From a virus (taxonomy: Duplodnaviria; Heunggongvirae; Uroviricota; Caudoviricetes), in the IMG/VR virus record IMGVR_UViG_3300038492_000581, positions 25,815 through 89,814 of that record: 64,000 bases of DNA. One strand, given 5' to 3'. Made by a program: the position numbers and the translations under genes. The notes under the pieces were generated by a model. It was not told the origin of the DNA. It was given only the letters and a program-made list of their open reading frames with translations, and did not search any database. This document shows positions 1-64,000 of this stretch, one piece after another. How positions within the stretch are numbered: position 1 is the first letter of the stretch; every line of letters starts with the position of its first letter.

Positions 1-335
1 TTTTCTACTTCATCACGAATTTCCACGCCCTTAGAAGGGTCTTGGGAGGAGCCTTCGAATCCATCCCAATCTTCGTGTTGAGAGATAACGCTGGCTTTGT
101 TATTTGTACGATTTATGAGATGTTGGATTTTTCGTTTGATCGCAGGTATTGCAAAAGTGGAGAATTTGACTCCATAAGAAGCATTATATCGTTCGTCAGC
201 TTCGTATAGTGCATACCAAGCTTCTTGTTCTATGTCGTCTCGATTTATCAAGGCTCCACGACAAAGATGTTGATTTTCAGCTCCGAGATTTTTGACAAAG
301 TTAATCCACTTGTTCGGTTCGAAATTCTTCGGCAT
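1..335 (-). CDS. sigma-70 family factor-like protein, 5' part only. The gene runs off the window start.
   Basis: Minus-strand ATG at 335. The translation MPKNFEPNKW...EAWYALYEADERYNASYGVKFSTFAIPAIKRKIQHLI has no stops and carries a sigma region 2-like motif (compare KFSTYATWWIRQAI). It is not in the ORF track because it is truncated. Confidence 0.45.
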   Translation of the reverse strand, partial: MPKNFEPNKWINFVKNLGAENQHLCRGALINRDDIEQEAWYALYEADERYNASYGVKFSTFAIPAIKRKIQHLINRTNNKASVISQHEDWDGFEGSSQDPSKGVEIRDEVE

Positions 336-738
336 GTTTTGTCTCGTATTCGATTTGTGCGAGCATGATGCCCATCCAAAATTCTTTGCTGCCTGCGTCA
401 AGATTATTCCATACTGGAATCAAGAAGGGATTGCCGATATCCCCTCCAGGAATGACTTCGTTGCTAACATTAATTTCTGGGTGATTGTAGAGCACTTTGC
501 CATTGAGGTCAGTAACTATGAGTTTGGCTATAGCGGGCGACTGTTTATCGCTTAGTAACCAAACAAAGTTGAGAAATTCGTCTCCCCGTATCTTCTTTTT
601 GATGGTACCCGAAGCACCCCTCGGAAGATAGTGAACAATAATACTTTCACTCTGCGAGATGTTGGACTTGAAAGTTTGGCGTAAATCTGCCCAGTTTACG
701 TTAATGGCCATTTTAGTCCTCCTTACTCTCCAATACAC
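301..738 (-). CDS. hypothetical protein
   Basis: 145 aa track ORF whose start overlaps the stop of the downstream SbcC-like gene. No recognisable motif. Confidence 0.45.
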   Translation of the reverse strand: MYWRVRRTKMAINVNWADLRQTFKSNISQSESIIVHYLPRGASGTIKKKIRGDEFLNFVWLLSDKQSPAIAKLIVTDLNGKVLYNHPEINVSNEVIPGGDIGNPFLIPVWNNLDAGSKEFWMGIMLAQIEYETKHAEEFRTEQVD

Positions 739-2003
739 TAATTGGCAACAACTTCCCCCTCCTCGATGTAGACTCCTAACTCTCCACTACTGTCTACAAC
801 TTCCAGCCAGACTTGATAATCTTTTTCTTTTGCCATGTCTCTCACTACTCGAAAGTTATCTTCGTCAAGTAGAGATGCGTCTTTAATTCTGATGACTCGA
901 AGACCTGGGTTTGACGCCATAGCAATGGCCATAGACACCTTCAGCTTTTCCGCCATTGAGGCTTGCACGAATGGGATCTCATTGAGCAACACTCCGTCTT
1001 CTGTAACCTCAAGACCTTCAATGGGTAGCTTGGCATTTTCGATAGCCTCCCGCTTCTCAAGATCGGCAAGCTCCATGCGGGCTTCGCACCTCTTAATCGA
1101 TGTTTCTACTTGGTCAAGGGATTCTTTTGTGGCACGATATGAAGCGTTATTGCGTGCTCTTCTATTGAGATCGTCGATGCCGGCAATCTTGTCTTCAATA
1201 TCCGTCGTATCAATCGGATCGGGAGTTTCGGCAAGCAATTCTTGAGCAGCTTCAAGCCTCAGTTTCGTAGAGGCCAACTGCTCTTCCAGCTTTTTGATAG
1301 CCTCCTTCTCCTCCAAGACAGCTCCTTTAGTTCTTGCATAGAGGGAATTTTGTTTTTTGGCGGCATCAAGCTCTGCAAGTAGGTCGCCGGCTCGAACTTC
1401 TTCGATAGGATCTTCTGCGGTCGGAGGCGTCATAGTTCCAAGCACACCAGACAAACGCTTCTTCTCCTTATTGAGTTCGGTGCGTTCGTTATAGGCGGTT
1501 TTTCGTGCGGCATCAAATTGGGTAATACTTGTACCAGTAATTGACTCAACGAGCTTTGCGATTTGTTGACACTGTTTATCCTCTTTCATTTCGGCAAATT
1601 CGAGAGGATCAAACGTTAGGTCGCCGATCATGTTGTTGATAAGCGTCTGAGGACTACTTTTCTTGTCACCATTAGCATCGGTAATTGTGAGAGATGTAGT
1701 GATCTTGCCGTCTTCATTCTCTTTGAATGTTCTTTTTAGAATATACTTAGGAGTTCTGATTTCGTCGTCAGAAATCTCCATTTCAATGTATCCTCGGCTT
1801 TCTCCGCTTCTAATAGGTCTTGGAGTTTCTTTTGTTGCCTGCTTCCATTGAGCGACTGCCCAAATAGCATCGAGTAGCGAACTCTTCCCGTTGGCATTTT
1901 TGCCGGAAACAAGTTGACAAGTTTCATCTGGCTCAATATCAAAGACTTTCATTCTTTTAAAGTTTTCGCCAGCCAGCCTGATGATTTTAAAGTTGCCGTT
2001 CAT
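738..2003 (-). CDS. SbcC/Rad50-like recombination ATPase (T4 gp46-like)
   Basis: N-terminal Walker A LVSGKNANGKSSLLDAI, a long coiled-coil middle and C-terminal LRVIRIKDASLLDEDN (Walker B/D-loop). The track ORF extends to 2072; the likely start is MNGNFKII at 2003. Confidence 0.7.
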   Translation of the reverse strand: MNGNFKIIRLAGENFKRMKVFDIEPDETCQLVSGKNANGKSSLLDAIWAVAQWKQATKETPRPIRSGESRGYIEMEISDDEIRTPKYILKRTFKENEDGKITTSLTITDANGDKKSSPQTLINNMIGDLTFDPLEFAEMKEDKQCQQIAKLVESITGTSITQFDAARKTAYNERTELNKEKKRLSGVLGTMTPPTAEDPIEEVRAGDLLAELDAAKKQNSLYARTKGAVLEEKEAIKKLEEQLASTKLRLEAAQELLAETPDPIDTTDIEDKIAGIDDLNRRARNNASYRATKESLDQVETSIKRCEARMELADLEKREAIENAKLPIEGLEVTEDGVLLNEIPFVQASMAEKLKVSMAIAMASNPGLRVIRIKDASLLDEDNFRVVRDMAKEKDYQVWLEVVDSSGELGVYIEEGEVVAN

Positions 2004-2518
2004 TTCAATTGTCTCCAGGCGAACATACCCACATTGATACGATAAGAAAGTTTGCCACCAAAACCTCCCCACGGAATCTTTTTGCAGTTATCGCGAATGT
2101 ATTCCATGGTAGTTGGAGTTATGATTGCAAATTTCGGATGCGATGTTGACGAACCGATGACCATGAGAATACTCGCTTCTTGCTTAAGATAAGAATCTAC
2201 TTGTCCTACCTTAAGGTGAAAGAATTTGTCAAGCATAGGCTTCGAGAACTTGACTTCTATGAGGCCATACCCCTTGACCTCATAATCCGCATTGGAGTTT
2301 ACCTCATCTGCTTCGAGGTATTCCCCTCTGCCTTTGCCGCAACCAGAGAAAGATGCTTCTATCTTTTCCCCAGTAGTTCTTTCTAAGTAATCAAGCCAGA
2401 GTTTGAAAAGCTTTTGCTCCGTCTTGGAAGTTTCAGCTATATCTTTCTTGAACTCTTTTTTTGACCGCTTATCGAACCTATACGAGTTTCTCTTGTTAGT
2501 CAATGGCGAGCTGCCCAA
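2000..2518 (-). CDS. putative PD-(D/E)xK-type nuclease
   Basis: 172 aa. EADEV...DYEVKGYGLIEVK resembles a D..E.K nuclease core. Weak call. Confidence 0.35.
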   Translation of the reverse strand: MGSSPLTNKRNSYRFDKRSKKEFKKDIAETSKTEQKLFKLWLDYLERTTGEKIEASFSGCGKGRGEYLEADEVNSNADYEVKGYGLIEVKFSKPMLDKFFHLKVGQVDSYLKQEASILMVIGSSTSHPKFAIITPTTMEYIRDNCKKIPWGGFGGKLSYRINVGMFAWRQLK

Positions 2519-3089
2519 ACAATTCTCTGATTCGACACATTACCTTAAAGCAGGCAATGGTATCAAACAACGCACCGTGGTAATTTCCGGTTACATCGCT
2601 CATGTCAACCTTTAAAACCTTGATGGCACGCTCTAAACGCTTTCCGGTCCCAACGTTGGGAAGATCGGCGAACAGCTCCATCGGTGCAAGAGAGTCGATT
2701 TTGTGATATGTGAAGTTAGATTCGAATTGAATCTCGGGGTATGGTCCTTTGAAGTCAAACACATGTTTGCATAGAAATCTGACATCAAAGGCGACATTGT
2801 GGCCGCCGTAGAGTTGGCAACCGTGTTCGACATAACAGTCTGTGAATCGATCGGCGATTTCTGAAACAGGAATTCCTACATCCATACATTGTTCGGCGGA
2901 AATTCCGTGTACTCCGAAAGCTCCGTCGGTGATGACATAGTCATCTACGCTATCAAGCTTTACAAAATCTTCTGCCGCGTGAAGAACTTCTCCGTTGGCC
3001 AAATCTCCAACGACGTAACCCACAGAAAGAAGAGAGTGCATGGACGGATCGAGTCCACCAGTTTCGGTGTCGAATACTTGAATTTTCAT
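2496..3089 (-). CDS. DEDDh 3'-5' exonuclease (DnaQ/epsilon-like)
   Basis: Exo I VFDTETGGL, Exo II GHNVAFDVRFL and Exo III YHGALFDTIA. Confidence 0.75.
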   Translation of the reverse strand: MKIQVFDTETGGLDPSMHSLLSVGYVVGDLANGEVLHAAEDFVKLDSVDDYVITDGAFGVHGISAEQCMDVGIPVSEIADRFTDCYVEHGCQLYGGHNVAFDVRFLCKHVFDFKGPYPEIQFESNFTYHKIDSLAPMELFADLPNVGTGKRLERAIKVLKVDMSDVTGNYHGALFDTIACFKVMCRIRELFGQLAID

Positions 3090-3098
3090 TTCAGCCTC

Positions 3099-3494
3099 CT
3101 ACTGCTGGGCCTGTGGAGGCTGAACGTTGCTGATTTCATTCAGCATGTTCAAAAGGAGTGCAGCCCTGATCGCGAACGAGCCGGGAATCATTGTGTTTCG
3201 TCCAGTGATTACCGAGATAAGGAAACGGCAGTCATCACCTGTTAACTCAATGTTTTTCTTGGTTGGCTCTGGAGAAAGTACGGTATTTTTGGAACCGTTA
3301 TACTGAGTAATATATCGGTCGAGATCATTTTGCGTAGGAAATGTTTGGTTAATTTCTGGCTGGCTTTCGTCTCCCCGGAAGTTTACAAGGAGAATTTTTC
3401 CAGTAAGTTTTACAACCAAATAAGTATTGATACTTCCTTCTTGAGAAGGGAAGTCAATAAAATCACCGTGCTTAATCATAACTATGAACTCCAA
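3099..3494 (-). CDS. hypothetical protein
   Basis: 131 aa ORF in the minus-strand operon context. Confidence 0.4.
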   Translation of the reverse strand: MEFIVMIKHGDFIDFPSQEGSINTYLVVKLTGKILLVNFRGDESQPEINQTFPTQNDLDRYITQYNGSKNTVLSPEPTKKNIELTGDDCRFLISVITGRNTMIPGSFAIRAALLLNMLNEISNVQPPQAQQ

Positions 3495-3659
3495 AAGCCA
3501 AAAATCAAATTACCCCTGAGTATTTATACTGTACAGAGGCGTCAAAGTCAACGAAAAAACCGGGTCGGCAAAAAGTTGTAGAAGTATCCAGATTTTTCGC
3601 TTTAAGGAGATCCCAAGCTCAAAATCTGAAATTCATAAACACCCAGTCAAAAATATTAA

Positions 3660-4388
3660 TCAAGAAATGAAGCCACTGTTTTCTAAGAAAAGTTCGACCT
3701 TCTTCTCAAGATCTTGGATGGTTGAGTTGTTGTGAATGACATATCTGAAGGGATGTTCGTCAAGTGCGGTTTCGGATGGATGGCTATCGCTTTTCAGCGT
3801 CTCCATATCCCTCTCTACTCGAACAACTACACCTTCGCGTGATTCAATAGCCTCAACTTCGTTAGGAAAACGAGTATCGGTTACAAGAACAAGATCAATG
3901 CCTTCCCAATCTTGACGAAACGGAGCCTCAGCCCACACCTCAGAGTAAACTTGTTCGCGGAAAATATCGGTGCCCATTACTTGGAGCAGTTCTCGGTGAG
4001 TCATTAGCCCTGTTCGGGCTACAGATAAATCTTCCTTATCACCGGGTAGCCCAGGAATACCGGGTAATCTTTGTGTATTCGAATACTTAAGACGAATTTC
4101 CATAGGTAGACCATCCCATGGAATATGAGTGAGAGATTCTTTGTCTTGGTTGGCCCCATATACTTTGTTTGGGTCCAACCCAAACACATTGATGCACATA
4201 TCTTTTAGAGTCTCTGCAAAGGCATATTCAGCGACGGTATAACCGCGGGACTCCAATAATTCTGTAGCTATATTTGCCGAAAGATTCTTCCCACGTTGTT
4301 TTTTCCCTGAAAAGCCAATGAATCTTGTCATATTAATCCTTCCAATTTCTTGGTACTGGGATAAATTTGCCAGCCACTTTTTCGACAA
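3660..4388 (-). CDS. deoxynucleoside monophosphate kinase (T4 gp1-like)
   Basis: P-loop IGFSGKKQRGK. LQVMGTDIF and VTDTRFPNEVEAI resemble T4 Dnk LMQALGTDLI and VPDTRQDHE. Confidence 0.55.
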   Translation of the reverse strand: MSKKWLANLSQYQEIGRINMTRFIGFSGKKQRGKNLSANIATELLESRGYTVAEYAFAETLKDMCINVFGLDPNKVYGANQDKESLTHIPWDGLPMEIRLKYSNTQRLPGIPGLPGDKEDLSVARTGLMTHRELLQVMGTDIFREQVYSEVWAEAPFRQDWEGIDLVLVTDTRFPNEVEAIESREGVVVRVERDMETLKSDSHPSETALDEHPFRYVIHNNSTIQDLEKKVELFLENSGFIS

Positions 4389-4821
4389 CCCCTTTTTTCA
4401 ATAGGTTACGCAAAGTTCGCTTGGCAATTTTGCTGTTAGAAACATTCCATCCCCAACTATGATCATTCCATACGAACATATGATCTTCTTTTATATGTCG
4501 CAACCAAAGTATAGTGAGAATGCTTGCTTCTTCCTCTTCTCTCTGAGCGTTCTCATCATTCAATAGGACTGGTGCTCCACTACTTATGTCAGGCGAATCT
4601 CCTAAGCCAAACTCCGGGGTTTTCCGTCGAGTAGGGGAAGCTACTTGAAAGTGGCAAATGTCATGCAATACAGAGTGACCATCGTACCATGAACGATCCA
4701 TGTTTCGTGTATGTATGTATTTGCCATCCCAACTATATTTCTCTCGTTCTTCTTTTAGAGGTAAAGATAGTTGTTTGGCGATGCATCTTACCTTTCTTGC
4801 AAGAGATTTAGCATCCTGCAT
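4333..4821 (-). CDS. hypothetical protein
   Basis: 162 aa ORF. Confidence 0.4.
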   Translation of the reverse strand: MQDAKSLARKVRCIAKQLSLPLKEEREKYSWDGKYIHTRNMDRSWYDGHSVLHDICHFQVASPTRRKTPEFGLGDSPDISSGAPVLLNDENAQREEEEASILTILWLRHIKEDHMFVWNDHSWGWNVSNSKIAKRTLRNLLKKGVVEKVAGKFIPVPRNWKD

Positions 4822-5072
4822 TAAAATTTGTCCTTAGAATATTCAGATACTTTGCCTTCCCAAACAATAGACGATTGCCCGATGTTCCACACACGAACTT
4901 CCTGATCATGACGAGTTCCATATTTTAAGTAAGACTTATGATGACCAATGGCACCCTTCGCACTACTCAATCTATGAAATGTCTTGTAGAACTTCCACTC
5001 TCCATCGCTCTTTACAAGAAGGGCGTAAAAGTTGTCTGGAATCTCTTTGAGTTGATATCTGGCAAAAGACAT
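4821..5072 (-). CDS. hypothetical protein
   Basis: 83 aa ORF, start/stop coupled to its neighbours. Confidence 0.35.
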   Translation of the reverse strand: MSFARYQLKEIPDNFYALLVKSDGEWKFYKTFHRLSSAKGAIGHHKSYLKYGTRHDQEVRVWNIGQSSIVWEGKVSEYSKDKF

Positions 5073-5734
5073 TAAACTCCGCCTCCCAGCTCGTAAAAAC
5101 GATGCATGAATGCACGACGTATAGCATCAAAATCTGTTCCGTGAGCTTGGCAACCGGACGGACTGGTTAAGGCATCATCGACCGCGACAGTAACACGATC
5201 GTAATCTTGGGATACAGCATAATCCTTAACCCAGTCATGCTTTCGCACGAACAGTTCCTTTGCTTCGTGTATCAAGCAATCTGTATCGGCACGATGAACC
5301 AGTTCAGACATGGGCCATACAAGATTAAATTTTTCAAAGATGATTTCTTGCAATCGCTCTTCTGCCGCCTGGACGTTTTCAAACTCTCTTTTTATGGGGC
5401 TTGGTATGTCCGAAAGATAAGCCTCAGAGGCATCATGCATCAGTCCTTGAAGTTGCTCTTGTTCGGTGCCGCCCATGTGCTTGATGCGGTTTGAAACTTG
5501 GATGGAGTGGGCACCGACCGAATAAAAGGTGCGGATTTGTCCATTCCATCGGGCGATCATTGGTAATGCGTGAGCGATATCATTGATATCAATCATCTCG
5601 GGCGAAGCGTTAAAGATATTGACCATTTTGCCCGAGAAGGTTTGAATGGAGGGATTAGGAATCTTCTTGTCCATCTTCGGCAAGCTCCCTGATTGTTTCT
5701 TTCCACGTTTGTTCGACAATATCCTTACTGTCAA
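5072..5734 (-). CDS. HD-domain phosphohydrolase (YfbR-like 5'-deoxynucleotidase)
   Basis: HD motif H...LMHDASEAYLSDIPSPIK. Overlaps the next ORF, so the true start may be the internal MDKK at about 5674. Confidence 0.5.
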   Translation of the reverse strand: MTVRILSNKRGKKQSGSLPKMDKKIPNPSIQTFSGKMVNIFNASPEMIDINDIAHALPMIARWNGQIRTFYSVGAHSIQVSNRIKHMGGTEQEQLQGLMHDASEAYLSDIPSPIKREFENVQAAEERLQEIIFEKFNLVWPMSELVHRADTDCLIHEAKELFVRKHDWVKDYAVSQDYDRVTVAVDDALTSPSGCQAHGTDFDAIRRAFMHRFYELGGGV

Positions 5735-6719
5735 GAAGTCCGAACATCATGCCCCAGTACCCTGATGGAATGTTGGATTGAATCCATAACGCTACGTCTT
5801 TTCGGCTGTCAAAATTTCCTGGTATTGCGTCAAAATATTCGTACGCTCGGTAATTAACGATATCGTAGACTTGCTGAATGCGTGCTCTAATATCATCAAA
5901 ACCCTTTTGAAGCTCTTTGGGTAACGCCGAAATATGTACTCCATAATCCCCTTCACGCATCAGGGCCATAACGCCCTTGACGCTCATGTGCTCCAGGAGA
6001 CGGTGTGCTTTGACGTACCGAGGGTCTTTGGCTTTCACGCGTTTGCCGTTTTCAAAACGTATTACGTAGCCTTCACGTAAATCTTCCTCGAAGGGTATCT
6101 CTGTATCTCTGTCCAATTCAAATTGGAACTGCCGCGGACGACGAAATCCACATCGATTGGCGTAATCTGTTACTCTTTGGTGTGGCCACTCTTCGCCATC
6201 ATGCTCGAAGATGGCGAGCAAAGTTAGAAACTCTTCTTTGTCGTAATCTACAACGACTCGATTATCTGGATAGACAATCTCGAAAATTGGAGTAACTCTA
6301 TCTGGCAATAGTTCTGGGGCATACCTCATGCTATTAAGCATCTCGGTGCCCTTAATAGCTTGATCGCTTACAAAGCTGCCTGGCGTAGCAAGATGCCATT
6401 TACCATTCTTTTGATATCCATTACCGCAAGAACCATCCAGTTTTTCCCAAATAGTATAGCCCTTTGACCAGGGTAAATACTTAGGTTGGGTGCTGGGGCG
6501 TTCGCCGATATTGAAGAACTTGATAAATGGTCGAGCAACAACTTCTCCGCTATCTTTCATGATAAGCCCGCGAGCTTGCATGTTCCACTTGTTCCAAGCA
6601 TTCTTTTGTACGCAATTCTGGGTGTACTTAAACAAGTACATGTCATCAAGCTCAGACCGGTTTACATTGCCGGCGTCAACTTCTCGGTTTAGTTGTTTCC
6701 AAAGATTGTGATCTATCAC
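5655..6719 (-). CDS. RNA ligase, T4 Rnl1 (RnlA)-like
   Basis: ARGLIMKD, PFIKFFNIGERP and the KxDG motif IWEKLDGS align with T4 Rnl1 CRGIMF, PMEKFFNLNENP and KEDGSL. Confidence 0.7.
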   Translation of the reverse strand: MIDHNLWKQLNREVDAGNVNRSELDDMYLFKYTQNCVQKNAWNKWNMQARGLIMKDSGEVVARPFIKFFNIGERPSTQPKYLPWSKGYTIWEKLDGSCGNGYQKNGKWHLATPGSFVSDQAIKGTEMLNSMRYAPELLPDRVTPIFEIVYPDNRVVVDYDKEEFLTLLAIFEHDGEEWPHQRVTDYANRCGFRRPRQFQFELDRDTEIPFEEDLREGYVIRFENGKRVKAKDPRYVKAHRLLEHMSVKGVMALMREGDYGVHISALPKELQKGFDDIRARIQQVYDIVNYRAYEYFDAIPGNFDSRKDVALWIQSNIPSGYWGMMFGLLDSKDIVEQTWKETIRELAEDGQEDS

Positions 6720-7477
6720 GACTTGTTCCGCACCATTTTCAACATTGAATCGAAATCGTTGTATTCAAATTCTACGAGGCTTTGTCCATTCCATACCTCT
6801 TGCATGTTTGCTCGCAGTGTCGGATCATTAATGAAAAACCAACCCTGTCGATTTCGAGGGAGCAGTTCTTCCCAAGTATCTTTGCCATAATGATCTCTGT
6901 CTTCTTCGTTGGATACTTGGTAGTTAATCATATCCTTCATTTCGGAGACAGATTTTCCGTGCAGCTCTCTGTGCGAAAACATCGATCTCGCATACATTGA
7001 GACCGAGTTTCTGGTTGCGTCTCTCCAACGCCACAAAAAATAGTTTCCAACATCTTCCCAAGGCATGTTCCAGCAACGAGCATCAAACATGGCGGGATTT
7101 TCGATTGGGCGGAGAGAATCTTGGTTAAGCAGGCTCGAATTAAATGCTGCGGTTGCTACAGACGATGCAATACTGCAAATCTTCTGCACCTTGCCGCCGA
7201 ACCAAGGCTGACTTTGAGTACGTGCATCTGTTTGAAGGACAATGCTGAATTCATCCGACTGCACGTACCCAAAGATGGCACCCTGAGCTTCTTGCATTAA
7301 AGCTCTGGCAACATCATTCATGCCCCTATTAATCTTCGAATCAAAACAGTGCATGCCTTTTGTATAGTTGTGAAATGATCTGCCGTCCACCCGGATTAAG
7401 ATGGGCATACGAGGAACCAGCACAGACGAGTTGGCCGATTCATACGACTTCATTCTATCGCCGAGAGCGTCTTTCAT
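6716..7477 (-). CDS. Thg1-like protein (tRNA-His guanylyltransferase family)
   Basis: RVDGRSFHNYTK and FGYVQSDEFSIVL match the Thg1 signatures RLDGRxFxxF and YxQSDEhS. The track start at 7555 overlaps the upstream gene; the internal MKDALGDRMKSYE start at 7477 is preferred. Confidence 0.65.
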   Translation of the reverse strand: MKDALGDRMKSYESANSSVLVPRMPILIRVDGRSFHNYTKGMHCFDSKINRGMNDVARALMQEAQGAIFGYVQSDEFSIVLQTDARTQSQPWFGGKVQKICSIASSVATAAFNSSLLNQDSLRPIENPAMFDARCWNMPWEDVGNYFLWRWRDATRNSVSMYARSMFSHRELHGKSVSEMKDMINYQVSNEEDRDHYGKDTWEELLPRNRQGWFFINDPTLRANMQEVWNGQSLVEFEYNDFDSMLKMVRNKS

Positions 7478-8132
7478 TACTCTTCTTCTTTCCCATACCG
7501 GCATCATCGATATAACGGACAATAATCTGGTCGATTTTTTCTCCCTCGCCGCCAAGCTCGTTCATGGCGTGATGAATTTGTGCAAGTAAATTCCTCTGAG
7601 GATAGGGCTTATTGATGAACTCCGGTCCGCGACCCTGGGCATCTGCCTGTGAAATTAGGCCCACCGAAGCTTGATATTGACCAAGATTACGAATTAGCCT
7701 GACGCGTGTGATAGTCTTCAGTTCATTCAGTTTGTGTACTAAGAGATGGTACTTGGAAGCTCGCCAGGCTGTTTCTCGAAACGAATCTGGTGCATTAAAA
7801 GCATCGCATAACTTATGTACAAGAGGTACGCCCAAACTTTCGTGGTCGTAGTGATGCGGGAGATTATCGTCGGGAGTAACGGCTTTGCCGAGGTCATGAC
7901 ACATTGCCCCGAACACCTCTTGAGGGTCACCACCCAGTTCAACAGCACGGTCGACTACCAGGTACGTATGTACGAATGCATCGCCTTCTGGATGCCATTT
8001 GGGAGGCTGTAGCCGCCCTTTTAGATTGTATACCCAAGGGAGATGTTTCTCCATGTCTTCATCTGACATATTACGGAGAAAATCTCCCCCCTGAGTGGTC
8101 AATCCATCAATCAGTTTGTTAAATTCCATCAC
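7455..8132 (-). CDS. HD-domain protein resembling the C-terminal HD (phosphatase/2',3'-cyclic phosphodiesterase) domain of bacterial CCA-adding enzyme
   Basis: KWHPEGDAFVHT...MCHDLGKA resembles the CCA-enzyme HD-domain HPEIDTGIHT...HDIGK, as recalled from memory. Confidence 0.45.
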   Translation of the reverse strand: MMEFNKLIDGLTTQGGDFLRNMSDEDMEKHLPWVYNLKGRLQPPKWHPEGDAFVHTYLVVDRAVELGGDPQEVFGAMCHDLGKAVTPDDNLPHHYDHESLGVPLVHKLCDAFNAPDSFRETAWRASKYHLLVHKLNELKTITRVRLIRNLGQYQASVGLISQADAQGRGPEFINKPYPQRNLLAQIHHAMNELGGEGEKIDQIIVRYIDDAGMGKKKSNERRSRR

Positions 8133-8161
8133 GATCCTCGTGATTAACAGCTTGCCGGACT

Positions 8162-8563
8162 TCAGCCTTTATTGCTGTTGTTAACTTGTGCAGCAGCTTG
8201 GCGTGCAATATCTACGATACGATCAAGCCGCTCATTTGTTGACGAACTTGTGCCGAAGAAGTCGTTATCATCTTCCACAAAGTTTCCGGTGCCATCGTCA
8301 ATCATAGGCTTGAACATCTGGCGAAAAGCACTCATCAGATCATGAGCGTCACCATTAACTTGGCCGATGTTGAAGAAGTAACCATTGCTACGGGCTTTGT
8401 CGAGGCGAGCCCGCAGAATCTTATTCACAGTGCGTCTATCGTGATTGGGGTTCAGGCGACCATGGCGAAACGCCACAGCAAACACTCCCTCGCCGCTTTC
8501 ATTGATGCTGGTGGCTACCGAGATGCCGGCCACTGGTCGATGAGAAAACAGGACTTTCGTCAT
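8162..8563 (-). CDS. hypothetical protein
   Basis: 133 aa ORF. Confidence 0.4.
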   Translation of the reverse strand: MTKVLFSHRPVAGISVATSINESGEGVFAVAFRHGRLNPNHDRRTVNKILRARLDKARSNGYFFNIGQVNGDAHDLMSAFRQMFKPMIDDGTGNFVEDDNDFFGTSSSTNERLDRIVDIARQAAAQVNNSNKG

Positions 8564-8565
8564 TT

Positions 8566-10575
8566 CTACGCTCTCCTTGAGTACATAATGTCAGTTTTTG
8601 GAACGTTGATAGTATAACTTTCGCCTTCAAGGCTGTCAAGGGGACTTTGAATACTTCCCCCATTACGGTTAGTTTTCGAATCCTCCTGCATATAGATTCG
8701 ATAAGCACGCTTGCCGCTGCCGTTGAAGATGTCTGCATTTTGCTGAGATAATCCAGACAAACCATCAGTGAAGATGATGACTGCATCAACATCGTCAGTT
8801 TGAATCTTCTCGTTACAGTATTCGATGACCTCATCGAAACAGGTTGAAGCACCGGCGAACACCTCGCCGGCTCTCATCTGAGCGATTTCGTTTTCATCAA
8901 GCTCTTTGATAGAGCCGGCGAAACTCATAACTCCGGAATCTCCATCGTCATTTCGCGAAAAAGCAATGTCGGCCTTTTCCTCAAACGTATCGCACATATA
9001 CATCATATGAGGAAAGAACTCGGTCATCGAAGGAGAAAGATCGAAGAACACGAGAACGCGACGCTTGCCTTCGGTACCCTCTTGATTTTGAAACAATGGG
9101 TATACAGGCGGACGCATACCCATAATTGCCATCATTGTACCTTCCTCAGTAAGAATCTGAGGATAAGGTCGGCTCATGATGTCATTTTCAAGCACCTCGG
9201 TAATTCGGCCAGCAACATCACGCATGATTTTTTCTGTGTAGATTTTCTCTGCGTAACGATCGAGACCAGGATCGGAAATATCTTCTGGCGTTTTAATGAA
9301 CTTGTCCCAAAATTCGGTCCTACAGTCAGAATACTTTTTCCAGCCCAAGCCACCCTGCAGTCTCTTGGGGACTAAAGACTTGCGTAGAGCCTCTTCGGCT
9401 TCGCGTGCTGATTCCGAGGCAATGTTTAGGCAATCTTCCATCATTCTGATGGTAGATCCATTAGGCATTTTTACTTCGTTCTTATTTTTGCCCTGACCTC
9501 CACCTTGTTGGTTCTTTTGTTCCTCACCCTCTCCTTCGCCACCACCGCCAGGCATTTTAAGAAGAGGAGCTTGACAATCGCTGTCTTCATCCATACCAAA
9601 AGGGTTCATTCCTTTAGTATTTTCATCGATCGGGACACCGAGTCTGGATAGGGCCATTCGATCGTCATAAGTGAGCTGAGAGCGTAGCCGGAAATATAGA
9701 TCATCAGGATTGACGTTTCGGATGTCAAACTTGAGCCTCTTGTAGACTTTCTTGGTTCGTTTCTTCTTAGTCTTCGGAGTTTCGTACTCGATTTCCTGCG
9801 GACCAGTGTCGTAAAGGCTTTCCCAAATCTCTGCGTAAGCGGGATTGACCCTGCGAAGCTTTCTGAGATCGGCATCCTCTAAAGAAGAGTTTGCCAAGGC
9901 CAGAACAGTGAACTTGCTTTCGTCAGGATATAGATATTGACAAAGTTTGTTCCATGCCTTTGAAACTTTGCCAGTAGTAGTGGCCGCCATGATTCGATTA
10001 GCACAAATGTCCATAACAAATCGTGCTAACCTCTTATCACCCAAATTTTCTCGACCACGACACAATGCCCGATGAAGAACCGCCCGTTGCATGATCATAC
10101 GAGCATAAGCCATCTTCCCCATAAGAATATAAGGATTGATGAGAATACGCTCTTTATTATTCTCGTCCAAACCCCACAGACAAATATCTACGTCGGTATT
10201 CGGTTCAGTGATTGTTCGAGCATGCAGATAACTAACACGCATCTTCATGTAAATCTTGCTGATACGAGCTTCCATCTTAGTTCGAGGCTTAACGGCGAAG
10301 ATATCGTACTTAGCGTTGCCTTTCAGCTCGCGACGCATTTCATCGAGATCGATGGGCAGAATCTTTTCTTCGGGTTTAACAAGCTTGCCATAACGCCATA
10401 GCTTGTCTCCGGATTGATCAACCTCAAACCATTTGATGAACCTGCCTTTGGATGTATCTTGTCCATACCTATTGCATCGAGTAGCAAGACTTCCATCTGC
10501 TGAAGTAGGAAGGGGTGCATCGGATCGTACAGTAATGGCGTGAGTTGAATAATCAGTTAGTTGAATGTCGCTCAT
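8566..10575 (-). CDS. von Willebrand factor A domain protein (CobT-like)
   Basis: 669 aa. Acidic/Gly-rich linker GGGGEGEGEEQ and a C-terminal vWA (RVLVFFDLSPSM ... IIFTDG). It sits immediately downstream of the MoxR-like ATPase. Confidence 0.55.
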   Translation of the reverse strand: MSDIQLTDYSTHAITVRSDAPLPTSADGSLATRCNRYGQDTSKGRFIKWFEVDQSGDKLWRYGKLVKPEEKILPIDLDEMRRELKGNAKYDIFAVKPRTKMEARISKIYMKMRVSYLHARTITEPNTDVDICLWGLDENNKERILINPYILMGKMAYARMIMQRAVLHRALCRGRENLGDKRLARFVMDICANRIMAATTTGKVSKAWNKLCQYLYPDESKFTVLALANSSLEDADLRKLRRVNPAYAEIWESLYDTGPQEIEYETPKTKKKRTKKVYKRLKFDIRNVNPDDLYFRLRSQLTYDDRMALSRLGVPIDENTKGMNPFGMDEDSDCQAPLLKMPGGGGEGEGEEQKNQQGGGQGKNKNEVKMPNGSTIRMMEDCLNIASESAREAEEALRKSLVPKRLQGGLGWKKYSDCRTEFWDKFIKTPEDISDPGLDRYAEKIYTEKIMRDVAGRITEVLENDIMSRPYPQILTEEGTMMAIMGMRPPVYPLFQNQEGTEGKRRVLVFFDLSPSMTEFFPHMMYMCDTFEEKADIAFSRNDDGDSGVMSFAGSIKELDENEIAQMRAGEVFAGASTCFDEVIEYCNEKIQTDDVDAVIIFTDGLSGLSQQNADIFNGSGKRAYRIYMQEDSKTNRNGGSIQSPLDSLEGESYTINVPKTDIMYSRRA

Positions 10576-10703
10576 TATTTATCTGCTGAAGAAACGCCTC
10601 AACAAAGATGGCCAATTCATTGTCGCTTAAGCGTGCAAACTTAGTTACTTTATAAAGTAGCTTTGCACGCTCATTCAAACTTGCTTTCTGCCATTTATTT
10701 GTA

Positions 10704-12086
10704 TCAATCATCGTTATTCGTTGCTAAAATCTCGGAAACCTGCAAAGAGTTAAGACGATCGGCCTTTGCGTACTTGGAGGCCATCATTTGCATTTTAGAG
10801 TCAGTGCAGTCAGGATAGCTGCCATGCATGAGAACTCGTGCAATATCCGTGATGACAAAGCCACGAACTTGATCGGCAACATGCTTGGTCTTAGGGTGAT
10901 CCTTGAGAACTTTCCATAGAGGACCAACCTGAGAGATGTCTTCGGAAGTTGCCTGATTTAGAGTATCGCCAGTGATACGGGTGATTTCCAAATCATCAAG
11001 ATGTTGGCAAACGTTGGCAATTTCTCTTTGAAGAAAATCAACCTTCTGTCGGGCCGACAGGGCCGAAGCAAAGCCACAGTGAAGTTTGCCCTCGGGGGTG
11101 TTGATGCCTTCGACGAGCATTCCGGATAGCTGACGCCAAGCTTTATTACAGATGTCAATGAACTCGGGCCCAGCCTCTGAATGATGGGTCTGAATATTGT
11201 AGCGAACCGCATACTCTCCGGCAAGCTGAAGAGGATTAGGATATCCCATTACTCGGAAATATGCACAAAGCCCCACAATAGCGATCGGAAGTTGTGCTGC
11301 AAAAGTACGAGGAGAAGTCCAAGCAGCGAGATTCTCTCTAAGCTCCGTGCTTCCCATCACCTTGTCTTTGATGTGAGGGATAAAAGCACTAACGAATGTA
11401 GACATCTGCTCGAATAAATCATCATCTTCAATGAGAATTTCGTACTCTTGTCGAGTTTTTACAATCACTTCGTCAAGCTCGGTCGCAATAGACTGAAGAT
11501 TTCGGCCAGAACTTCTTCGGTTAAGTGCGATCATACTACGAACATCGCTGGGTTCTACAGTCTCATAATTTTCGCATGGTAACCAAAAAAGAAAACGATC
11601 CTTGAGGGCCGCATCCAGCTTACGAGAATTCTTGTACGTGGCTGGATTGCCTGTGGCAATAGCAAGAGTGTAGTCGCATGGAATACCCTGAAATGAACGC
11701 TCTTCGAGAACTTCCATCCAATAGTTCATGCGTTCTGTGTTGGCACGGGCCAGCTCGTCAATAACGACAATATTGGCACCAAAGATCGATCGGTCCGTTT
11801 TGATAAACTCAAACTTGCCGGTCTTTTCGGCACCCGCCATGTTTGGGAATCCACCAATATCAATTAGGCCCGCTTTATCTGCTGAATAGTAGCGGAATCC
11901 GCGACCAGTCTCATCAATAGTGCGACCAAGAACCTTGCCCAGCGTGGTCTTGCCAACACCGTGAAGAGCTTCGAGATAAATATTGTGCCGAAGTGCCGCG
12001 GCAACAACAACGCACGGCTCGATCTTGTGATATCCTCCTACAATTTTTTCGAGGATACTTTGACTCTTAGGAATGGTGAAGCTCAT
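10704..12086 (-). CDS. MoxR-like AAA+ ATPase (CobS-like)
   Basis: Walker A ALHGVGKTTL, Walker B VVIDELARAN, sensor ATGNP and LDAALKDRF. Confidence 0.65.
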   Translation of the reverse strand: MSFTIPKSQSILEKIVGGYHKIEPCVVVAAALRHNIYLEALHGVGKTTLGKVLGRTIDETGRGFRYYSADKAGLIDIGGFPNMAGAEKTGKFEFIKTDRSIFGANIVVIDELARANTERMNYWMEVLEERSFQGIPCDYTLAIATGNPATYKNSRKLDAALKDRFLFWLPCENYETVEPSDVRSMIALNRRSSGRNLQSIATELDEVIVKTRQEYEILIEDDDLFEQMSTFVSAFIPHIKDKVMGSTELRENLAAWTSPRTFAAQLPIAIVGLCAYFRVMGYPNPLQLAGEYAVRYNIQTHHSEAGPEFIDICNKAWRQLSGMLVEGINTPEGKLHCGFASALSARQKVDFLQREIANVCQHLDDLEITRITGDTLNQATSEDISQVGPLWKVLKDHPKTKHVADQVRGFVITDIARVLMHGSYPDCTDSKMQMMASKYAKADRLNSLQVSEILATNNDD

Positions 12087-12091
12087 TGTAA

Positions 12092-12682
12092 TTAGCTCTC
12101 CTGATCGAAGTCGAAGTCGGTGACTTCGGTAATGGACAGATAAACGTCGGCCTCTTCTGTGGCACCCCGGAAGATGGCATCGATGGCACCTTCGCCACCT
12201 TTTTGAGTGGTTACCTCGATGATGACGAGGTCATTGTCGTTTGCATTGACAGTCACGACTTTTGAGAAAGCTAAGATCTTTTTGAACATGATCTTATACT
12301 TGATAGCTTCGGCTTGCTCGGGGTCACTGACGGTAGCTTCATCGTAGTAGAACTCTGTAAGCCCGCTAACTACTTGTCCTCCAGCAACTTTCTGTACTTT
12401 GTCGCTGATGGAAAAGATGGTTGGTGTTTCTCGGCCCTTGCAATGAACCAAGAATTGATGTCCAGATAAAGCCTGTGCCACTTCTTGATCCGCGACGTGG
12501 TCACAGCCACGTAAAATTGTGGCGTCCTTGGCGTTACTACGCTCAACACCGAACTCGCGTGCGATGGAATTCAGATTTCGCATACCGAAGCCAAAATGGG
12601 TGCCGAGAACGCGATAGGGCGTGCCGTTCGTGTCATCGAGCGAACGTGCCGTACGCACTCTGGGAGTGAGATCAGTGCTCAT
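12092..12682 (-). CDS. hypothetical protein
   Basis: 196 aa ORF. Confidence 0.4.
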   Translation of the reverse strand: MSTDLTPRVRTARSLDDTNGTPYRVLGTHFGFGMRNLNSIAREFGVERSNAKDATILRGCDHVADQEVAQALSGHQFLVHCKGRETPTIFSISDKVQKVAGGQVVSGLTEFYYDEATVSDPEQAEAIKYKIMFKKILAFSKVVTVNANDNDLVIIEVTTQKGGEGAIDAIFRGATEEADVYLSITEVTDFDFDQES

Positions 12683-12739
12683 GTGGATTCTCCGTTGTGT
12701 GACTCGTCCTAAGAGTATAGCACGAGTTGAGCGAGGCAG

Positions 12740-13105
12740 CTATTTTTTCTCGATTTTTCCTTCTTCGTAGCCGCTGCACTGTTTTACTTCTGGCACGTCT
12801 ATTTGCTTTCTTAAGATTGGATGACAGCAAATGCCGTGAATGAATGTCTTGACGGTGTGGGCTTTTGATTCAACCTCTTTGGTGCCATCATCGTCATTTT
12901 CGCCGTGACCAAACAATTCGTTGTGGGCGGCAAGAGCGTGATCTACTTCAGCCGGGCTATTTTCGTCGAAGAATGTGCCGTCTTCAACCACGGGATGAGC
13001 TGTACGAACATCAAAGATGCTCTCAGTTGCCAACTTAAGCCCACAAATTCCATGCTTACAAGTAAAGCATAGCGAATTCTCTGCGTTTAGTTCGTTTTTA
13101 CTCAT
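12740..13105 (-). CDS. hypothetical Cys/His-rich protein
   Basis: 121 aa with several CxxC/HxxxC pairs. Confidence 0.35.
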   Translation of the reverse strand: MSKNELNAENSLCFTCKHGICGLKLATESIFDVRTAHPVVEDGTFFDENSPAEVDHALAAHNELFGHGENDDDGTKEVESKAHTVKTFIHGICCHPILRKQIDVPEVKQCSGYEEGKIEKK

Positions 13106-13680
13106 TTGTTTCTTTCAAATACCAGAGGATCATCCCATAGAACTTCGCCAGGAATATGCTGATAGGTGTCAATGAAACGCTGAATTACATCAAGCGGAAC
13201 ATTATGAACATTTCGTTTAACCAAAACCTTAGCATCCCACGGTCCTGGTGTCCGAATGATTTCAAACCGGTAATCAAACTGTCTCGCCAAATCAGCATAG
13301 ACTTGTACATCTCTTATTTTGATTGATGTATTAGAAACAATAATGCATTCGGTTCGTGCGATCATTTCTCGCTTTACTTCAAGTTGACACCACTTGTGAG
13401 CATCCCCCAGAAAATCTTTATTGAATGCGTAATTTGGGCCCCAAAAGTTATCGGCTTCAATTACAGGAGGACTTTCGATTTCGTCGTGCGATCTACTGAA
13501 CATGAACTGCTCAGAAAGATGGTTTGCGATTGTACTCTTGCCAGTTCCACAAGGGCCGCGTACAATATAAAGAATTGGCTTCTGTTTTTCACAGTATGAC
13601 AATGGTCTATATCCAAGATGTTTGAGAAGTTTGTCGTCCATGATCAAAAGTTTGGGCGGCCCCATTTTTGGGCCGCCCAA
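13102..13680 (-). CDS. polynucleotide 5'-kinase-like P-loop kinase (T4 Pnk kinase-domain-like, no fused phosphatase domain)
   Basis: P-loop IVRGPCGTGKST. IIVSNTSI and KRNVHNVPLDVIQRFIDTY parallel T4 Pnk IISDTNL and [20 protein letters not shown]. Confidence 0.55.
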   Translation of the reverse strand: MGGPKMGPPKLLIMDDKLLKHLGYRPLSYCEKQKPILYIVRGPCGTGKSTIANHLSEQFMFSRSHDEIESPPVIEADNFWGPNYAFNKDFLGDAHKWCQLEVKREMIARTECIIVSNTSIKIRDVQVYADLARQFDYRFEIIRTPGPWDAKVLVKRNVHNVPLDVIQRFIDTYQHIPGEVLWDDPLVFERNK

Positions 13681-13686
13681 TTGTGG

Positions 13687-14091
13687 TTAGAAGAGTTGGT
13701 CGTCATCCTCATTTTCAGACGGCTTTGCAGCTTTCTTCTTTTGCGTCGCCTTGCCACCACCGCCATCGCCCCTCGACATAAACTCGAAGGAATCGATGAT
13801 GAATTCAATCTTTGAACGCTTTTCACCGTCAGTGTTTTCCCACTGATTCAGAGAAGCCTGACATTCGACCAAGATGGGCGTACCCTTCTTGAAATGTTCT
13901 GCGATCACTTCGGCACGACGGCCGAAAGCAACCAGATCGAAAAAGTTGACCCGATCATCCTTGTCTTTACCGGCGTAAGCATTGCTCGCGATAGTCAGTC
14001 GGGCCACAGCGGTCCCACTCTTTGCTTCACGAAGCTCAACATCACGAGTGAGATTGCCCGTAAAGATACACTTGTTAAGATTGCTCGCCAT
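13687..14091 (-). CDS. ssb: single-stranded DNA-binding protein
   Basis: OB-fold-like N terminus, a Gly-rich linker GDGGGGK and the acidic C-terminal tail DDDQLF. Confidence 0.75.
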   Translation of the reverse strand: MASNLNKCIFTGNLTRDVELREAKSGTAVARLTIASNAYAGKDKDDRVNFFDLVAFGRRAEVIAEHFKKGTPILVECQASLNQWENTDGEKRSKIEFIIDSFEFMSRGDGGGGKATQKKKAAKPSENEDDDQLF

Positions 14092-14497
14092 CTTGGATTA
14101 ACTCCTTGAAATATTTTCTGGTCTCTTCAAATGCCTCTGAACGGCTGAGACCAGCTTCCTTTTGCTTTTTAGTCATGCGGAAACGTTTTCCGCCAGATCT
14201 TTCTCCAAAGTTATCCAGTGTGAGTTCGGGATCTTGCCAAACGTCTTCAGATATAATTGATCGTACCGTGCGTTGGCTTGATCTCTGATATCCGCTCTTA
14301 ACAAACTCCTCAAACGCTTGTTGACGACTTAAGCCACGCTCAACTTGGATTCTCGTTCGTCTGAACCGAGTCTCGGCTCGCAGTTCGTATTCCTTGATGG
14401 ATTCCACGGCTTTCCTCCAGCTTTCGGAGTTCTGCCTCAGCTTCACCGTAGTATCGTTCTTGCGAGACAAAGCCGCCTTTTCTTGGTAGCTTGTCAA
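14075..14497 (-). CDS. small basic protein with two GLSRxxAFEE repeats
   Basis: ERGLSRQQAFEEFVKSG and KEAGLSRSEAFEETRKY. The C-terminal domain is paralogous to the C terminus of the 46202..46795 protein. Confidence 0.4.
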   Translation of the reverse strand: MTSYQEKAALSRKNDTTVKLRQNSESWRKAVESIKEYELRAETRFRRTRIQVERGLSRQQAFEEFVKSGYQRSSQRTVRSIISEDVWQDPELTLDNFGERSGGKRFRMTKKQKEAGLSRSEAFEETRKYFKELIQDGEQS

Positions 14498-14639
14498 AAT
14501 CAGGAATGGATTGATCCTCTAACTGATCGTGATAATGAAAATGTTGGGCCAAGAGACACAACAAATGATTCCGTCTATTGTAAGCTAAGACAGCCTCGTA
14601 ATCTTGCTTGTTTAACATCTCTCTTCCCTCATTGGGACA

Positions 14640-14730
14640 TGAGTGGAGCCGGCGAGAATTGAACTCGCGTGCTGCTGTCCGTCGCCTCGATAGGATTTTA
14701 CACGCTTAGTTTCTTGCGAAACATTGGGGG
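14640..14730 (-). tRNA. possible tRNA-like element. Only the T-arm was recognised.
   Basis: Minus-strand GCGAGTTCAATTCTCGC T-arm followed by CGGCTCCA. I could not pair a 5' acceptor strand. Confidence 0.2.
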
Positions 14731-15012
14731 ACGTATTTGGTACGTCGCCTTCCACCACTCTGTTTTGTGAAAACAGAGAAAACGTTTTGCCGATGTATTA
14801 TAGTCGTCCCAATCTATCGGCATCAATTGGTTTGACTTGCTGCTACGCAGCCATCTTTGTAGTGCCAGTTAGGCTTGAGCATTCTGTTAAGGTCGGACGC
14901 ACAACAACCCTGCGTGACTATCTCAGTTCGTGAACCCAGTCGATACCTTTCGGCCCCGGGTACCATTAATAGTACACTTAATGGTGTCTAAAGTCAACTG
15001 ATTTTTGATGAT

Positions 15013-15639
15013 TTACACAGGCCAAACGTATTGCTGTGTATCATCTTCGGACCATTGGAAACGGTCATACCAATTATTGTCTGTAATGGGTGGAACGCCC
15101 ATATTGTCCAGAAGTTTATGTACATGCTCGCGATCAGGTATAGTAAACAGATTAAGCTCCGGAAGACCGCGGGACTTAAGCCACTTGTTAGCACCGCGAC
15201 CAACGCCAGGAACAGTTCGTATACGTTGTGCGAGTAGGTCGATCGTCCCTTTGAAAATCAGGCGAGATCGATGGCTGGAATGAACGTCGTCACGACTGAT
15301 CCAGTTAGGCAGAGTATACATCGGCACAGGGGCCAAACGAAGCGTGTTATTGCCGCCACGATTAATCCACTCTTCAATAGTGGCGTTCATGTAGTGTCGT
15401 AAGGCGTACTCATAGCCTTTCCACATTTTGGCAGCAGGATGTTTCGACCAACCTTTAACTGACAAAGGCTTGTTCTTGATAAAACCTTGTTGAATACGCC
15501 ACTCGCGTTCAGCCAAAGCCCAGTCGTCACCAAGAGAAGTGAGAATTTGAAAGGCTTCGGTGCGTTGCTTGCCAAGACGTTTCTTGTCGAGCATGATGGC
15601 GGAAGCACGAAAGTTAGGAACAGGCAAAAATGTTTGCAT
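15013..15639 (-). CDS. possible pyrimidine-dimer DNA glycosylase family protein (DenV-like). Uncertain.
   Basis: N-terminal MLDKKRLGKQRTEAFQIL...GW.KHPA..MW.G recalls bacterial Pyr_excise family members. Confidence 0.35.
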   Translation of the reverse strand: MQTFLPVPNFRASAIMLDKKRLGKQRTEAFQILTSLGDDWALAEREWRIQQGFIKNKPLSVKGWSKHPAAKMWKGYEYALRHYMNATIEEWINRGGNNTLRLAPVPMYTLPNWISRDDVHSSHRSRLIFKGTIDLLAQRIRTVPGVGRGANKWLKSRGLPELNLFTIPDREHVHKLLDNMGVPPITDNNWYDRFQWSEDDTQQYVWPV

Positions 15640-15682
15640 GTAGGCAGTATACTCTACTTTTCGGTTTTATCAAGAAAAATCT

Positions 15683-15886
15683 CTACCGAGTTGCGGCACG
15701 CCGCAGGCGATTAAGTAGTCGTCTTTCTGTTGGAGAGACATTCTTGACAACTCTGCGAAAAGCCTGCTCTCTTGTGAGGTTAAACTCGGCTGAGCTGTTT
15801 GTCCATAGCCATCCATGCAATGGGCTCTGGTATGCCCAGTAGCCTTGTCGTTGAAGAAATCGTCTTTCAATGTCTCGTTTACGCAT
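15683..15886 (-). CDS. small basic protein with an LTREQAFRRV motif
   Basis: The track ORF extends to 15970 across tRNA-His; the internal MRKRDIERRF start is preferred. Confidence 0.3.
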   Translation of the reverse strand: MRKRDIERRFLQRQGYWAYQSPLHGWLWTNSSAEFNLTREQAFRRVVKNVSPTERRLLNRLRRAATR

Positions 15887-15914
15887 TGTTATTATTCCGC
15901 AATAATAAAAAGAA

Positions 15915-15989
15915 GGGGGAACGCCGGGATTTGAACCCGAACTTCCAGAGTCACAATCTGACGTGCTCACCGTTTACACCACGATCCCC
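15915..15989 (-). tRNA. tRNA-His (GTG)
   Basis: Anticodon loop TTGTGAC, T-arm TCGGGTTCAAATCCCGG and acceptor GGGGATC. The G run at the 5' end is compatible with an encoded G-1. Confidence 0.55.
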
Positions 15990-15995
15990 ATGTTG

Positions 15996-16253
15996 CTACA
16001 GTTCTTGCACTGTAACTCCAGTCTGTCCTGCACGCAAAGTGTTGTGCCTACCAGACAGACCGCTAATAAGTACCTCGAAGCTGATTGCCGTATCTTCGTC
16101 GGGAGTATAGATCAAGAATCCATTTGATCCTCCGGTTGTATTATGACTTCCTGGTATGCCAGCTCCAGGACCGGTTTCTCGTCCGCTTCCATTAGAAAGG
16201 CTTATGACTTGATCAGAAATGACATTCCCTACGTCGTCAAGCACCCGCATCAT
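15996..16253 (-). CDS. hypothetical Gly-rich small protein
   Basis: 85 aa ORF lying between two tRNAs. Confidence 0.3.
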   Translation of the reverse strand: MMRVLDDVGNVISDQVISLSNGSGRETGPGAGIPGSHNTTGGSNGFLIYTPDEDTAISFEVLISGLSGRHNTLRAGQTGVTVQEL

Positions 16254-16311
16254 CGTAGCTCCTCGTGCCGAATCCGCAGGACTGCCACCAACGCCAATCG
16301 AACGATGTGAC

Positions 16312-16385
16312 CAACCCCTGTCAGATTCGAACTGACGTCTGTAGATTTGCAGTCTACCGCATGAACCACTCTACCAAGGAGTCAT
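16312..16385 (-). tRNA. tRNA-like, anticodon loop CTGCAAA (Cys GCA). Acceptor pairing not found.
   Basis: Canonical T-arm GTCAGTTCGAATCTGAC, anticodon stem GTAGA/TCTAC and D-loop TTGGTAGAG. A 5' acceptor strand complementary to AGGGGTT is missing. Confidence 0.35.
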
Positions 16386-16388
16386 TTA

Positions 16389-16682
16389 TCAGTCATCGCT
16401 GATCCTAAAAAGTTGTTTAATATCTGTGTTTGCTGAAGTTCTGTAAATACGCAGAAACTCAACTACGGGTTCGGGCAGATGTACATCTGCAAACCAAACA
16501 GTGTCCTCGCCATTTGGGAACATCCCTTGGGAGATAGTATAGTCAACAGGATTTGTTTCCGCAGGACATGATGGAATTTTATCAAGAGGAGTAAACACCT
16601 TATCATTTAGAGAAGCGTGTCTCATTAGATAGCCATTGATAAATCCAAGCGTGGTATAATATAGTTCTTCGTATTTCATCAC
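16389..16682 (-). CDS. hypothetical protein
   Basis: 97 aa ORF. Confidence 0.4.
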   Translation of the reverse strand: MMKYEELYYTTLGFINGYLMRHASLNDKVFTPLDKIPSCPAETNPVDYTISQGMFPNGEDTVWFADVHLPEPVVEFLRIYRTSANTDIKQLFRISDD

Positions 16683-16707
16683 ACGTTCATCCCTTGTATT
16701 AATGACT

Positions 16708-17001
16708 CTAAATTCTTGGTCTTAGTAGGCTGGCTACCAATCTATCGGCTTGCAAAGTGTCTTTTACAAGATTTTCATCTCGCTCTTTGTCTACGATGTC
16801 ATATTCGTAGTCTTTTGGATTCTTTGAGGGACATCCCTTAACGTCGCGACAACTTCGAATAGTGATGAAAAGCTCGTCAATAGCTTCATGCACATTTCTT
16901 CCGGCAGAATGATACCCTGGCTTTTCTACAACTTTAGCCCTAAAACAACCTGCCTTACCACCATAACGTCCACGAGGATCGAAGTGAACTTGAATCTTCA
17001 T
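16708..17001 (-). CDS. hypothetical protein
   Basis: 97 aa ORF. Confidence 0.4.
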   Translation of the reverse strand: MKIQVHFDPRGRYGGKAGCFRAKVVEKPGYHSAGRNVHEAIDELFITIRSCRDVKGCPSKNPKDYEYDIVDKERDENLVKDTLQADRLVASLLRPRI

Positions 17002-17087
17002 TGTGTACTACCTTGTAGTTAAGTAAACCTGTTTGTCACCGGCCTAAGACCGGCCGCTTTTCCTAATAGCTTTGCTTGGTGTGACGA

Positions 17088-17160
17088 TGACCCTGAACGG
17101 ATTCGAACCGTTATCCATGGATTGAGAGTCCACGTGTCCTAACCATTAGACGACAGGGCC
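17088..17160 (-). tRNA. tRNA-Glu (CTC)
   Basis: GGCCCTGTCGTCTAATGGTTAGGACACGTGGACTCTCAATCCATGGATAACGGTTCGAATCCGTTCAGGGTCA. All four stems pair. Confidence 0.65.
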
Positions 17161-17162
17161 TT

Positions 17163-17489
17163 TTAATCCATTTCATCTTGAGTAATTTCCGATCGTGCTG
17201 ACTTGCTTGATTCCGAGTGCTTTATTGACTTAATGTGGACTTCAGCATCACAAGACCATTGATCTTTATCGCCAAATACGTAATCAAATTCCGAAGGAAG
17301 AAGATCAACACAATCGCCCGGATTTCTGTCAAATCTGGCAAATCCTTCGCGATCTTTGGTATTCAGCCTTGTTCCTACAATATACTTGCCAGAATCACGG
17401 CGGAAACCCAAGATCCACTTAACTTCTTTTTCGCCGTGAATACGCACTCTTGTGCCGACACACAAGACCATTTCGTGTTTATCGCTCAT
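17163..17489 (-). CDS. hypothetical protein
   Basis: 108 aa ORF. Confidence 0.4.
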   Translation of the reverse strand: MSDKHEMVLCVGTRVRIHGEKEVKWILGFRRDSGKYIVGTRLNTKDREGFARFDRNPGDCVDLLPSEFDYVFGDKDQWSCDAEVHIKSIKHSESSKSARSEITQDEMD

Positions 17490-17535
17490 ACCTCATTATA
17501 CCCCAATTCGCGTGTAGTGCCAAAGAAAATGAAAA

Positions 17536-17608
17536 TGAGGCAGCCGGGATTCGAACCCGAGATTCCAGCATGGCAAGCTGACGTGTTGGCCGCTAACACC
17601 ACTACCCC
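17536..17608 (-). tRNA. tRNA-Gly (GCC)
   Basis: GGGGTAGTGGTGTTAGCGGCCAACACGTCAGCTTGCCATGCTGGAATCTCGGGTTCGAATCCCGGCTGCCTCA. Confidence 0.6.
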
Positions 17609-17609
17609 T

Positions 17610-18131
17610 CTAAAACTTTTCTGTCTTGCCTGACAGGTAATTATGTGATCGACGATAGATGCCGCTTGTTAATTTTTTCGACATCCAAAGCTTTGCGAAT
17701 GGCCCGCCTCTACCAAGAGACATATTATCCCGCAGATCAGCCAACTTAGCTCTTCGAGCCAATTCATTACTGCGTACTCTTTCGATATAGTCTTCATAAC
17801 TTTCGCCTTCGATTTTAGTCATGGCGACTACACTGTCTACAATATCCGGATGATATACTCTTTCTAAATCCTCTTCGGCAACATCCGTATCCTCAATTAA
17901 ATCGTGCATGATGCATACACATTGAAGCATAACATATTCAACTTCGGTAAGTCCGCTATGATCTACATGCAGCATTACACGCATGGGATGTAGGATGTAA
18001 GGAACATCACTTCCTTTATCTGTTTGTTTGTTGTGGTATATAGTGGCCAACTGGATTGCTTTTTGCAGATAGGCGTAAGCTTCTCTCAATTCCGGAGGAG
18101 TGTATTTAAGAACTTTTTGTCGCTCAACCAT
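17610..18131 (-). CDS. HD-domain hydrolase of the SpoT/Mesh1 (p)ppGpp hydrolase type
   Basis: YILHPMRV ... MHDLIEDT matches the RelA/SpoT HD-domain signature. Confidence 0.5.
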   Translation of the reverse strand: MVERQKVLKYTPPELREAYAYLQKAIQLATIYHNKQTDKGSDVPYILHPMRVMLHVDHSGLTEVEYVMLQCVCIMHDLIEDTDVAEEDLERVYHPDIVDSVVAMTKIEGESYEDYIERVRSNELARRAKLADLRDNMSLGRGGPFAKLWMSKKLTSGIYRRSHNYLSGKTEKF

Positions 18132-18393
18132 TTAGCTGTTCCATTAATTTGGACCAAAATTCATCGCCCTGTGTTTTGCCCTCGGGATCAATACCTGCGG
18201 CCTTTAAGGCGTTTACAATTCTGTCCGACTCTTCATTAGTAACATCTCGATCGACCGAGGTTTTACCAAGGACCGCCGCGTTCGCAACATCCCAGGCCAA
18301 ACTTCGTATGGCCATTTCTACTTTACGCCCAATTTTGGCGGCAGAGTCCATCGTCATGTTCACTCCAAAAAGGCTTGAGCCCTTCATTCTCAA
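18124..18393 (-). CDS. hypothetical protein
   Basis: 89 aa ORF. Confidence 0.35.
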   Translation of the reverse strand: MRMKGSSLFGVNMTMDSAAKIGRKVEMAIRSLAWDVANAAVLGKTSVDRDVTNEESDRIVNALKAAGIDPEGKTQGDEFWSKLMEQLNG

Positions 18394-18700
18394 TATGTGC
18401 CCAGCAATCAGAACAGGGTTTAGAAAAACGAATTTCTCCCCTTCTATTTATTCTCACTACAAAGATTGAGCATCCACGCAAATTAGAACGAACACGCTTA
18501 GCTCTTAGTATAGCAGAAAACTCAGCATGGTGAGAGTTGTTGTGGCCGCAGCCTCGGGGATGAGTCTTGGACGAATCATTAAAACCGGACGCAATCAGAC
18601 GGCGACCTTTGTACACTACGGCTCCGTGCCTAAACTCGTCTTCGGACGAAAAAAGGGCGGCTTTATAGGCCGCCCTCAGAATTTTGGGGGAAACGTTCAT
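18323..18700 (-). CDS. CMP/dCMP-type zinc deaminase
   Basis: HAEFSAI ... PCSDCW zinc-binding motifs (H-A-E and PCxxC). Confidence 0.6.
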   Translation of the reverse strand: MNVSPKILRAAYKAALFSSEDEFRHGAVVYKGRRLIASGFNDSSKTHPRGCGHNNSHHAEFSAILRAKRVRSNLRGCSIFVVRINRRGEIRFSKPCSDCWAHIENEGLKPFWSEHDDGLCRQNWA

Positions 18701-18958
18701 GTTTCCTCCTTGGAAAAAGCAGAGGTAAGTATGAAGGGTAGTTAAAATTGGTTTAGAAGGAACCCCTCGAATAGCCTCTTTGGATCAGCGGTAATCTTTG
18801 CCTCTTGGTTTTTATTCAGAAAAAGTGTTAGAAGGAAGAGGACAAAATGGCCGCTTGTAAGATAGGCGGTTATTACAACATCTATTTAGTCAGCTTAAAT
18901 GGCTGATGCTCAATGAGCATCGTAGAAGGAAGATGTTTGCATGGCCACCTTTGATCAT

Positions 18959-21037
18959 TTACACATACTCCGACAGGATGGTCGAGATGCTTGAAGGAGT
19001 CACGTCGCCGTCCCACGAGAAGACGGTGTCGGCTTTCTCCGCTGTCTCAACCAGTGTACCACGAGATTCGCCGTGAAGCCAGAACAAATCGTAGAGATTT
19101 GCCTTATTTTCCAGATTCAGGGCAGACTCAACGGCATCGTACAGAGTAGCACTGTTGTTTTCCACGTTGTTCGGACGAACCAAGTTATCTGCACCTCGGC
19201 CCGTAGCCATATCGAGCCAAATGGCCTGACGCTCCTGAAGGTCGAAGATGACCGGAATAGCCTTCTTTGACGAAGCAGTCAAATCGATCTTCTGCTCAAC
19301 AGTCTTCGGATCGAAGATTTCGTTGCTCTGAACGCCGTTTCGAGTCATCCAGCCTGCGTAGCAGATCTCGTGATCGTCGAAATTCGGCCCAGAGTAAACC
19401 AATACAGACATTGCGATATATCGATACCCAGCCTCAAGAGCCTTCTTGATATCGATATCGATGAACTCGCACGCACCGTTCGGAGCGTGAGTGATGTCTC
19501 CGGAGTGGCAAGCAAACCCATTTCTGAGTTGCGTATAGCTCACATGAGACTGTTGGGCGAATCCGTCCGTATACATGTTGGCACTAAGGTCGATATCCCG
19601 ACCCTTCCAGTAAATGAAGAGACGGAGGGCTTCCTTGTCCGCGAATGGAATTCGAGTCCCGCGTGCAACCGTATTTAGTGCTTCTGATGCATTACGAAGA
19701 TTCAGAGGCACGGGGCACTCCAGCAGACTTTCATCCACATAGACATTACCCAGACTGTCCAGCTTAGAAAACCTTTCTCGGAGAATGTCCTCGATGCCGG
19801 AACGAATCTTCTTGACCGACCATTCGGACAGAGCATCCAACTTAGTCTTGAGAAGAGTAGACTTACCACTCTTAGGCCACACAACACGACGATCGACCTC
19901 TTCGGTGCGAGTGTTGAAGTGTCCATAAAGCTGAAGCAGAACTCTCGTATCTATCTGATCGGCAACGTTAAGGAATGGCGTAACCACCCCACGAGCACCG
20001 AAGGTACGGATCATGTGATCCAAGCGTCGAGCAAACACGCCCGGACGAGTCGTCAAAAGCTCTACGGCAGTTGACTTATCGCCTCCGGCGATAGCGGACT
20101 CAACCTTGCTGTCGAACGTGCGATACTTGGCGGAACGATTGCGAGCCTCGTTCAGAGTAGCAACAGCTTCGGGAGCAGTGCTCCTATAATCTCCGGCGTG
20201 CAGACTGTGAGCCAAACGGACCCACTTTCCACGGTGACGGAAAATATCGTCGGTGTTGACTACCTGCTCAAGACGCTCCATGAAAGCACGTCGCAGTGGA
20301 CGACCAAAGCTCTTGAACTTGGTGTTCGTCGCCAAAGATACGTCGCCACCAGAAAGGTGCGTGGCAACACGAAGAATATCTGTTGCAGTCTTAAGAACCT
20401 GCATACCAACCGAATTCCAGCCCCTTTGAATGCACTCGGCGACGAACCAGCACAGATTCTCCTTGAAAGGAATACTGTCTGGCATGTGCTCGTTGATATC
20501 TTCCTCACGAGCCACGTCCAGGATACGATCCATGAACTTGAGATCGGCCGGAGTGAGGGCACCGTTAGAGGAAAGCATCTCGCCGAAAATGTGGATCAGA
20601 TCATGATCTTCTGCAAGATGAAGGGTCTTGAACTCGACATTCTCAAACGCCGGAAGACGAGCCTCCTTGACGAAATCAGGACGCCACGTACCTTCCGTGA
20701 AGTAATGGAGGATCGCATTGACGAACAACTCGATCGAAGATACCTCCATAACCTGACTTGGGAAGTTAGGGTAAAAAGGCTCCCACTCAACATCATCACC
20801 TACCATCTTGGCGAGAATAGGGATGATTTCGGCGTACACCTCGCCAAGACGCTTGTCGGAAAGGCGGCTAAGCATGTCGGTAAGATCCTGGCCCATGATG
20901 AAGCCAAGACGCATGACTTCGGCCTGGAAAGACATTACTCGGGGATCGGCAGGATTGACCTCAGACTTCAGACGGGTAGCCTGAATATCGATTACGTTGG
21001 CCTTCTTGATTAGAATATCCTGCATGACTTTCTCCAA
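18959..21037 (-). CDS. large hypothetical protein (692 aa)
   Basis: Long clean ORF with no motif I can name. The N-terminal two thirds look helical and the C-terminal third looks like an alpha/beta domain. Confidence 0.5.
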   Translation of the reverse strand: MEKVMQDILIKKANVIDIQATRLKSEVNPADPRVMSFQAEVMRLGFIMGQDLTDMLSRLSDKRLGEVYAEIIPILAKMVGDDVEWEPFYPNFPSQVMEVSSIELFVNAILHYFTEGTWRPDFVKEARLPAFENVEFKTLHLAEDHDLIHIFGEMLSSNGALTPADLKFMDRILDVAREEDINEHMPDSIPFKENLCWFVAECIQRGWNSVGMQVLKTATDILRVATHLSGGDVSLATNTKFKSFGRPLRRAFMERLEQVVNTDDIFRHRGKWVRLAHSLHAGDYRSTAPEAVATLNEARNRSAKYRTFDSKVESAIAGGDKSTAVELLTTRPGVFARRLDHMIRTFGARGVVTPFLNVADQIDTRVLLQLYGHFNTRTEEVDRRVVWPKSGKSTLLKTKLDALSEWSVKKIRSGIEDILRERFSKLDSLGNVYVDESLLECPVPLNLRNASEALNTVARGTRIPFADKEALRLFIYWKGRDIDLSANMYTDGFAQQSHVSYTQLRNGFACHSGDITHAPNGACEFIDIDIKKALEAGYRYIAMSVLVYSGPNFDDHEICYAGWMTRNGVQSNEIFDPKTVEQKIDLTASSKKAIPVIFDLQERQAIWLDMATGRGADNLVRPNNVENNSATLYDAVESALNLENKANLYDLFWLHGESRGTLVETAEKADTVFSWDGDVTPSSISTILSEYV

Positions 21038-21074
21038 AACCGTGATGTGACTATGCCTTGCATAGTTTATTTGG

Positions 21075-21146
21075 TGGAGGTTGGCAGAATCGAACTGCCA
21101 ATTTCTGCGTGCAAAGCAGATGTGTTCCCGTTAGCACTAAACCCCC
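21075..21146 (-). tRNA. tRNA-Ala (TGC), with genomically encoded CCA at 21072..21074
   Basis: GGGGGTTTAGTGCTAACGGGAACACATCTGCTTTGCACGCAGAAATTGGCAGTTCGATTCTGCCAACCTCCA followed by CCA. Confidence 0.6.
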
Positions 21147-21158
21147 AGGAGTCACACT

Positions 21159-21632
21159 ATGGTATCGCAAAACTGCGTCCAGTGCAACAAAATTTTCCAA
21201 ACCAAGCCCTCATATGTAAAGAGGGGTCAGGGTCGTTTCTGTTCCATCTCTTGTTCCAATCGATTCAATAAGGCTTTACCAAAAGAACCGAATGTATCTT
21301 GTACTTATTGCAATGCGGATTTCTATAAGCCACCGAGCAAAATGTCAAACTCAAAGAGCGGCCTCTTCTTCTGTTCTCGCGAACATAAAGATCTCGCTCA
21401 AAGAATCGGTGGGATAAAAGAAATCCAGCCCGATCATTATGGCGAAGGTAAATACTCAAAATATCGCACTAAAGCTCTTCGATTTCTTGAGCAAGTTTGC
21501 AACAGATGTGGGTACCAAGAGCATCCAGAAATTCTTCAGGCTCATCATATAGACCATAACAGATCTAACAACGATATCAAAAATCTTGAGATGCTTTGTC
21601 CAAACTGCCATGCACTCGAACATCGCAACTGA
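21159..21632 (+). CDS. HNH homing endonuclease
   Basis: C-terminal HHIDHNRSNNDIKNLEMLCPNCH plus an N-terminal Cys cluster. Opposite strand to the surrounding operon and directly adjacent to a tRNA. Confidence 0.65.
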   Translation: MVSQNCVQCNKIFQTKPSYVKRGQGRFCSISCSNRFNKALPKEPNVSCTYCNADFYKPPSKMSNSKSGLFFCSREHKDLAQRIGGIKEIQPDHYGEGKYSKYRTKALRFLEQVCNRCGYQEHPEILQAHHIDHNRSNNDIKNLEMLCPNCHALEHRN

Positions 21633-21669
21633 GATAATTATACTCTACACTTAACCAGTAAGCAAGCAA

Positions 21670-22218
21670 TTAATTGAGAAAATCGCAAATTCTGTCAAAA
21701 TCGAAATGGTTACGATCGTAACCAATTATCATTTCTGTGGTTGCGAAACTCTTCAAGAATTCTTGGTTGTAGTCCCACTGCGGCATTAAGACTTTCGTGC
21801 CAGGATTCTTCTGCATGAAGGGCTTAACAAAGTCGGGTCCGTCATCTACCAAGAGGTGTGCTTTTAGTATAGAGCGATCTTGAGTAAGATGAAAAGGATA
21901 ACCGGGGAACGCCCGGTTGATCCAATTAAGCTTGCCAACCAACGCCCGCCCGCCGCATTTTGGGATACCACTTACAAAATGGACTTCATATCCGTGAGAC
22001 TTAACAAGGCTTACTATTTCAAAGCCTGTTTGAATTCTGGGTACTTCTTCCCAAAAAGATTGTCTTGATTTGATGTGGTTAAGCTGATTGTTTGCCTCGT
22101 CAGAATTCTGGGGCGAGTTCCACGTATGAACAAACGAGCAATCCATTTGTTCGGCGAGTGACCCATGAATGTTTGCAAGGACACCATCAACATCAATAAG
22201 TGCGATTTTGTTATGCAC
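21670..22218 (-). CDS. HAD-superfamily phosphatase/nucleotidase
   Basis: Motif I LIDVDGVL and motif IV LVDDGPD. Confidence 0.55.
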   Translation of the reverse strand: MHNKIALIDVDGVLANIHGSLAEQMDCSFVHTWNSPQNSDEANNQLNHIKSRQSFWEEVPRIQTGFEIVSLVKSHGYEVHFVSGIPKCGGRALVGKLNWINRAFPGYPFHLTQDRSILKAHLLVDDGPDFVKPFMQKNPGTKVLMPQWDYNQEFLKSFATTEMIIGYDRNHFDFDRICDFLN

Positions 22219-22219
22219 C

Positions 22220-22567
22220 TTATTGTTTCTCCATCAAGACGCTATCACTTTTACGATCGATCACTTTCCAACCTTGTCGACCCCATTTGTTAACAATTTT
22301 TTCCTGTTGTTCTGTGACCCAAAGATGATGAATTACAACAACTTGAACACCAGATTTCGCGTCTTGAGGAGGTTCGGGGGCCTCCCACTCTTCGTGAGAT
22401 TCAATTGCCCGGCTAAACAATTCATTGATGCCAGTGACAATTAAAAATATACTACTGATAGTTATCGTAGCCACCCCTAAACCTATAAGAAAGGCATAAC
22501 TTATTTTCTTCAATTTCATCGAGCGAACTTTTTGAATTGCTTCTTTTTTGTTCGTTGTTGTCTGCAT
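22220..22567 (-). CDS. membrane-anchored protein with a C-terminal WGRQGWKV domain
   Basis: N-terminal TM helix. The C terminus is paralogous to the 59698..59961 product (KWGKAGWKVV). Confidence 0.4.
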   Translation of the reverse strand: MQTTTNKKEAIQKVRSMKLKKISYAFLIGLGVATITISSIFLIVTGINELFSRAIESHEEWEAPEPPQDAKSGVQVVVIHHLWVTEQQEKIVNKWGRQGWKVIDRKSDSVLMEKQ

Positions 22568-22586
22568 TTTTTACTCCGTAAATGAG

Positions 22587-22669
22587 TAGGCGGCTTGGGA
22601 TTTGAACCCAACTGGACCAGACTACGGAATTATAATCCACTGCTTATAAGACAGTTCCGATACCCGCCC
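22587..22669 (-). tRNA. tRNA, long (83 nt) and atypical. Anticodon loop TTATAAT or CTTATAA; isotype unresolved.
   Basis: Acceptor GGGCGGG/GCCGCCT and T-arm TTGGGTTCAAATCCCAA are clean. The D and anticodon region contains two AT-rich palindromic hairpins that I cannot fit to a standard cloverleaf. Confidence 0.4.
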
Positions 22670-22684
22670 ATATGTTTTGGTACA

Positions 22685-22921
22685 TTAATCTTCTTCATCA
22701 TCTTTGGCTTCGACGGTAGCTTGGAAAGCTTCTTCCATAGCCCTTACAAGATCAAAGAAGGATTGTGTTTGATCCTTATCAAGATCTACGCACAGTCCGC
22801 TTTCCTTATGGAAAAAACTAACCGTGTAGTCCGATTGCCCGTCGTCTGACAGATCCATATAGAATGACGCGTCATCAAAGTTGCTCGTCAGGTCTACACG
22901 CATTGGTAGGCGTCTGCTCAT
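22685..22921 (-). CDS. hypothetical acidic protein
   Basis: 78 aa. Confidence 0.35.
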   Translation of the reverse strand: MSRRLPMRVDLTSNFDDASFYMDLSDDGQSDYTVSFFHKESGLCVDLDKDQTQSFFDLVRAMEEAFQATVEAKDDEED

Positions 22922-23385
22922 GAGTTGAGTATCCTGATAATTTGATCGGCTTCCGCAACAGTTAAACCTCCATTCTTTCCATTTGTTTTTACAAAGAAAG
23001 GAAGCTGTATTTCTTCATCGTCCACAATAGCACAACGAGTCATCGTAAGAAGAGGGTTAAGCTCTGTATCAACGATCCAAAGCATGATTTCAGACCTCCG
23101 ATCACGCAGGCTCATTTTAATGGGCGTAAACCATTTTGGCCGACTTATATCCATGGCATCAAAAGCTTGAAAGACTTTATTTCGATCGTAACGCCACGAA
23201 GAAGATACGCATACTTCGCAGCCAGTTTCTTCGATGATTCTTTTTAATTGTGCTACACAAGAGGGATCGAAGCCCGCGGCTGACTGGCACCACTCAACTT
23301 GTCCATCTTCATCTGAAGGGAGATTGTCTTTCCAATGTTGGACGTGATTGAGAACACCATCGATGTCAAGAAAGAGAACTTTCAT
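22918..23385 (-). CDS. HAD-superfamily phosphatase
   Basis: LFLDIDGVL, VSSSWR and AIVDDE. Confidence 0.55.
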   Translation of the reverse strand: MKVLFLDIDGVLNHVQHWKDNLPSDEDGQVEWCQSAAGFDPSCVAQLKRIIEETGCEVCVSSSWRYDRNKVFQAFDAMDISRPKWFTPIKMSLRDRRSEIMLWIVDTELNPLLTMTRCAIVDDEEIQLPFFVKTNGKNGGLTVAEADQIIRILNS

Positions 23386-23933
23386 GATTTAAGTTTTCCA
23401 TGTTTTACAAAATATGAATGATTTTCATCTTTCAGTCTTTTGATGTATCTCTTCTGAATGTCAATCAGTTTATGTGCGTTTTTCAAACGGTTGATCGTGC
23501 CTTGTTCCCAATATGTAGATGACGAAAGTGTGCGTGAAAGATCATGTGCGTCCTCTTCGCTAAATCCTATACGTCCATCGACTTTAATGAGACGGTCGGG
23601 CATAGTTTCATAATAATGCCATCGATCAATAGCTTCGTCATCAACAACAGCCCAATTGAATATGTTATTCTGACCTACATATCGTAGAACCGCACTACTT
23701 CTATCAAAACTTTCTGTGTACACAGAAATGCTGTCTACACCATGCTCCATCATGCGACGTTTCAGAAGATCTGAGTTAAAAGCAGAAAGAGTTACTACTT
23801 TTGAATCATGCTCTCTTATTACTTGAGCAAATCGATGTAGCAAAACATCGTCAAGATCTGGATTCGTGTGGCCTTCTGCGAAGGTGTATCGATTGAATAC
23901 GCCATCAACATCAATGAATACAACAGGTTTCAT
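23382..23933 (-). CDS. HAD-superfamily phosphatase
   Basis: VFIDVDGVF and AVVDDE. Confidence 0.55.
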   Translation of the reverse strand: MKPVVFIDVDGVFNRYTFAEGHTNPDLDDVLLHRFAQVIREHDSKVVTLSAFNSDLLKRRMMEHGVDSISVYTESFDRSSAVLRYVGQNNIFNWAVVDDEAIDRWHYYETMPDRLIKVDGRIGFSEEDAHDLSRTLSSSTYWEQGTINRLKNAHKLIDIQKRYIKRLKDENHSYFVKHGKLKS

Positions 23934-24127
23934 GCCCCTGAACCACCCTTCTTGATTTCTTCGCCGGGCCAGCCGCCGCCCTTAAACACAATTCCGATCC
24001 GCCCCCAAACTCTTTGCAGTTTAAACTTCTTACATCCGGGACATTTCTTGGGGTGCGGATCGGAAGCCTTGCGGTCTTTGTCAAGCCTATGACCGCAGTT
24101 ATCGCATTGGTATTCAAAGATAGGCAT
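23930..24127 (-). CDS. FmdB-family zinc-ribbon protein
   Basis: MPIFEYQCDNCGH ... CPGC. The internal start MPIF is preferred over the track start. Confidence 0.45.
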   Translation of the reverse strand: MPIFEYQCDNCGHRLDKDRKASDPHPKKCPGCKKFKLQRVWGRIGIVFKGGGWPGEEIKKGGSGA

Positions 24128-24132
24128 ATTGT

Positions 24133-24588
24133 TTATCCGTATGCAGCGAGTAATTGCCATCTTGGCTCTTGCCAAGAAATATCGTGAGTTTTGCAGAAAG
24201 CGAACATTTCGTCCCGGAGCTTTTTCGTTTCATCTGGCCGTGTTAGTTCGAGAGTGTCATCTTCCACGATTGTGGCAAAATCCCAAGAGCCACTAATGCA
24301 TACGGAACAGAAATACCAAGTGGCTTCAGAGTCAGCCGATCCATCATAGGCCAGACGAAACGGTCTATCTCCTTCAAAACGACCGGAGTCATTTCTCCAT
24401 TTCTTCCAATCTTTATGGGAATAGTCTTGGTGATCGGGTTGTGCTGGCTTTTCTCTACCAAGCTTCTGATCTACCCACTCATCAAAGTCATAAAAGCTAT
24501 CGCCCCATGGATACATTTCTTCTGTATCGAGATTTGGTTCGATGGCAAATCCAAGGATGAAACTGGCGGTTGGCGAATTACCCATCAC
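24133..24588 (-). CDS. hypothetical protein
   Basis: 151 aa. Confidence 0.4.
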   Translation of the reverse strand: MMGNSPTASFILGFAIEPNLDTEEMYPWGDSFYDFDEWVDQKLGREKPAQPDHQDYSHKDWKKWRNDSGRFEGDRPFRLAYDGSADSEATWYFCSVCISGSWDFATIVEDDTLELTRPDETKKLRDEMFAFCKTHDISWQEPRWQLLAAYG

Positions 24589-25757
24589 TCATCTCCATAA
24601 AGATTGTGTGTACGAATATAGTCTACCACAGGTGTAGGCAAATTCGAAAGATTTTTTCGAGATTCTGTGCTTGAGACTTGTTCAAACTTCGGGTTTTCAT
24701 GCGTCACAATATTGAGCGAATTAGAACGCGGTGGCCGATCTAAATCCTTGCTGTTCCGCATGAAAACATGAAGTGCCGATGTCTTCAAAGGGTCAAGATA
24801 ATCTTCTGTGGGGCAGTATTTGTCTGCTACTACTGCATTGTAGGTATCAAGACCCATCACGTAGTTCCGGACTTCGGGGCATCCAAAACTCGTTAGCATT
24901 TCGTCAAATTCAACAAATTTACCATAACCAAAAGTTACAAGAACTGGGTACCCCAAAGAATTGATCATAGAGATTCGATGAGATATATCCTTCAGATCCG
25001 TTGGCATCATCTTTCGGACATTGGTCAAACTGATTTCGAATATTGGATCTTCAGGAGACTTGAGTGCCATGTAATCGTGTGCATCTGTAACTGGCCTAAA
25101 AGATCCTCGAAACCAGTTAACGTTTTGACGAATGTGCGAGACTGCTCTTCTCGGAACTCCATCTGTACCGAAAAACAGAGGGTTGTTCTTGTTGCAAAAC
25201 TCTAACAGGTGTTCTTGTGCGAATCCTCTGCTTTTAATCACATCAATGTTTACCGGCAAGCCTTGAATATAGTCTAAGGTTTCATTCCACTTTGTTCCCC
25301 GGTAAAGAAGGACGTTTGACATGAACCATAGAATTGTATCTAAGGTTGTCATGATTGCGGTTTCGCGGGTCATTCCCTTGCGAAGACGAAAATGCATTAG
25401 TGAACGAGAGCCTTCATCGTAATACAGAGATACCCAAGCATGACTTTCTCCTTGTTCATCCTCTTTTTTGAAGGCTCCGGTAATACAAAGCGAAAAAGGT
25501 GTTTTGCCAAGCTTTTCAATTTCGTTACGATTTTCGGAATGATCTTCCCAAGCGATTCGTGCCGCCATTTCTTCTGAAACAGATGTAGTTCCTATACAGG
25601 TTGGCTGAGTGTTCTTGTGATACCTGCACGTGCTCTTGTACAGAACCTTAGAGGCACCATCATGACTGGTGAGCCATGCAGTAAGAGGCACGCCAAGGCC
25701 AGCTTCGTTGATACAGCCCATGTATCCCGAGTTTTTTAGATCTTCGAAGATTTGCAT
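24585..25757 (-). CDS. hypothetical protein in the NAD-salvage neighbourhood
   Basis: 390 aa, translationally coupled to the NAMPT gene. No PRPP-synthetase or NMNAT motif seen. Confidence 0.45.
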   Translation of the reverse strand: MQIFEDLKNSGYMGCINEAGLGVPLTAWLTSHDGASKVLYKSTCRYHKNTQPTCIGTTSVSEEMAARIAWEDHSENRNEIEKLGKTPFSLCITGAFKKEDEQGESHAWVSLYYDEGSRSLMHFRLRKGMTRETAIMTTLDTILWFMSNVLLYRGTKWNETLDYIQGLPVNIDVIKSRGFAQEHLLEFCNKNNPLFFGTDGVPRRAVSHIRQNVNWFRGSFRPVTDAHDYMALKSPEDPIFEISLTNVRKMMPTDLKDISHRISMINSLGYPVLVTFGYGKFVEFDEMLTSFGCPEVRNYVMGLDTYNAVVADKYCPTEDYLDPLKTSALHVFMRNSKDLDRPPRSNSLNIVTHENPKFEQVSSTESRKNLSNLPTPVVDYIRTHNLYGDE

Positions 25758-27379
25758 TACCAGTCTCCGTCGAGCATGTCAGCCTGAAGATTAAGGACCT
25801 CATCTCTCTGGTCTCGAATCTTCTTACTTAAAACTTCTTTTGGTTGCTCTCTATCGCGAAAGTTATTGAGAATTCTTTGTCGGGCGACAAGATTTGTTTC
25901 AAGACAAGGATCGAGAATCACCTCGTCCATATCTTGTCCAGAAATTCCATCATACCAAGGCTTCAAAAGAAATCTTGATTCTGAGATGTTATTTGTAATT
26001 GCGACGGGCCAAACAGTTTCATCGTTTTCATTCGCGTTTTCGATTACTTGAACTTCCCCAGGAATACTTGTCTTGGCAAGAGTTTCAGAACGCTTACATG
26101 TTCCGCGACCTTCAGTACCGACTTCTGCTAATTTGTAGGACAAACCAATATGATCACGTTTGATACTATTACGAAGATGTCCGCCAACACCAAACGCTCC
26201 GCTTGCAAATGGACTCCATCCGCGACGAATACAGTAGTTGATGATATTAATCATGGTTTCCCAGTCCATGCCATCACCCTCGATCCAACGAAGACGAGTG
26301 GCACACTTGAAACCATCACTTTCTTCAAAAAGATTATTGGATTCGCAAACATCAAGAACATGTTTTATGCACGTCAGTGGATCACCAGAATCGGGGCGTG
26401 CAACGATAACATTAGAGTCTTCAGACCATTCATTCGCAAGACGATCTCCAAGTTTGCTAACCATCTTGAAAAAATCATTGGTGTCTGAAACGTGGGCAGT
26501 GATTCCTGTTGTTTTTCCCAATTCGTACAACGCGGAATGACATTTCGGCTCACTTTGGAAGCCAGTTACCGTGCGGTGAGCAAGGGCGTGAATCGAACAG
26601 CCGAAAGAGGTTTGCGTATCTTTCCAGTCAAGATATGAACCAGCAACAGTGTCGGTTCCTGGAAAGACCATATTATGGGCCATACCAAGAACCTCAGACT
26701 CCATTTCGCACGCTCCAGCTCTATCGCCAAAGTCATGGCACATAATACTGATTGCAAATTGTACGTTCTCCTCAGGCCACGAAGGATGGATCTCTCGGCA
26801 GCGACGTGCAAGGTAATCACGCCACCACATGGCAGCGGTCACGCGTTCCATGGGAGCCCAGATTTGGACGAACTTGCTCTCAAACCAGCCCGCCAGCTCG
26901 CCAAACCCGTCTTGAGCTGAAACCTGCATAACAGGCTCATACGGAAACACTACGCTTCCGTCCAAAAAAGCTTCGATACGAATGGGAATAATTCCATCGC
27001 ACTCTTCGACAACTCTGACCCACATATCTCGATCAAATTGATATGGAGTGCCGCCAGCATGAAATGTGGCGAGAAATCTGTCGGCTTCTTCAATTTCGTA
27101 CATTGTAATCGGTTGAGTTAAAAGGTCACGAATGATTCTTCGTAATCCGAAGAAAACAATCCGATCATCCAAAGCCACGCCTTTTGGCATGATTTTTGAC
27201 AAACCTCGTCGAGGCACCATGTGATAGATGGAGCGTTCTTTTGCGTCTTGTGACGCGTGCGGGCCTGTGCCGATTGTATAGGCGTCTGCTCGCAGCAGGC
27301 GGGGCACCACAGGAGTACCTTCGACAAATTCCGACACTGACATCTTTTCACGCATTTCGCAACTCCTCATATTCGACAA
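25757..27379 (-). CDS. nadV: nicotinamide phosphoribosyltransferase (NAMPT/NadV)
   Basis: RADAYTIG, IRIEAFLDGSV, GWFESKFVQIWAP, CHDFGDRAG...GTDTVAG, ARPDSGDPL and IEGDGM align with human and bacterial NAMPT blocks. Confidence 0.8.
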   Translation of the reverse strand: MSNMRSCEMREKMSVSEFVEGTPVVPRLLRADAYTIGTGPHASQDAKERSIYHMVPRRGLSKIMPKGVALDDRIVFFGLRRIIRDLLTQPITMYEIEEADRFLATFHAGGTPYQFDRDMWVRVVEECDGIIPIRIEAFLDGSVVFPYEPVMQVSAQDGFGELAGWFESKFVQIWAPMERVTAAMWWRDYLARRCREIHPSWPEENVQFAISIMCHDFGDRAGACEMESEVLGMAHNMVFPGTDTVAGSYLDWKDTQTSFGCSIHALAHRTVTGFQSEPKCHSALYELGKTTGITAHVSDTNDFFKMVSKLGDRLANEWSEDSNVIVARPDSGDPLTCIKHVLDVCESNNLFEESDGFKCATRLRWIEGDGMDWETMINIINYCIRRGWSPFASGAFGVGGHLRNSIKRDHIGLSYKLAEVGTEGRGTCKRSETLAKTSIPGEVQVIENANENDETVWPVAITNNISESRFLLKPWYDGISGQDMDEVILDPCLETNLVARQRILNNFRDREQPKEVLSKKIRDQRDEVLNLQADMLDGDW

Positions 27380-27896
27380 TAGCCAATCTTACCAACTTGT
27401 TGTGATTGAAGGCCAGCTTGATGGACCCAGTTTGTACGTCGTGGATCGGAAACCATGCGGCGTCATAGCAATCGTCGCCGCCCCGCGGTTGTTTTTGTTC
27501 TTTTGCAATGTTTACCCAGAGGTCTGTTGGGTAGCGATCGGGAATTTGGATTCTTCCAACATGATGGAGGGTTTCGGGAACGAGTCCCGTTTCTTCCCAG
27601 TGTTCTCGAATGGCAGCATCAAACTCCGATTCACCTTCGTTAACGTGTCCGCCAGGCAAGGCCCAGAAATCTGGATAGAGATTGGCATCTTTATTTCTCT
27701 TCACTAAGAGAATATAGTTGCCGTAGAACGTTGCGATATCACCAGTTAAAAGTCGTGATCGATGGGCGACGGCACTGCATTCGCGAGCAAGCTCGCGAAG
27801 ACCTTTATGCTTTTCGGGGTCCGTGTCGTCAATTACTTGTTTTGCAATTTTTTTGAGATAAATCTCAAGATATTTTTCGCGAAGTTCGTCGGTCAT
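27348..27896 (-). CDS. Nudix hydrolase (ADP-ribose/NAD pyrophosphatase-like)
   Basis: Nudix box GGHVNEGESEFDAAIREHWEETGL. Confidence 0.7.
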   Translation of the reverse strand: MTDELREKYLEIYLKKIAKQVIDDTDPEKHKGLRELARECSAVAHRSRLLTGDIATFYGNYILLVKRNKDANLYPDFWALPGGHVNEGESEFDAAIREHWEETGLVPETLHHVGRIQIPDRYPTDLWVNIAKEQKQPRGGDDCYDAAWFPIHDVQTGSIKLAFNHNKLVRLAIVEYEELRNA

Positions 27897-28267
27897 TACT
27901 TGATCTCTTCAAGAATCTCAACGATATTAGGGTAGGTAGACATAAACCCAACACGCCAGCCAGTTATCTTGACGCGGTACTTGTTGCCAGCTTTCAGCTT
28001 ACCATACAAAGAGGATGAACTGAAGTTTCCGTAAGCGATTGTATCTTCGATCTTGAATTCGCCTTCATCAGCGAATACAAGATAGTACGAAGAATCTTGA
28101 TTGTTGATTCGCTCCTTGTCGTTAACTGTGATAGTGATAGTTTCTTCAGTAGAGTACTGAAAGACGAAAGAGACGCCCACCAATCCAATAATCAATAGGA
28201 CGACGAGAAGGACTCCACTCTTAGGTGACGAGGAACGGCGATAACGATTGCGACGTGAATAACCCAT
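27896..28267 (-). CDS. membrane-anchored hypothetical protein
   Basis: TM segment VLLVVLLIIGLVGVSFVF. The track start at 28318 runs into a tRNA-like gene; the internal MGYS start is preferred. Confidence 0.4.
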   Translation of the reverse strand: MGYSRRNRYRRSSSPKSGVLLVVLLIIGLVGVSFVFQYSTEETITITVNDKERINNQDSSYYLVFADEGEFKIEDTIAYGNFSSSSLYGKLKAGNKYRVKITGWRVGFMSTYPNIVEILEEIK

Positions 28268-28291
28268 GAGATTTCTCCATTGTTGTGTTAG

Positions 28292-28369
28292 TGGGGACGG
28301 TGGGGCTCGAACCCACATTTACATCCTATTACCACTGTACGGTTTAGAAGACCGCCGGGATACGTCCCC
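28292..28369 (-). tRNA. atypical tRNA-like, anticodon loop CTTCTAA (Arg TCT). No recognisable D-arm.
   Basis: Perfect acceptor GGGGACG/CGTCCCC, T-arm GTGGGTTCGAGCCCCAC and anticodon arm GCGGT-CTTCTAA-ACCGT. Only 5 nt separate TA(8-9) from the anticodon stem. A 22-nt insert (ACAGTGGTAATAGGATGTAAAT) lies between the anticodon and T arms. Confidence 0.4.
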
Positions 28370-28376
28370 AATTATA

Positions 28377-28631
28377 TTACGACTCTTCTTTGTCAGGAGT
28401 CTCAGGCAACTTTTTGATGCCAACTTGATAACCTGCGATCATAAGAAACGGTGCCACCGACGCAATCGTGAGGAAGAATGCTCCGAAAGATTCTATCACA
28501 ATTCCGATTCCAATACCGCCAAGAATAGACATTACGATGGCAGTGATAAAGCAGGCAATTGTCCAGCCTTGCTGGTCACCTGTGAGATTTTCGAAGAAGG
28601 TTACTGGTTTGCTTGAGTGTCGATATGTCAT
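28377..28631 (-). CDS. small membrane protein
   Basis: 84 aa with two TM helices. Confidence 0.4.
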   Translation of the reverse strand: MTYRHSSKPVTFFENLTGDQQGWTIACFITAIVMSILGGIGIGIVIESFGAFFLTIASVAPFLMIAGYQVGIKKLPETPDKEES

Positions 28632-28639
28632 TTGTAAAG

Positions 28640-28712
28640 TACCCCGGCCAGGAATTGAACCTGGATTTCAAGTTTAGGAAACTCGTGTTCTGTCCTATTG
28701 AACTACCAGGGC
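28640..28712 (-). tRNA. tRNA-Arg (CCT)
   Basis: GCCCTGGTAGTTCAATAGGACAGAACACGAGTTTCCTAAACTTGAAATCCAGGTTCAATTCCTGGCCGGGGTA. Confidence 0.6.
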
Positions 28713-29885
28713 TTAAGGCAGATCCTTAGTATCCCTGAAAACAACTCCAACAGGAAACCTTGGAATTTGATCGTCTGTACGATCAAAGAATCTGATGGTG
28801 AGCGGTTTTCCAATATACTCATCTCTGTCGAGATAAAACTGCCTTCGCTCTTCCATTGTGGCCTTCATGCTGCATTCAAAGGTGCCGTCAGTTACGTCGT
28901 TGCGGCAAACCCAAACGACGCAACCCTCCATCTTTCCTCGGCCCCCTCGGGCAGCGACAACAGTGAATTCGGCGTCTTGAAATTTCTTGACTTTTAAAAG
29001 ATGTGCCGATCGATAGCCCCAAAGATATGTACCACTATTTCCACGAAGCATAGATCCTTCGTATCCATCAGTCATGTGTTGGCCGTATACATCCCACATG
29101 TCGGCTTCGCTGTTGACGTACTCTCCATACACCTTAGTGATATTATCACTTCGCTTGACTACCGCGATTAGATTTGCAAGCCTGTCCCTCCAAGGCAGAC
29201 TATCGTCCCCTCTGTGTGTGGGCACATCATAGACATGATATACAAGATTGAGGCTTTCAGGCTTATAGGATTTGCTTTCCGGATTAGCAGACTTTACCCA
29301 GGATGTAACGCGTTGACACGATTGACCATGAATGTATATTTCGCCATCAAGGATAGTTCCTTCGGGCAACCATTTAGCAAGTTGTTCTTGGATAACTGGA
29401 ACAAAGTATGGCTTGCCCTGTCGCGACGTCAGGCGGATTTCGCCGCCAACATTCTCGGCCAAACATCGTACGCCATCAAGTTTGGGCTGAAGATATCCGG
29501 GCCATTCGAACTTCTTGCCTTTGGTGGTAATCTTACCACTCGTGTTGGAATAAGAATGGGCCGTCATAGGAAGAGGTAACTGCTCTTGTGCCCCTTCTGG
29601 AGTCTCAGAGTACTTACGTTCTAATTTGAACTTATGAAGTGATTCGGCCTCTGAAGCGGCCTGTTCTTCGCCGGTGGTTTCGTTGGATCTTCCTACATTT
29701 TTGGGCACTGCGGTTTTTTGGGAAACTTGAAGTTTGCCACCAACAATACCGTATTCAGTGAAGATTTGATCTCCTTTACTCCAAACACGCCATTGACGCA
29801 ACTCGCCGGACTTACCTTTGTGATAAAGCGTTGGAAAATTCATGAGCGTTTCTTTTTGAGCCAAGACTTTATAAGACGATACCAA
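28713..29885 (-). CDS. ATP-dependent DNA ligase
   Basis: Motif I QPKLDGVR (KxDGxR) with the adenylation and OB domains. About 390 aa, similar in size to the T7 and Chlorella-virus ligases. Confidence 0.8.
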   Translation of the reverse strand: MVSSYKVLAQKETLMNFPTLYHKGKSGELRQWRVWSKGDQIFTEYGIVGGKLQVSQKTAVPKNVGRSNETTGEEQAASEAESLHKFKLERKYSETPEGAQEQLPLPMTAHSYSNTSGKITTKGKKFEWPGYLQPKLDGVRCLAENVGGEIRLTSRQGKPYFVPVIQEQLAKWLPEGTILDGEIYIHGQSCQRVTSWVKSANPESKSYKPESLNLVYHVYDVPTHRGDDSLPWRDRLANLIAVVKRSDNITKVYGEYVNSEADMWDVYGQHMTDGYEGSMLRGNSGTYLWGYRSAHLLKVKKFQDAEFTVVAARGGRGKMEGCVVWVCRNDVTDGTFECSMKATMEERRQFYLDRDEYIGKPLTIRFFDRTDDQIPRFPVGVVFRDTKDLP

Positions 29886-30109
29886 GGGACGCGTTCCTCA
29901 AATAATTCGCAGTCTCCACTATGGTTAACGTCTTCGCATTTTTCAAAACTAACAAAACGAGTTGTGCCTTCTATTGGATGGAATCGTTCGCTTGTGTTTG
30001 ACGATGCTCTACAGAAAAATTTGTATTCAAAGTCAGATTCTTCTATATCGACCATCACTTCGTTTACTTCGGTTATTAGATGTTTGCAATTTTTGCATGC
30101 CACCTTCAT
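29840..30109 (-). CDS. small zinc-ribbon protein
   Basis: MKVACKNCKH...; the internal start is preferred. Confidence 0.3.
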   Translation of the reverse strand: MKVACKNCKHLITEVNEVMVDIEESDFEYKFFCRASSNTSERFHPIEGTTRFVSFEKCEDVNHSGDCELFEERVPWYRLIKSWLKKKRS

Positions 30110-30206
30110 TTTGAAACTCCGACAAAAAAGATGCACGAAACCTGCCGGGCCCAATGGCCACCCGTTGTTTTAACCAGCACTATGTCTTGGGCAGGTTTCA
30201 TGCGAG

Positions 30207-30279
30207 TGGGGGCACCAAGGATTCGAACCTGGATCTGTGCAGTTACAGTGCAGCGTGTTACCGTTAACACTATACCCCC
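30207..30279 (-). tRNA. tRNA with anticodon GTA (Tyr), type I architecture
   Basis: Acceptor GGGGGTA/TGCCCCC, D-arm GTGT-TAACGGTA-ACAC, anticodon loop CTGTAAC and T-arm CCAGGTTCGAATCCTTGG. Confidence 0.5.
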
Positions 30280-30296
30280 AAATTGTTTTTAACAAG

Positions 30297-30368
30297 CAGA
30301 CCAGCCAGGATTCGAACCCGAACCAAGTGATTTGGAATCACCTATGCTACCATTAACACCACTGGCCT
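30297..30368 (-). tRNA. tRNA-Trp (CCA)
   Basis: Acceptor AGGCCAG/CTGGTCT, anticodon arm GGTGA-TTCCAAA-TCACT and T-arm TCGGGTTCGAATCCTGG. Confidence 0.55.
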
Positions 30369-30373
30369 ATTCT

Positions 30374-30673
30374 TCAATAGGGCCTGACAAGTTTCATATC
30401 AATACCCTCACCCTCAGTAGCATTTAGAATAATATTCTTCATGCTACGATGAATTCCTCCATTTGAATCTATGAAACCGAGGCTGCGAAGCGTGTCGCCA
30501 TTGTTGCCGAAAAACTCATAATTTCCATCGCGACATTTCATGACGAGATCGAAAAAAGCTGTTGTATTGTCTTTAAGCAGCCTTTTTAAAGACATCATAG
30601 TGACTGCAACTAAAGGCTTTGCTTCTTGCGTGCCATCTTTGAGTGTAATAACTTCAGTCATTATTGACTCCAT
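30374..30673 (-). CDS. hypothetical protein
   Basis: 99 aa. Confidence 0.4.
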   Translation of the reverse strand: MESIMTEVITLKDGTQEAKPLVAVTMMSLKRLLKDNTTAFFDLVMKCRDGNYEFFGNNGDTLRSLGFIDSNGGIHRSMKNIILNATEGEGIDMKLVRPY

Positions 30674-30691
30674 TGTTTAGTAAATCAAAAA

Positions 30692-30777
30692 ATGAAAGAC
30701 TGGGATTCGAACCCAGACTACGGGTTCCACATAGCTGAAACAACATTCCCGCGTGCTTCCAATTACACTACCTTTCA
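30692..30777 (-). tRNA. tRNA-like gene with a 23-nt insertion where the anticodon loop should be
   Basis: Acceptor TGAAAGG/TCTTTCA, D-arm GTGT-AATTGGAA-GCAC and T-arm CTGGGTTCGAATCCCAG are all good. The stem GCGGG/CCCGT closes a 23-nt loop containing an internal hairpin GTTTC...GGAAC. Confidence 0.4.
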
Positions 30778-30939
30778 AACGCTTTCGCGACTACGCTTTT
30801 CAAACATTGATGTCTTCGCAACATTGAGCCTGTCCGGGGCTTTATCCCGGCTCACGCTTTCTATTGAGTTGCCTCAGCTATGGTTACTCAATGTGTATTG
30901 AATCGATTTATTTGTCAAGCGATGTTGTCGCTTCCGCAG

Positions 30940-31022
30940 CGGACAGAGAAGGACTCGAACCTTCGAGGCTTTTACACCTTACGACTTAGCAGGCCGCTGC
31001 ATTACCACTCTGCCATCTGTCC
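30940..31022 (-). tRNA. tRNA-Ser (GCT), type II
   Basis: GGACAGATGGCAGAGTGGTAATGCAGCGGCCTGCTAAGTCGTAAGGTGTAAAAGCCTCGAAGGTTCGAGTCCTTCTCTGTCCG. Confidence 0.6.
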
Positions 31023-31373
31023 ATTGTGCCAGTTTTCGACAATGTCAAAAACAAGCTTACGTGCATGACTATAGAGCTGCGATGCCTCTCCATGCCACCG
31101 AATTATACCACCTTTTTCGTCCAAAACCACCACTGAGTTATTATTCCCTAAGTTCGTGATGGATGTACATAGAGTACGCATTTCGATTACAATTCGAATA
31201 TGCTCATCTTGGTATACCAAGAAATCATCATAATGCGTTTTCATGGAAATGTGTCCGGCTGTTTTTTCGCAAGCTACGATGCTTCGTATTCTTGAGTCGA
31301 AATCGCCGGGCGTGCCATCGGTCTCCGCAATAAAACGGCACATATGAATGAAAACATTGTCTTGATGATCCAT
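31002..31373 (-). CDS. hypothetical protein
   Basis: The track ORF 31002..31460 spans tRNA-Phe; the internal start MDHQDNVF is preferred. The last 7 codons overlap the 5' end of tRNA-Ser. Confidence 0.3.
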   Translation of the reverse strand: MDHQDNVFIHMCRFIAETDGTPGDFDSRIRSIVACEKTAGHISMKTHYDDFLVYQDEHIRIVIEMRTLCTSITNLGNNNSVVVLDEKGGIIRWHGEASQLYSHARKLVFDIVENWHNGQMAEW

Positions 31374-31398
31374 GCTAACATCATCTCCATTATCAAAG

Positions 31399-31469
31399 TG
31401 GGCTCCCAGGGAGTCGAACCCCAACCTCGGGTACTTCACACCCGCGTGCGACCAATACACCAGAGGCCC
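31399..31469 (-). tRNA. tRNA-Phe (GAA)
   Basis: GGGCCTCTGGTGTATTGGTCGCACGCGGGTGTGAAGTACCCGAGGTTGGGGTTCGACTCCCTGGGAGCCCA. Confidence 0.6.
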
Positions 31470-31511
31470 AGATGGGACCGACTATAAGCCGGCCCTTGCG
31501 TCCGTTAGGAC

Positions 31512-32405
31512 TTACTTGCCCGCAGGAGCAAGCATACGCGTTACGAGGTCGCCAATGCCGCCTTCGCCCAGGAAATAGACCTGAGAGGCCGGATTACCGG
31601 ACATCGATTCCAAAGCCTCAAAACCCCGAATCTGAAGGTAGGCGGGACTGTCGTCCGCCGCAGCCTGAAGCTTCTCGATCTCGTAAGCTCGTGCGTCAGC
31701 GAGTTCACGAATTGCGGTTGCCTTTTCAGAAGCCGCCTTGCGGTCCGCCACGGCTTTCTCGGTGATTTCGGCCAGCTCCAACTTCTTACGTTCCAGCTCG
31801 GCCATCTGCTCGTTGACTTGTTCCTCACGCTTCTTCTTGGCCTCAATGGCTTCCTGAACAAACTGAGGAAGGCGAACATCTCGGATCAGAACTGAGTTCA
31901 CGATAATGCCTTCGGGCCCAACAGCTTCGGCAAGACGGGTAGTCAGATCGGTCTGCATAGTTGCTTGGATCTGATCTTCGAAGAACAATTCAGCCTTCTC
32001 AGTACCTTTGCCGACCTCTCGCGAAAGTGAGCGGAAGTTGGGGAGAAGGTGGACCGCCAACAGTCTATCGACCGGGGCATCGCTACCGTGCTCCGTGACG
32101 ATGTGCTCGGCCATCGTTGGATTGATTTCGTACTGAATGGAAAAATCAAAATTTGTAATCAGACGATCCTGAGAGGGCATTCCAACCTTCTGCTTCTCAG
32201 TTTTATCGTAACACTCAATTTCGGTGAAACTGGTTACGACATTGAGGGGCGACCAGTTCGGGCCAGGCTGAAGAGTGACCACGACTTTGCCGAAACGTTT
32301 GCCGACTTTGACAGTACCATCATCGACGCCCTCGTAGCCGCCGAACATAGCGATGAGAAGAACGATGCCGAAAAACGCGGCAACACCAAGTTTAACAGGA
32401 CTCAT
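31512..32405 (-). CDS. SPFH/Band-7 (prohibitin/HflC-like) membrane protein
   Basis: N-terminal TM, SPFH core ...IRDVRLPQFVQEAIEAKKKREEQ... and a coiled-coil tail. Confidence 0.65.
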   Translation of the reverse strand: MSPVKLGVAAFFGIVLLIAMFGGYEGVDDGTVKVGKRFGKVVVTLQPGPNWSPLNVVTSFTEIECYDKTEKQKVGMPSQDRLITNFDFSIQYEINPTMAEHIVTEHGSDAPVDRLLAVHLLPNFRSLSREVGKGTEKAELFFEDQIQATMQTDLTTRLAEAVGPEGIIVNSVLIRDVRLPQFVQEAIEAKKKREEQVNEQMAELERKKLELAEITEKAVADRKAASEKATAIRELADARAYEIEKLQAAADDSPAYLQIRGFEALESMSGNPASQVYFLGEGGIGDLVTRMLAPAGK

Positions 32406-32434
32406 ATAGATTCTCCAGGTTTTTAGTAAGGGAG

Positions 32435-32512
32435 TAGCGGCGGTTGGATTTGAACCAACATGTAACCGGGTTACGCTTTCTACGTCTTATCAGGACGAGG
32501 CGATACACCGCC
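32435..32512 (-). tRNA. atypical tRNA-like, anticodon loop CTGATAA (Ile GAT). No recognisable D-arm.
   Basis: Acceptor GGCGGTG/CGCCGCT, TA(8-9), then after 5 nt the anticodon arm TCGTC-CTGATAA-GACGT, a 23-nt insert with the hairpin GTAAC-CCG-GTTAC, and T-arm GTTGGTTCAAATCCAAC. The architecture matches 28292..28369. Confidence 0.4.
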
Positions 32513-32877
32513 AGAATTATTCGATTTTTCTTTCCATTTCAAGCCCGAAAACGTTCTACAAAAGATGCTTCGAAGTCGCAAAGCTTGGGTTCTCATAGTT
32601 GCTGTGATTGTCATGATCTTTAAGACAAAACTTGGTCTTGATGAGGAAACTGCCAGCAACATTATGAAGGTTGCAATGGCCTACATTGTTGGGCAAGGAG
32701 TCGCAGATCTTGGTAAAGAGAAAGCAAGCAATATTTCGACTTCCGTAGACTAATTGTCAAAATCAAAATGACAATCGCACTCGCAGCCCCATAGGGCTGT
32801 TTAAGTTGCAGCCATCACACAAATCATGATTGCCAGCAAGACAATCTTCACTAAGAGCATCAAAACAATTGTTCATC

Positions 32878-33903
32878 TTATTTTTCTCTTTCAAGATATT
32901 CAGGACTTCTTTGCTTGAGTATCAACCTGCCACCAAGTTTTTCTGACCTCTGCTCCCGCATGGGGCGGATCACGATGCCTTCGCGACGTGTATCAAGCAA
33001 CGCAGAGGTGCCGTTTGATGCTTCTTGTATAGTTCTACCACACAGCCAGTCAGCAAGCAAAACATTTTGTCCTAAAATTGGTACCATTGCAATGCCCATC
33101 GAGGTGCACAAATTAACGAACGAATCAACGTCGATCCAATTATAACCCACTTTGATATCGAATACTCTAACATCAAGCTCCGATAGCCTGTAGATGTTCT
33201 TTTGGAATCCAGGACCAATAAACTCTCCGTAAAGTGTCACAGTCTCGCCATAAGATTGTGAGATCCTTTTTGCTTTATGAAGCAGACCTGTTCTCTTGGC
33301 GACCGCCCAGTACGAATGATCTTCCTCACCATCAGGCACGATGGTAAATCTACGTTGACTGACAAAGGCTTCGTCTGTTTCAGGATTGTATGTTACGGAA
33401 AAGTTAGATCCTTCAAGCTTCTCAGTAATAAGCACTCTTTGATTCATCAGTTCTTGTGCGACTTCAGCGTAACGATCAGCACCCTCTATGTCATACATGC
33501 TCAGCCCTTCGGGTAACGCATGAAGACGACCGTTTTTGCAAGGCACCTCGGGCGGCTCGTATTTGGTTACGCCAAAGAACTCTGTCAAGTCGCCTTTGCA
33601 AGCTGCGGCCAACGATGCGGGCCCAACAATACCCTGAGAGATTTCGCCACGCAAACGCACGGTCTTTACTCTATCTTTCTTCTTACCCGAGAGTTTTCCC
33701 GTAAGACCCAGTTGTTCTTGAACACGCTCAGGTAGAATAGAATCGATTGGGAAGTAAACTACCTTGTCGCCGGGAACGTATGATTCACGACCAACAACAA
33801 ACTGAAACGTTGATCCAGCAAGCGTTGCAATATCAAGCCGGTCAGCTTGAGGGTGACGTTTTACTGTATTTATTGTTTCAATGGTTACGCCGAAAAAGCT
33901 CAT
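32878..33903 (-). CDS. RNA ligase-like nucleotidyltransferase with an N-terminal tRNA-binding (Myf/EMAP-like OB) domain
   Basis: N terminus VKRHPQADRLDIATLAGSTFQFVVGRESYVPGDKVVYFP fits the tRNA-binding domain pattern HP.AD.L..........V.G......G..V. The central KxDG-type motif ITEKLEGSNFSV fits ATP-dependent ligase motif I. Confidence 0.5.
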   Translation of the reverse strand: MSFFGVTIETINTVKRHPQADRLDIATLAGSTFQFVVGRESYVPGDKVVYFPIDSILPERVQEQLGLTGKLSGKKKDRVKTVRLRGEISQGIVGPASLAAACKGDLTEFFGVTKYEPPEVPCKNGRLHALPEGLSMYDIEGADRYAEVAQELMNQRVLITEKLEGSNFSVTYNPETDEAFVSQRRFTIVPDGEEDHSYWAVAKRTGLLHKAKRISQSYGETVTLYGEFIGPGFQKNIYRLSELDVRVFDIKVGYNWIDVDSFVNLCTSMGIAMVPILGQNVLLADWLCGRTIQEASNGTSALLDTRREGIVIRPMREQRSEKLGGRLILKQRSPEYLEREK

Positions 33904-33904
33904 T

Positions 33905-34144
33905 TTATCGAATCCGAGTTATACCACAGTCAGAACAGCCATAAGGCAGGCCCAGGCCACCACATTTTGAGCATGTTTTGTATGGCCGAATACGAAACTT
34001 GACTATCTTCCTGCCATAAAACTTGCTATTAGGGCTCAACGTCATATCAAAGATGTCGTCTGGTGCTTTATTATCAAAGGCCCAATACTTATCGTCTTTG
34101 TCGAACCAGACATTACAAAGAAAGCCCTCCATTGGTTTACTCAA
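33905..34144 (-). CDS. small zinc-ribbon protein
   Basis: C-terminal CSKCGGLGLPYGCSDCG. Confidence 0.35.
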   Translation of the reverse strand: MSKPMEGFLCNVWFDKDDKYWAFDNKAPDDIFDMTLSPNSKFYGRKIVKFRIRPYKTCSKCGGLGLPYGCSDCGITRIR

Positions 34145-34427
34145 CCAAAGACGGCCACGAATCGCCTGCCTCGATAAGATCTGTCCAGTCGAGGCTGTAG
34201 TATTCTGGGTGATATCCAGAAAGAGATCTACTAAAGTAACTCAACTGTCTGCCAATCAATGCTTCTCTCAGCGTGGCTGCTTCGCAGCCATTGTCACCAT
34301 TATAGCTACTAATGTAGACCGACGACCCCTCCTTATTGGCAGGCATTATGATGATTGCTGAGTCTGGATCTTCCCAACAACATGTATCAGAAAGAATCTG
34401 TTCGATTGTTGCGTCTTGTGCTTTCAT
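34137..34427 (-). CDS. hypothetical protein
   Basis: 96 aa. Confidence 0.35.
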   Translation of the reverse strand: MKAQDATIEQILSDTCCWEDPDSAIIIMPANKEGSSVYISSYNGDNGCEAATLREALIGRQLSYFSRSLSGYHPEYYSLDWTDLIEAGDSWPSLVE

Positions 34428-34480
34428 TATTCGCTCGCTGCTTCTGGGTTATATATGTCTATAGCTGAAAACGCTTTCAT

Positions 34481-34699
34481 TCATCTACCCAACAAACGTC
34501 GTTCTACCGAACGGATCGTGCAAACAGCGTCTCCGCCGATGTCAACATGAGCGTTGGCACGCCTGTCGGCATCACCGACACTTACAGTATAGACGCGTTT
34601 GCTAAAATCTGCACAGATTTCCTCAAATATTTTTCGAGCAAATTTTTCTGGATCTTGTCCAGCTTCGTTCCAAAGCTTTTCGATCATAAGTGCCTCCAC
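34481..34699 (-). CDS. hypothetical protein
   Basis: 72 aa. The start codon directly abuts the tRNA-like element. Confidence 0.35.
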   Translation of the reverse strand: MEALMIEKLWNEAGQDPEKFARKIFEEICADFSKRVYTVSVGDADRRANAHVDIGGDAVCTIRSVERRLLGR

Positions 34700-34765
34700 C
34701 AGGACTCGAACCTGGATCTTACTGATTAAGAGTCAGCCGTAATGTCCATTATACTACAGAGTCAT
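34691..34765 (-). tRNA. tRNA-like or pseudo-tRNA, anticodon loop CTCTTAA (Lys CTT). Acceptor stem does not pair.
   Basis: D-arm GTAG-TATAATGGACA-TTAC, anticodon arm GCTGA-CTCTTAA-TCAGT and T-arm CCAGGTTCGAGTCCTGG are all good. The 3' strand TGGAGGC has no complementary 5' strand. Confidence 0.3.
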
Positions 34766-35070
34766 TATTCAATTGGCGGTCCAAAGATCAAAATAAAGTG
34801 ATCGCCGCCAGGGCTTGTTGCTACCGTCATTGTTCCAGGACCCTTGGGTAGCTGGGAAAAGATAGATTCTTCTATCGCAAGAAACCCCAATGATACATCT
34901 TCGACTTCGATAATCTGAGATTGTTCAATCTCCGGAAATCCGGGCGGGGTTCGATCGACTGTGATTAACGGATCGAGTCCAGAAGCGGAAAATGTCATGC
35001 CAGAAACGAATGCCGTGCTTGCCATCAAGAGACATGACACCAAGATGAGGAGTAAATCCTTCTTGGACAT
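34765..35070 (-). CDS. secreted or lipoprotein-like hypothetical protein
   Basis: Signal peptide-like MSKKDLLLILVSCLLMASTAFVSG. The track start at 35124 is likely a non-ATG artefact. Confidence 0.4.
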   Translation of the reverse strand: MSKKDLLLILVSCLLMASTAFVSGMTFSASGLDPLITVDRTPPGFPEIEQSQIIEVEDVSLGFLAIEESIFSQLPKGPGTMTVATSPGGDHFILIFGPPIE

Positions 35071-35141
35071 CTTTTTGCCCTTTGGTGCTTCTACTTTCTT
35101 GTATTCTTTTTCGACCACTATCAAGCTCCTTTATAAAGAGA

Positions 35142-35213
35142 TTGCCCACCTGGGACTCGAACCCAGAAGACCAGTGTGTAAAACTGGCATGATAGCCTTT
35201 TCATCAGCGGGCA
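35142..35213 (-). tRNA. tRNA-Val (TAC)
   Basis: TGCCCGCTGATGAAAAGGCTATCATGCCAGTTTTACACACTGGTCTTCTGGGTTCGAGTCCCAGGTGGGCAA. Confidence 0.6.
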
Positions 35214-35388
35214 TTGTGCCGATGTTGTCCTACCTTTCAGACTTCTCTGACGAAATTATTACCAGCCCATCGGCAGACACGGCCTTTTTCATCGCAGAGC
35301 GGGTTCGCGGTTATTCTTATTTGTTTAATCCCAGCAATAATAACCGACACGAAGAACGTCGCTGGAAGATTATGAGGCAAAGCCTCAG

Positions 35389-35463
35389 CGATCCCGGCCG
35401 GATTTGAACCGGCGTTAACGGCGTGACAAGCCGACGTGATAGACCATACTACACTACGGGACC
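35389..35463 (-). tRNA. tRNA-Asp (GTC)
   Basis: Acceptor GGTCCCG/CGGGATC, anticodon loop TTGTCAC and T-arm GCCGGTTCAAATCCGGC. Confidence 0.6.
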
Positions 35464-35510
35464 AGTCTATGTGAACCAAACTGTTTCGCGATCTTTGTAT
35501 GGCATTTATT

Positions 35511-35873
35511 CTATATCGCCGTATCCTTCATATTTTCGACGGAGTCGAAAACTTGGTCGGCAGATTCCATCAGCTTCTTTTTATCATACATACCAAGACG
35601 CTCTGCAATCTGCATGATTTGGGGAATTCGGACTCCTTCCGAATCCTCCAGTTTCTCTCGCATAATCATCCAACCAGCACACATACGCTCGTCACCACGA
35701 CTCGCGTATTCTCCGGTTTCGTCGTTCCAGCCATCGTCGTGAACGGTTTTGTGGCAATCAAAGCGTTCTGCTTCGACTATATCATCGATACGCCGTTCTG
35801 ACAAACGAATTCCGCCTTCTTTTCGAAAAGGACAGTCGTCGCAGGGTTTTTCAAGATTTGGTTTAAACATCAC
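35511..35873 (-). CDS. hypothetical protein
   Basis: 120 aa with N-terminal CDDCPF...C. Confidence 0.4.
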   Translation of the reverse strand: MMFKPNLEKPCDDCPFRKEGGIRLSERRIDDIVEAERFDCHKTVHDDGWNDETGEYASRGDERMCAGWMIMREKLEDSEGVRIPQIMQIAERLGMYDKKKLMESADQVFDSVENMKDTAI

Positions 35874-36100
35874 TTACGTTTTTCAAGCGTAATAGGACCG
35901 CCTTCACCATCATAATCTTTTACATACCAATCCGGATTCTTGTGAAGAAAATTAATTACAGATTGATAATCAACCTTGTTAGACGGATTAACTACTTTTT
36001 TGATTTGACCATCTACTCCAAGCTGATCTTGAACATCACTACATCCTATGAACGCGAATGCGAGAACGAGTATAACGAAAATCCATGATGTCTTTTTCAT
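35870..36100 (-). CDS. lipoprotein
   Basis: Signal peptide plus lipobox VLAFAFIGC. Confidence 0.45.
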   Translation of the reverse strand: MKKTSWIFVILVLAFAFIGCSDVQDQLGVDGQIKKVVNPSNKVDYQSVINFLHKNPDWYVKDYDGEGGPITLEKRK

Positions 36101-36102
36101 TG

Positions 36103-36744
36103 TTAATCCCTACTAATCGCAAGCTTTGGGCCATGCGGGTCCAATTCTAATTTCTTGTACTCGCGAGCAAATGCTCTTTGGATGGCGACGAGCCAGCCGA
36201 CTTCGGCGTCCTTGTACCATCCAAAGACCATGTCCGAAAAGATGTCGGAGCCGAACACAGTTTCCATTGCTTCGTGATATTCTGCTTCGGTCTCGAAATC
36301 TTCTCTATTTCGCCAATGCTCGGCATCGAGAAATCTGAATCGTCCTTCCTCTTCGTCATAACAGTCGATGAGATGAAACTCTTCCGTTTCACTCATGAAG
36401 TATTCCATAGACTTGTCGGGCTGCCAAGACTTTTCCAGATCGAACTTCTGAAGAAGGTAGCCAGGATCAAGGTGTCCCGCGAACCAGTTTAGTCCGTAGC
36501 CTACAGTGGACACATTTCCATGATGTCCCGGCGTAAGGTCGCCCGTTAGAGTAATGGCATATGGTCCGATGGTAATGTAAGTCGACATACAATTCTCTCT
36601 GGTCGGCTTACACAAATGAAACGCTTTTATTCTCTCGTGATCACAGATCACTTCGAGAATATGATTCTCCAATTGTTTTTCATAGAAAGCAAAATCATTT
36701 GGGAGCATTAATCCACTCCAAATCTTCAATTTCTTCGGGCACAC
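36103..36744 (-). CDS. hypothetical protein
   Basis: 213 aa. Confidence 0.45.
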   Translation of the reverse strand: MCPKKLKIWSGLMLPNDFAFYEKQLENHILEVICDHERIKAFHLCKPTRENCMSTYITIGPYAITLTGDLTPGHHGNVSTVGYGLNWFAGHLDPGYLLQKFDLEKSWQPDKSMEYFMSETEEFHLIDCYDEEEGRFRFLDAEHWRNREDFETEAEYHEAMETVFGSDIFSDMVFGWYKDAEVGWLVAIQRAFAREYKKLELDPHGPKLAISRD

Positions 36745-37105
36745 CCCTAATAGTTTTCATTAAGTCTATGTGCTCATTAAGCACTGTGAATACTCCTGGG
36801 AGTATATCATATCTAACTCTTTCGTAATTCCACTCCGTGTTAGCAAGATGCCTGATGCGGACATTACACTTAGGACAAACAATTTGTATCTCGGTGCCTC
36901 CCCAAGTATGATAACCTCCTCCGCCATGTCCATCTGCCGGCACCTCATAAAGAGGAAGATAGGCTTTTAGCCTAACGTACCGAGTTCGCTTATTGCAATT
37001 GGCACATTTCCACATCTTTCGGCGGCGAATTTGCTGGGCTTCTTCGGCCAGCTTAGACCGTTCAATTTCGATTTGTTTGAGTCTATTTGGCATCGGGATT
37101 TTCAA
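36695..37105 (-). CDS. zinc-ribbon hypothetical protein
   Basis: CANCNK...CPKCN. Confidence 0.4.
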   Translation of the reverse strand: MKIPMPNRLKQIEIERSKLAEEAQQIRRRKMWKCANCNKRTRYVRLKAYLPLYEVPADGHGGGGYHTWGGTEIQIVCPKCNVRIRHLANTEWNYERVRYDILPGVFTVLNEHIDLMKTIRGVPEEIEDLEWINAPK

Positions 37106-37328
37106 TTATAATAGTTTCTCCAACCTTACCCAGCTTTCCACGTTGTGTAAAGGTGGTTCCATCCTTCTTGCGTAGCACGGTATGCCACTTCTTTTTGAGA
37201 GCAAGTATCCCGTCACCATCTTCATAAACTTCTGTAATCTCTACTTCAATATGTGTAGGAACAGGCTCCCCACAAGAAGCAAGAGAAATACAGCACAGTA
37301 ATACAAGGAAAGAAATGATGCGTCTCAT
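37083..37328 (-). CDS. lipoprotein
   Basis: The internal start MRRIISFLVLLCCISLASCG gives a signal peptide plus lipobox. The track start at 37451 overlaps the upstream gene. Confidence 0.4.
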   Translation of the reverse strand: MRRIISFLVLLCCISLASCGEPVPTHIEVEITEVYEDGDGILALKKKWHTVLRKKDGTTFTQRGKLGKVGETIIIENPDAK

Positions 37329-37636
37329 TTGGTCAGCTCGGATAGTAGTATTGGCGTGTAGTCTGTGTTTTCGCAAGAAACATTGAAGCTGCGTTTGTGT
37401 GGCCTCAATGCCGTGTGATTGTGCTGGTGGCCGTGCACCAGATAATCGCAATCGATGTTATCGAGGATTTGTTCGAGGGCACTGTATGGCTCGATCGGAT
37501 AGTGCTGAAACAGCCAGGTTTTGCCGTGCTCTTGCAGCATCATTGATTTGGCCACGAAGTCAAATGGTCGATCACAATAGTCGATGATATTTTTGTGACC
37601 GAAATGGGTGTCACCGATTACAAAGAGTCTGCTCAT
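37325..37636 (-). CDS. small calcineurin-like metallophosphoesterase
   Basis: FVIGDTHFGH ... VHGHQH. The internal start MSRLF is preferred. Confidence 0.5.
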   Translation of the reverse strand: MSRLFVIGDTHFGHKNIIDYCDRPFDFVAKSMMLQEHGKTWLFQHYPIEPYSALEQILDNIDCDYLVHGHQHNHTALRPHKRSFNVSCENTDYTPILLSELTK

Positions 37637-37749
37637 GTAGCCACTCCATCTTGCGTTTCCATTCATCTCTGATAGAGCTCATTGAATGTTTTTTTCTCTT
37701 GTTTCGAATCATTGATTCGATATAGCTAAACCTATCTTTGTCGTTTGAG

Positions 37750-37844
37750 CGGGTAGTGTAGGATTTGAACCTACAAGACGATGCGAAAGCACCGTCCAAT
37801 CCGCTTTCCAGGCGGGTCCAATACCGGGTTCTGGTCAACTACCC
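37750..37844 (-). tRNA. tRNA-Ser (GGA), long (95 nt) with an 8-bp variable-arm stem
   Basis: Acceptor GGGTAGT/ACTACCC, anticodon loop CTGGAAA, variable arm GACGGTGC-TTTC-GCATCGTC and T-arm GTAGGTTCAAATCCTAC. Confidence 0.5.
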
Positions 37845-38185
37845 ATTTTTCTGTAATTGTACACCGTGCGTCGAGAAACACCAAGCTCTTCAATAATATC
37901 GCTTACTGAGAGTCCGTGTGCATGCATGTCAGCGATTTGTTTCTTGATAGCATCATCTAAAGGCTTGTTTGTATATTCAGTAAAACTCTTGCCGGCCACG
38001 CCCTTAAGCTCTCGTCCACGAGAGCGATTTGGAATTGGGCTTCCTTTGAGCTTTTCCTTGTAGATCTCGACATATCTCTCACATTCTCTTCGCGAGCCGA
38101 CGAAGTCTGCACCGTTTCCAACAACTTTGAAATAACCGCTCTCTGGATCAGGCACTATGGTAATCATTGGTGACGACTTCCTCAA
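37835..38185 (-). CDS. HTH DNA-binding protein with a degenerate GIY-YIG-like N terminus. Uncertain.
   Basis: N-terminal SGYFKVVGNGADFVGS (GYF-x9-FVG) and a C-terminal resolvase/Seg-like HTH HGLSVSDIIEELGVSRRTVYNY. Confidence 0.35.
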   Translation of the reverse strand: MRKSSPMITIVPDPESGYFKVVGNGADFVGSRRECERYVEIYKEKLKGSPIPNRSRGRELKGVAGKSFTEYTNKPLDDAIKKQIADMHAHGLSVSDIIEELGVSRRTVYNYRKMGS

Positions 38186-38327
38186 TTTCTGTAACTTCGA
38201 AATCTCCCATCTCTACGTCGTCACCAAATGACTGATAAAGATCTTCTTCGTTGGGCTCATTGGTGTAAGCCTCAAAATCTCGCGAAGGAACATGAAGTGC
38301 GATCCAGACCTTCATTGTTTTCTCCAT
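38148..38327 (-). CDS. hypothetical acidic small protein
   Basis: The track ORF start at 38366 lies inside tRNA-Asn; the internal start is preferred. Confidence 0.3.
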   Translation of the reverse strand: MEKTMKVWIALHVPSRDFEAYTNEPNEEDLYQSFGDDVEMGDFEVTEIEEVVTNDYHSA

Positions 38328-38336
38328 TGTAAAAAG

Positions 38337-38410
38337 CTCCAGAGATGCGATTCGAACGCATAACATTCACGTTAACAGCGTGTTCCCAGTACCAACCCGG
38401 GCCCTCTGGA
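38337..38410 (-). tRNA. tRNA-Asn (GTT)
   Basis: TCCAGAGGGCCCGGGTTGGTACTGGGAACACGCTGTTAACGTGAATGTTATGCGTTCGAATCGCATCTCTGGAG. Confidence 0.55.
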
Positions 38411-38414
38411 TTAA

Positions 38415-38804
38415 CTACCACCAAATTTTGCCACGTCTTTCAAATCTTTCACGACTCCGCCTGTTCTGGCCTTTCACGCATAGATTGCACCGACATCCGT
38501 CTTTGTAAGGTCCGCCAGTACCGTGTTGTTTAACATCATGTCCATAATTATCATTACATGTTTTGTTTTTATGGCATTCAAAACATAACACTTGACATTT
38601 AGCTAATTCTGTTTCCCTTTTTTCTTTCGAGAAACTCCAAATCCTATGAGTCGTCTTGGTTGACGGATCAATATGATCCACTTGAAGATCCTTTTCAGAA
38701 CCACACTTAGCACACGGACCGTTCTCTTCTAACCAAGCTAATTTTCGCCTGGCTATCCAGTCACGTTGATACTTCTTCTGTTTTTCTGGATCTTTATAAG
38801 GCAT
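38415..38804 (-). CDS. HNH homing endonuclease
   Basis: CAKCGSEKDLQVDHIDPS ... CQVLCFECHKNK. The track N terminus (to 38885) is a translation of tRNA-Ser; the true start is MPYKDPEKQ. Confidence 0.6.
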   Translation of the reverse strand: MPYKDPEKQKKYQRDWIARRKLAWLEENGPCAKCGSEKDLQVDHIDPSTKTTHRIWSFSKEKRETELAKCQVLCFECHKNKTCNDNYGHDVKQHGTGGPYKDGCRCNLCVKGQNRRSRERFERRGKIWW

Positions 38805-38814
38805 CTTTACTGAG

Positions 38815-38907
38815 CGGATGCAGTGTGATTTGAACACACGCCACGAAGGATCACTCCGTGCTCTCTGCTTTCGAGGCAGGGACATTACCGGGCTCTGTCA
38901 TACATCC
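38815..38907 (-). tRNA. tRNA-Ser (CGA), type II
   Basis: Acceptor GGATGTA/TGCATCC, anticodon loop CTCGAAA, long variable arm and T-arm GTGTGTTCAAATCACAC. Confidence 0.5.
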
Positions 38908-39060
38908 TCATTTCCAATCATCCTCGTCTCGGCTTCCGCCGCGACGTGCTTGGGCGAGATTTTGTTCTTCCACGAGATCTTCAATACATTCGCCACAAAG
39001 ACTCTGTCCATTATAAGGAATAAGCTTTTCAACCTTATCTTGACACCCTGGACACTTCAT
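38908..39060 (-). CDS. small zinc-ribbon protein (50 aa, not in the track)
   Basis: MKCPGCQDKVEKLIPYNGQSLCGECIEDLVEEQNL... preceded by a GAGAG RBS. Confidence 0.3.
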   Translation of the reverse strand: MKCPGCQDKVEKLIPYNGQSLCGECIEDLVEEQNLAQARRGGSRDEDDWK

Positions 39061-39091
39061 TTCACTCTCTTGATTCTACGATGTAAAAAAG

Positions 39092-39165
39092 TACCGGGAA
39101 GTGGAGTCGAACCACTAATCACCACATTCTTAATGTGGTCGCGTTGCCAATTAGCATACCCCGGC
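39092..39165 (-). tRNA. tRNA-Leu-like, type I, with a non-canonical 9-nt anticodon loop or 7-bp stem (anticodon TAA or AAG)
   Basis: Acceptor GCCGGGG/TCCCGGT, anticodon region ACCACATTAAGAATGTGGT and T-arm AGTGGTTCGACTCCACT. The T stem starts one nucleotide later than standard, which is consistent with an enlarged anticodon loop. Confidence 0.45.
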
Positions 39166-39196
39166 ATGATTCAAAACTGTTTAGTGTAGTTTTGAG

Positions 39197-39280
39197 TAGC
39201 CCCGGCTGGATTCGAACCAGCACGCCCTTTCGGGCACGAGTGTTTGAGACTCGCGTGTCTGCCATTTTCACCACGAGGCC
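39197..39280 (-). tRNA. tRNA-Leu (CAA), type II
   Basis: GGCCTCGTGGTGAAAATGGCAGACACGCGAGTCTCAAACACTCGTGCCCGAAAGGGCGTGCTGGTTCGAATCCAGCCGGGGCTA. Confidence 0.6.
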
Positions 39281-39285
39281 ATAAT

Positions 39286-39702
39286 ATGAAAACTTGTACT
39301 GGATGTCAAGAAACCAAAAACCTCACCGATTTTTCTTTTCGAAACAAAGCGAAAGATCTTCTGGCCGCAAGATGTAAGTCTTGCCATGCCAAATATGCTA
39401 AAAAGCATTACGAAGCTAACTCAGATGATTACAAGGCTCGGGCAGTCGCCAGCAATAGAGTTTCGAGAAAAAAGAATCGCGAATGGATTCGCGAACTGAA
39501 AAGAAAGTCTGGCTGTAGATATTGCGATGAATCAGAGCCAGTAGCACTTGATTTTCATCATGTCGAAAAGAAAATTGAAAACATTGCGATTTTGGCGTCC
39601 CGCAATGTTGGTCGACAAAAGCTTGAATCTGAAGTAAGAAAATGCATTGTTATTTGTGCTAATTGTCACCGAAAGCTTCATGCTGGCTTATTGCCCGCTT
39701 AA
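39286..39702 (+). CDS. HNH homing endonuclease
   Basis: CKSCHAKYAKKHY, CRYCDESEPVALDFHH and CANCHRKLH. The track start at 39244 lies inside tRNA-Leu; the real start is MKTCTGCQ at 39286. Opposite strand to the array. Confidence 0.6.
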   Translation: MKTCTGCQETKNLTDFSFRNKAKDLLAARCKSCHAKYAKKHYEANSDDYKARAVASNRVSRKKNREWIRELKRKSGCRYCDESEPVALDFHHVEKKIENIAILASRNVGRQKLESEVRKCIVICANCHRKLHAGLLPA

Positions 39703-39707
39703 TTACC

Positions 39708-39968
39708 TCAGCCTGCCAGGTGTTCCAAATGTTCTTCTACCCTTTCGAAGAATTCTTGTCGTGTGCCTTCATGAGCAACGATCACGTCATTCCCATGATC
39801 TTTGTAAACCATTCCACGGAATGGAGACCATAGAACGTATTGTTCTGGATCTTCCTCATTTTTCCAGATAGGAAGGCTTTCATTAGTATCAATAACGAAA
39901 GTCGCAGTCGAGAAATACAGTTTCGCCGGATTGTTCCACCGCGAATCTTTTCCTTTTGATTCTTTCAT
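39708..39968 (-). CDS. hypothetical protein
   Basis: 86 aa. Confidence 0.4.
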   Translation of the reverse strand: MKESKGKDSRWNNPAKLYFSTATFVIDTNESLPIWKNEEDPEQYVLWSPFRGMVYKDHGNDVIVAHEGTRQEFFERVEEHLEHLAG

Positions 39969-40249
39969 TTTGTCTCATTCATCAGTTCGGGCAAAAGAAC
40001 CGTAACGATATTTTTGCGAGTCCGATAGTAGACCAAGATCACTTCTCGATCTTCTATGTTGGCGAGCAAAAGTCTCACCCTATGTGATTGTTTTTCATAC
40101 AGAGAAAATTCGTTATTTTGAATTCGGTGAACTAAATCACGACGCATTTCTTTGTTAAGACTGATGCCCAACCTTTCTTCAAACCTACGTCGTGCGTGTT
40201 TTCTCTGCTGTAACTTCTTGCTTTTAGCTTTCTTTTTGCGGCGTCTCAT
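39965..40249 (-). CDS. hypothetical basic protein
   Basis: The internal start MRRRKKKAKSKK is preferred; the track start at 40342 overlaps a tRNA. Confidence 0.3.
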   Translation of the reverse strand: MRRRKKKAKSKKLQQRKHARRRFEERLGISLNKEMRRDLVHRIQNNEFSLYEKQSHRVRLLLANIEDREVILVYYRTRKNIVTVLLPELMNETK

Positions 40250-40311
40250 ATGAGTATTATACCCTGTGGCCGCCTTGCGGCCACAGAAAATTTTTATGCG
40301 GCGTGCCGCAG

Positions 40312-40385
40312 TGCCCCTGATAGGAGTCGAACCTATAGACACGACCTTCTGAGGATCGCCGCATTGCCAGTTAGCGTACAGAGGC
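40312..40385 (-). tRNA. tRNA with anticodon CAG (Leu), type I (short variable arm)
   Basis: Acceptor GCCTCTG/CAGGGGC, anticodon arm CGATC-CTCAGAA-GGTCG and T-arm ATAGGTTCGACTCCTAT. Confidence 0.5.
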
Positions 40386-40416
40386 GTTCGTGGGACTGAT
40401 GCCCCACGAGGATGGA

Positions 40417-41574
40417 TTAGGACTTGACGTAGAGCACCTCAGTTCCGGGGAACAGGTGTCGGTTCACGCTGGTGCTCTCAATAAAGATGGTGTAGTCACC
40501 AAAATCGCCGGGACGAATTCGAATATTGCTGCCACCAACAGGAAGATTGAGAATACTTCTGGCATTTGTGCCAGAGTACATCTTGCCGCTAATGTTGTGA
40601 CGGATTACAATCTCTTTACCAGGCTGAAGGGTTTCTGCCTTGGTAAGTTGGTAGAAAGCATTTCCTGTTTCATACTGAGATGAACCAACCCGACGACGAA
40701 TCGTCGCGGAACGAAGCTTTGCGTTGATGAAGTCTCGAATCTCCACCCAGCCCTTCTCATTCACATTTCGACCAGTCACCGCAAAGGTGGCAAACTCTTC
40801 CGAAACGTTGTGCATCTGAGAAAGATCACGAGAAGAAACGTCAACTGCGTCGACAAAGAAAGCGGTCGAGCCTCTGATGCCCTTGGTGCGGCCGTCAAAA
40901 TATCTGGCGGTACTCATCCTAATCTTGTCTGACATCTGTTTGAAACTGGCAACGTCGCCTTCTTGCCAGGCTTCAATGTTCCCTGCGGGAACACCGAGAC
41001 CCGTGAGGTATGCCTTCATGCGAGCGGGTCCCGTAAAAGCAATACTCCACCGTCCAGTTTTTTGAACTTCTTTGATCAAACTTCCAAGACGTCCTTTGTA
41101 TAGGCGAGAATTGTTTTCTTCGCCGTCGGTGATGCAAATTACAACAAAGCTTGTGTCTTTATTATTTGCATCAGGTAGGCTACGAAGATCATTGATTGCA
41201 ACACCAACTCCGTCTTCGAGGGCGGTCATTCCACTTGCTTGATAATCACGACTTGTGATCTTACGAACACGATCAATTGGTCGATTTCTCATGATCTTAC
41301 TCACAAGATCTCCGAAAGTGTAAAAGCTGAAAGTCGTCTTCTGCCCGGTTTGTGCGGCAGCAGCCTTATTGGCTTGAATTTGACTATTCACAGCTTCAAT
41401 AACTTTAGAAACACCAATTTGGTTCATCGACCAGCTTCGGTCGAGAACTATGGCAATATGGTTGGTGAGAACAACTTCTGTCGCTTTGGCGACAGACTTA
41501 CGCTTGCGGGTTTTCTTCTTGGGCTGGGTCTTGTTCGACATGAATCGACCCCGAGAATCTCTCATGATTGGCAT
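40417..41574 (-). CDS. von Willebrand factor A domain protein
   Basis: MIDAS motif IVLDRSWSM ... ICITDGEEN, followed by a C-terminal beta-rich domain. AGGAGG RBS. Confidence 0.6.
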   Translation of the reverse strand: MPIMRDSRGRFMSNKTQPKKKTRKRKSVAKATEVVLTNHIAIVLDRSWSMNQIGVSKVIEAVNSQIQANKAAAAQTGQKTTFSFYTFGDLVSKIMRNRPIDRVRKITSRDYQASGMTALEDGVGVAINDLRSLPDANNKDTSFVVICITDGEENNSRLYKGRLGSLIKEVQKTGRWSIAFTGPARMKAYLTGLGVPAGNIEAWQEGDVASFKQMSDKIRMSTARYFDGRTKGIRGSTAFFVDAVDVSSRDLSQMHNVSEEFATFAVTGRNVNEKGWVEIRDFINAKLRSATIRRRVGSSQYETGNAFYQLTKAETLQPGKEIVIRHNISGKMYSGTNARSILNLPVGGSNIRIRPGDFGDYTIFIESTSVNRHLFPGTEVLYVKS

Positions 41575-41647
41575 TTTTGCCTCCTGAAAATGGGTTCACT
41601 TACTGTGAAAAGTACACTATTTGATAAGTACAATTAACAGAAAGTAG

Positions 41648-41671
41648 TTGTCGCAACTAACGTTGCGACAA
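41648..41671. promoter_or_regulatory. perfect 24-bp palindrome TTGTCGCAACTAACGTTGCGACAA in the 5' region of the vWA gene. Candidate operator.
   Basis: 10-bp inverted arms around a 4-bp centre, located upstream of the minus-strand start at 41574. Confidence 0.4.
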
Positions 41672-41839
41672 TGGTTTACAAACAATTTTAAGTCCTGAAA
41701 AGATGTGCTTTTACGCCAAAAGGTCGTTTTCGCAAGGTGTCGAGACCAGGGACAACATATAGCTTACATGATGCAAAGCACCAATGCCTACTCCTTAGAT
41801 GATAGCTGCTTCTAAGCTTACATTTCCTTTCAAGACGAG

Positions 41840-41914
41840 TGCGGATACCAAGATTCGAACTTGGACTTTCGGTTTGGAAGACCGACGTGCTAAGCCGTTA
41901 AACACTACATCCGC
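41840..41914 (-). tRNA. tRNA-Gly (TCC)
   Basis: GCGGATGTAGTGTTTAACGGCTTAGCACGTCGGTCTTCCAAACCGAAAGTCCAAGTTCGAATCTTGGTATCCGCA. Confidence 0.6.
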
Positions 41915-41919
41915 ATAAG

Positions 41920-42103
41920 TGCCGGAGGCAGGATTCGAACCTGCAAGCCGCCAGTCAAACCCCTTTTGTCTTATGGGAAGTGGCCACTTCCCATAAGACT
42001 TCATGATTCTATTCTGTTGCTGCATTTCATGATTGCAGCACGGCACCCGCTTTACGAACGGGCGTGTTTACCAATTTCACCACTCCGAGCTTAATATCGT
42101 ATA
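41920..42103 (-). tRNA. tRNA-like fragments: a 3' T-arm/acceptor element (41920..41950) and a tRNA-Tyr-like 5' half (42040..42103), separated by two strong hairpins including a perfect 26-bp palindrome
   Basis: 3' part GCAGGTTCGAATCCTGC-CTCCGGC-A. 5' part GCTCGGAG-TG-GTG-AAATTGGTAAA-CAC-G-CCCGT-TCGTAAA-GCGGG (anticodon GTA, C33). Between them lie TTATGGGAAGTGGCCACTTCCCATAA and GCTGCAATCATGAAATGCAGC. The acceptor strands pair only 5 of 7. Confidence 0.25.
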
Positions 42104-42138
42104 TTCAATTGCCAAAGATCAGCGGCTTAGCCGCTGAG

Positions 42139-42210
42139 AGCCCCCGCCCGGAATCGAACCGGGTTCTGAGGTTTACAAGACCACTGCATCGCCAGCAATG
42201 CTTAAGGGGC
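42139..42210 (-). tRNA. tRNA-Thr (TGT)
   Basis: Acceptor GCCCCTT/CGGGGGC, D-arm GCAT-TGCTGGCG-ATGC, anticodon loop CTTGTAA and T-arm CCCGGTTCGATTCCGGG. Confidence 0.55.
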
Positions 42211-42220
42211 TTTAAAAGGT

Positions 42221-42305
42221 AGCCCTGGCAGGACTCGAACCTGCAATCAGTCGCAAGCGACTGGAGTGACAATTTCGGCTCAAGGTAACCAACTTGGACT
42301 TTCTT
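42221..42305 (-). tRNA. tRNA-like element. Canonical D-loop and T-arm, acceptor and anticodon unresolved.
   Basis: Classic D-loop AGTTGGTTA and T-arm GCAGGTTCGAGTCCTGC followed by CAGGGCT-A. No complementary 5' strand found. The internal 7-bp hairpin AGTCGC-TT-GCGACT replaces a normal anticodon arm. Confidence 0.3.
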
Positions 42306-42426
42306 CGCCACTCACACCTTTATGTCAGTTTTGGTAAGATTATGAGTCTCTCAAAACAATCTCTTTAGAATGGTTAGTTCTACTGAGAAAAAGGCCGCCC
42401 TATCCATCAGGCGTTCAGGACCATAG

Positions 42427-42499
42427 TACCCCAGGAAGGAATCGAACCCTCATTTTTCGGTTCGTAGCCGAATGTCCTATCCGTTTGAACGACCGGGGC
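42427..42499 (-). tRNA. tRNA-Arg (ACG)
   Basis: GCCCCGGTCGTTCAAACGGATAGGACATTCGGCTACGAACCGAAAAATGAGGGTTCGATTCCTTCCTGGGGTA. Confidence 0.6.
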
Positions 42500-42502
42500 A
42501 AA

Positions 42503-42709
42503 TTAACAACAGCCGCATCCACAATCGCAGCCTATCAACTGTCTCATAGCGTCGTCATAGCCATTATTGTATTCTTGCAACAATCTTTGGTCAAGAGATT
42601 CTTGGGAGCCTTCAACAAATTCTTTTAGAATGACCCACTGCTCATCTGTCAGGATCATACCAAGATCGAGATTTAGCCGCTCACGACGCTCATCAAAACA
42701 AATACTCAT
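42503..42709 (-). CDS. small protein with a C-terminal CDCGCGCC cysteine cluster
   Basis: 68 aa. Confidence 0.35.
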   Translation of the reverse strand: MSICFDERRERLNLDLGMILTDEQWVILKEFVEGSQESLDQRLLQEYNNGYDDAMRQLIGCDCGCGCC

Positions 42710-42715
42710 TATTGT

Positions 42716-43150
42716 TTATGTCCATGTTTGTCGTAAAACTATTTTATGCACATTAGATTTGCTTGTTCCAATTTTGGCAGCTATATCTCGTATTGTCATA
42801 CCACTCTTTCTAAACTTTCGTATCTCGCTCACTTGTAATTGAGTTAGATAAGATTTCCCGCTCTTTTCTTTAACTGGATGGTTGCCACGATTTTTAGATT
42901 CTCTATCCAATGCGTTATCTCGATATGTTCCTAAGAACAAATGATCTAACTTTACACAGCTCGGATTATCGCACTTATGTAATACACATAAACCATTTGG
43001 TATTGGTCCATTTTGCATGTCCCAAGCCACTCTGTGTGCTCTCCAAGTTTTTTCTTTGTACCTAAAAGTACCATAACCCTTGGCGTCTTTTGATCCGGTC
43101 CACCACCAACAATTATTAGTTTTCCTGACTTTATTCCAAAATCGCTTCAT
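42716..43150 (-). CDS. HNH endonuclease (HNH_3/AP2-like) with a C-terminal HTH
   Basis: HRVAWDMQNGPIPNGLCVLHKCDNPSCVKLDHL and the C-terminal MTIRDIAAKIGTSKSNVHKIV. The internal start MKRFWNK is preferred. Confidence 0.55.
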   Translation of the reverse strand: MKRFWNKVRKTNNCWWWTGSKDAKGYGTFRYKEKTWRAHRVAWDMQNGPIPNGLCVLHKCDNPSCVKLDHLFLGTYRDNALDRESKNRGNHPVKEKSGKSYLTQLQVSEIRKFRKSGMTIRDIAAKIGTSKSNVHKIVLRQTWT

Positions 43151-43439
43151 ACACTTAGGTCCAAAGATAAGGCGATACATCCAAAACTCTTTTTGTTTGT
43201 TCGATATCTCTTCCAAAGCCAGCAAGTAAACTTGTACCACAATTCACCAGGGCGATACTCGTATGGAATAAGATCCCAGTAAAAGTATTGAATCTTAGTA
43301 AGAAGACCGTATGTCTCTTGTCGGTGCGTTCCACAAGTCACGCATATATCTTCATCGTCTTCTACACTCCAAGAGTATGCCGCCTTATCGCAACAATCTA
43401 TATCTCTGATTTTTATCATTTGAAAGCTCCGCTTTCAAG

Positions 43440-43509
43440 TACCGGAGGGAGGAATCGAACCTCCGATAAAGACTTATGAAATCTTCATATCAACCTTAGA
43501 TGCTCCGGC
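43440..43509 (-). tRNA. tRNA with anticodon CAT (Met, or Ile2 if lysidinylated), short (70 nt) with a reduced D-arm
   Basis: Acceptor GCCGGAG/CTCCGGT, anticodon arm AAGAT-TTCATAA-GTCTT and T-arm GGAGGTTCGATTCCTCC. The 5' end overlaps the 3' end of the HNH ORF by about 25 nt. Confidence 0.4.
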
Positions 43510-44018
43510 TTTGACCAATACCCTCTTGCGGGCTTTTCTATATTTCGTGCCTTGCACCGCTTGGCAATTGCCACATCCGAAACACCTAATTGAGCCGCCA
43601 GCTTTTGTGTGGGTATTTTCCATACCAATTTTTGTAATTCTTCGTCGCTCGGCCAATCAATTTTTGATCTGGTGCTATTGCTGCATGCTATAGAGCAATA
43701 TTTTTGTCGGCTATCATTTTGTTGAAACGATTTTCCACAAATACATTTTATTGTGGTTACTTTCGTTAAATGAAGCTTGGCATGTTCCGAAGCACTCAAA
43801 ATCTCTAAATTATCAACCGAATTATTGGTCCGATTTTCGTCTTTATGATGTACATGTTCAGAAGGATCTAAAAACCTACCGAGATGGTTTTCCATCACCA
43901 ATCTATGGAGATAGACACATCCATTTGCATAAGAAAAAGGATGGTCTGGAATACTCATAACTAAGTACCCATTACATTTCCCTTTAGGTTTAGAAAGATC
44001 GTGCTTCTTAAACTTCAT
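43485..44018 (-). CDS. HNH homing endonuclease
   Basis: GYLVMSIPDHPFSYANGCVYLHRLVMENHLGRFLDPSEHVHHKDENRTNNSVDNLEILSASEHAKLH. Confidence 0.6.
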   Translation of the reverse strand: MKFKKHDLSKPKGKCNGYLVMSIPDHPFSYANGCVYLHRLVMENHLGRFLDPSEHVHHKDENRTNNSVDNLEILSASEHAKLHLTKVTTIKCICGKSFQQNDSRQKYCSIACSNSTRSKIDWPSDEELQKLVWKIPTQKLAAQLGVSDVAIAKRCKARNIEKPARGYWSKPEHLRLI

Positions 44019-44020
44019 AA

Positions 44021-53209: not shown

Positions 53210-53556
53210 GCAAGATAATAATAGAGGTTGACACTGACGACGTTGAATATTTGATAAACTGTTTGCCGGAAACAATTTCGGTTCGCGGCAATCTTATCGC
53301 GTCGGGTGATGATGTATACGATGAAGAAATGGAAAACCGGGTTCTTGACGAACTGGAATTCAACCCTTGGGCCTGGTGCATTGTTAAAGTGACCGCCAAG
53401 CTTGGGCCCTACGAAGGAGAGGCATTTCTCGGCGGTTGCTCGTACTCCTCAAAACAATCTTTCCTTGAGGATGGCGGCGGATACTTCTTAGCACTTAAAG
53501 AAGAGGCCCGAGAGGACTTGATGCGGCAACTTCGTGCGATTATGGAAAAGTCATGA
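53206..53556 (+). CDS. hypothetical acidic protein
   Basis: 116 aa. Confidence 0.45.
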   Translation: MSKIIIEVDTDDVEYLINCLPETISVRGNLIASGDDVYDEEMENRVLDELEFNPWAWCIVKVTAKLGPYEGEAFLGGCSYSSKQSFLEDGGGYFLALKEEAREDLMRQLRAIMEKS

Positions 53557-53809
53557 TTTATTTCATCGTTACAAAGATTCAATTGCATTTAAGTTTACAG
53601 CGGTTGTCGAGGAGAGTCGCATCATTCGAGTTTTGGCCCGAGTGTTGATTTCTGCCACGATTGTTGATCAATTGAACCGAGAAGGGTTTGACGTTCACGA
53701 TTTCAACATCGTGGGTCAAGATGCTGGGGCCGATTTGGAAGAAGTGGCCGTTTCCGAACTCTGCGGCCAAATCTTGGGAGACCTTGTTTTGAAGCATACG
53801 GAGAAATGA
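53534..53809 (+). CDS. hypothetical protein (GTG start)
   Basis: 91 aa track ORF overlapping the end of the upstream gene. Confidence 0.25.
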   Translation: MRLWKSHDLFHRYKDSIAFKFTAVVEESRIIRVLARVLISATIVDQLNREGFDVHDFNIVGQDAGADLEEVAVSELCGQILGDLVLKHTEK

Positions 53810-54464
53810 GGAAATGGTCTATTTCAAGCTTGATCGAGCGAACGGAAATCCCATTTATGTTCATGGCGACGACATTTCGGCCATCGAAATTGACAGCCAA
53901 GAGGACGCCGAATAGACGCCAGCAAAAGGAGGCCGTGAGACGCCCATAAATCGTCCGAGACGCCATTTCGTTGTCGTTGTGATTCGCGGCACCCTTGTTC
54001 TCTTTTCACTGTACAAAGGCATTTAAGCATGATTTCAGACAACCTATCGGGCCTTCTCGCCGAGAGACTTAGGAACCTAAAAGCGGACTTGAGATTGAAG
54101 GGATTTTCCGATAAAGACGCTCAAGAATTGTTGGTTGCTATGTCGAAAGGTTTGTTGGTGGAGGTTGTTCGCGACGGACGTAAGTAGCTGAGAATAAAGA
54201 TTCTCGGTTGGGCGAACGTGGGAAATTTTTTCTTTTTGGATACAGAGAATCATGATTCAAGATTTCCAAATTCAACAACTCTCTTCTAAAACAAGAGAAT
54301 TGTACTTAGCGTTATTGAGTAGGGGGTTTGGGGAGGGGGATGCGTTGATTGCTATGATTGTGGAGGTTGCGAAGGGGAATCGGGCGAAGTAGCGGCCCTC
54401 CCACCCTATCCCACAATTCCCCATTTTCTCCCACCACTCATAACCCTTTGCCTGTAGCCACCTT

Positions 54465-54791
54465 ATGATCCTCCCAATCGACATCATCCACCTCCTAATC
54501 ATCGCCATATTCGCCCTCTCCATGGGGCTTTTCGCTGGAAAACCTCGTCATGCTCATGGGTATTATTGTTTGTTTTGTTTTGATTGGGGTAGTAGAGTTT
54601 GCCGCAGAATCTGCGGTGTCTTGGTAAAGGGAATGAAAAATTCCCAAGGGTCATTAAACTCGGTACCACAAAACACCACCAAATACCGCATAATCTTCGG
54701 AAAACACGCTAAAATGACCTTTTTCATCATGCTTGGACTAACTTTGGTCTATTTCTTCTGGCAACCTCCCTACCAGGGAATTGCAGACTAA
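54465..54791 (+). CDS. possible small membrane protein
   Basis: 108 aa with a hydrophobic N terminus and a Cys-rich segment. Confidence 0.25.
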   Translation: MILPIDIIHLLIIAIFALSMGLFAGKPRHAHGYYCLFCFDWGSRVCRRICGVLVKGMKNSQGSLNSVPQNTTKYRIIFGKHAKMTFFIMLGLTLVYFFWQPPYQGIAD

Positions 54792-54896
54792 ATTCCAAAT
54801 AAGTCTCAAGGCCGGCTTGACTCTTGCCGATAAAGAGAGTAGACTGATACAGAACAGAGCAGATTAGCTCACAAATAACAAAATCTGGAGAAACAC

Positions 54897-55172
54897 ATGA
54901 ACCTCGTCATCAAGACCCGCACCACTGCTTCCATCGACATTCCCTTCGGTCCTCGCAATGCTGTTGCCGAAACCGAAACCGCCGAGGCACGTCCCGCCAT
55001 CGCTTTCGAAAACTCCGCCGCCGCCATCGTGCAGGCTGTCCTCAATGGCGACGACGATTTTATCGCTCAGGTTCGCGACAACCTTCCGGGCAGCATCGAC
55101 CCCGAGTCCATCAACGTTTCCGCTTCACGTGGCAACTTTGTGGTCGATTTCGAACAGACCTATGAGGGGTAA
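54897..55172 (+). CDS. hypothetical protein
   Basis: TGGAGAAACACATG RBS. 91 aa. Confidence 0.45.
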   Translation: MNLVIKTRTTASIDIPFGPRNAVAETETAEARPAIAFENSAAAIVQAVLNGDDDFIAQVRDNLPGSIDPESINVSASRGNFVVDFEQTYEG

Positions 55173-55446
55173 TCCATATTATTTGTGTACCGGGGATCTA
55201 AAAATATTGATTCTCGGTACACCAATAAAAAGGAATTAAGTGTAGTATACCTTCCCTCGCGACCGGCCGGAGTCCTACGCCGATTCTGCGATTGCCAAAA
55301 ATCGTAGAAGTATCCAGCCCGCCCTTTAAGAGCTTTTGGCCGGTCGCCCCTCCTCTCTTGCATTTTCATGCAGAGCCACACCAGACGGACAGTGGCTAAA
55401 CACCCAGCACATATTCACCCATCGGGTAAAATATCCCCGTTCCCAC

Positions 55447-55496
55447 ATCGACATTCTTGAGCAATGTCTTAACCTGAACATTCGGGGCAAGTTAAG
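55447..55496 (+). repeat. 50-nt exact direct repeat, copy 2
   Basis: Identical to 51347..51396. Lies immediately upstream of an AAGGGGAG RBS and an ATG at 55507. Confidence 0.9.
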
Positions 55497-55552
55497 GGGA
55501 GAAATCATGAAAAAGCTTGAATCCTATAAAGCGACATTGCAGAAAGGACGAT

Positions 55553-55705
55553 ATGTACTATGTGAGAGATACGATAACCGGGATGCTGTTTCCCGGGGCG
55601 GAGTTTACAACTGATTACGAGGCACAAAAATTCGTTGAGCAATTTGCGAATCTCGAAATCTTAACAGAAAGTCAGTGGACAGAAAGTGATGACGCACGAA
55701 GGTAG
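55553..55705 (+). CDS. hypothetical small acidic protein
   Basis: MYYVRDTITGMLFPGAEFTTDYEAQKFVEQFANLEIL. The alternative overlapping ORF 55507..55614 (MKKLESYKATLQ...) has the stronger RBS, so I cannot decide between them. Confidence 0.25.
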   Translation: MYYVRDTITGMLFPGAEFTTDYEAQKFVEQFANLEILTESQWTESDDARR

Positions 55706-55958
55706 TAAATCTTTCAAAAAAGGTTGCTTGACAAAACAGGGACTCTCAGTAGACCTCGTAAACATTCTAACTTTCGGTGGACGCCGAAACGGATTCACCT
55801 TTGCCGAATCTATCATCACCATTATGTCCGCGAGCATGCTTGGAGCGACATTTGTTTTTCGCAATGTATGAAAAACTAAAAGAATGCATTGAGTCGGGAA
55901 TCCATCTTGAGAGTTGCGACGACGATGGATATTGCAACAATTGTGGAGAACAGTGAAA

Positions 55959-56351
55959 ATGACTTTGATGGAAGCTTTGGCGGAATACTTCGCCGGAAAT
56001 CTTGATGGTATCATTACGCCTGATGTGGCTGCCGAAATGATTACGAAAACCGGTGGCACGGGTCAGGTTTTCGCGGTATCATTCTATAAGAAAGGAAAGA
56101 AGAATGGGGAAGGAAAGAATGACCTGCGGGAGATGAGGTGTCGTCTTGGCTCGACCGTTAAAAAGGGTCTGTCAGGTGGCCCGGCTGTATATAAACCCGA
56201 CGAACATGGGCTGATTTGGTCCTATCTGATGGCCGGAGACGAACGCCGCAACGATGATGACAAAAACCGTCGATCCATTTCGGTTTCGGGTATAACAAGA
56301 TTGGCTATCGGTGGACGCACGTATCACGTAACAGGAAATCGGCATCATTAA
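55959..56351 (+). CDS. hypothetical protein
   Basis: Internal start MTLMEALAEYF with a GGAGAA RBS. Confidence 0.4.
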   Translation: MTLMEALAEYFAGNLDGIITPDVAAEMITKTGGTGQVFAVSFYKKGKKNGEGKNDLREMRCRLGSTVKKGLSGGPAVYKPDEHGLIWSYLMAGDERRNDDDKNRRSISVSGITRLAIGGRTYHVTGNRHH

Positions 56352-56502
56352 TGTGGAAAGAGGTAATAGATCGAATAAGAGACAGGGCGTTGAAGGCTAA
56401 TCCAAGGGATGAAATTCGGATAGAGCTATTGTATAAAAAAGCTTTGTCTAAAGGGCCAGATGCCGAAAAAGCTATTGAATCCCTCAGAAAGATTGCGGAT
56501 CG

Positions 56503-57216
56503 ATGAGGCAATTAACAAAGCCCGGGAACAAAAAGACAGGCATAAATACGACTCGGCACTTTTCATTGCCAAGCGGGCCAACGTGTCCAGGTGAAACTGA
56601 AACTTGTGCAAGTCAATGTTATGTCAAAAAAATGGTAAAGCTGCGTCCGAACGTTGGCGATTCGTATCAATCAAACCTCGATTTTATCGAGGAATACGGC
56701 TTGGATAAGTTTGCAAAAGCCATCAATGGGGAGCTTGCATGCTTCCGTGGTGACTTTCGAATTCACGTCTCGGGAGATTTTTATTCCCCCGAATATGTGT
56801 ATGCGTGGGCCAATATTGTTTTGGCGAATCCCGAGATTCAGTTTTGGACGTACACACGTTCTTGGCTTGTTGGTAGGGACATGCTTGAGGCCCTTAAGAT
56901 ACTTGGATCTTGTGTCAACATGAATTTGTGGGCCAGTCTCGACCGCGACACGGGCGATAGTTCGCTAATCGTTGATTGGCCAAGAGCCTATCTTTCGCTT
57001 GAAGACAGTGACGTGCCGACGCACGCGGTCGAGATGGTCTTTCGAAACAATGGCTCTAAAAAGAGCAAAGATCATGTCAGAAAGCTTGCGGGCAACCAAG
57101 TCTGTCCGCTTGAAAGCGGAAGGAAGTACCCGCATGTTTCTTGTGCATCATGTCGGCTTTGTGTTGACAAAATTACGGAGACAAAAGCTAAAGTCGTCGC
57201 TTTGTGCAGTCGATAA
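56503..57216 (+). CDS. hypothetical Cys-rich protein
   Basis: 237 aa. CPGETETCASQC and CPLESG...CASCRLC clusters. Confidence 0.45.
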   Translation: MRQLTKPGNKKTGINTTRHFSLPSGPTCPGETETCASQCYVKKMVKLRPNVGDSYQSNLDFIEEYGLDKFAKAINGELACFRGDFRIHVSGDFYSPEYVYAWANIVLANPEIQFWTYTRSWLVGRDMLEALKILGSCVNMNLWASLDRDTGDSSLIVDWPRAYLSLEDSDVPTHAVEMVFRNNGSKKSKDHVRKLAGNQVCPLESGRKYPHVSCASCRLCVDKITETKAKVVALCSR

Positions 57217-57253
57217 GCTATAATAGAACAAAACAACGCGACGGAGTAAAGCC

Positions 57254-57430
57254 ATGACGACCACGATACCCGACAACGATAGGGTTTCTGCCCAAAAAGA
57301 ACTTTTGGCCGATGCCGACGCACACAGAGTGAGGGCCGACGTCGAACGTATCGACCTCGATATTGCCAAACGCGAGACCGAGATAGAGGATTTGAGGGCT
57401 AAGCGGGACCGAATTCTTGCCGAACGATAA
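57254..57430 (+). CDS. small coiled-coil protein (58 aa, not in the track)
   Basis: GGAGTAAAG RBS then MTTTIPDNDRVSAQKELLADADAHRV... Confidence 0.35.
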   Translation: MTTTIPDNDRVSAQKELLADADAHRVRADVERIDLDIAKRETEIEDLRAKRDRILAER

Positions 57431-57436
57431 TTTTCC

Positions 57437-57472
57437 GACCTCCGGCGTGATCTCGTGCTATACTTCTAATGT
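57437..57472 (+). promoter_or_regulatory. conserved promoter-like motif, copy 1 (GACCTCC-N15-TATACTTCTAATGT)
   Basis: Shares the GACCTCC and 14-nt TATACTTCTAATGT blocks with 57632..57670. Each copy precedes a small ORF. Confidence 0.4.
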
Positions 57473-57631
57473 GAGGGGCAAACGTCCCCCTCACAGAAAC
57501 ACGCAACACGAGGAAACGACATGAGCACAGTATGGAAGCCGACATACAAAGAAGCGATCAAAGCCGCTAAAGGTGATGTAAAGGCTATCCATATTGACCC
57601 GTGTGGCGGATTTATTATTCGCAAATAAAAA

Positions 57632-57670
57632 GACCTCCTCGGACGCAATTCTGTGTTATACTTCTAATGT
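57632..57670 (+). promoter_or_regulatory. conserved promoter-like motif, copy 2 (GACCTCC-N18-TATACTTCTAATGT)
   Basis: See copy 1. Followed by the RBS and ATG at 57701. Confidence 0.4.
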
Positions 57671-57700
57671 AAGACAAACACAACTGGTGAGAGAACAAAC

Positions 57701-57883
57701 ATGAGTCACAATGACGCACGCAAAGCCCTAACGCAAGCAGAAATCGACGCCCTTCGCACTTCGATCGCGTTCGCTAAGATGTTTGGCGATACTGACACTC
57801 TGTCACGCCTGCGTCAAGAGGTTATTTCGTATCAAGATCTCGGGCAAGCACACGACGAGATTATGGCCGCTTTTGCCGCATAG
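57701..57883 (+). CDS. hypothetical small protein
   Basis: 60 aa track ORF. Confidence 0.4.
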   Translation: MSHNDARKALTQAEIDALRTSIAFAKMFGDTDTLSRLRQEVISYQDLGQAHDEIMAAFAA

Positions 57884-57892
57884 GAGAAATCA

Positions 57893-58066
57893 TGAGCTAC
57901 AACCGCACAACTCTGATGGATCTCGAATTCGCCGATCTTAAGCAAGCTGTCGTTGCCGAGCGACCCGTCTTTCCCTACCCCGCTCCGGATGCGGCGGACA
58001 AGGCGATTGAGGCGGGGGAGATCTGGGCGGCTATGGTGGCCGACGAAAATCGTCGTCAAGGGTAAT
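57893..58066 (+). CDS. hypothetical small protein (57 aa, not in the track)
   Basis: GGAGAAATC RBS then MSYNRTTLMDLEFADLKQ... Confidence 0.3.
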
Positions 58067-58285
58067 TTGACTGGTCTTGATTCTGAGTGTGATCTTTATT
58101 CATCGCTCAAAGAACTTGAGGAAAATGTGGTGTGACGGGTGATTATACAGACCCCCCAGGGGTTTTTTCACTCTAAGAGAATACCCACCGGGTGGGATTT
58201 CTCCCATGGGGCCACACAACACAGCCCCATATTTTTGCTACTCAAGTCCCACAACCATTTGGGTGTTTCAAACATCTCTTCGAGC

Positions 58286-58558
58286 TTAGCGAGTTTCATA
58301 AAAAACATGCACCTCAAAAATCAAATCGCCTTTGGGAATTTCCATGTAGGGCACATCGTCCAGCACCACTCTGTGAATATCATATTCAGCCTTCTCCTCC
58401 CAGCGAGATAGCACACAGTAGTCAATCAAACTCATGTCGTCGGTCATGAACTCCAGCATTGCATCAAGTGCATCTATCTTTTCGGGATGTCCACCCAAAA
58501 GACCATATCCCTTTGGGATATCTGTAAAACGCTTTAGTTCAATTATCTTCTTTTTCAT
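58286..58558 (-). CDS. hypothetical protein, paralog of the 58950..59210 product
   Basis: MKKKIIELKRF...VHVFYETR versus MRKKTIEVKREL...AEIYYERSE. Confidence 0.45.
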   Translation of the reverse strand: MKKKIIELKRFTDIPKGYGLLGGHPEKIDALDAMLEFMTDDMSLIDYCVLSRWEEKAEYDIHRVVLDDVPYMEIPKGDLIFEVHVFYETR

Positions 58559-58950
58559 AGGTCTTGGGCTTCAGAGTCCAACATTGCCAGGATAGACATA
58601 ATGACAAAAGAGCTAAGTTCATTAGTAATGACGCCTTCGTCCAAAATACTTCGCAGTCCCTCTATCTGAACTTCTTCATCTTTATCCAAATACTTTTTGA
58701 ATTTCTTAACCAATCGTTTTGATACTTGATCTTCAGAAGCATCTGTCATCAATTCGATGAATTCATTTATAGAAGGCTTCTCTTCGTAGTTATTTAGAAA
58801 ATAACTACGAAGAATTTGTAGATCTTCTTTGGCCCCGCAAATTTCAATGGGAATTTGACAGTATTCAATTTCCAGCATCATTTTGTATAAATGAGGCGGC
58901 ACAATACTATGTGCATAAAATTTAGGTTCTGATATTGACTTGATTTTCAC
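58555..58950 (-). CDS. hypothetical protein
   Basis: 131 aa. Confidence 0.45.
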   Translation of the reverse strand: MKIKSISEPKFYAHSIVPPHLYKMMLEIEYCQIPIEICGAKEDLQILRSYFLNNYEEKPSINEFIELMTDASEDQVSKRLVKKFKKYLDKDEEVQIEGLRSILDEGVITNELSSFVIMSILAMLDSEAQDL

Positions 58951-59210
58951 TACTCGCTCCTCTCGTAATAGATTTCGGCTTTGTAAATGACATTTCGTAG
59001 CGGCAAATCGCCCGGCTCCACAAAGAAGGCTGGTTTTCTGTCGTTCGTTTCCGTTTCGGAAACGACGAAGTGTTTGATATACCTTTCGCCGTCGCTCATA
59101 TTCTCACAGACCTTCTCCATCACCTCGTGCTGAGTAGGCTTGCTAACACAGTCGACATGTCTTCCAAGAACATTAAGTTCACGTTTTACTTCAATCGTTT
59201 TCTTTCGCAC
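58950..59210 (-). CDS. hypothetical protein, paralog of the 58286..58558 product
   Basis: See the 58286..58558 entry. Confidence 0.45.
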   Translation of the reverse strand: MRKKTIEVKRELNVLGRHVDCVSKPTQHEVMEKVCENMSDGERYIKHFVVSETETNDRKPAFFVEPGDLPLRNVIYKAEIYYERSE

Positions 59211-59445
59211 CTGATAATATCTCGTCTACTTCATCAATTGCAATCAAAGCATCATACAATTTTCTTTGTATCATAGAATCCGGAGGATAAGTTTGATGCA
59301 CACTGACACTGCCATTGTGTTCCTGGCCTTCTGGGCCAGGATGATATATTGAGTGATGAAATCCTTCCAACATCACTTGTGCAATTCTTATCTCTGCCAT
59401 TGCTTTAGCAAGGCTGATACGAGGGTCTTGTTGGTTGTTAACCAT
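59191..59445 (-). CDS. hypothetical protein
   Basis: 84 aa. Confidence 0.4.
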   Translation of the reverse strand: MVNNQQDPRISLAKAMAEIRIAQVMLEGFHHSIYHPGPEGQEHNGSVSVHQTYPPDSMIQRKLYDALIAIDEVDEILSGAKEND

Positions 59446-59701
59446 TACTGTTATTTCTCATAAAAGGTGCCTCTATATTTTGACTTTTCATGTAACCCAA
59501 AAGCGATCGCACTTCAGGCTCCAAATCTGTACGGGCTAACTGCTTGTCCAAAAATATTCCAATCACTCGGACGTAAATGGGGCATCCCGAAGTATGTCCA
59601 TACTTTCGAATACCGGATTCCGAAATGCGACAAAACGCACAAGCTTCAAAATCGGCTGTCTCCCAAAGAGATATTCTGGGATAGTCTTCGCTTATACTCA
59701 T
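59438..59701 (-). CDS. hypothetical Cys-containing protein
   Basis: 87 aa. Confidence 0.4.
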   Translation of the reverse strand: MSISEDYPRISLWETADFEACAFCRISESGIRKYGHTSGCPIYVRVIGIFLDKQLARTDLEPEVRSLLGYMKSQNIEAPFMRNNSNG

Positions 59702-59961
59702 TGCTTCTCCAGGACTATCTGATTATGTTCCACAATCACAACCTTCCACCCCGCTTTGCCCCACTTTTCCAAAAGAGTTTTTCGAGCTACATCAGTATAA
59801 ACACTGACCACCTCTTGGCGTCCTGGATCAGCAAATTCTGGCGGTTCAGGCACAGTCGTAAAATTGTTAGGCAAGTGACGCAAACCAATCACGACTGCCA
59901 CAAAAAGTGTAATGGCGGCCAGAAACATAATGGTAACTCTTATACGGCGAATCATCGTCAA
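59698..59961 (-). CDS. membrane-anchored protein with a C-terminal KWGKAGWKVV domain
   Basis: Paralog of the 22220..22567 product. Confidence 0.4.
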   Translation of the reverse strand: MTMIRRIRVTIMFLAAITLFVAVVIGLRHLPNNFTTVPEPPEFADPGRQEVVSVYTDVARKTLLEKWGKAGWKVVIVEHNQIVLEKQ

Positions 59962-60323
59962 ATCACTCCTGTAACAGAGGCCATTTCATTTGCCACGAGC
60001 ATGTATAAAGCATCTCGCACTTCGTCGGCAGACATTCCGCGATTTTCACCATTTTTGATGCAGTAAGCATCAACAGCATCAATGACTTCGTCAAAATTGA
60101 GCAGCTTTTCGTAGTCCAGTCGGTATAGCACAATCTGTGCAGTTCTGGGCAGATCCCAATAAACTTCGGCACGTTCCAAAGTAGGTCGCAGACGCAAATA
60201 CTTTCGATGCCGATCTTCCTGATCTTCTATTATTTTGTTTGCTCTAACAAGCCAATCTTCCAAGGCAGTTCGTCTTGGATTGGAAGTTAAGGCTCTCATG
60301 AAACTTGTGCCGAAAGATTTCAT
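59958..60323 (-). CDS. hypothetical protein
   Basis: 121 aa. Confidence 0.4.
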   Translation of the reverse strand: MKSFGTSFMRALTSNPRRTALEDWLVRANKIIEDQEDRHRKYLRLRPTLERAEVYWDLPRTAQIVLYRLDYEKLLNFDEVIDAVDAYCIKNGENRGMSADEVRDALYMLVANEMASVTGVI

Positions 60324-60332
60324 AGGTGTTAA

Positions 60333-60653
60333 TTATTGTGGCGACAAACAATCCTGATGAGCTACCATATGCTTGTCAATCTTTTGCAAAATTTCCCACT
60401 GCTCCTTGGGGCTCTTTGTTAGTGCCGAACGAGCCATATCCTCAACATCTTGAGATATATCTCCGCAGGAGACAGTGAGAATTTGTAGTGTTTGCTCAAT
60501 TGCGTAATGATACCATTCAATCTCATCTTCCGAGGGAATACGTTCTGCAACTACACTGCCTCCGGCAGTGAAATACGGCCAAGACAATATGAAGATTGAT
60601 CCTATTATCACTGTTCCAAAGAACACTTTAAGCGGCGTGATTTTCATTTTCAA
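60333..60653 (-). CDS. signal-peptide/TM protein
   Basis: Hydrophobic N terminus FFGTVIIGSIFILSW. Confidence 0.4.
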   Translation of the reverse strand: MKMKITPLKVFFGTVIIGSIFILSWPYFTAGGSVVAERIPSEDEIEWYHYAIEQTLQILTVSCGDISQDVEDMARSALTKSPKEQWEILQKIDKHMVAHQDCLSPQ

Positions 60654-61678
60654 ATGAGCTTTTCGTTAAGGCCCAAGCCTGACAAAGCGTAAGAAGCGGA
60701 TGAATCTCGCACATAGCTTCGATCTGTGCCAGAGACTATCTGCTCGTACCAAGCCATAAGCTGGGCTTGGCTGACGACCGATGGTAATCCTGCTTCCTTC
60801 AAGAGTCTCTTCAGGTCGTCGCCATCCAATCCCAATGATGTTTCCCAAACATTGAACGCTTTGGTTTGTGACAGATTGTGAAGCTTGAGGACATCGAAAC
60901 AACGTCCCGGCCGCATGAGAGCCTCGTCGATATCTGTTGTGTTTTGATTTGTTGTAATAAGCATTTTGGAACTTTTACAAAAGATTCCATCACTGAAGCT
61001 GAGTAGATTGGAAACAAAAGGAGTTCTTCCGTCAAGCTCAGTGTCCATGTCATCAAAAATGACGAGGTCGTATTGTGTGCGAGCCAGTTTTGCCCATGTT
61101 TGCTGATTGGCGGCGATTTCGCTACCTTTGATGTATGCTACTCGGGAGTAGCGTCCCGATTTAAGCATCAGTCTTATAAATGACGTTTTGCCGACGCCAG
61201 GATCGCCCAGTAAAATCATAGTCGTGCTTGCTGAAGCCCCAAAAGCATCGAGCAGCTTGACCGAATCAATGTCAGCATAGAGTTCCGGAATGACTGTGCC
61301 CAACTCGTCATTGGCAACCACAATGAGTGAAGTCTCAATGCTGCCCTTGGCGTGAAAAAAGAAGTCGACCGTGACATCCCTTTTGAAAAACTTTTCAAAC
61401 TTCTTTACCACTGTCTCAAGTAATTGTAAAGAATTCGCAAAGAAAATGACGCTTCCACACCCCGAAACAAATATGGCAGCATTATCGCCTTTGTATATCG
61501 AGAAAACATCTGTCACGCACTTTTCGGTGCAGGTGCCTGCCCGGGCTTTGAAGGCTTCAAGTTTTCCGCCAGGCACATAGAAAGATCCCACCGAATACGC
61601 ATACTCGTCATCGAGTTTAGCAACCAGAGAAAGATCGATCTGACCGGTGTAACCTATATTAAAATTTACTTGTGACAT
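60650..61678 (-). CDS. AAA family ATPase
   Basis: Walker A ILLGDPGVGKTSF, Walker B LVIFDDMD and second region of homology ALMRPGRCFDV. Confidence 0.65.
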   Translation of the reverse strand: MSQVNFNIGYTGQIDLSLVAKLDDEYAYSVGSFYVPGGKLEAFKARAGTCTEKCVTDVFSIYKGDNAAIFVSGCGSVIFFANSLQLLETVVKKFEKFFKRDVTVDFFFHAKGSIETSLIVVANDELGTVIPELYADIDSVKLLDAFGASASTTMILLGDPGVGKTSFIRLMLKSGRYSRVAYIKGSEIAANQQTWAKLARTQYDLVIFDDMDTELDGRTPFVSNLLSFSDGIFCKSSKMLITTNQNTTDIDEALMRPGRCFDVLKLHNLSQTKAFNVWETSLGLDGDDLKRLLKEAGLPSVVSQAQLMAWYEQIVSGTDRSYVRDSSASYALSGLGLNEKLI

Positions 61679-62126
61679 TTGTTAGCTCGTATACCGCCAT
61701 GGAAAGTTCTTCACCAGTGGATGGGCCTTTTGGGGCCACCAACAAATCAAAAGCATACCAGTCTCGCGGAGCCCGCACCATACGCAAGGCTCGTTTATAT
61801 CCGTCGCCAAATTTTCTCCAAGGAAACCGTTTTTCGACATCGCCGTCTGGCCGCCGAATCTCAGTTGCCTCAAGCAGCACGTTTTTGGGCAATCGAAACG
61901 GACCGTAGAATTCTTGGGCGGCTTCTCTTATTTTCTGTTTGATACAAAGCTTTGCGAAGCATTCCCAAGAAGATCTATTTTCATCGAAGTATTTGGCTGC
62001 GATCATGACGGCCTCTCTACCAACTTGACAGAGGTCGTCGAATTCCAGTACATTCGATTCAGTATCGTCCGCTATTGTTCGAATATATCTTTCGAATTTC
62101 TTAACGTCGTCGGAAGACAATTCCAT
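61659..62126 (-). CDS. sigma-70 family factor-like protein (region 2)
   Basis: DLCQVGREAVMIAAKYFDENRSSWECFAKLCIKQKIREAAQ parallels the sigma region 2 pattern DLIQEGNIGLMKAVEKFDP.RG.KFSTYA.WWIRQAI. Confidence 0.5.
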   Translation of the reverse strand: MELSSDDVKKFERYIRTIADDTESNVLEFDDLCQVGREAVMIAAKYFDENRSSWECFAKLCIKQKIREAAQEFYGPFRLPKNVLLEATEIRRPDGDVEKRFPWRKFGDGYKRALRMVRAPRDWYAFDLLVAPKGPSTGEELSMAVYELTNVTSKF

Positions 62127-62409
62127 CTTCAGTTTCCCTCAAAAGATACCAGCCTTTTGTATCTGAGTTCAAGATGAAATCAGTCATTTGAGATTGAGAC
62201 ATTCCTGATGTTTCGACAAAGCACGTGTTGTTGTCGATAAATTCCACTGGCGGTATTTTACCTTCATTGGAATAAAATATTCCATTTGACATACCCTCTG
62301 TGAAGAATGCCACCGTTCCAGTGAGTAGTAATCCAACCAAAACGTATCGCCAGTTGAACATTGTGCGGTTTTTGCTGGTCATTGCCGATATCTCCTCGCG
62401 TGATTGCAT
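62101..62409 (-). CDS. small membrane protein
   Basis: 102 aa with an N-terminal TM helix. Confidence 0.4.
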   Translation of the reverse strand: MQSREEISAMTSKNRTMFNWRYVLVGLLLTGTVAFFTEGMSNGIFYSNEGKIPPVEFIDNNTCFVETSGMSQSQMTDFILNSDTKGWYLLRETEDGIVFRRR

Positions 62410-62518
62410 GCGAGTATATCATACGCCCGTTAGGGCGTCAATTAAATTTCGTCTCAATTAATATGTAAAGGGTGTACTATTGGAAGGGGCGATCGTGTCC
62501 CATCAAAAGGAGACATCT

Positions 62519-64000
62519 ATGACTTTTACTGCTGTAAAAGCTGTGTTTGAATTTAATGGTATGCCGGACGTGGTATGTCAACTTGACGAGGTCAAGCACG
62601 TTGTTGTTTCTCAACCTGGAAAATCCGACCATATTGTTGAGTGTGGTTTAAAAACTGGTCATGAGGATGGCGTCGTCGGAGTTAACTCCCATTTCCAGCC
62701 GTATGTCCGCAACAGAGGTACGACTCATTTCACCAACTTTTCTGGCGAAGAAAATCATTATGTTTTGCCGGACAACTGGTATCTGGAATTTGAGGGAACA
62801 GAGTCTACGGTTGACCAAACCGTCCGTTGGGATAGGAGCAACAAAACCGATACATATATTAACGTGAATGGGACTTGTTTTGGTCTTCGCGACGGGTGGG
62901 CCCAAGAACCATGTGCTATCCAAACTTTCGCGGATGGTCGTTTGCGAATTTACATGCTGGATAACACGAATCCCAATTACTCATATCCACCTATGCCGTC
63001 AACTTTCCGTACGCCCGGAATTCCAGAATCCTCAAATCATCACACGTTCCGCGGCGGGCTCATGAAGATGTGGGACATCTATGTTTTGTCGACCAGCAAT
63101 ATTTCCCGACTTCAGCTTCCATCTCAACCGAATTTGACTCCCGCTCAATATTCGGAACTTTACACTTTTGTTGGTATGCAATCTGCATCGGTTCGTGCCA
63201 GCCGTCCACCACGTTTTAAGAAGTTACTTGAGTCAATGAATCGTATTGGAACAACTACGATTGACGGTCAAGATCAGAGGTCCGCGATTTGGTATTGGAT
63301 GCGGGGAGACGACAGATTTCATTACCATGGTTGGAACAACGATGTTTTCGATGTTTCCAGCCAAGCTCATAATATTGGATGGAAACAATGGCCTGATATT
63401 TGGTGGGCTGACGGTCCGTACAACCTTGGTTACGATTGGTTGCTTACAGCTATCCGTCTTTGGCTTGATACAAACAGTCCAGTATGGTGGAACATTGTAG
63501 AAAGATGGGCTCGTTTTGCGGCAACCACATCGCTTTGCTGGAATACCGATCTACCAGACGCAAACGCCGGACGAACTTCGTTTGATCCAGAAGACTCCAA
63601 TTTTGTTGGATTCGGCAAATGGGGTGGACGACAGTGGTACGAAAAAGGTGAAACTGCATATGGTAATGAAATTGGTGCTCAGTACTGGCCTTCTGAGTAT
63701 AAGCAATACGCAAAAGGACTACTTGCCGCTTCTATTATCTACCCAGGAGCGTGGTGGGCAGAAGAAGGCTTGTCTTTTTTTCTGAAACGTCTTGATCAGG
63801 ATGGCCAATCAAATTGGGGTGGAAGGTATGGTCATCGGACTGCCGGCTGGAAGATGATGAATCCGACAGCAGCATATCGTCGTACCGGAAAAGAAGAATT
63901 CCGCACCAACGCTATTGCCGAAGCACATAATTTTATCAATCTGTGTAAGACGCCAGATAATCGTCTTTGGGAAACGGCATACCATGGAGAAGATTCGATT
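62519..64000 (+). CDS. large hypothetical Trp/Asn-rich protein, N-terminal 494 aa. The gene continues past the window end. Possible structural protein or glycan-binding protein.
   Basis: AAAGGAGACATCTATG RBS. The frame stays open from 62519 to the last base. It is absent from the ORF track, presumably because no stop lies within the window. Confidence 0.55.
   Translation, partial: MTFTAVKAVFEFNGMPDVVCQLDEVKHVVVSQPGKSDHIVECGLKTGHEDGVVGVNSHFQPYVRNRGTTHFTNFSGEENHYVLPDNWYLEFEGTESTVDQTVRWDRSNKTDTYINVNGTCFGLRDGWAQEPCAIQTFADGRLRIYMLDNTNPNYSYPPMPSTFRTPGIPESSNHHTFRGGLMKMWDIYVLSTSNISRLQLPSQPNLTPAQYSELYTFVGMQSASVRASRPPRFKKLLESMNRIGTTTIDGQDQRSAIWYWMRGDDRFHYHGWNNDVFDVSSQAHNIGWKQWPDIWWADGPYNLGYDWLLTAIRLWLDTNSPVWWNIVERWARFAATTSLCWNTDLPDANAGRTSFDPEDSNFVGFGKWGGRQWYEKGETAYGNEIGAQYWPSEYKQYAKGLLAASIIYPGAWWAEEGLSFFLKRLDQDGQSNWGGRYGHRTAGWKMMNPTAAYRRTGKEEFRTNAIAEAHNFINLCKTPDNRLWETAYHGEDSI

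Follow-up and report, generated by a model that had tools for sequence, protein, structure and literature searches.

The window analysed here, a stretch of 64,000 nucleotides, comes from a large uncultured phage. Its minus strand carries at least 24 tRNA genes and a tmRNA gene, and the window encodes NAMPT, two RNA ligases, and one DNA ligase. No GenBank phage matches the window at the DNA level, one of its large proteins has no match of any kind among cultured phage genomes, and no relatives of its GP88 protein or its AAA ATPase were found in IMG/VR. The nearest GP88 in a set of 5.8 billion proteins is 54% identical and is encoded on contigs L029 and L030, which have no DNA similarity to the window. 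The locus described here shows 100% identity in the other assemblies of this phage, which therefore provide no informative variation.

The locus lies near the 3' end of a plus-strand module of mostly small genes (49832-58065) that includes the genes for DUF932, DUF6011, and GP88 (56503-57216). Terminator-like T-run hairpins (CCCCCCAGGGGTTTTTT at 58152-58168 and ATGGGGCC...GCCCCATATTTTT at 58206-58236) close this module on the plus strand, and a convergent minus-strand operon, running from 62382 down to 58168, encodes the AAA ATPase and a 155-aa sigma-like protein. GP88 is followed by four small ORFs on the plus strand: a 58-aa gene (57254-57430), preceded by a predicted promoter of a sigma-28-like class, P1 (57189-57224); a 35-codon ORF (57521-57628), preceded by the Shine-Dalgarno sequence GAGGA (57510-57514); a 60-aa gene (57701-57883); and a 57-aa gene (57892-58065). 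Gene calls around the locus were taken from the public annotation of identical contigs, which includes the 58-, 60-, and 57-aa genes. The 35-codon ORF is called by no public gene caller and is absent from the protein collection; its codon score is 0.19 per codon, compared with 0.23 +/- 0.11 for in-frame 35-codon pieces of confident genes, and exceeds that of every off-frame piece tested, so that its coding signal points to a probable gene. In a collection of 15 billion sequences, the products of the three called genes (58, 60, and 57 aa) are each singletons, and L029 and L030 contain no homologue of any of the four small ORFs. The phage and these two contigs do have in common DUF932, two other small proteins, GP88, and the AAA ATPase; the four ORFs therefore occupy a variable orphan-gene region between conserved genes.

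Two copies of a single motif flank the 35-codon ORF. The 14-mer TATACTTCTAATGT occurs exactly twice, at 57459-57472 and 57657-57670, on the plus strand and 198 nt apart; both copies have the same orientation and lie in intergenic spacers, directly 5' of a ribosome-binding site and a small gene. Upstream of each is a GACCTCC block (57437-57443 and 57632-57638, plus strand, 195 nt apart), and the distance from this block to the TATACT hexamer is 15 nt in the first copy and 3 nt longer, 18 nt, in the second. These elements and positions agree with a preliminary description of the sequence, which was also correct about the ribosome-binding site and small ORF after each copy (GAGGA-N6-ATG with 35 codons, and GGTGAGAG-N7-ATG with 60 codons) and about a strong hairpin after the first (GTGAGGGGCAAACGTCCCCCTCAC, 57471-57494, -15.6 kcal/mol). 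An ungapped alignment of the copies at the 198-nt offset extends over 37 nt with 76% identity (score 16), and a gapped alignment with a 3-nt indel, read from the sequence, covers about 40 nt, in which 7 of 7, then 9 of 15, then 14 of 14 bases are the same. The similarity is limited to this core of about 40 nt. A tandem duplication of the whole 198-nt unit was rejected, since similarity between the flanks does not exceed that of shuffled sequence.

In 13 of 200 dinucleotide shuffles of the window, some exact 14-mer recurred at a distance of at most 300 nt; on its own the 14-mer repeat is thus marginal. The longer match is rare, with a score of 16 for a 37-nt ungapped match reached anywhere in the window by only 2 of 100 shuffles; the shuffles leave aside the shared orientation of the copies and their intergenic, gene-proximal placement. 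Because a rare longer match is combined with common orientation and with placement in spacers before genes, the pair is regarded as real rather than as a chance match. Within the window there is no third copy of TATACTTCTAATGT at up to 3 mismatches, nor is there one at up to 4 mismatches in a further 15.5 kb of the same phage (positions 1-8126 of L032 on the right-hand side and 13090-20594 of L035 on the left-hand side; 79.5 kb with the window included). Over the sequence available, the recurrent, phage-specific promoter class proposed in the preliminary description is therefore not supported, the absence of further copies being part of what it had named as refuting. The 14-mer is absent from the closest relative (L029 and L030), where a lone near-match in L030, with 2 mismatches and on the minus strand, was taken for chance. 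An exact-pattern scan of IMG/VR with TGNTATACTTCTAATGT returned 27 contigs, each with one match and none with two, and these were treated as unrelated. The upstream block is not enriched either, as GACCTCC occurs 5 times on both strands of the window against roughly 8 expected (an estimate for a random 7-mer in 128 kb). A de novo word search of the non-coding gaps of the window found only A-rich low-complexity words and no other repeated promoter motif. The other TGnTATACT sites of the window have different bases 3' of the hexamer; the additional identity of the two copies (TCTAATGT downstream, CCTC/GACCTCC upstream) therefore marks them as sister copies rather than as instances of a genome-wide consensus.

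The motif had been described as promoter-like but without resemblance to the sigma-70 consensus. The first part stands, as TGnTATACT is present in the intergenic spacers before consecutive small genes, and the second does not: in both copies, TATACT matches TATAAT at 5 of 6 positions, including the critical A (position 2) and T (position 6), and a TG lies at -15/-14, one base 5' of the hexamer. In well-studied bacteria, TGn combined with a good -10 hexamer allows initiation without -35 contact. The two copies are accordingly labelled here as predicted promoters P2 and P3, with the extended -10 elements TGCTATACT (TGcTATACT, 57456-57464) and TGTTATACT (TGtTATACT, 57654-57662) on the plus strand. 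Their likeness to sigma-70 promoters was overlooked because the -35 region is poor, and a simple two-hexamer sigma-70 scan lists neither of them because they lack a -35 box. Initiation is predicted at the G seven bases past the hexamer, at 57471 for P2 and 57669 for P3, which would make each 14-mer a -10 hexamer, a discriminator, and the +1 and +2 positions. Relative to G57471, the first GACCTCC block spans -34 to -28; it overlaps a weak -35-like CCGACC (3/6, 18-nt spacer, plus strand, read from the sequence) that P2 may retain. P3 has no -35 match at 16-18 nt spacing, presumably since a 3-nt insertion shifted the shared GACCTCC block away. The sequence from -35 to -24 is CGACCTCCGGCG in P2 and CCTCCTCGGACG in P3, and an AT-rich upstream stretch is clear at P3 only. 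The distance from the end of the hexamer to the ATG is 56 nt for P2 (ATG at 57521) and 38 nt for P3 (ATG at 57701), both start codons have a Shine-Dalgarno sequence, and the P3 leader is unstructured in folding. Both copies also contain an ATG with an immediate stop codon (ATGTGA at 57469 and ATGTAA at 57667); these pairs are probably untranslated, because the predicted start lies at or after their G.

The same extended -10 element recurs elsewhere in the window. TGNTATAMT, that is TGnTATA(A/C)T, is found 10 times against 2.98 expected, an approximately 3-fold enrichment, and a single shuffle out of 100 contained as many as 10. The locally transcribed strand carries eight of these sites, and six of the 10 (12714, 31102, 36801, 57456, 57654, and 62413) are 31-80 nt 5' of a start codon or a tRNA gene. 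Upstream of the operon with the AAA ATPase and the 155-aa sigma-like protein, the site at 62413-62441 (minus strand) forms a sigma-70 promoter close to consensus, TTGACG-17-TGATATACT (TGaTATACT). The promoter-like site at 12714-12726, also on the minus strand, reads CTCGTGCTATACT, is identical over 13 nt to the first copy (57452-57464), and lies 31 nt 5' of the ATG of a 196-aa gene (12092-12682). In the relative L029, TGcTATAAT is present before the GP88 gene and TATACT before several small genes. E. coli galP1 and the Gram-positive TRTG "-16 region" promoters are known examples of extended -10 (TGn) promoters in the sigma-70 family. P2 and P3 have in common with galP1 and its class the TG, the TATAAT-like hexamer, the weak or absent -35, and a purine 7 nt downstream, and the TGTGnTATACT of P3 fits TRTG; the 8 further shared downstream bases and the upstream CCTC block are not class-defining, and the assignment is a prediction of function against a consensus that is assumed rather than taken from an identified host. 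P2 and P3 are most likely read by the host primary sigma (sigma-70 or sigma-A).

The GC-rich hairpin of P2, GTGAGGGG-caaacgtc-CCCCTCAC (57471-57494, plus strand), begins at the predicted start site and is followed by no U-tract. It was rejected as a canonical intrinsic terminator because there is no T-run on either strand. In folding, the P2 leader 3' of the stem is A/C-rich and unstructured, with the ribosome-binding site free, and no Rfam family matches at the locus. Some transcripts, including the E. coli ompA leader and those with Bacillus and phage 5' stabilisers, are stabilised by a 5'-terminal stem-loop. The arrangement at P2 is the same, with a stable hairpin within 0-2 bases of the 5' end and a free ribosome-binding site, although here the 5' end is a predicted one. 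The P2 hairpin is thus most likely a 5'-terminal stem-loop that protects the mRNA, and it may also slow read-through from upstream. P2 is the single site in the window at which a hairpin follows the -10 in this way; four sites in L029 (5717, 6908, 7818, and 11623) have a -10-like hexamer, then 2-7 nt, a GC hairpin, and an A-rich leader. A loose scan for this layout is noisy, and no statistic is given for it. The ribosome-binding site of the 35-codon ORF, CACGAGG (57507-57513), could pair in read-through RNA with UCUCGUG (57451-57457; z = -2.6). This anti-Shine-Dalgarno-like pairing is probably due to chance, as nothing comparable is present at P3, at P1, or at the 12714 site.

Both sigma-like proteins noted in the preliminary description are encoded by the phage. 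The 155-aa protein (61659-62126, minus strand) matches Pfam Sigma70_r2 marginally, with 24.4 bits against a cut-off of 24. The ORF at 1-335 on the minus strand comprises the N-terminal 111 codons of a 163-aa, ECF-like two-domain protein of the sigma-70 family, whose complete gene is found at 12755-13246 of L035. This protein passes NCBIfam TIGR02937 (sigma70-ECF) with 48.8 bits against a cut-off of 42.9, in a match that covers region 2 through region 4; Pfam detects region 2 and, weakly, region 4, and no separate region 3 was detected. Its second-best NCBIfam match is FliA/WhiG, far under threshold. The two sigma-like proteins have no detectable similarity to each other, and no relative of the 163-aa protein besides itself was found in a large protein set. 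In sigma-70, region 3 contacts the TG of extended -10 promoters. The conserved TG of P2 and P3 therefore argues for the host primary sigma rather than for a two-domain sigma that appears to lack region 3. The operon of the 155-aa protein is itself placed behind TGnTATACT with TTGACG, a promoter that must be read before that protein exists. The suggestion that the phage proteins are the cognate factors of this motif is left without support.

A second promoter-like motif in the same module is a better candidate for an alternative sigma than the P2/P3 motif, judged by its sequence. P1 reads TAAAGTCG-N12-GTCGATAAG-c-TATAAT (57189-57224), its CGATAA including the stop codon of GP88; a second site of this type, TAAAGTTT-N12-GACGATAAG-TATAAT, is located at 52430-52464, and L029 has TAAAGTCT-N12-GCCGATAAG-TATGGT at 10512-10546. 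The consensus for FliA/sigma-28/SigD is TAAAGTTT-N11-GCCGATAA (PMC2859248; PMC12784957). Against it, the site at 52430-52457 (TAAAGTTT-N12-GACGATAA) has 1 mismatch and the site at 57189-57216 (TAAAGTCG-N12-GTCGATAA) has 3, and P1-type sites differ in a spacer that is 1 nt longer, in a GC extended -10 that is not kept, and in a TATAAT that follows directly. The P2/P3 motif, in contrast, lacks the FliA/sigma-28 elements (TAAAG(TTT) as -35 and (GC)CGATAA as -10, 14-15 nt apart), which are found at P1 (57189-57217) and at 52430-52458. TAAAGT-N15-17-CGATAA occurs twice in the window against 0.01 expected, and the P1-type sites could be read by host FliA or by a phage sigma. A scan of IMG/VR with TAAAGT-N16-CGATAAGTAT gave 80 stretches, many of them repeats of unrelated coding sequence, and 18 distinct sites among the results form a composite promoter, TAAAGTTT..cTTGACAA.G.CGATAAGTAT.gTATAAT. 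On large contigs, as many as eight of these composite promoters are arrayed within 11-13 kb (L075, L095); a GP88 homologue lies nearby on several of the contigs, one carries tRNA and tmRNA genes, and none matches a cultured phage.

The arrangement of P2 and P3 resembles the promoter-early stem-loop (PeSL) cassettes of T4-like phages, in which a sigma-70-like early promoter is combined with a GGGG...CCCC stem-loop that, in one of five described layouts, lies just 3' of the -10 (PMC2839356; PMC4122927). PeSLs are found between the orphan genes of hyperplastic regions, where recombination of flanking copies deletes or moves the enclosed gene; they are present in dozens of copies, with about 100 bp conserved and a near-consensus -35 (PMC2839356; PMC4122927). 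Their promoters are strong, have a -35 as well as a -10 box, and follow an AT-rich stretch, and the stem-loop serves as terminator or attenuator. At the present locus, predicted sigma-70-like promoters are likewise located in spacers among small orphan genes of a variable region, P2 has a GGGG...CCCC stem-loop directly 3' of the -10, and a copy of the repeat stands on either side of an orphan gene. The differences are that here there are two copies in 79.5 kb, similar over about 40 nt; that P2 matches the -35 box at 3 of 6 positions and P3 not at all; and that P3 has no stem-loop, while the hairpin of P2 has no U-tract. Two large proteins of the window matched no T4-like phage among cultured genomes. 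Neither mini-circles nor insertion/deletion variants were seen at the locus, and among the assemblies of the same phage there is no variant genome that lacks the 35-codon gene. The pair therefore resembles PeSLs without membership being established, and by analogy recombination between the two copies would delete or move the 35-codon gene.

The reading preferred here, with a probability of roughly 0.7, is that P2 and P3 are sister host-type extended -10 promoters that serve small orphan genes, one of them with a 5' hairpin, in a PeSL-like arrangement. P2 would drive the 35-codon orphan gene, with a transcript that opens with the stable GGGG/CCCC hairpin, and P3 would drive the 60-aa and 57-aa genes as far as the terminators near 58150-58240. 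Counting P1 (57189-57224), the variable orphan-gene region would then hold a tight series of three promoters, with one for each small gene. The identity of P2 and P3 beyond the sigma contacts, in the 8 nt after the hexamer, appears best explained by common descent, either through a local duplication or through promoter-to-promoter recombination that may have inserted, or may be able to delete, the 35-codon gene. The CCTC shared at -32 to -29 and the identical 8-nt discriminator nevertheless exceed what a generic sigma-70 promoter requires, and some dedicated factor may take part; a pair of copies is too few to separate selection from recent duplication.

An extension of this reading relates the pair to the arrays of the distant relatives, in which up to 8 nearly identical promoters of about 55 nt combine TTGACA/TGnTATAAT with interleaved TAAAGTTT/GCCGATAA-like boxes. 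The pair might then be a degenerate member of a system of promoter cassettes by which orphan genes are shuffled, within a large lineage of uncultured phages that carry tRNA and tmRNA genes and lie outside the T4-like phages; this extension is considered unlikely. If it were true, P2 and P3 would keep the sigma-70 half of the cassette and P1 the sigma-28-like half, the small phage sigmas (or host FliA) would switch expression among the same orphan genes, and genes such as the 35-codon ORF would be gained or lost through recombination between cassettes.

A different explanation treats the 40-nt copies as the footprint of recombination or duplication, that is, as the junctions or the excision substrate of a cassette made of the hairpin and the 35-codon ORF, so that one or both may not be promoters. 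The direct repeats do flank exactly one small ORF, the similarity stops at their borders, the region varies between relatives, a separate exact 50-nt direct repeat occurs 4.1 kb apart within the same module, and PeSL mini-circles provide a precedent (PMC2839356). However, both copies have an intact TGnTATACT at the right distance from the ribosome-binding site, identity peaks over this functional core instead of being uniform, and all independent assemblies are identical at the locus, with no sign of ongoing excision. A recombination origin is in any case compatible with promoter function, and as an account that replaces host-type promoters it is improbable.

The T4 middle promoters suggest a third explanation. 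These promoters depend on sigma appropriation by MotA and AsiA, with a MotA box centred at -30. As at P2 and P3, they have a good, often extended -10, and the -35 is replaced by a block around -30; a phage activator or appropriation factor might accordingly act on CCTC.G.CG or GACCTCC in place of the -35 while host sigma occupies the extended -10. The good -10, the missing -35, and the shared upstream block fit this arrangement, as does the third site (12714-12745), where CCTCG is found 5' of CTCGTGCTATACT. The MotA box (a/t)(a/t)(a/t)TGCTT(t/c)A at -30 is, in contrast, absent from P2 and P3, with no TGCTT box of this type present, and the position of the upstream block is not fixed, shifting by 3 nt between P2 and P3 and in the third site. 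Given also that GACCTCC is not enriched and that the extended -10 already makes a -35 dispensable, this explanation is very improbable.

T4-late-type TATAAATA boxes were considered separately and are not enriched in the window (1 against 1.5 expected). A phage-specific promoter for a phage sigma-like protein, with GACCTCC/CCTC as its -35 and TATACTTCTAATGT as its extended -10 and discriminator, would account for the presence of two sigma-like genes and for the CCTC and the 8 identical post-hexamer bases that host sigma contacts leave unexplained, but its chances are slimmer still: its core is a textbook TGn and TATAAT-like element where phage-sigma classes (T4 late/gp55; SPO1 gp28 and gp33-34) have a distinct consensus, such a class should recur before many genes and does not in the window, L032, or L035, one sigma-like protein is itself encoded in an operon preceded by the same element, the 163-aa protein fits a two-domain sigma70-ECF in which no separate region 3 that could contact the TG was detected, two-domain sigmas tolerate poorly a 3-nt difference in spacing of the kind seen for GACCTCC, and P1-type sites fit an alternative sigma much better.

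Read as host-type sister promoters, P2 and P3 add two predicted promoters to the annotation of an uncultured large phage. A false lead is removed, namely a promoter class unlike sigma-70 and linked to the phage sigmas; the motif appears to belong to a promoter kind that is already known, and in itself it matters little. The window does acquire a usable promoter grammar, in which TGnTATA(A/C)T stands before genes, tRNA genes, and the operon of one sigma-like protein. The TAAAGT-N16-CGATAAG motif, which marks where an alternative sigma (phage-encoded or host FliA) may act, is the more promising lead. The orphan gene between its sister promoters, together with the 5' hairpin, would provide a testable case of PeSL-like shuffling outside the T4-like phages.

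A promoter-like motif of the form TAAAGT-N16-CGATAAG, followed by TATAAT, TATGGT or a similar hexamer, is found on the plus strand of the window at 52430-52464. A second site of this type (P1, 57189-57224, +) lies upstream of the two extended -10 sister promoters P2 (57456-57464) and P3 (57654-57662), and a third is present in L029, a contig of the nearest relative, at 10512-10546 (+). The class fits the FliA/sigma-28 consensus TAAAGTTT-N11-GCCGATAA with a spacer 1 nt longer, and the 52430 site departs from that consensus by a single mismatch. The motif occurs twice in the window, compared with 0.01 occurrences expected, and is common to this phage and that relative, whose GP88 protein is 54% identical. 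For recognition by an alternative sigma factor, either phage-encoded or supplied by the host, the TAAAGT-N16-CGATAAG class is a better candidate than P2 and P3.

Other promoter-like sites in the window are accompanied by palindromes. On the minus strand, 3' of a tRNA-Leu gene, CTGTGGCCGCAAGGCGGCCACAG lies immediately upstream of GGTATAAT (40255-40286). The promoter of the operon encoding the 155-aa sigma-like protein (62395-62441, -) carries the palindrome ACGCCCtaacGGGCGT in its spacer and a second palindrome that overlaps the -10 element and the start. Such layouts have also been described among PeSLs, the promoter/stem-loop cassettes of T4-like phages.

At P2, the segment UCUCGUG (57451-57457), just 5' of the -10 element, pairs in upstream read-through RNA with CACGAGG (57507-57513; z = -2.6), the ribosome-binding site of a 35-codon ORF located between the two motif copies. 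Transcripts initiated at P2 lack the UCUCGUG arm. This pairing is probably due to chance, because no equivalent pairing is found at P3, at P1, or at the promoter-like site near 12714. In both motif copies, the ATG within TCTAATGT runs straight into a stop codon (ATGTGA, 57469-57474; ATGTAA, 57667-57672), and the sole base that differs between these hexamers retains the stop either way.

The small-gene module that contains P2 and P3 also carries an exact 50-nt direct repeat (51347-51396 and 55447-55496, both +), whose copies are 4.1 kb apart; one falls within the DUF6011 gene, the second in a spacer. A public assembly of this phage, L028, begins at 55467, inside the repeat, which is a possible substrate for recombination. 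Apart from the 14-mer of P2 and P3, the only exact 14-mer repeated within 300 nt is GATGAATCTTTACG (50566-50579 and 50680-50693, +), both copies of which lie inside a DUF932 gene. The ends of two JGI contigs of the same phage fall in 57125-57305: Ga0169445_00003, which has one mismatch to the window across a 6.9-kb overlap, ends at 57125, and Ga0169445_00057 departs from the window sequence after 57288. These breaks beside the P2/P3 locus could represent population variants or artefacts.

The divergent minus- and plus-strand modules are separated by a gap of about 1.1 kb (48750-49831) that lacks a convincing ORF, includes several GC-rich palindromes and gives no hit to Rfam at gathering score. 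Within the gap, a sigma-28-like -10 element, GCCGATAAG, starts at 49382 on the minus strand, downstream of a -35-like TACAGT at 49405. The gap might have a regulatory function, belong to an origin region or encode a non-coding RNA. Elsewhere on the minus strand, Rfam identifies a phage-encoded tmRNA gene (14641-14957; 63.3 bits, gathering score 47) that was not reported by ARAGORN. ARAGORN identifies 24 tRNA genes (15915-45272, -), and Rfam contributes further matches at 28292-28369, 43440-43509 and 41920-42089. The third of these extends over 170 nt and is possibly an interrupted tRNA.

Sigma-28-like boxes are interleaved with sigma-70 boxes in a composite promoter of about 55 nt (TAAAGTTT..cTTGACAA.G.CGATA..TAT.gTATAAT), which occurs as near-identical copies at IMG/VR loci including L053, L074, L075, L077, L087, L095, L107, L112 and L114. 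The copies form arrays of up to eight (e.g., L095 748-11621, L075 336-10108). They lie on large contigs of uncultured phages, with no cultured-phage match found; a GP88 homologue is near in several, and one contig bears tRNA and tmRNA genes. Directly 3' of the composite promoter, at least seven contigs (L053, L074, L075, L077, L087, L095 and L112, e.g., at about 385-440 in L112) have a conserved stretch of roughly 50 nt in common, AAATCAACTGGCGAGGTCACAAGTGACGGTGTGATCCAAAGCCGTAACCGA. Rfam scans of L053, L074, L075, L095 and L112 returned no match for this element, a possible small RNA or conserved leader.
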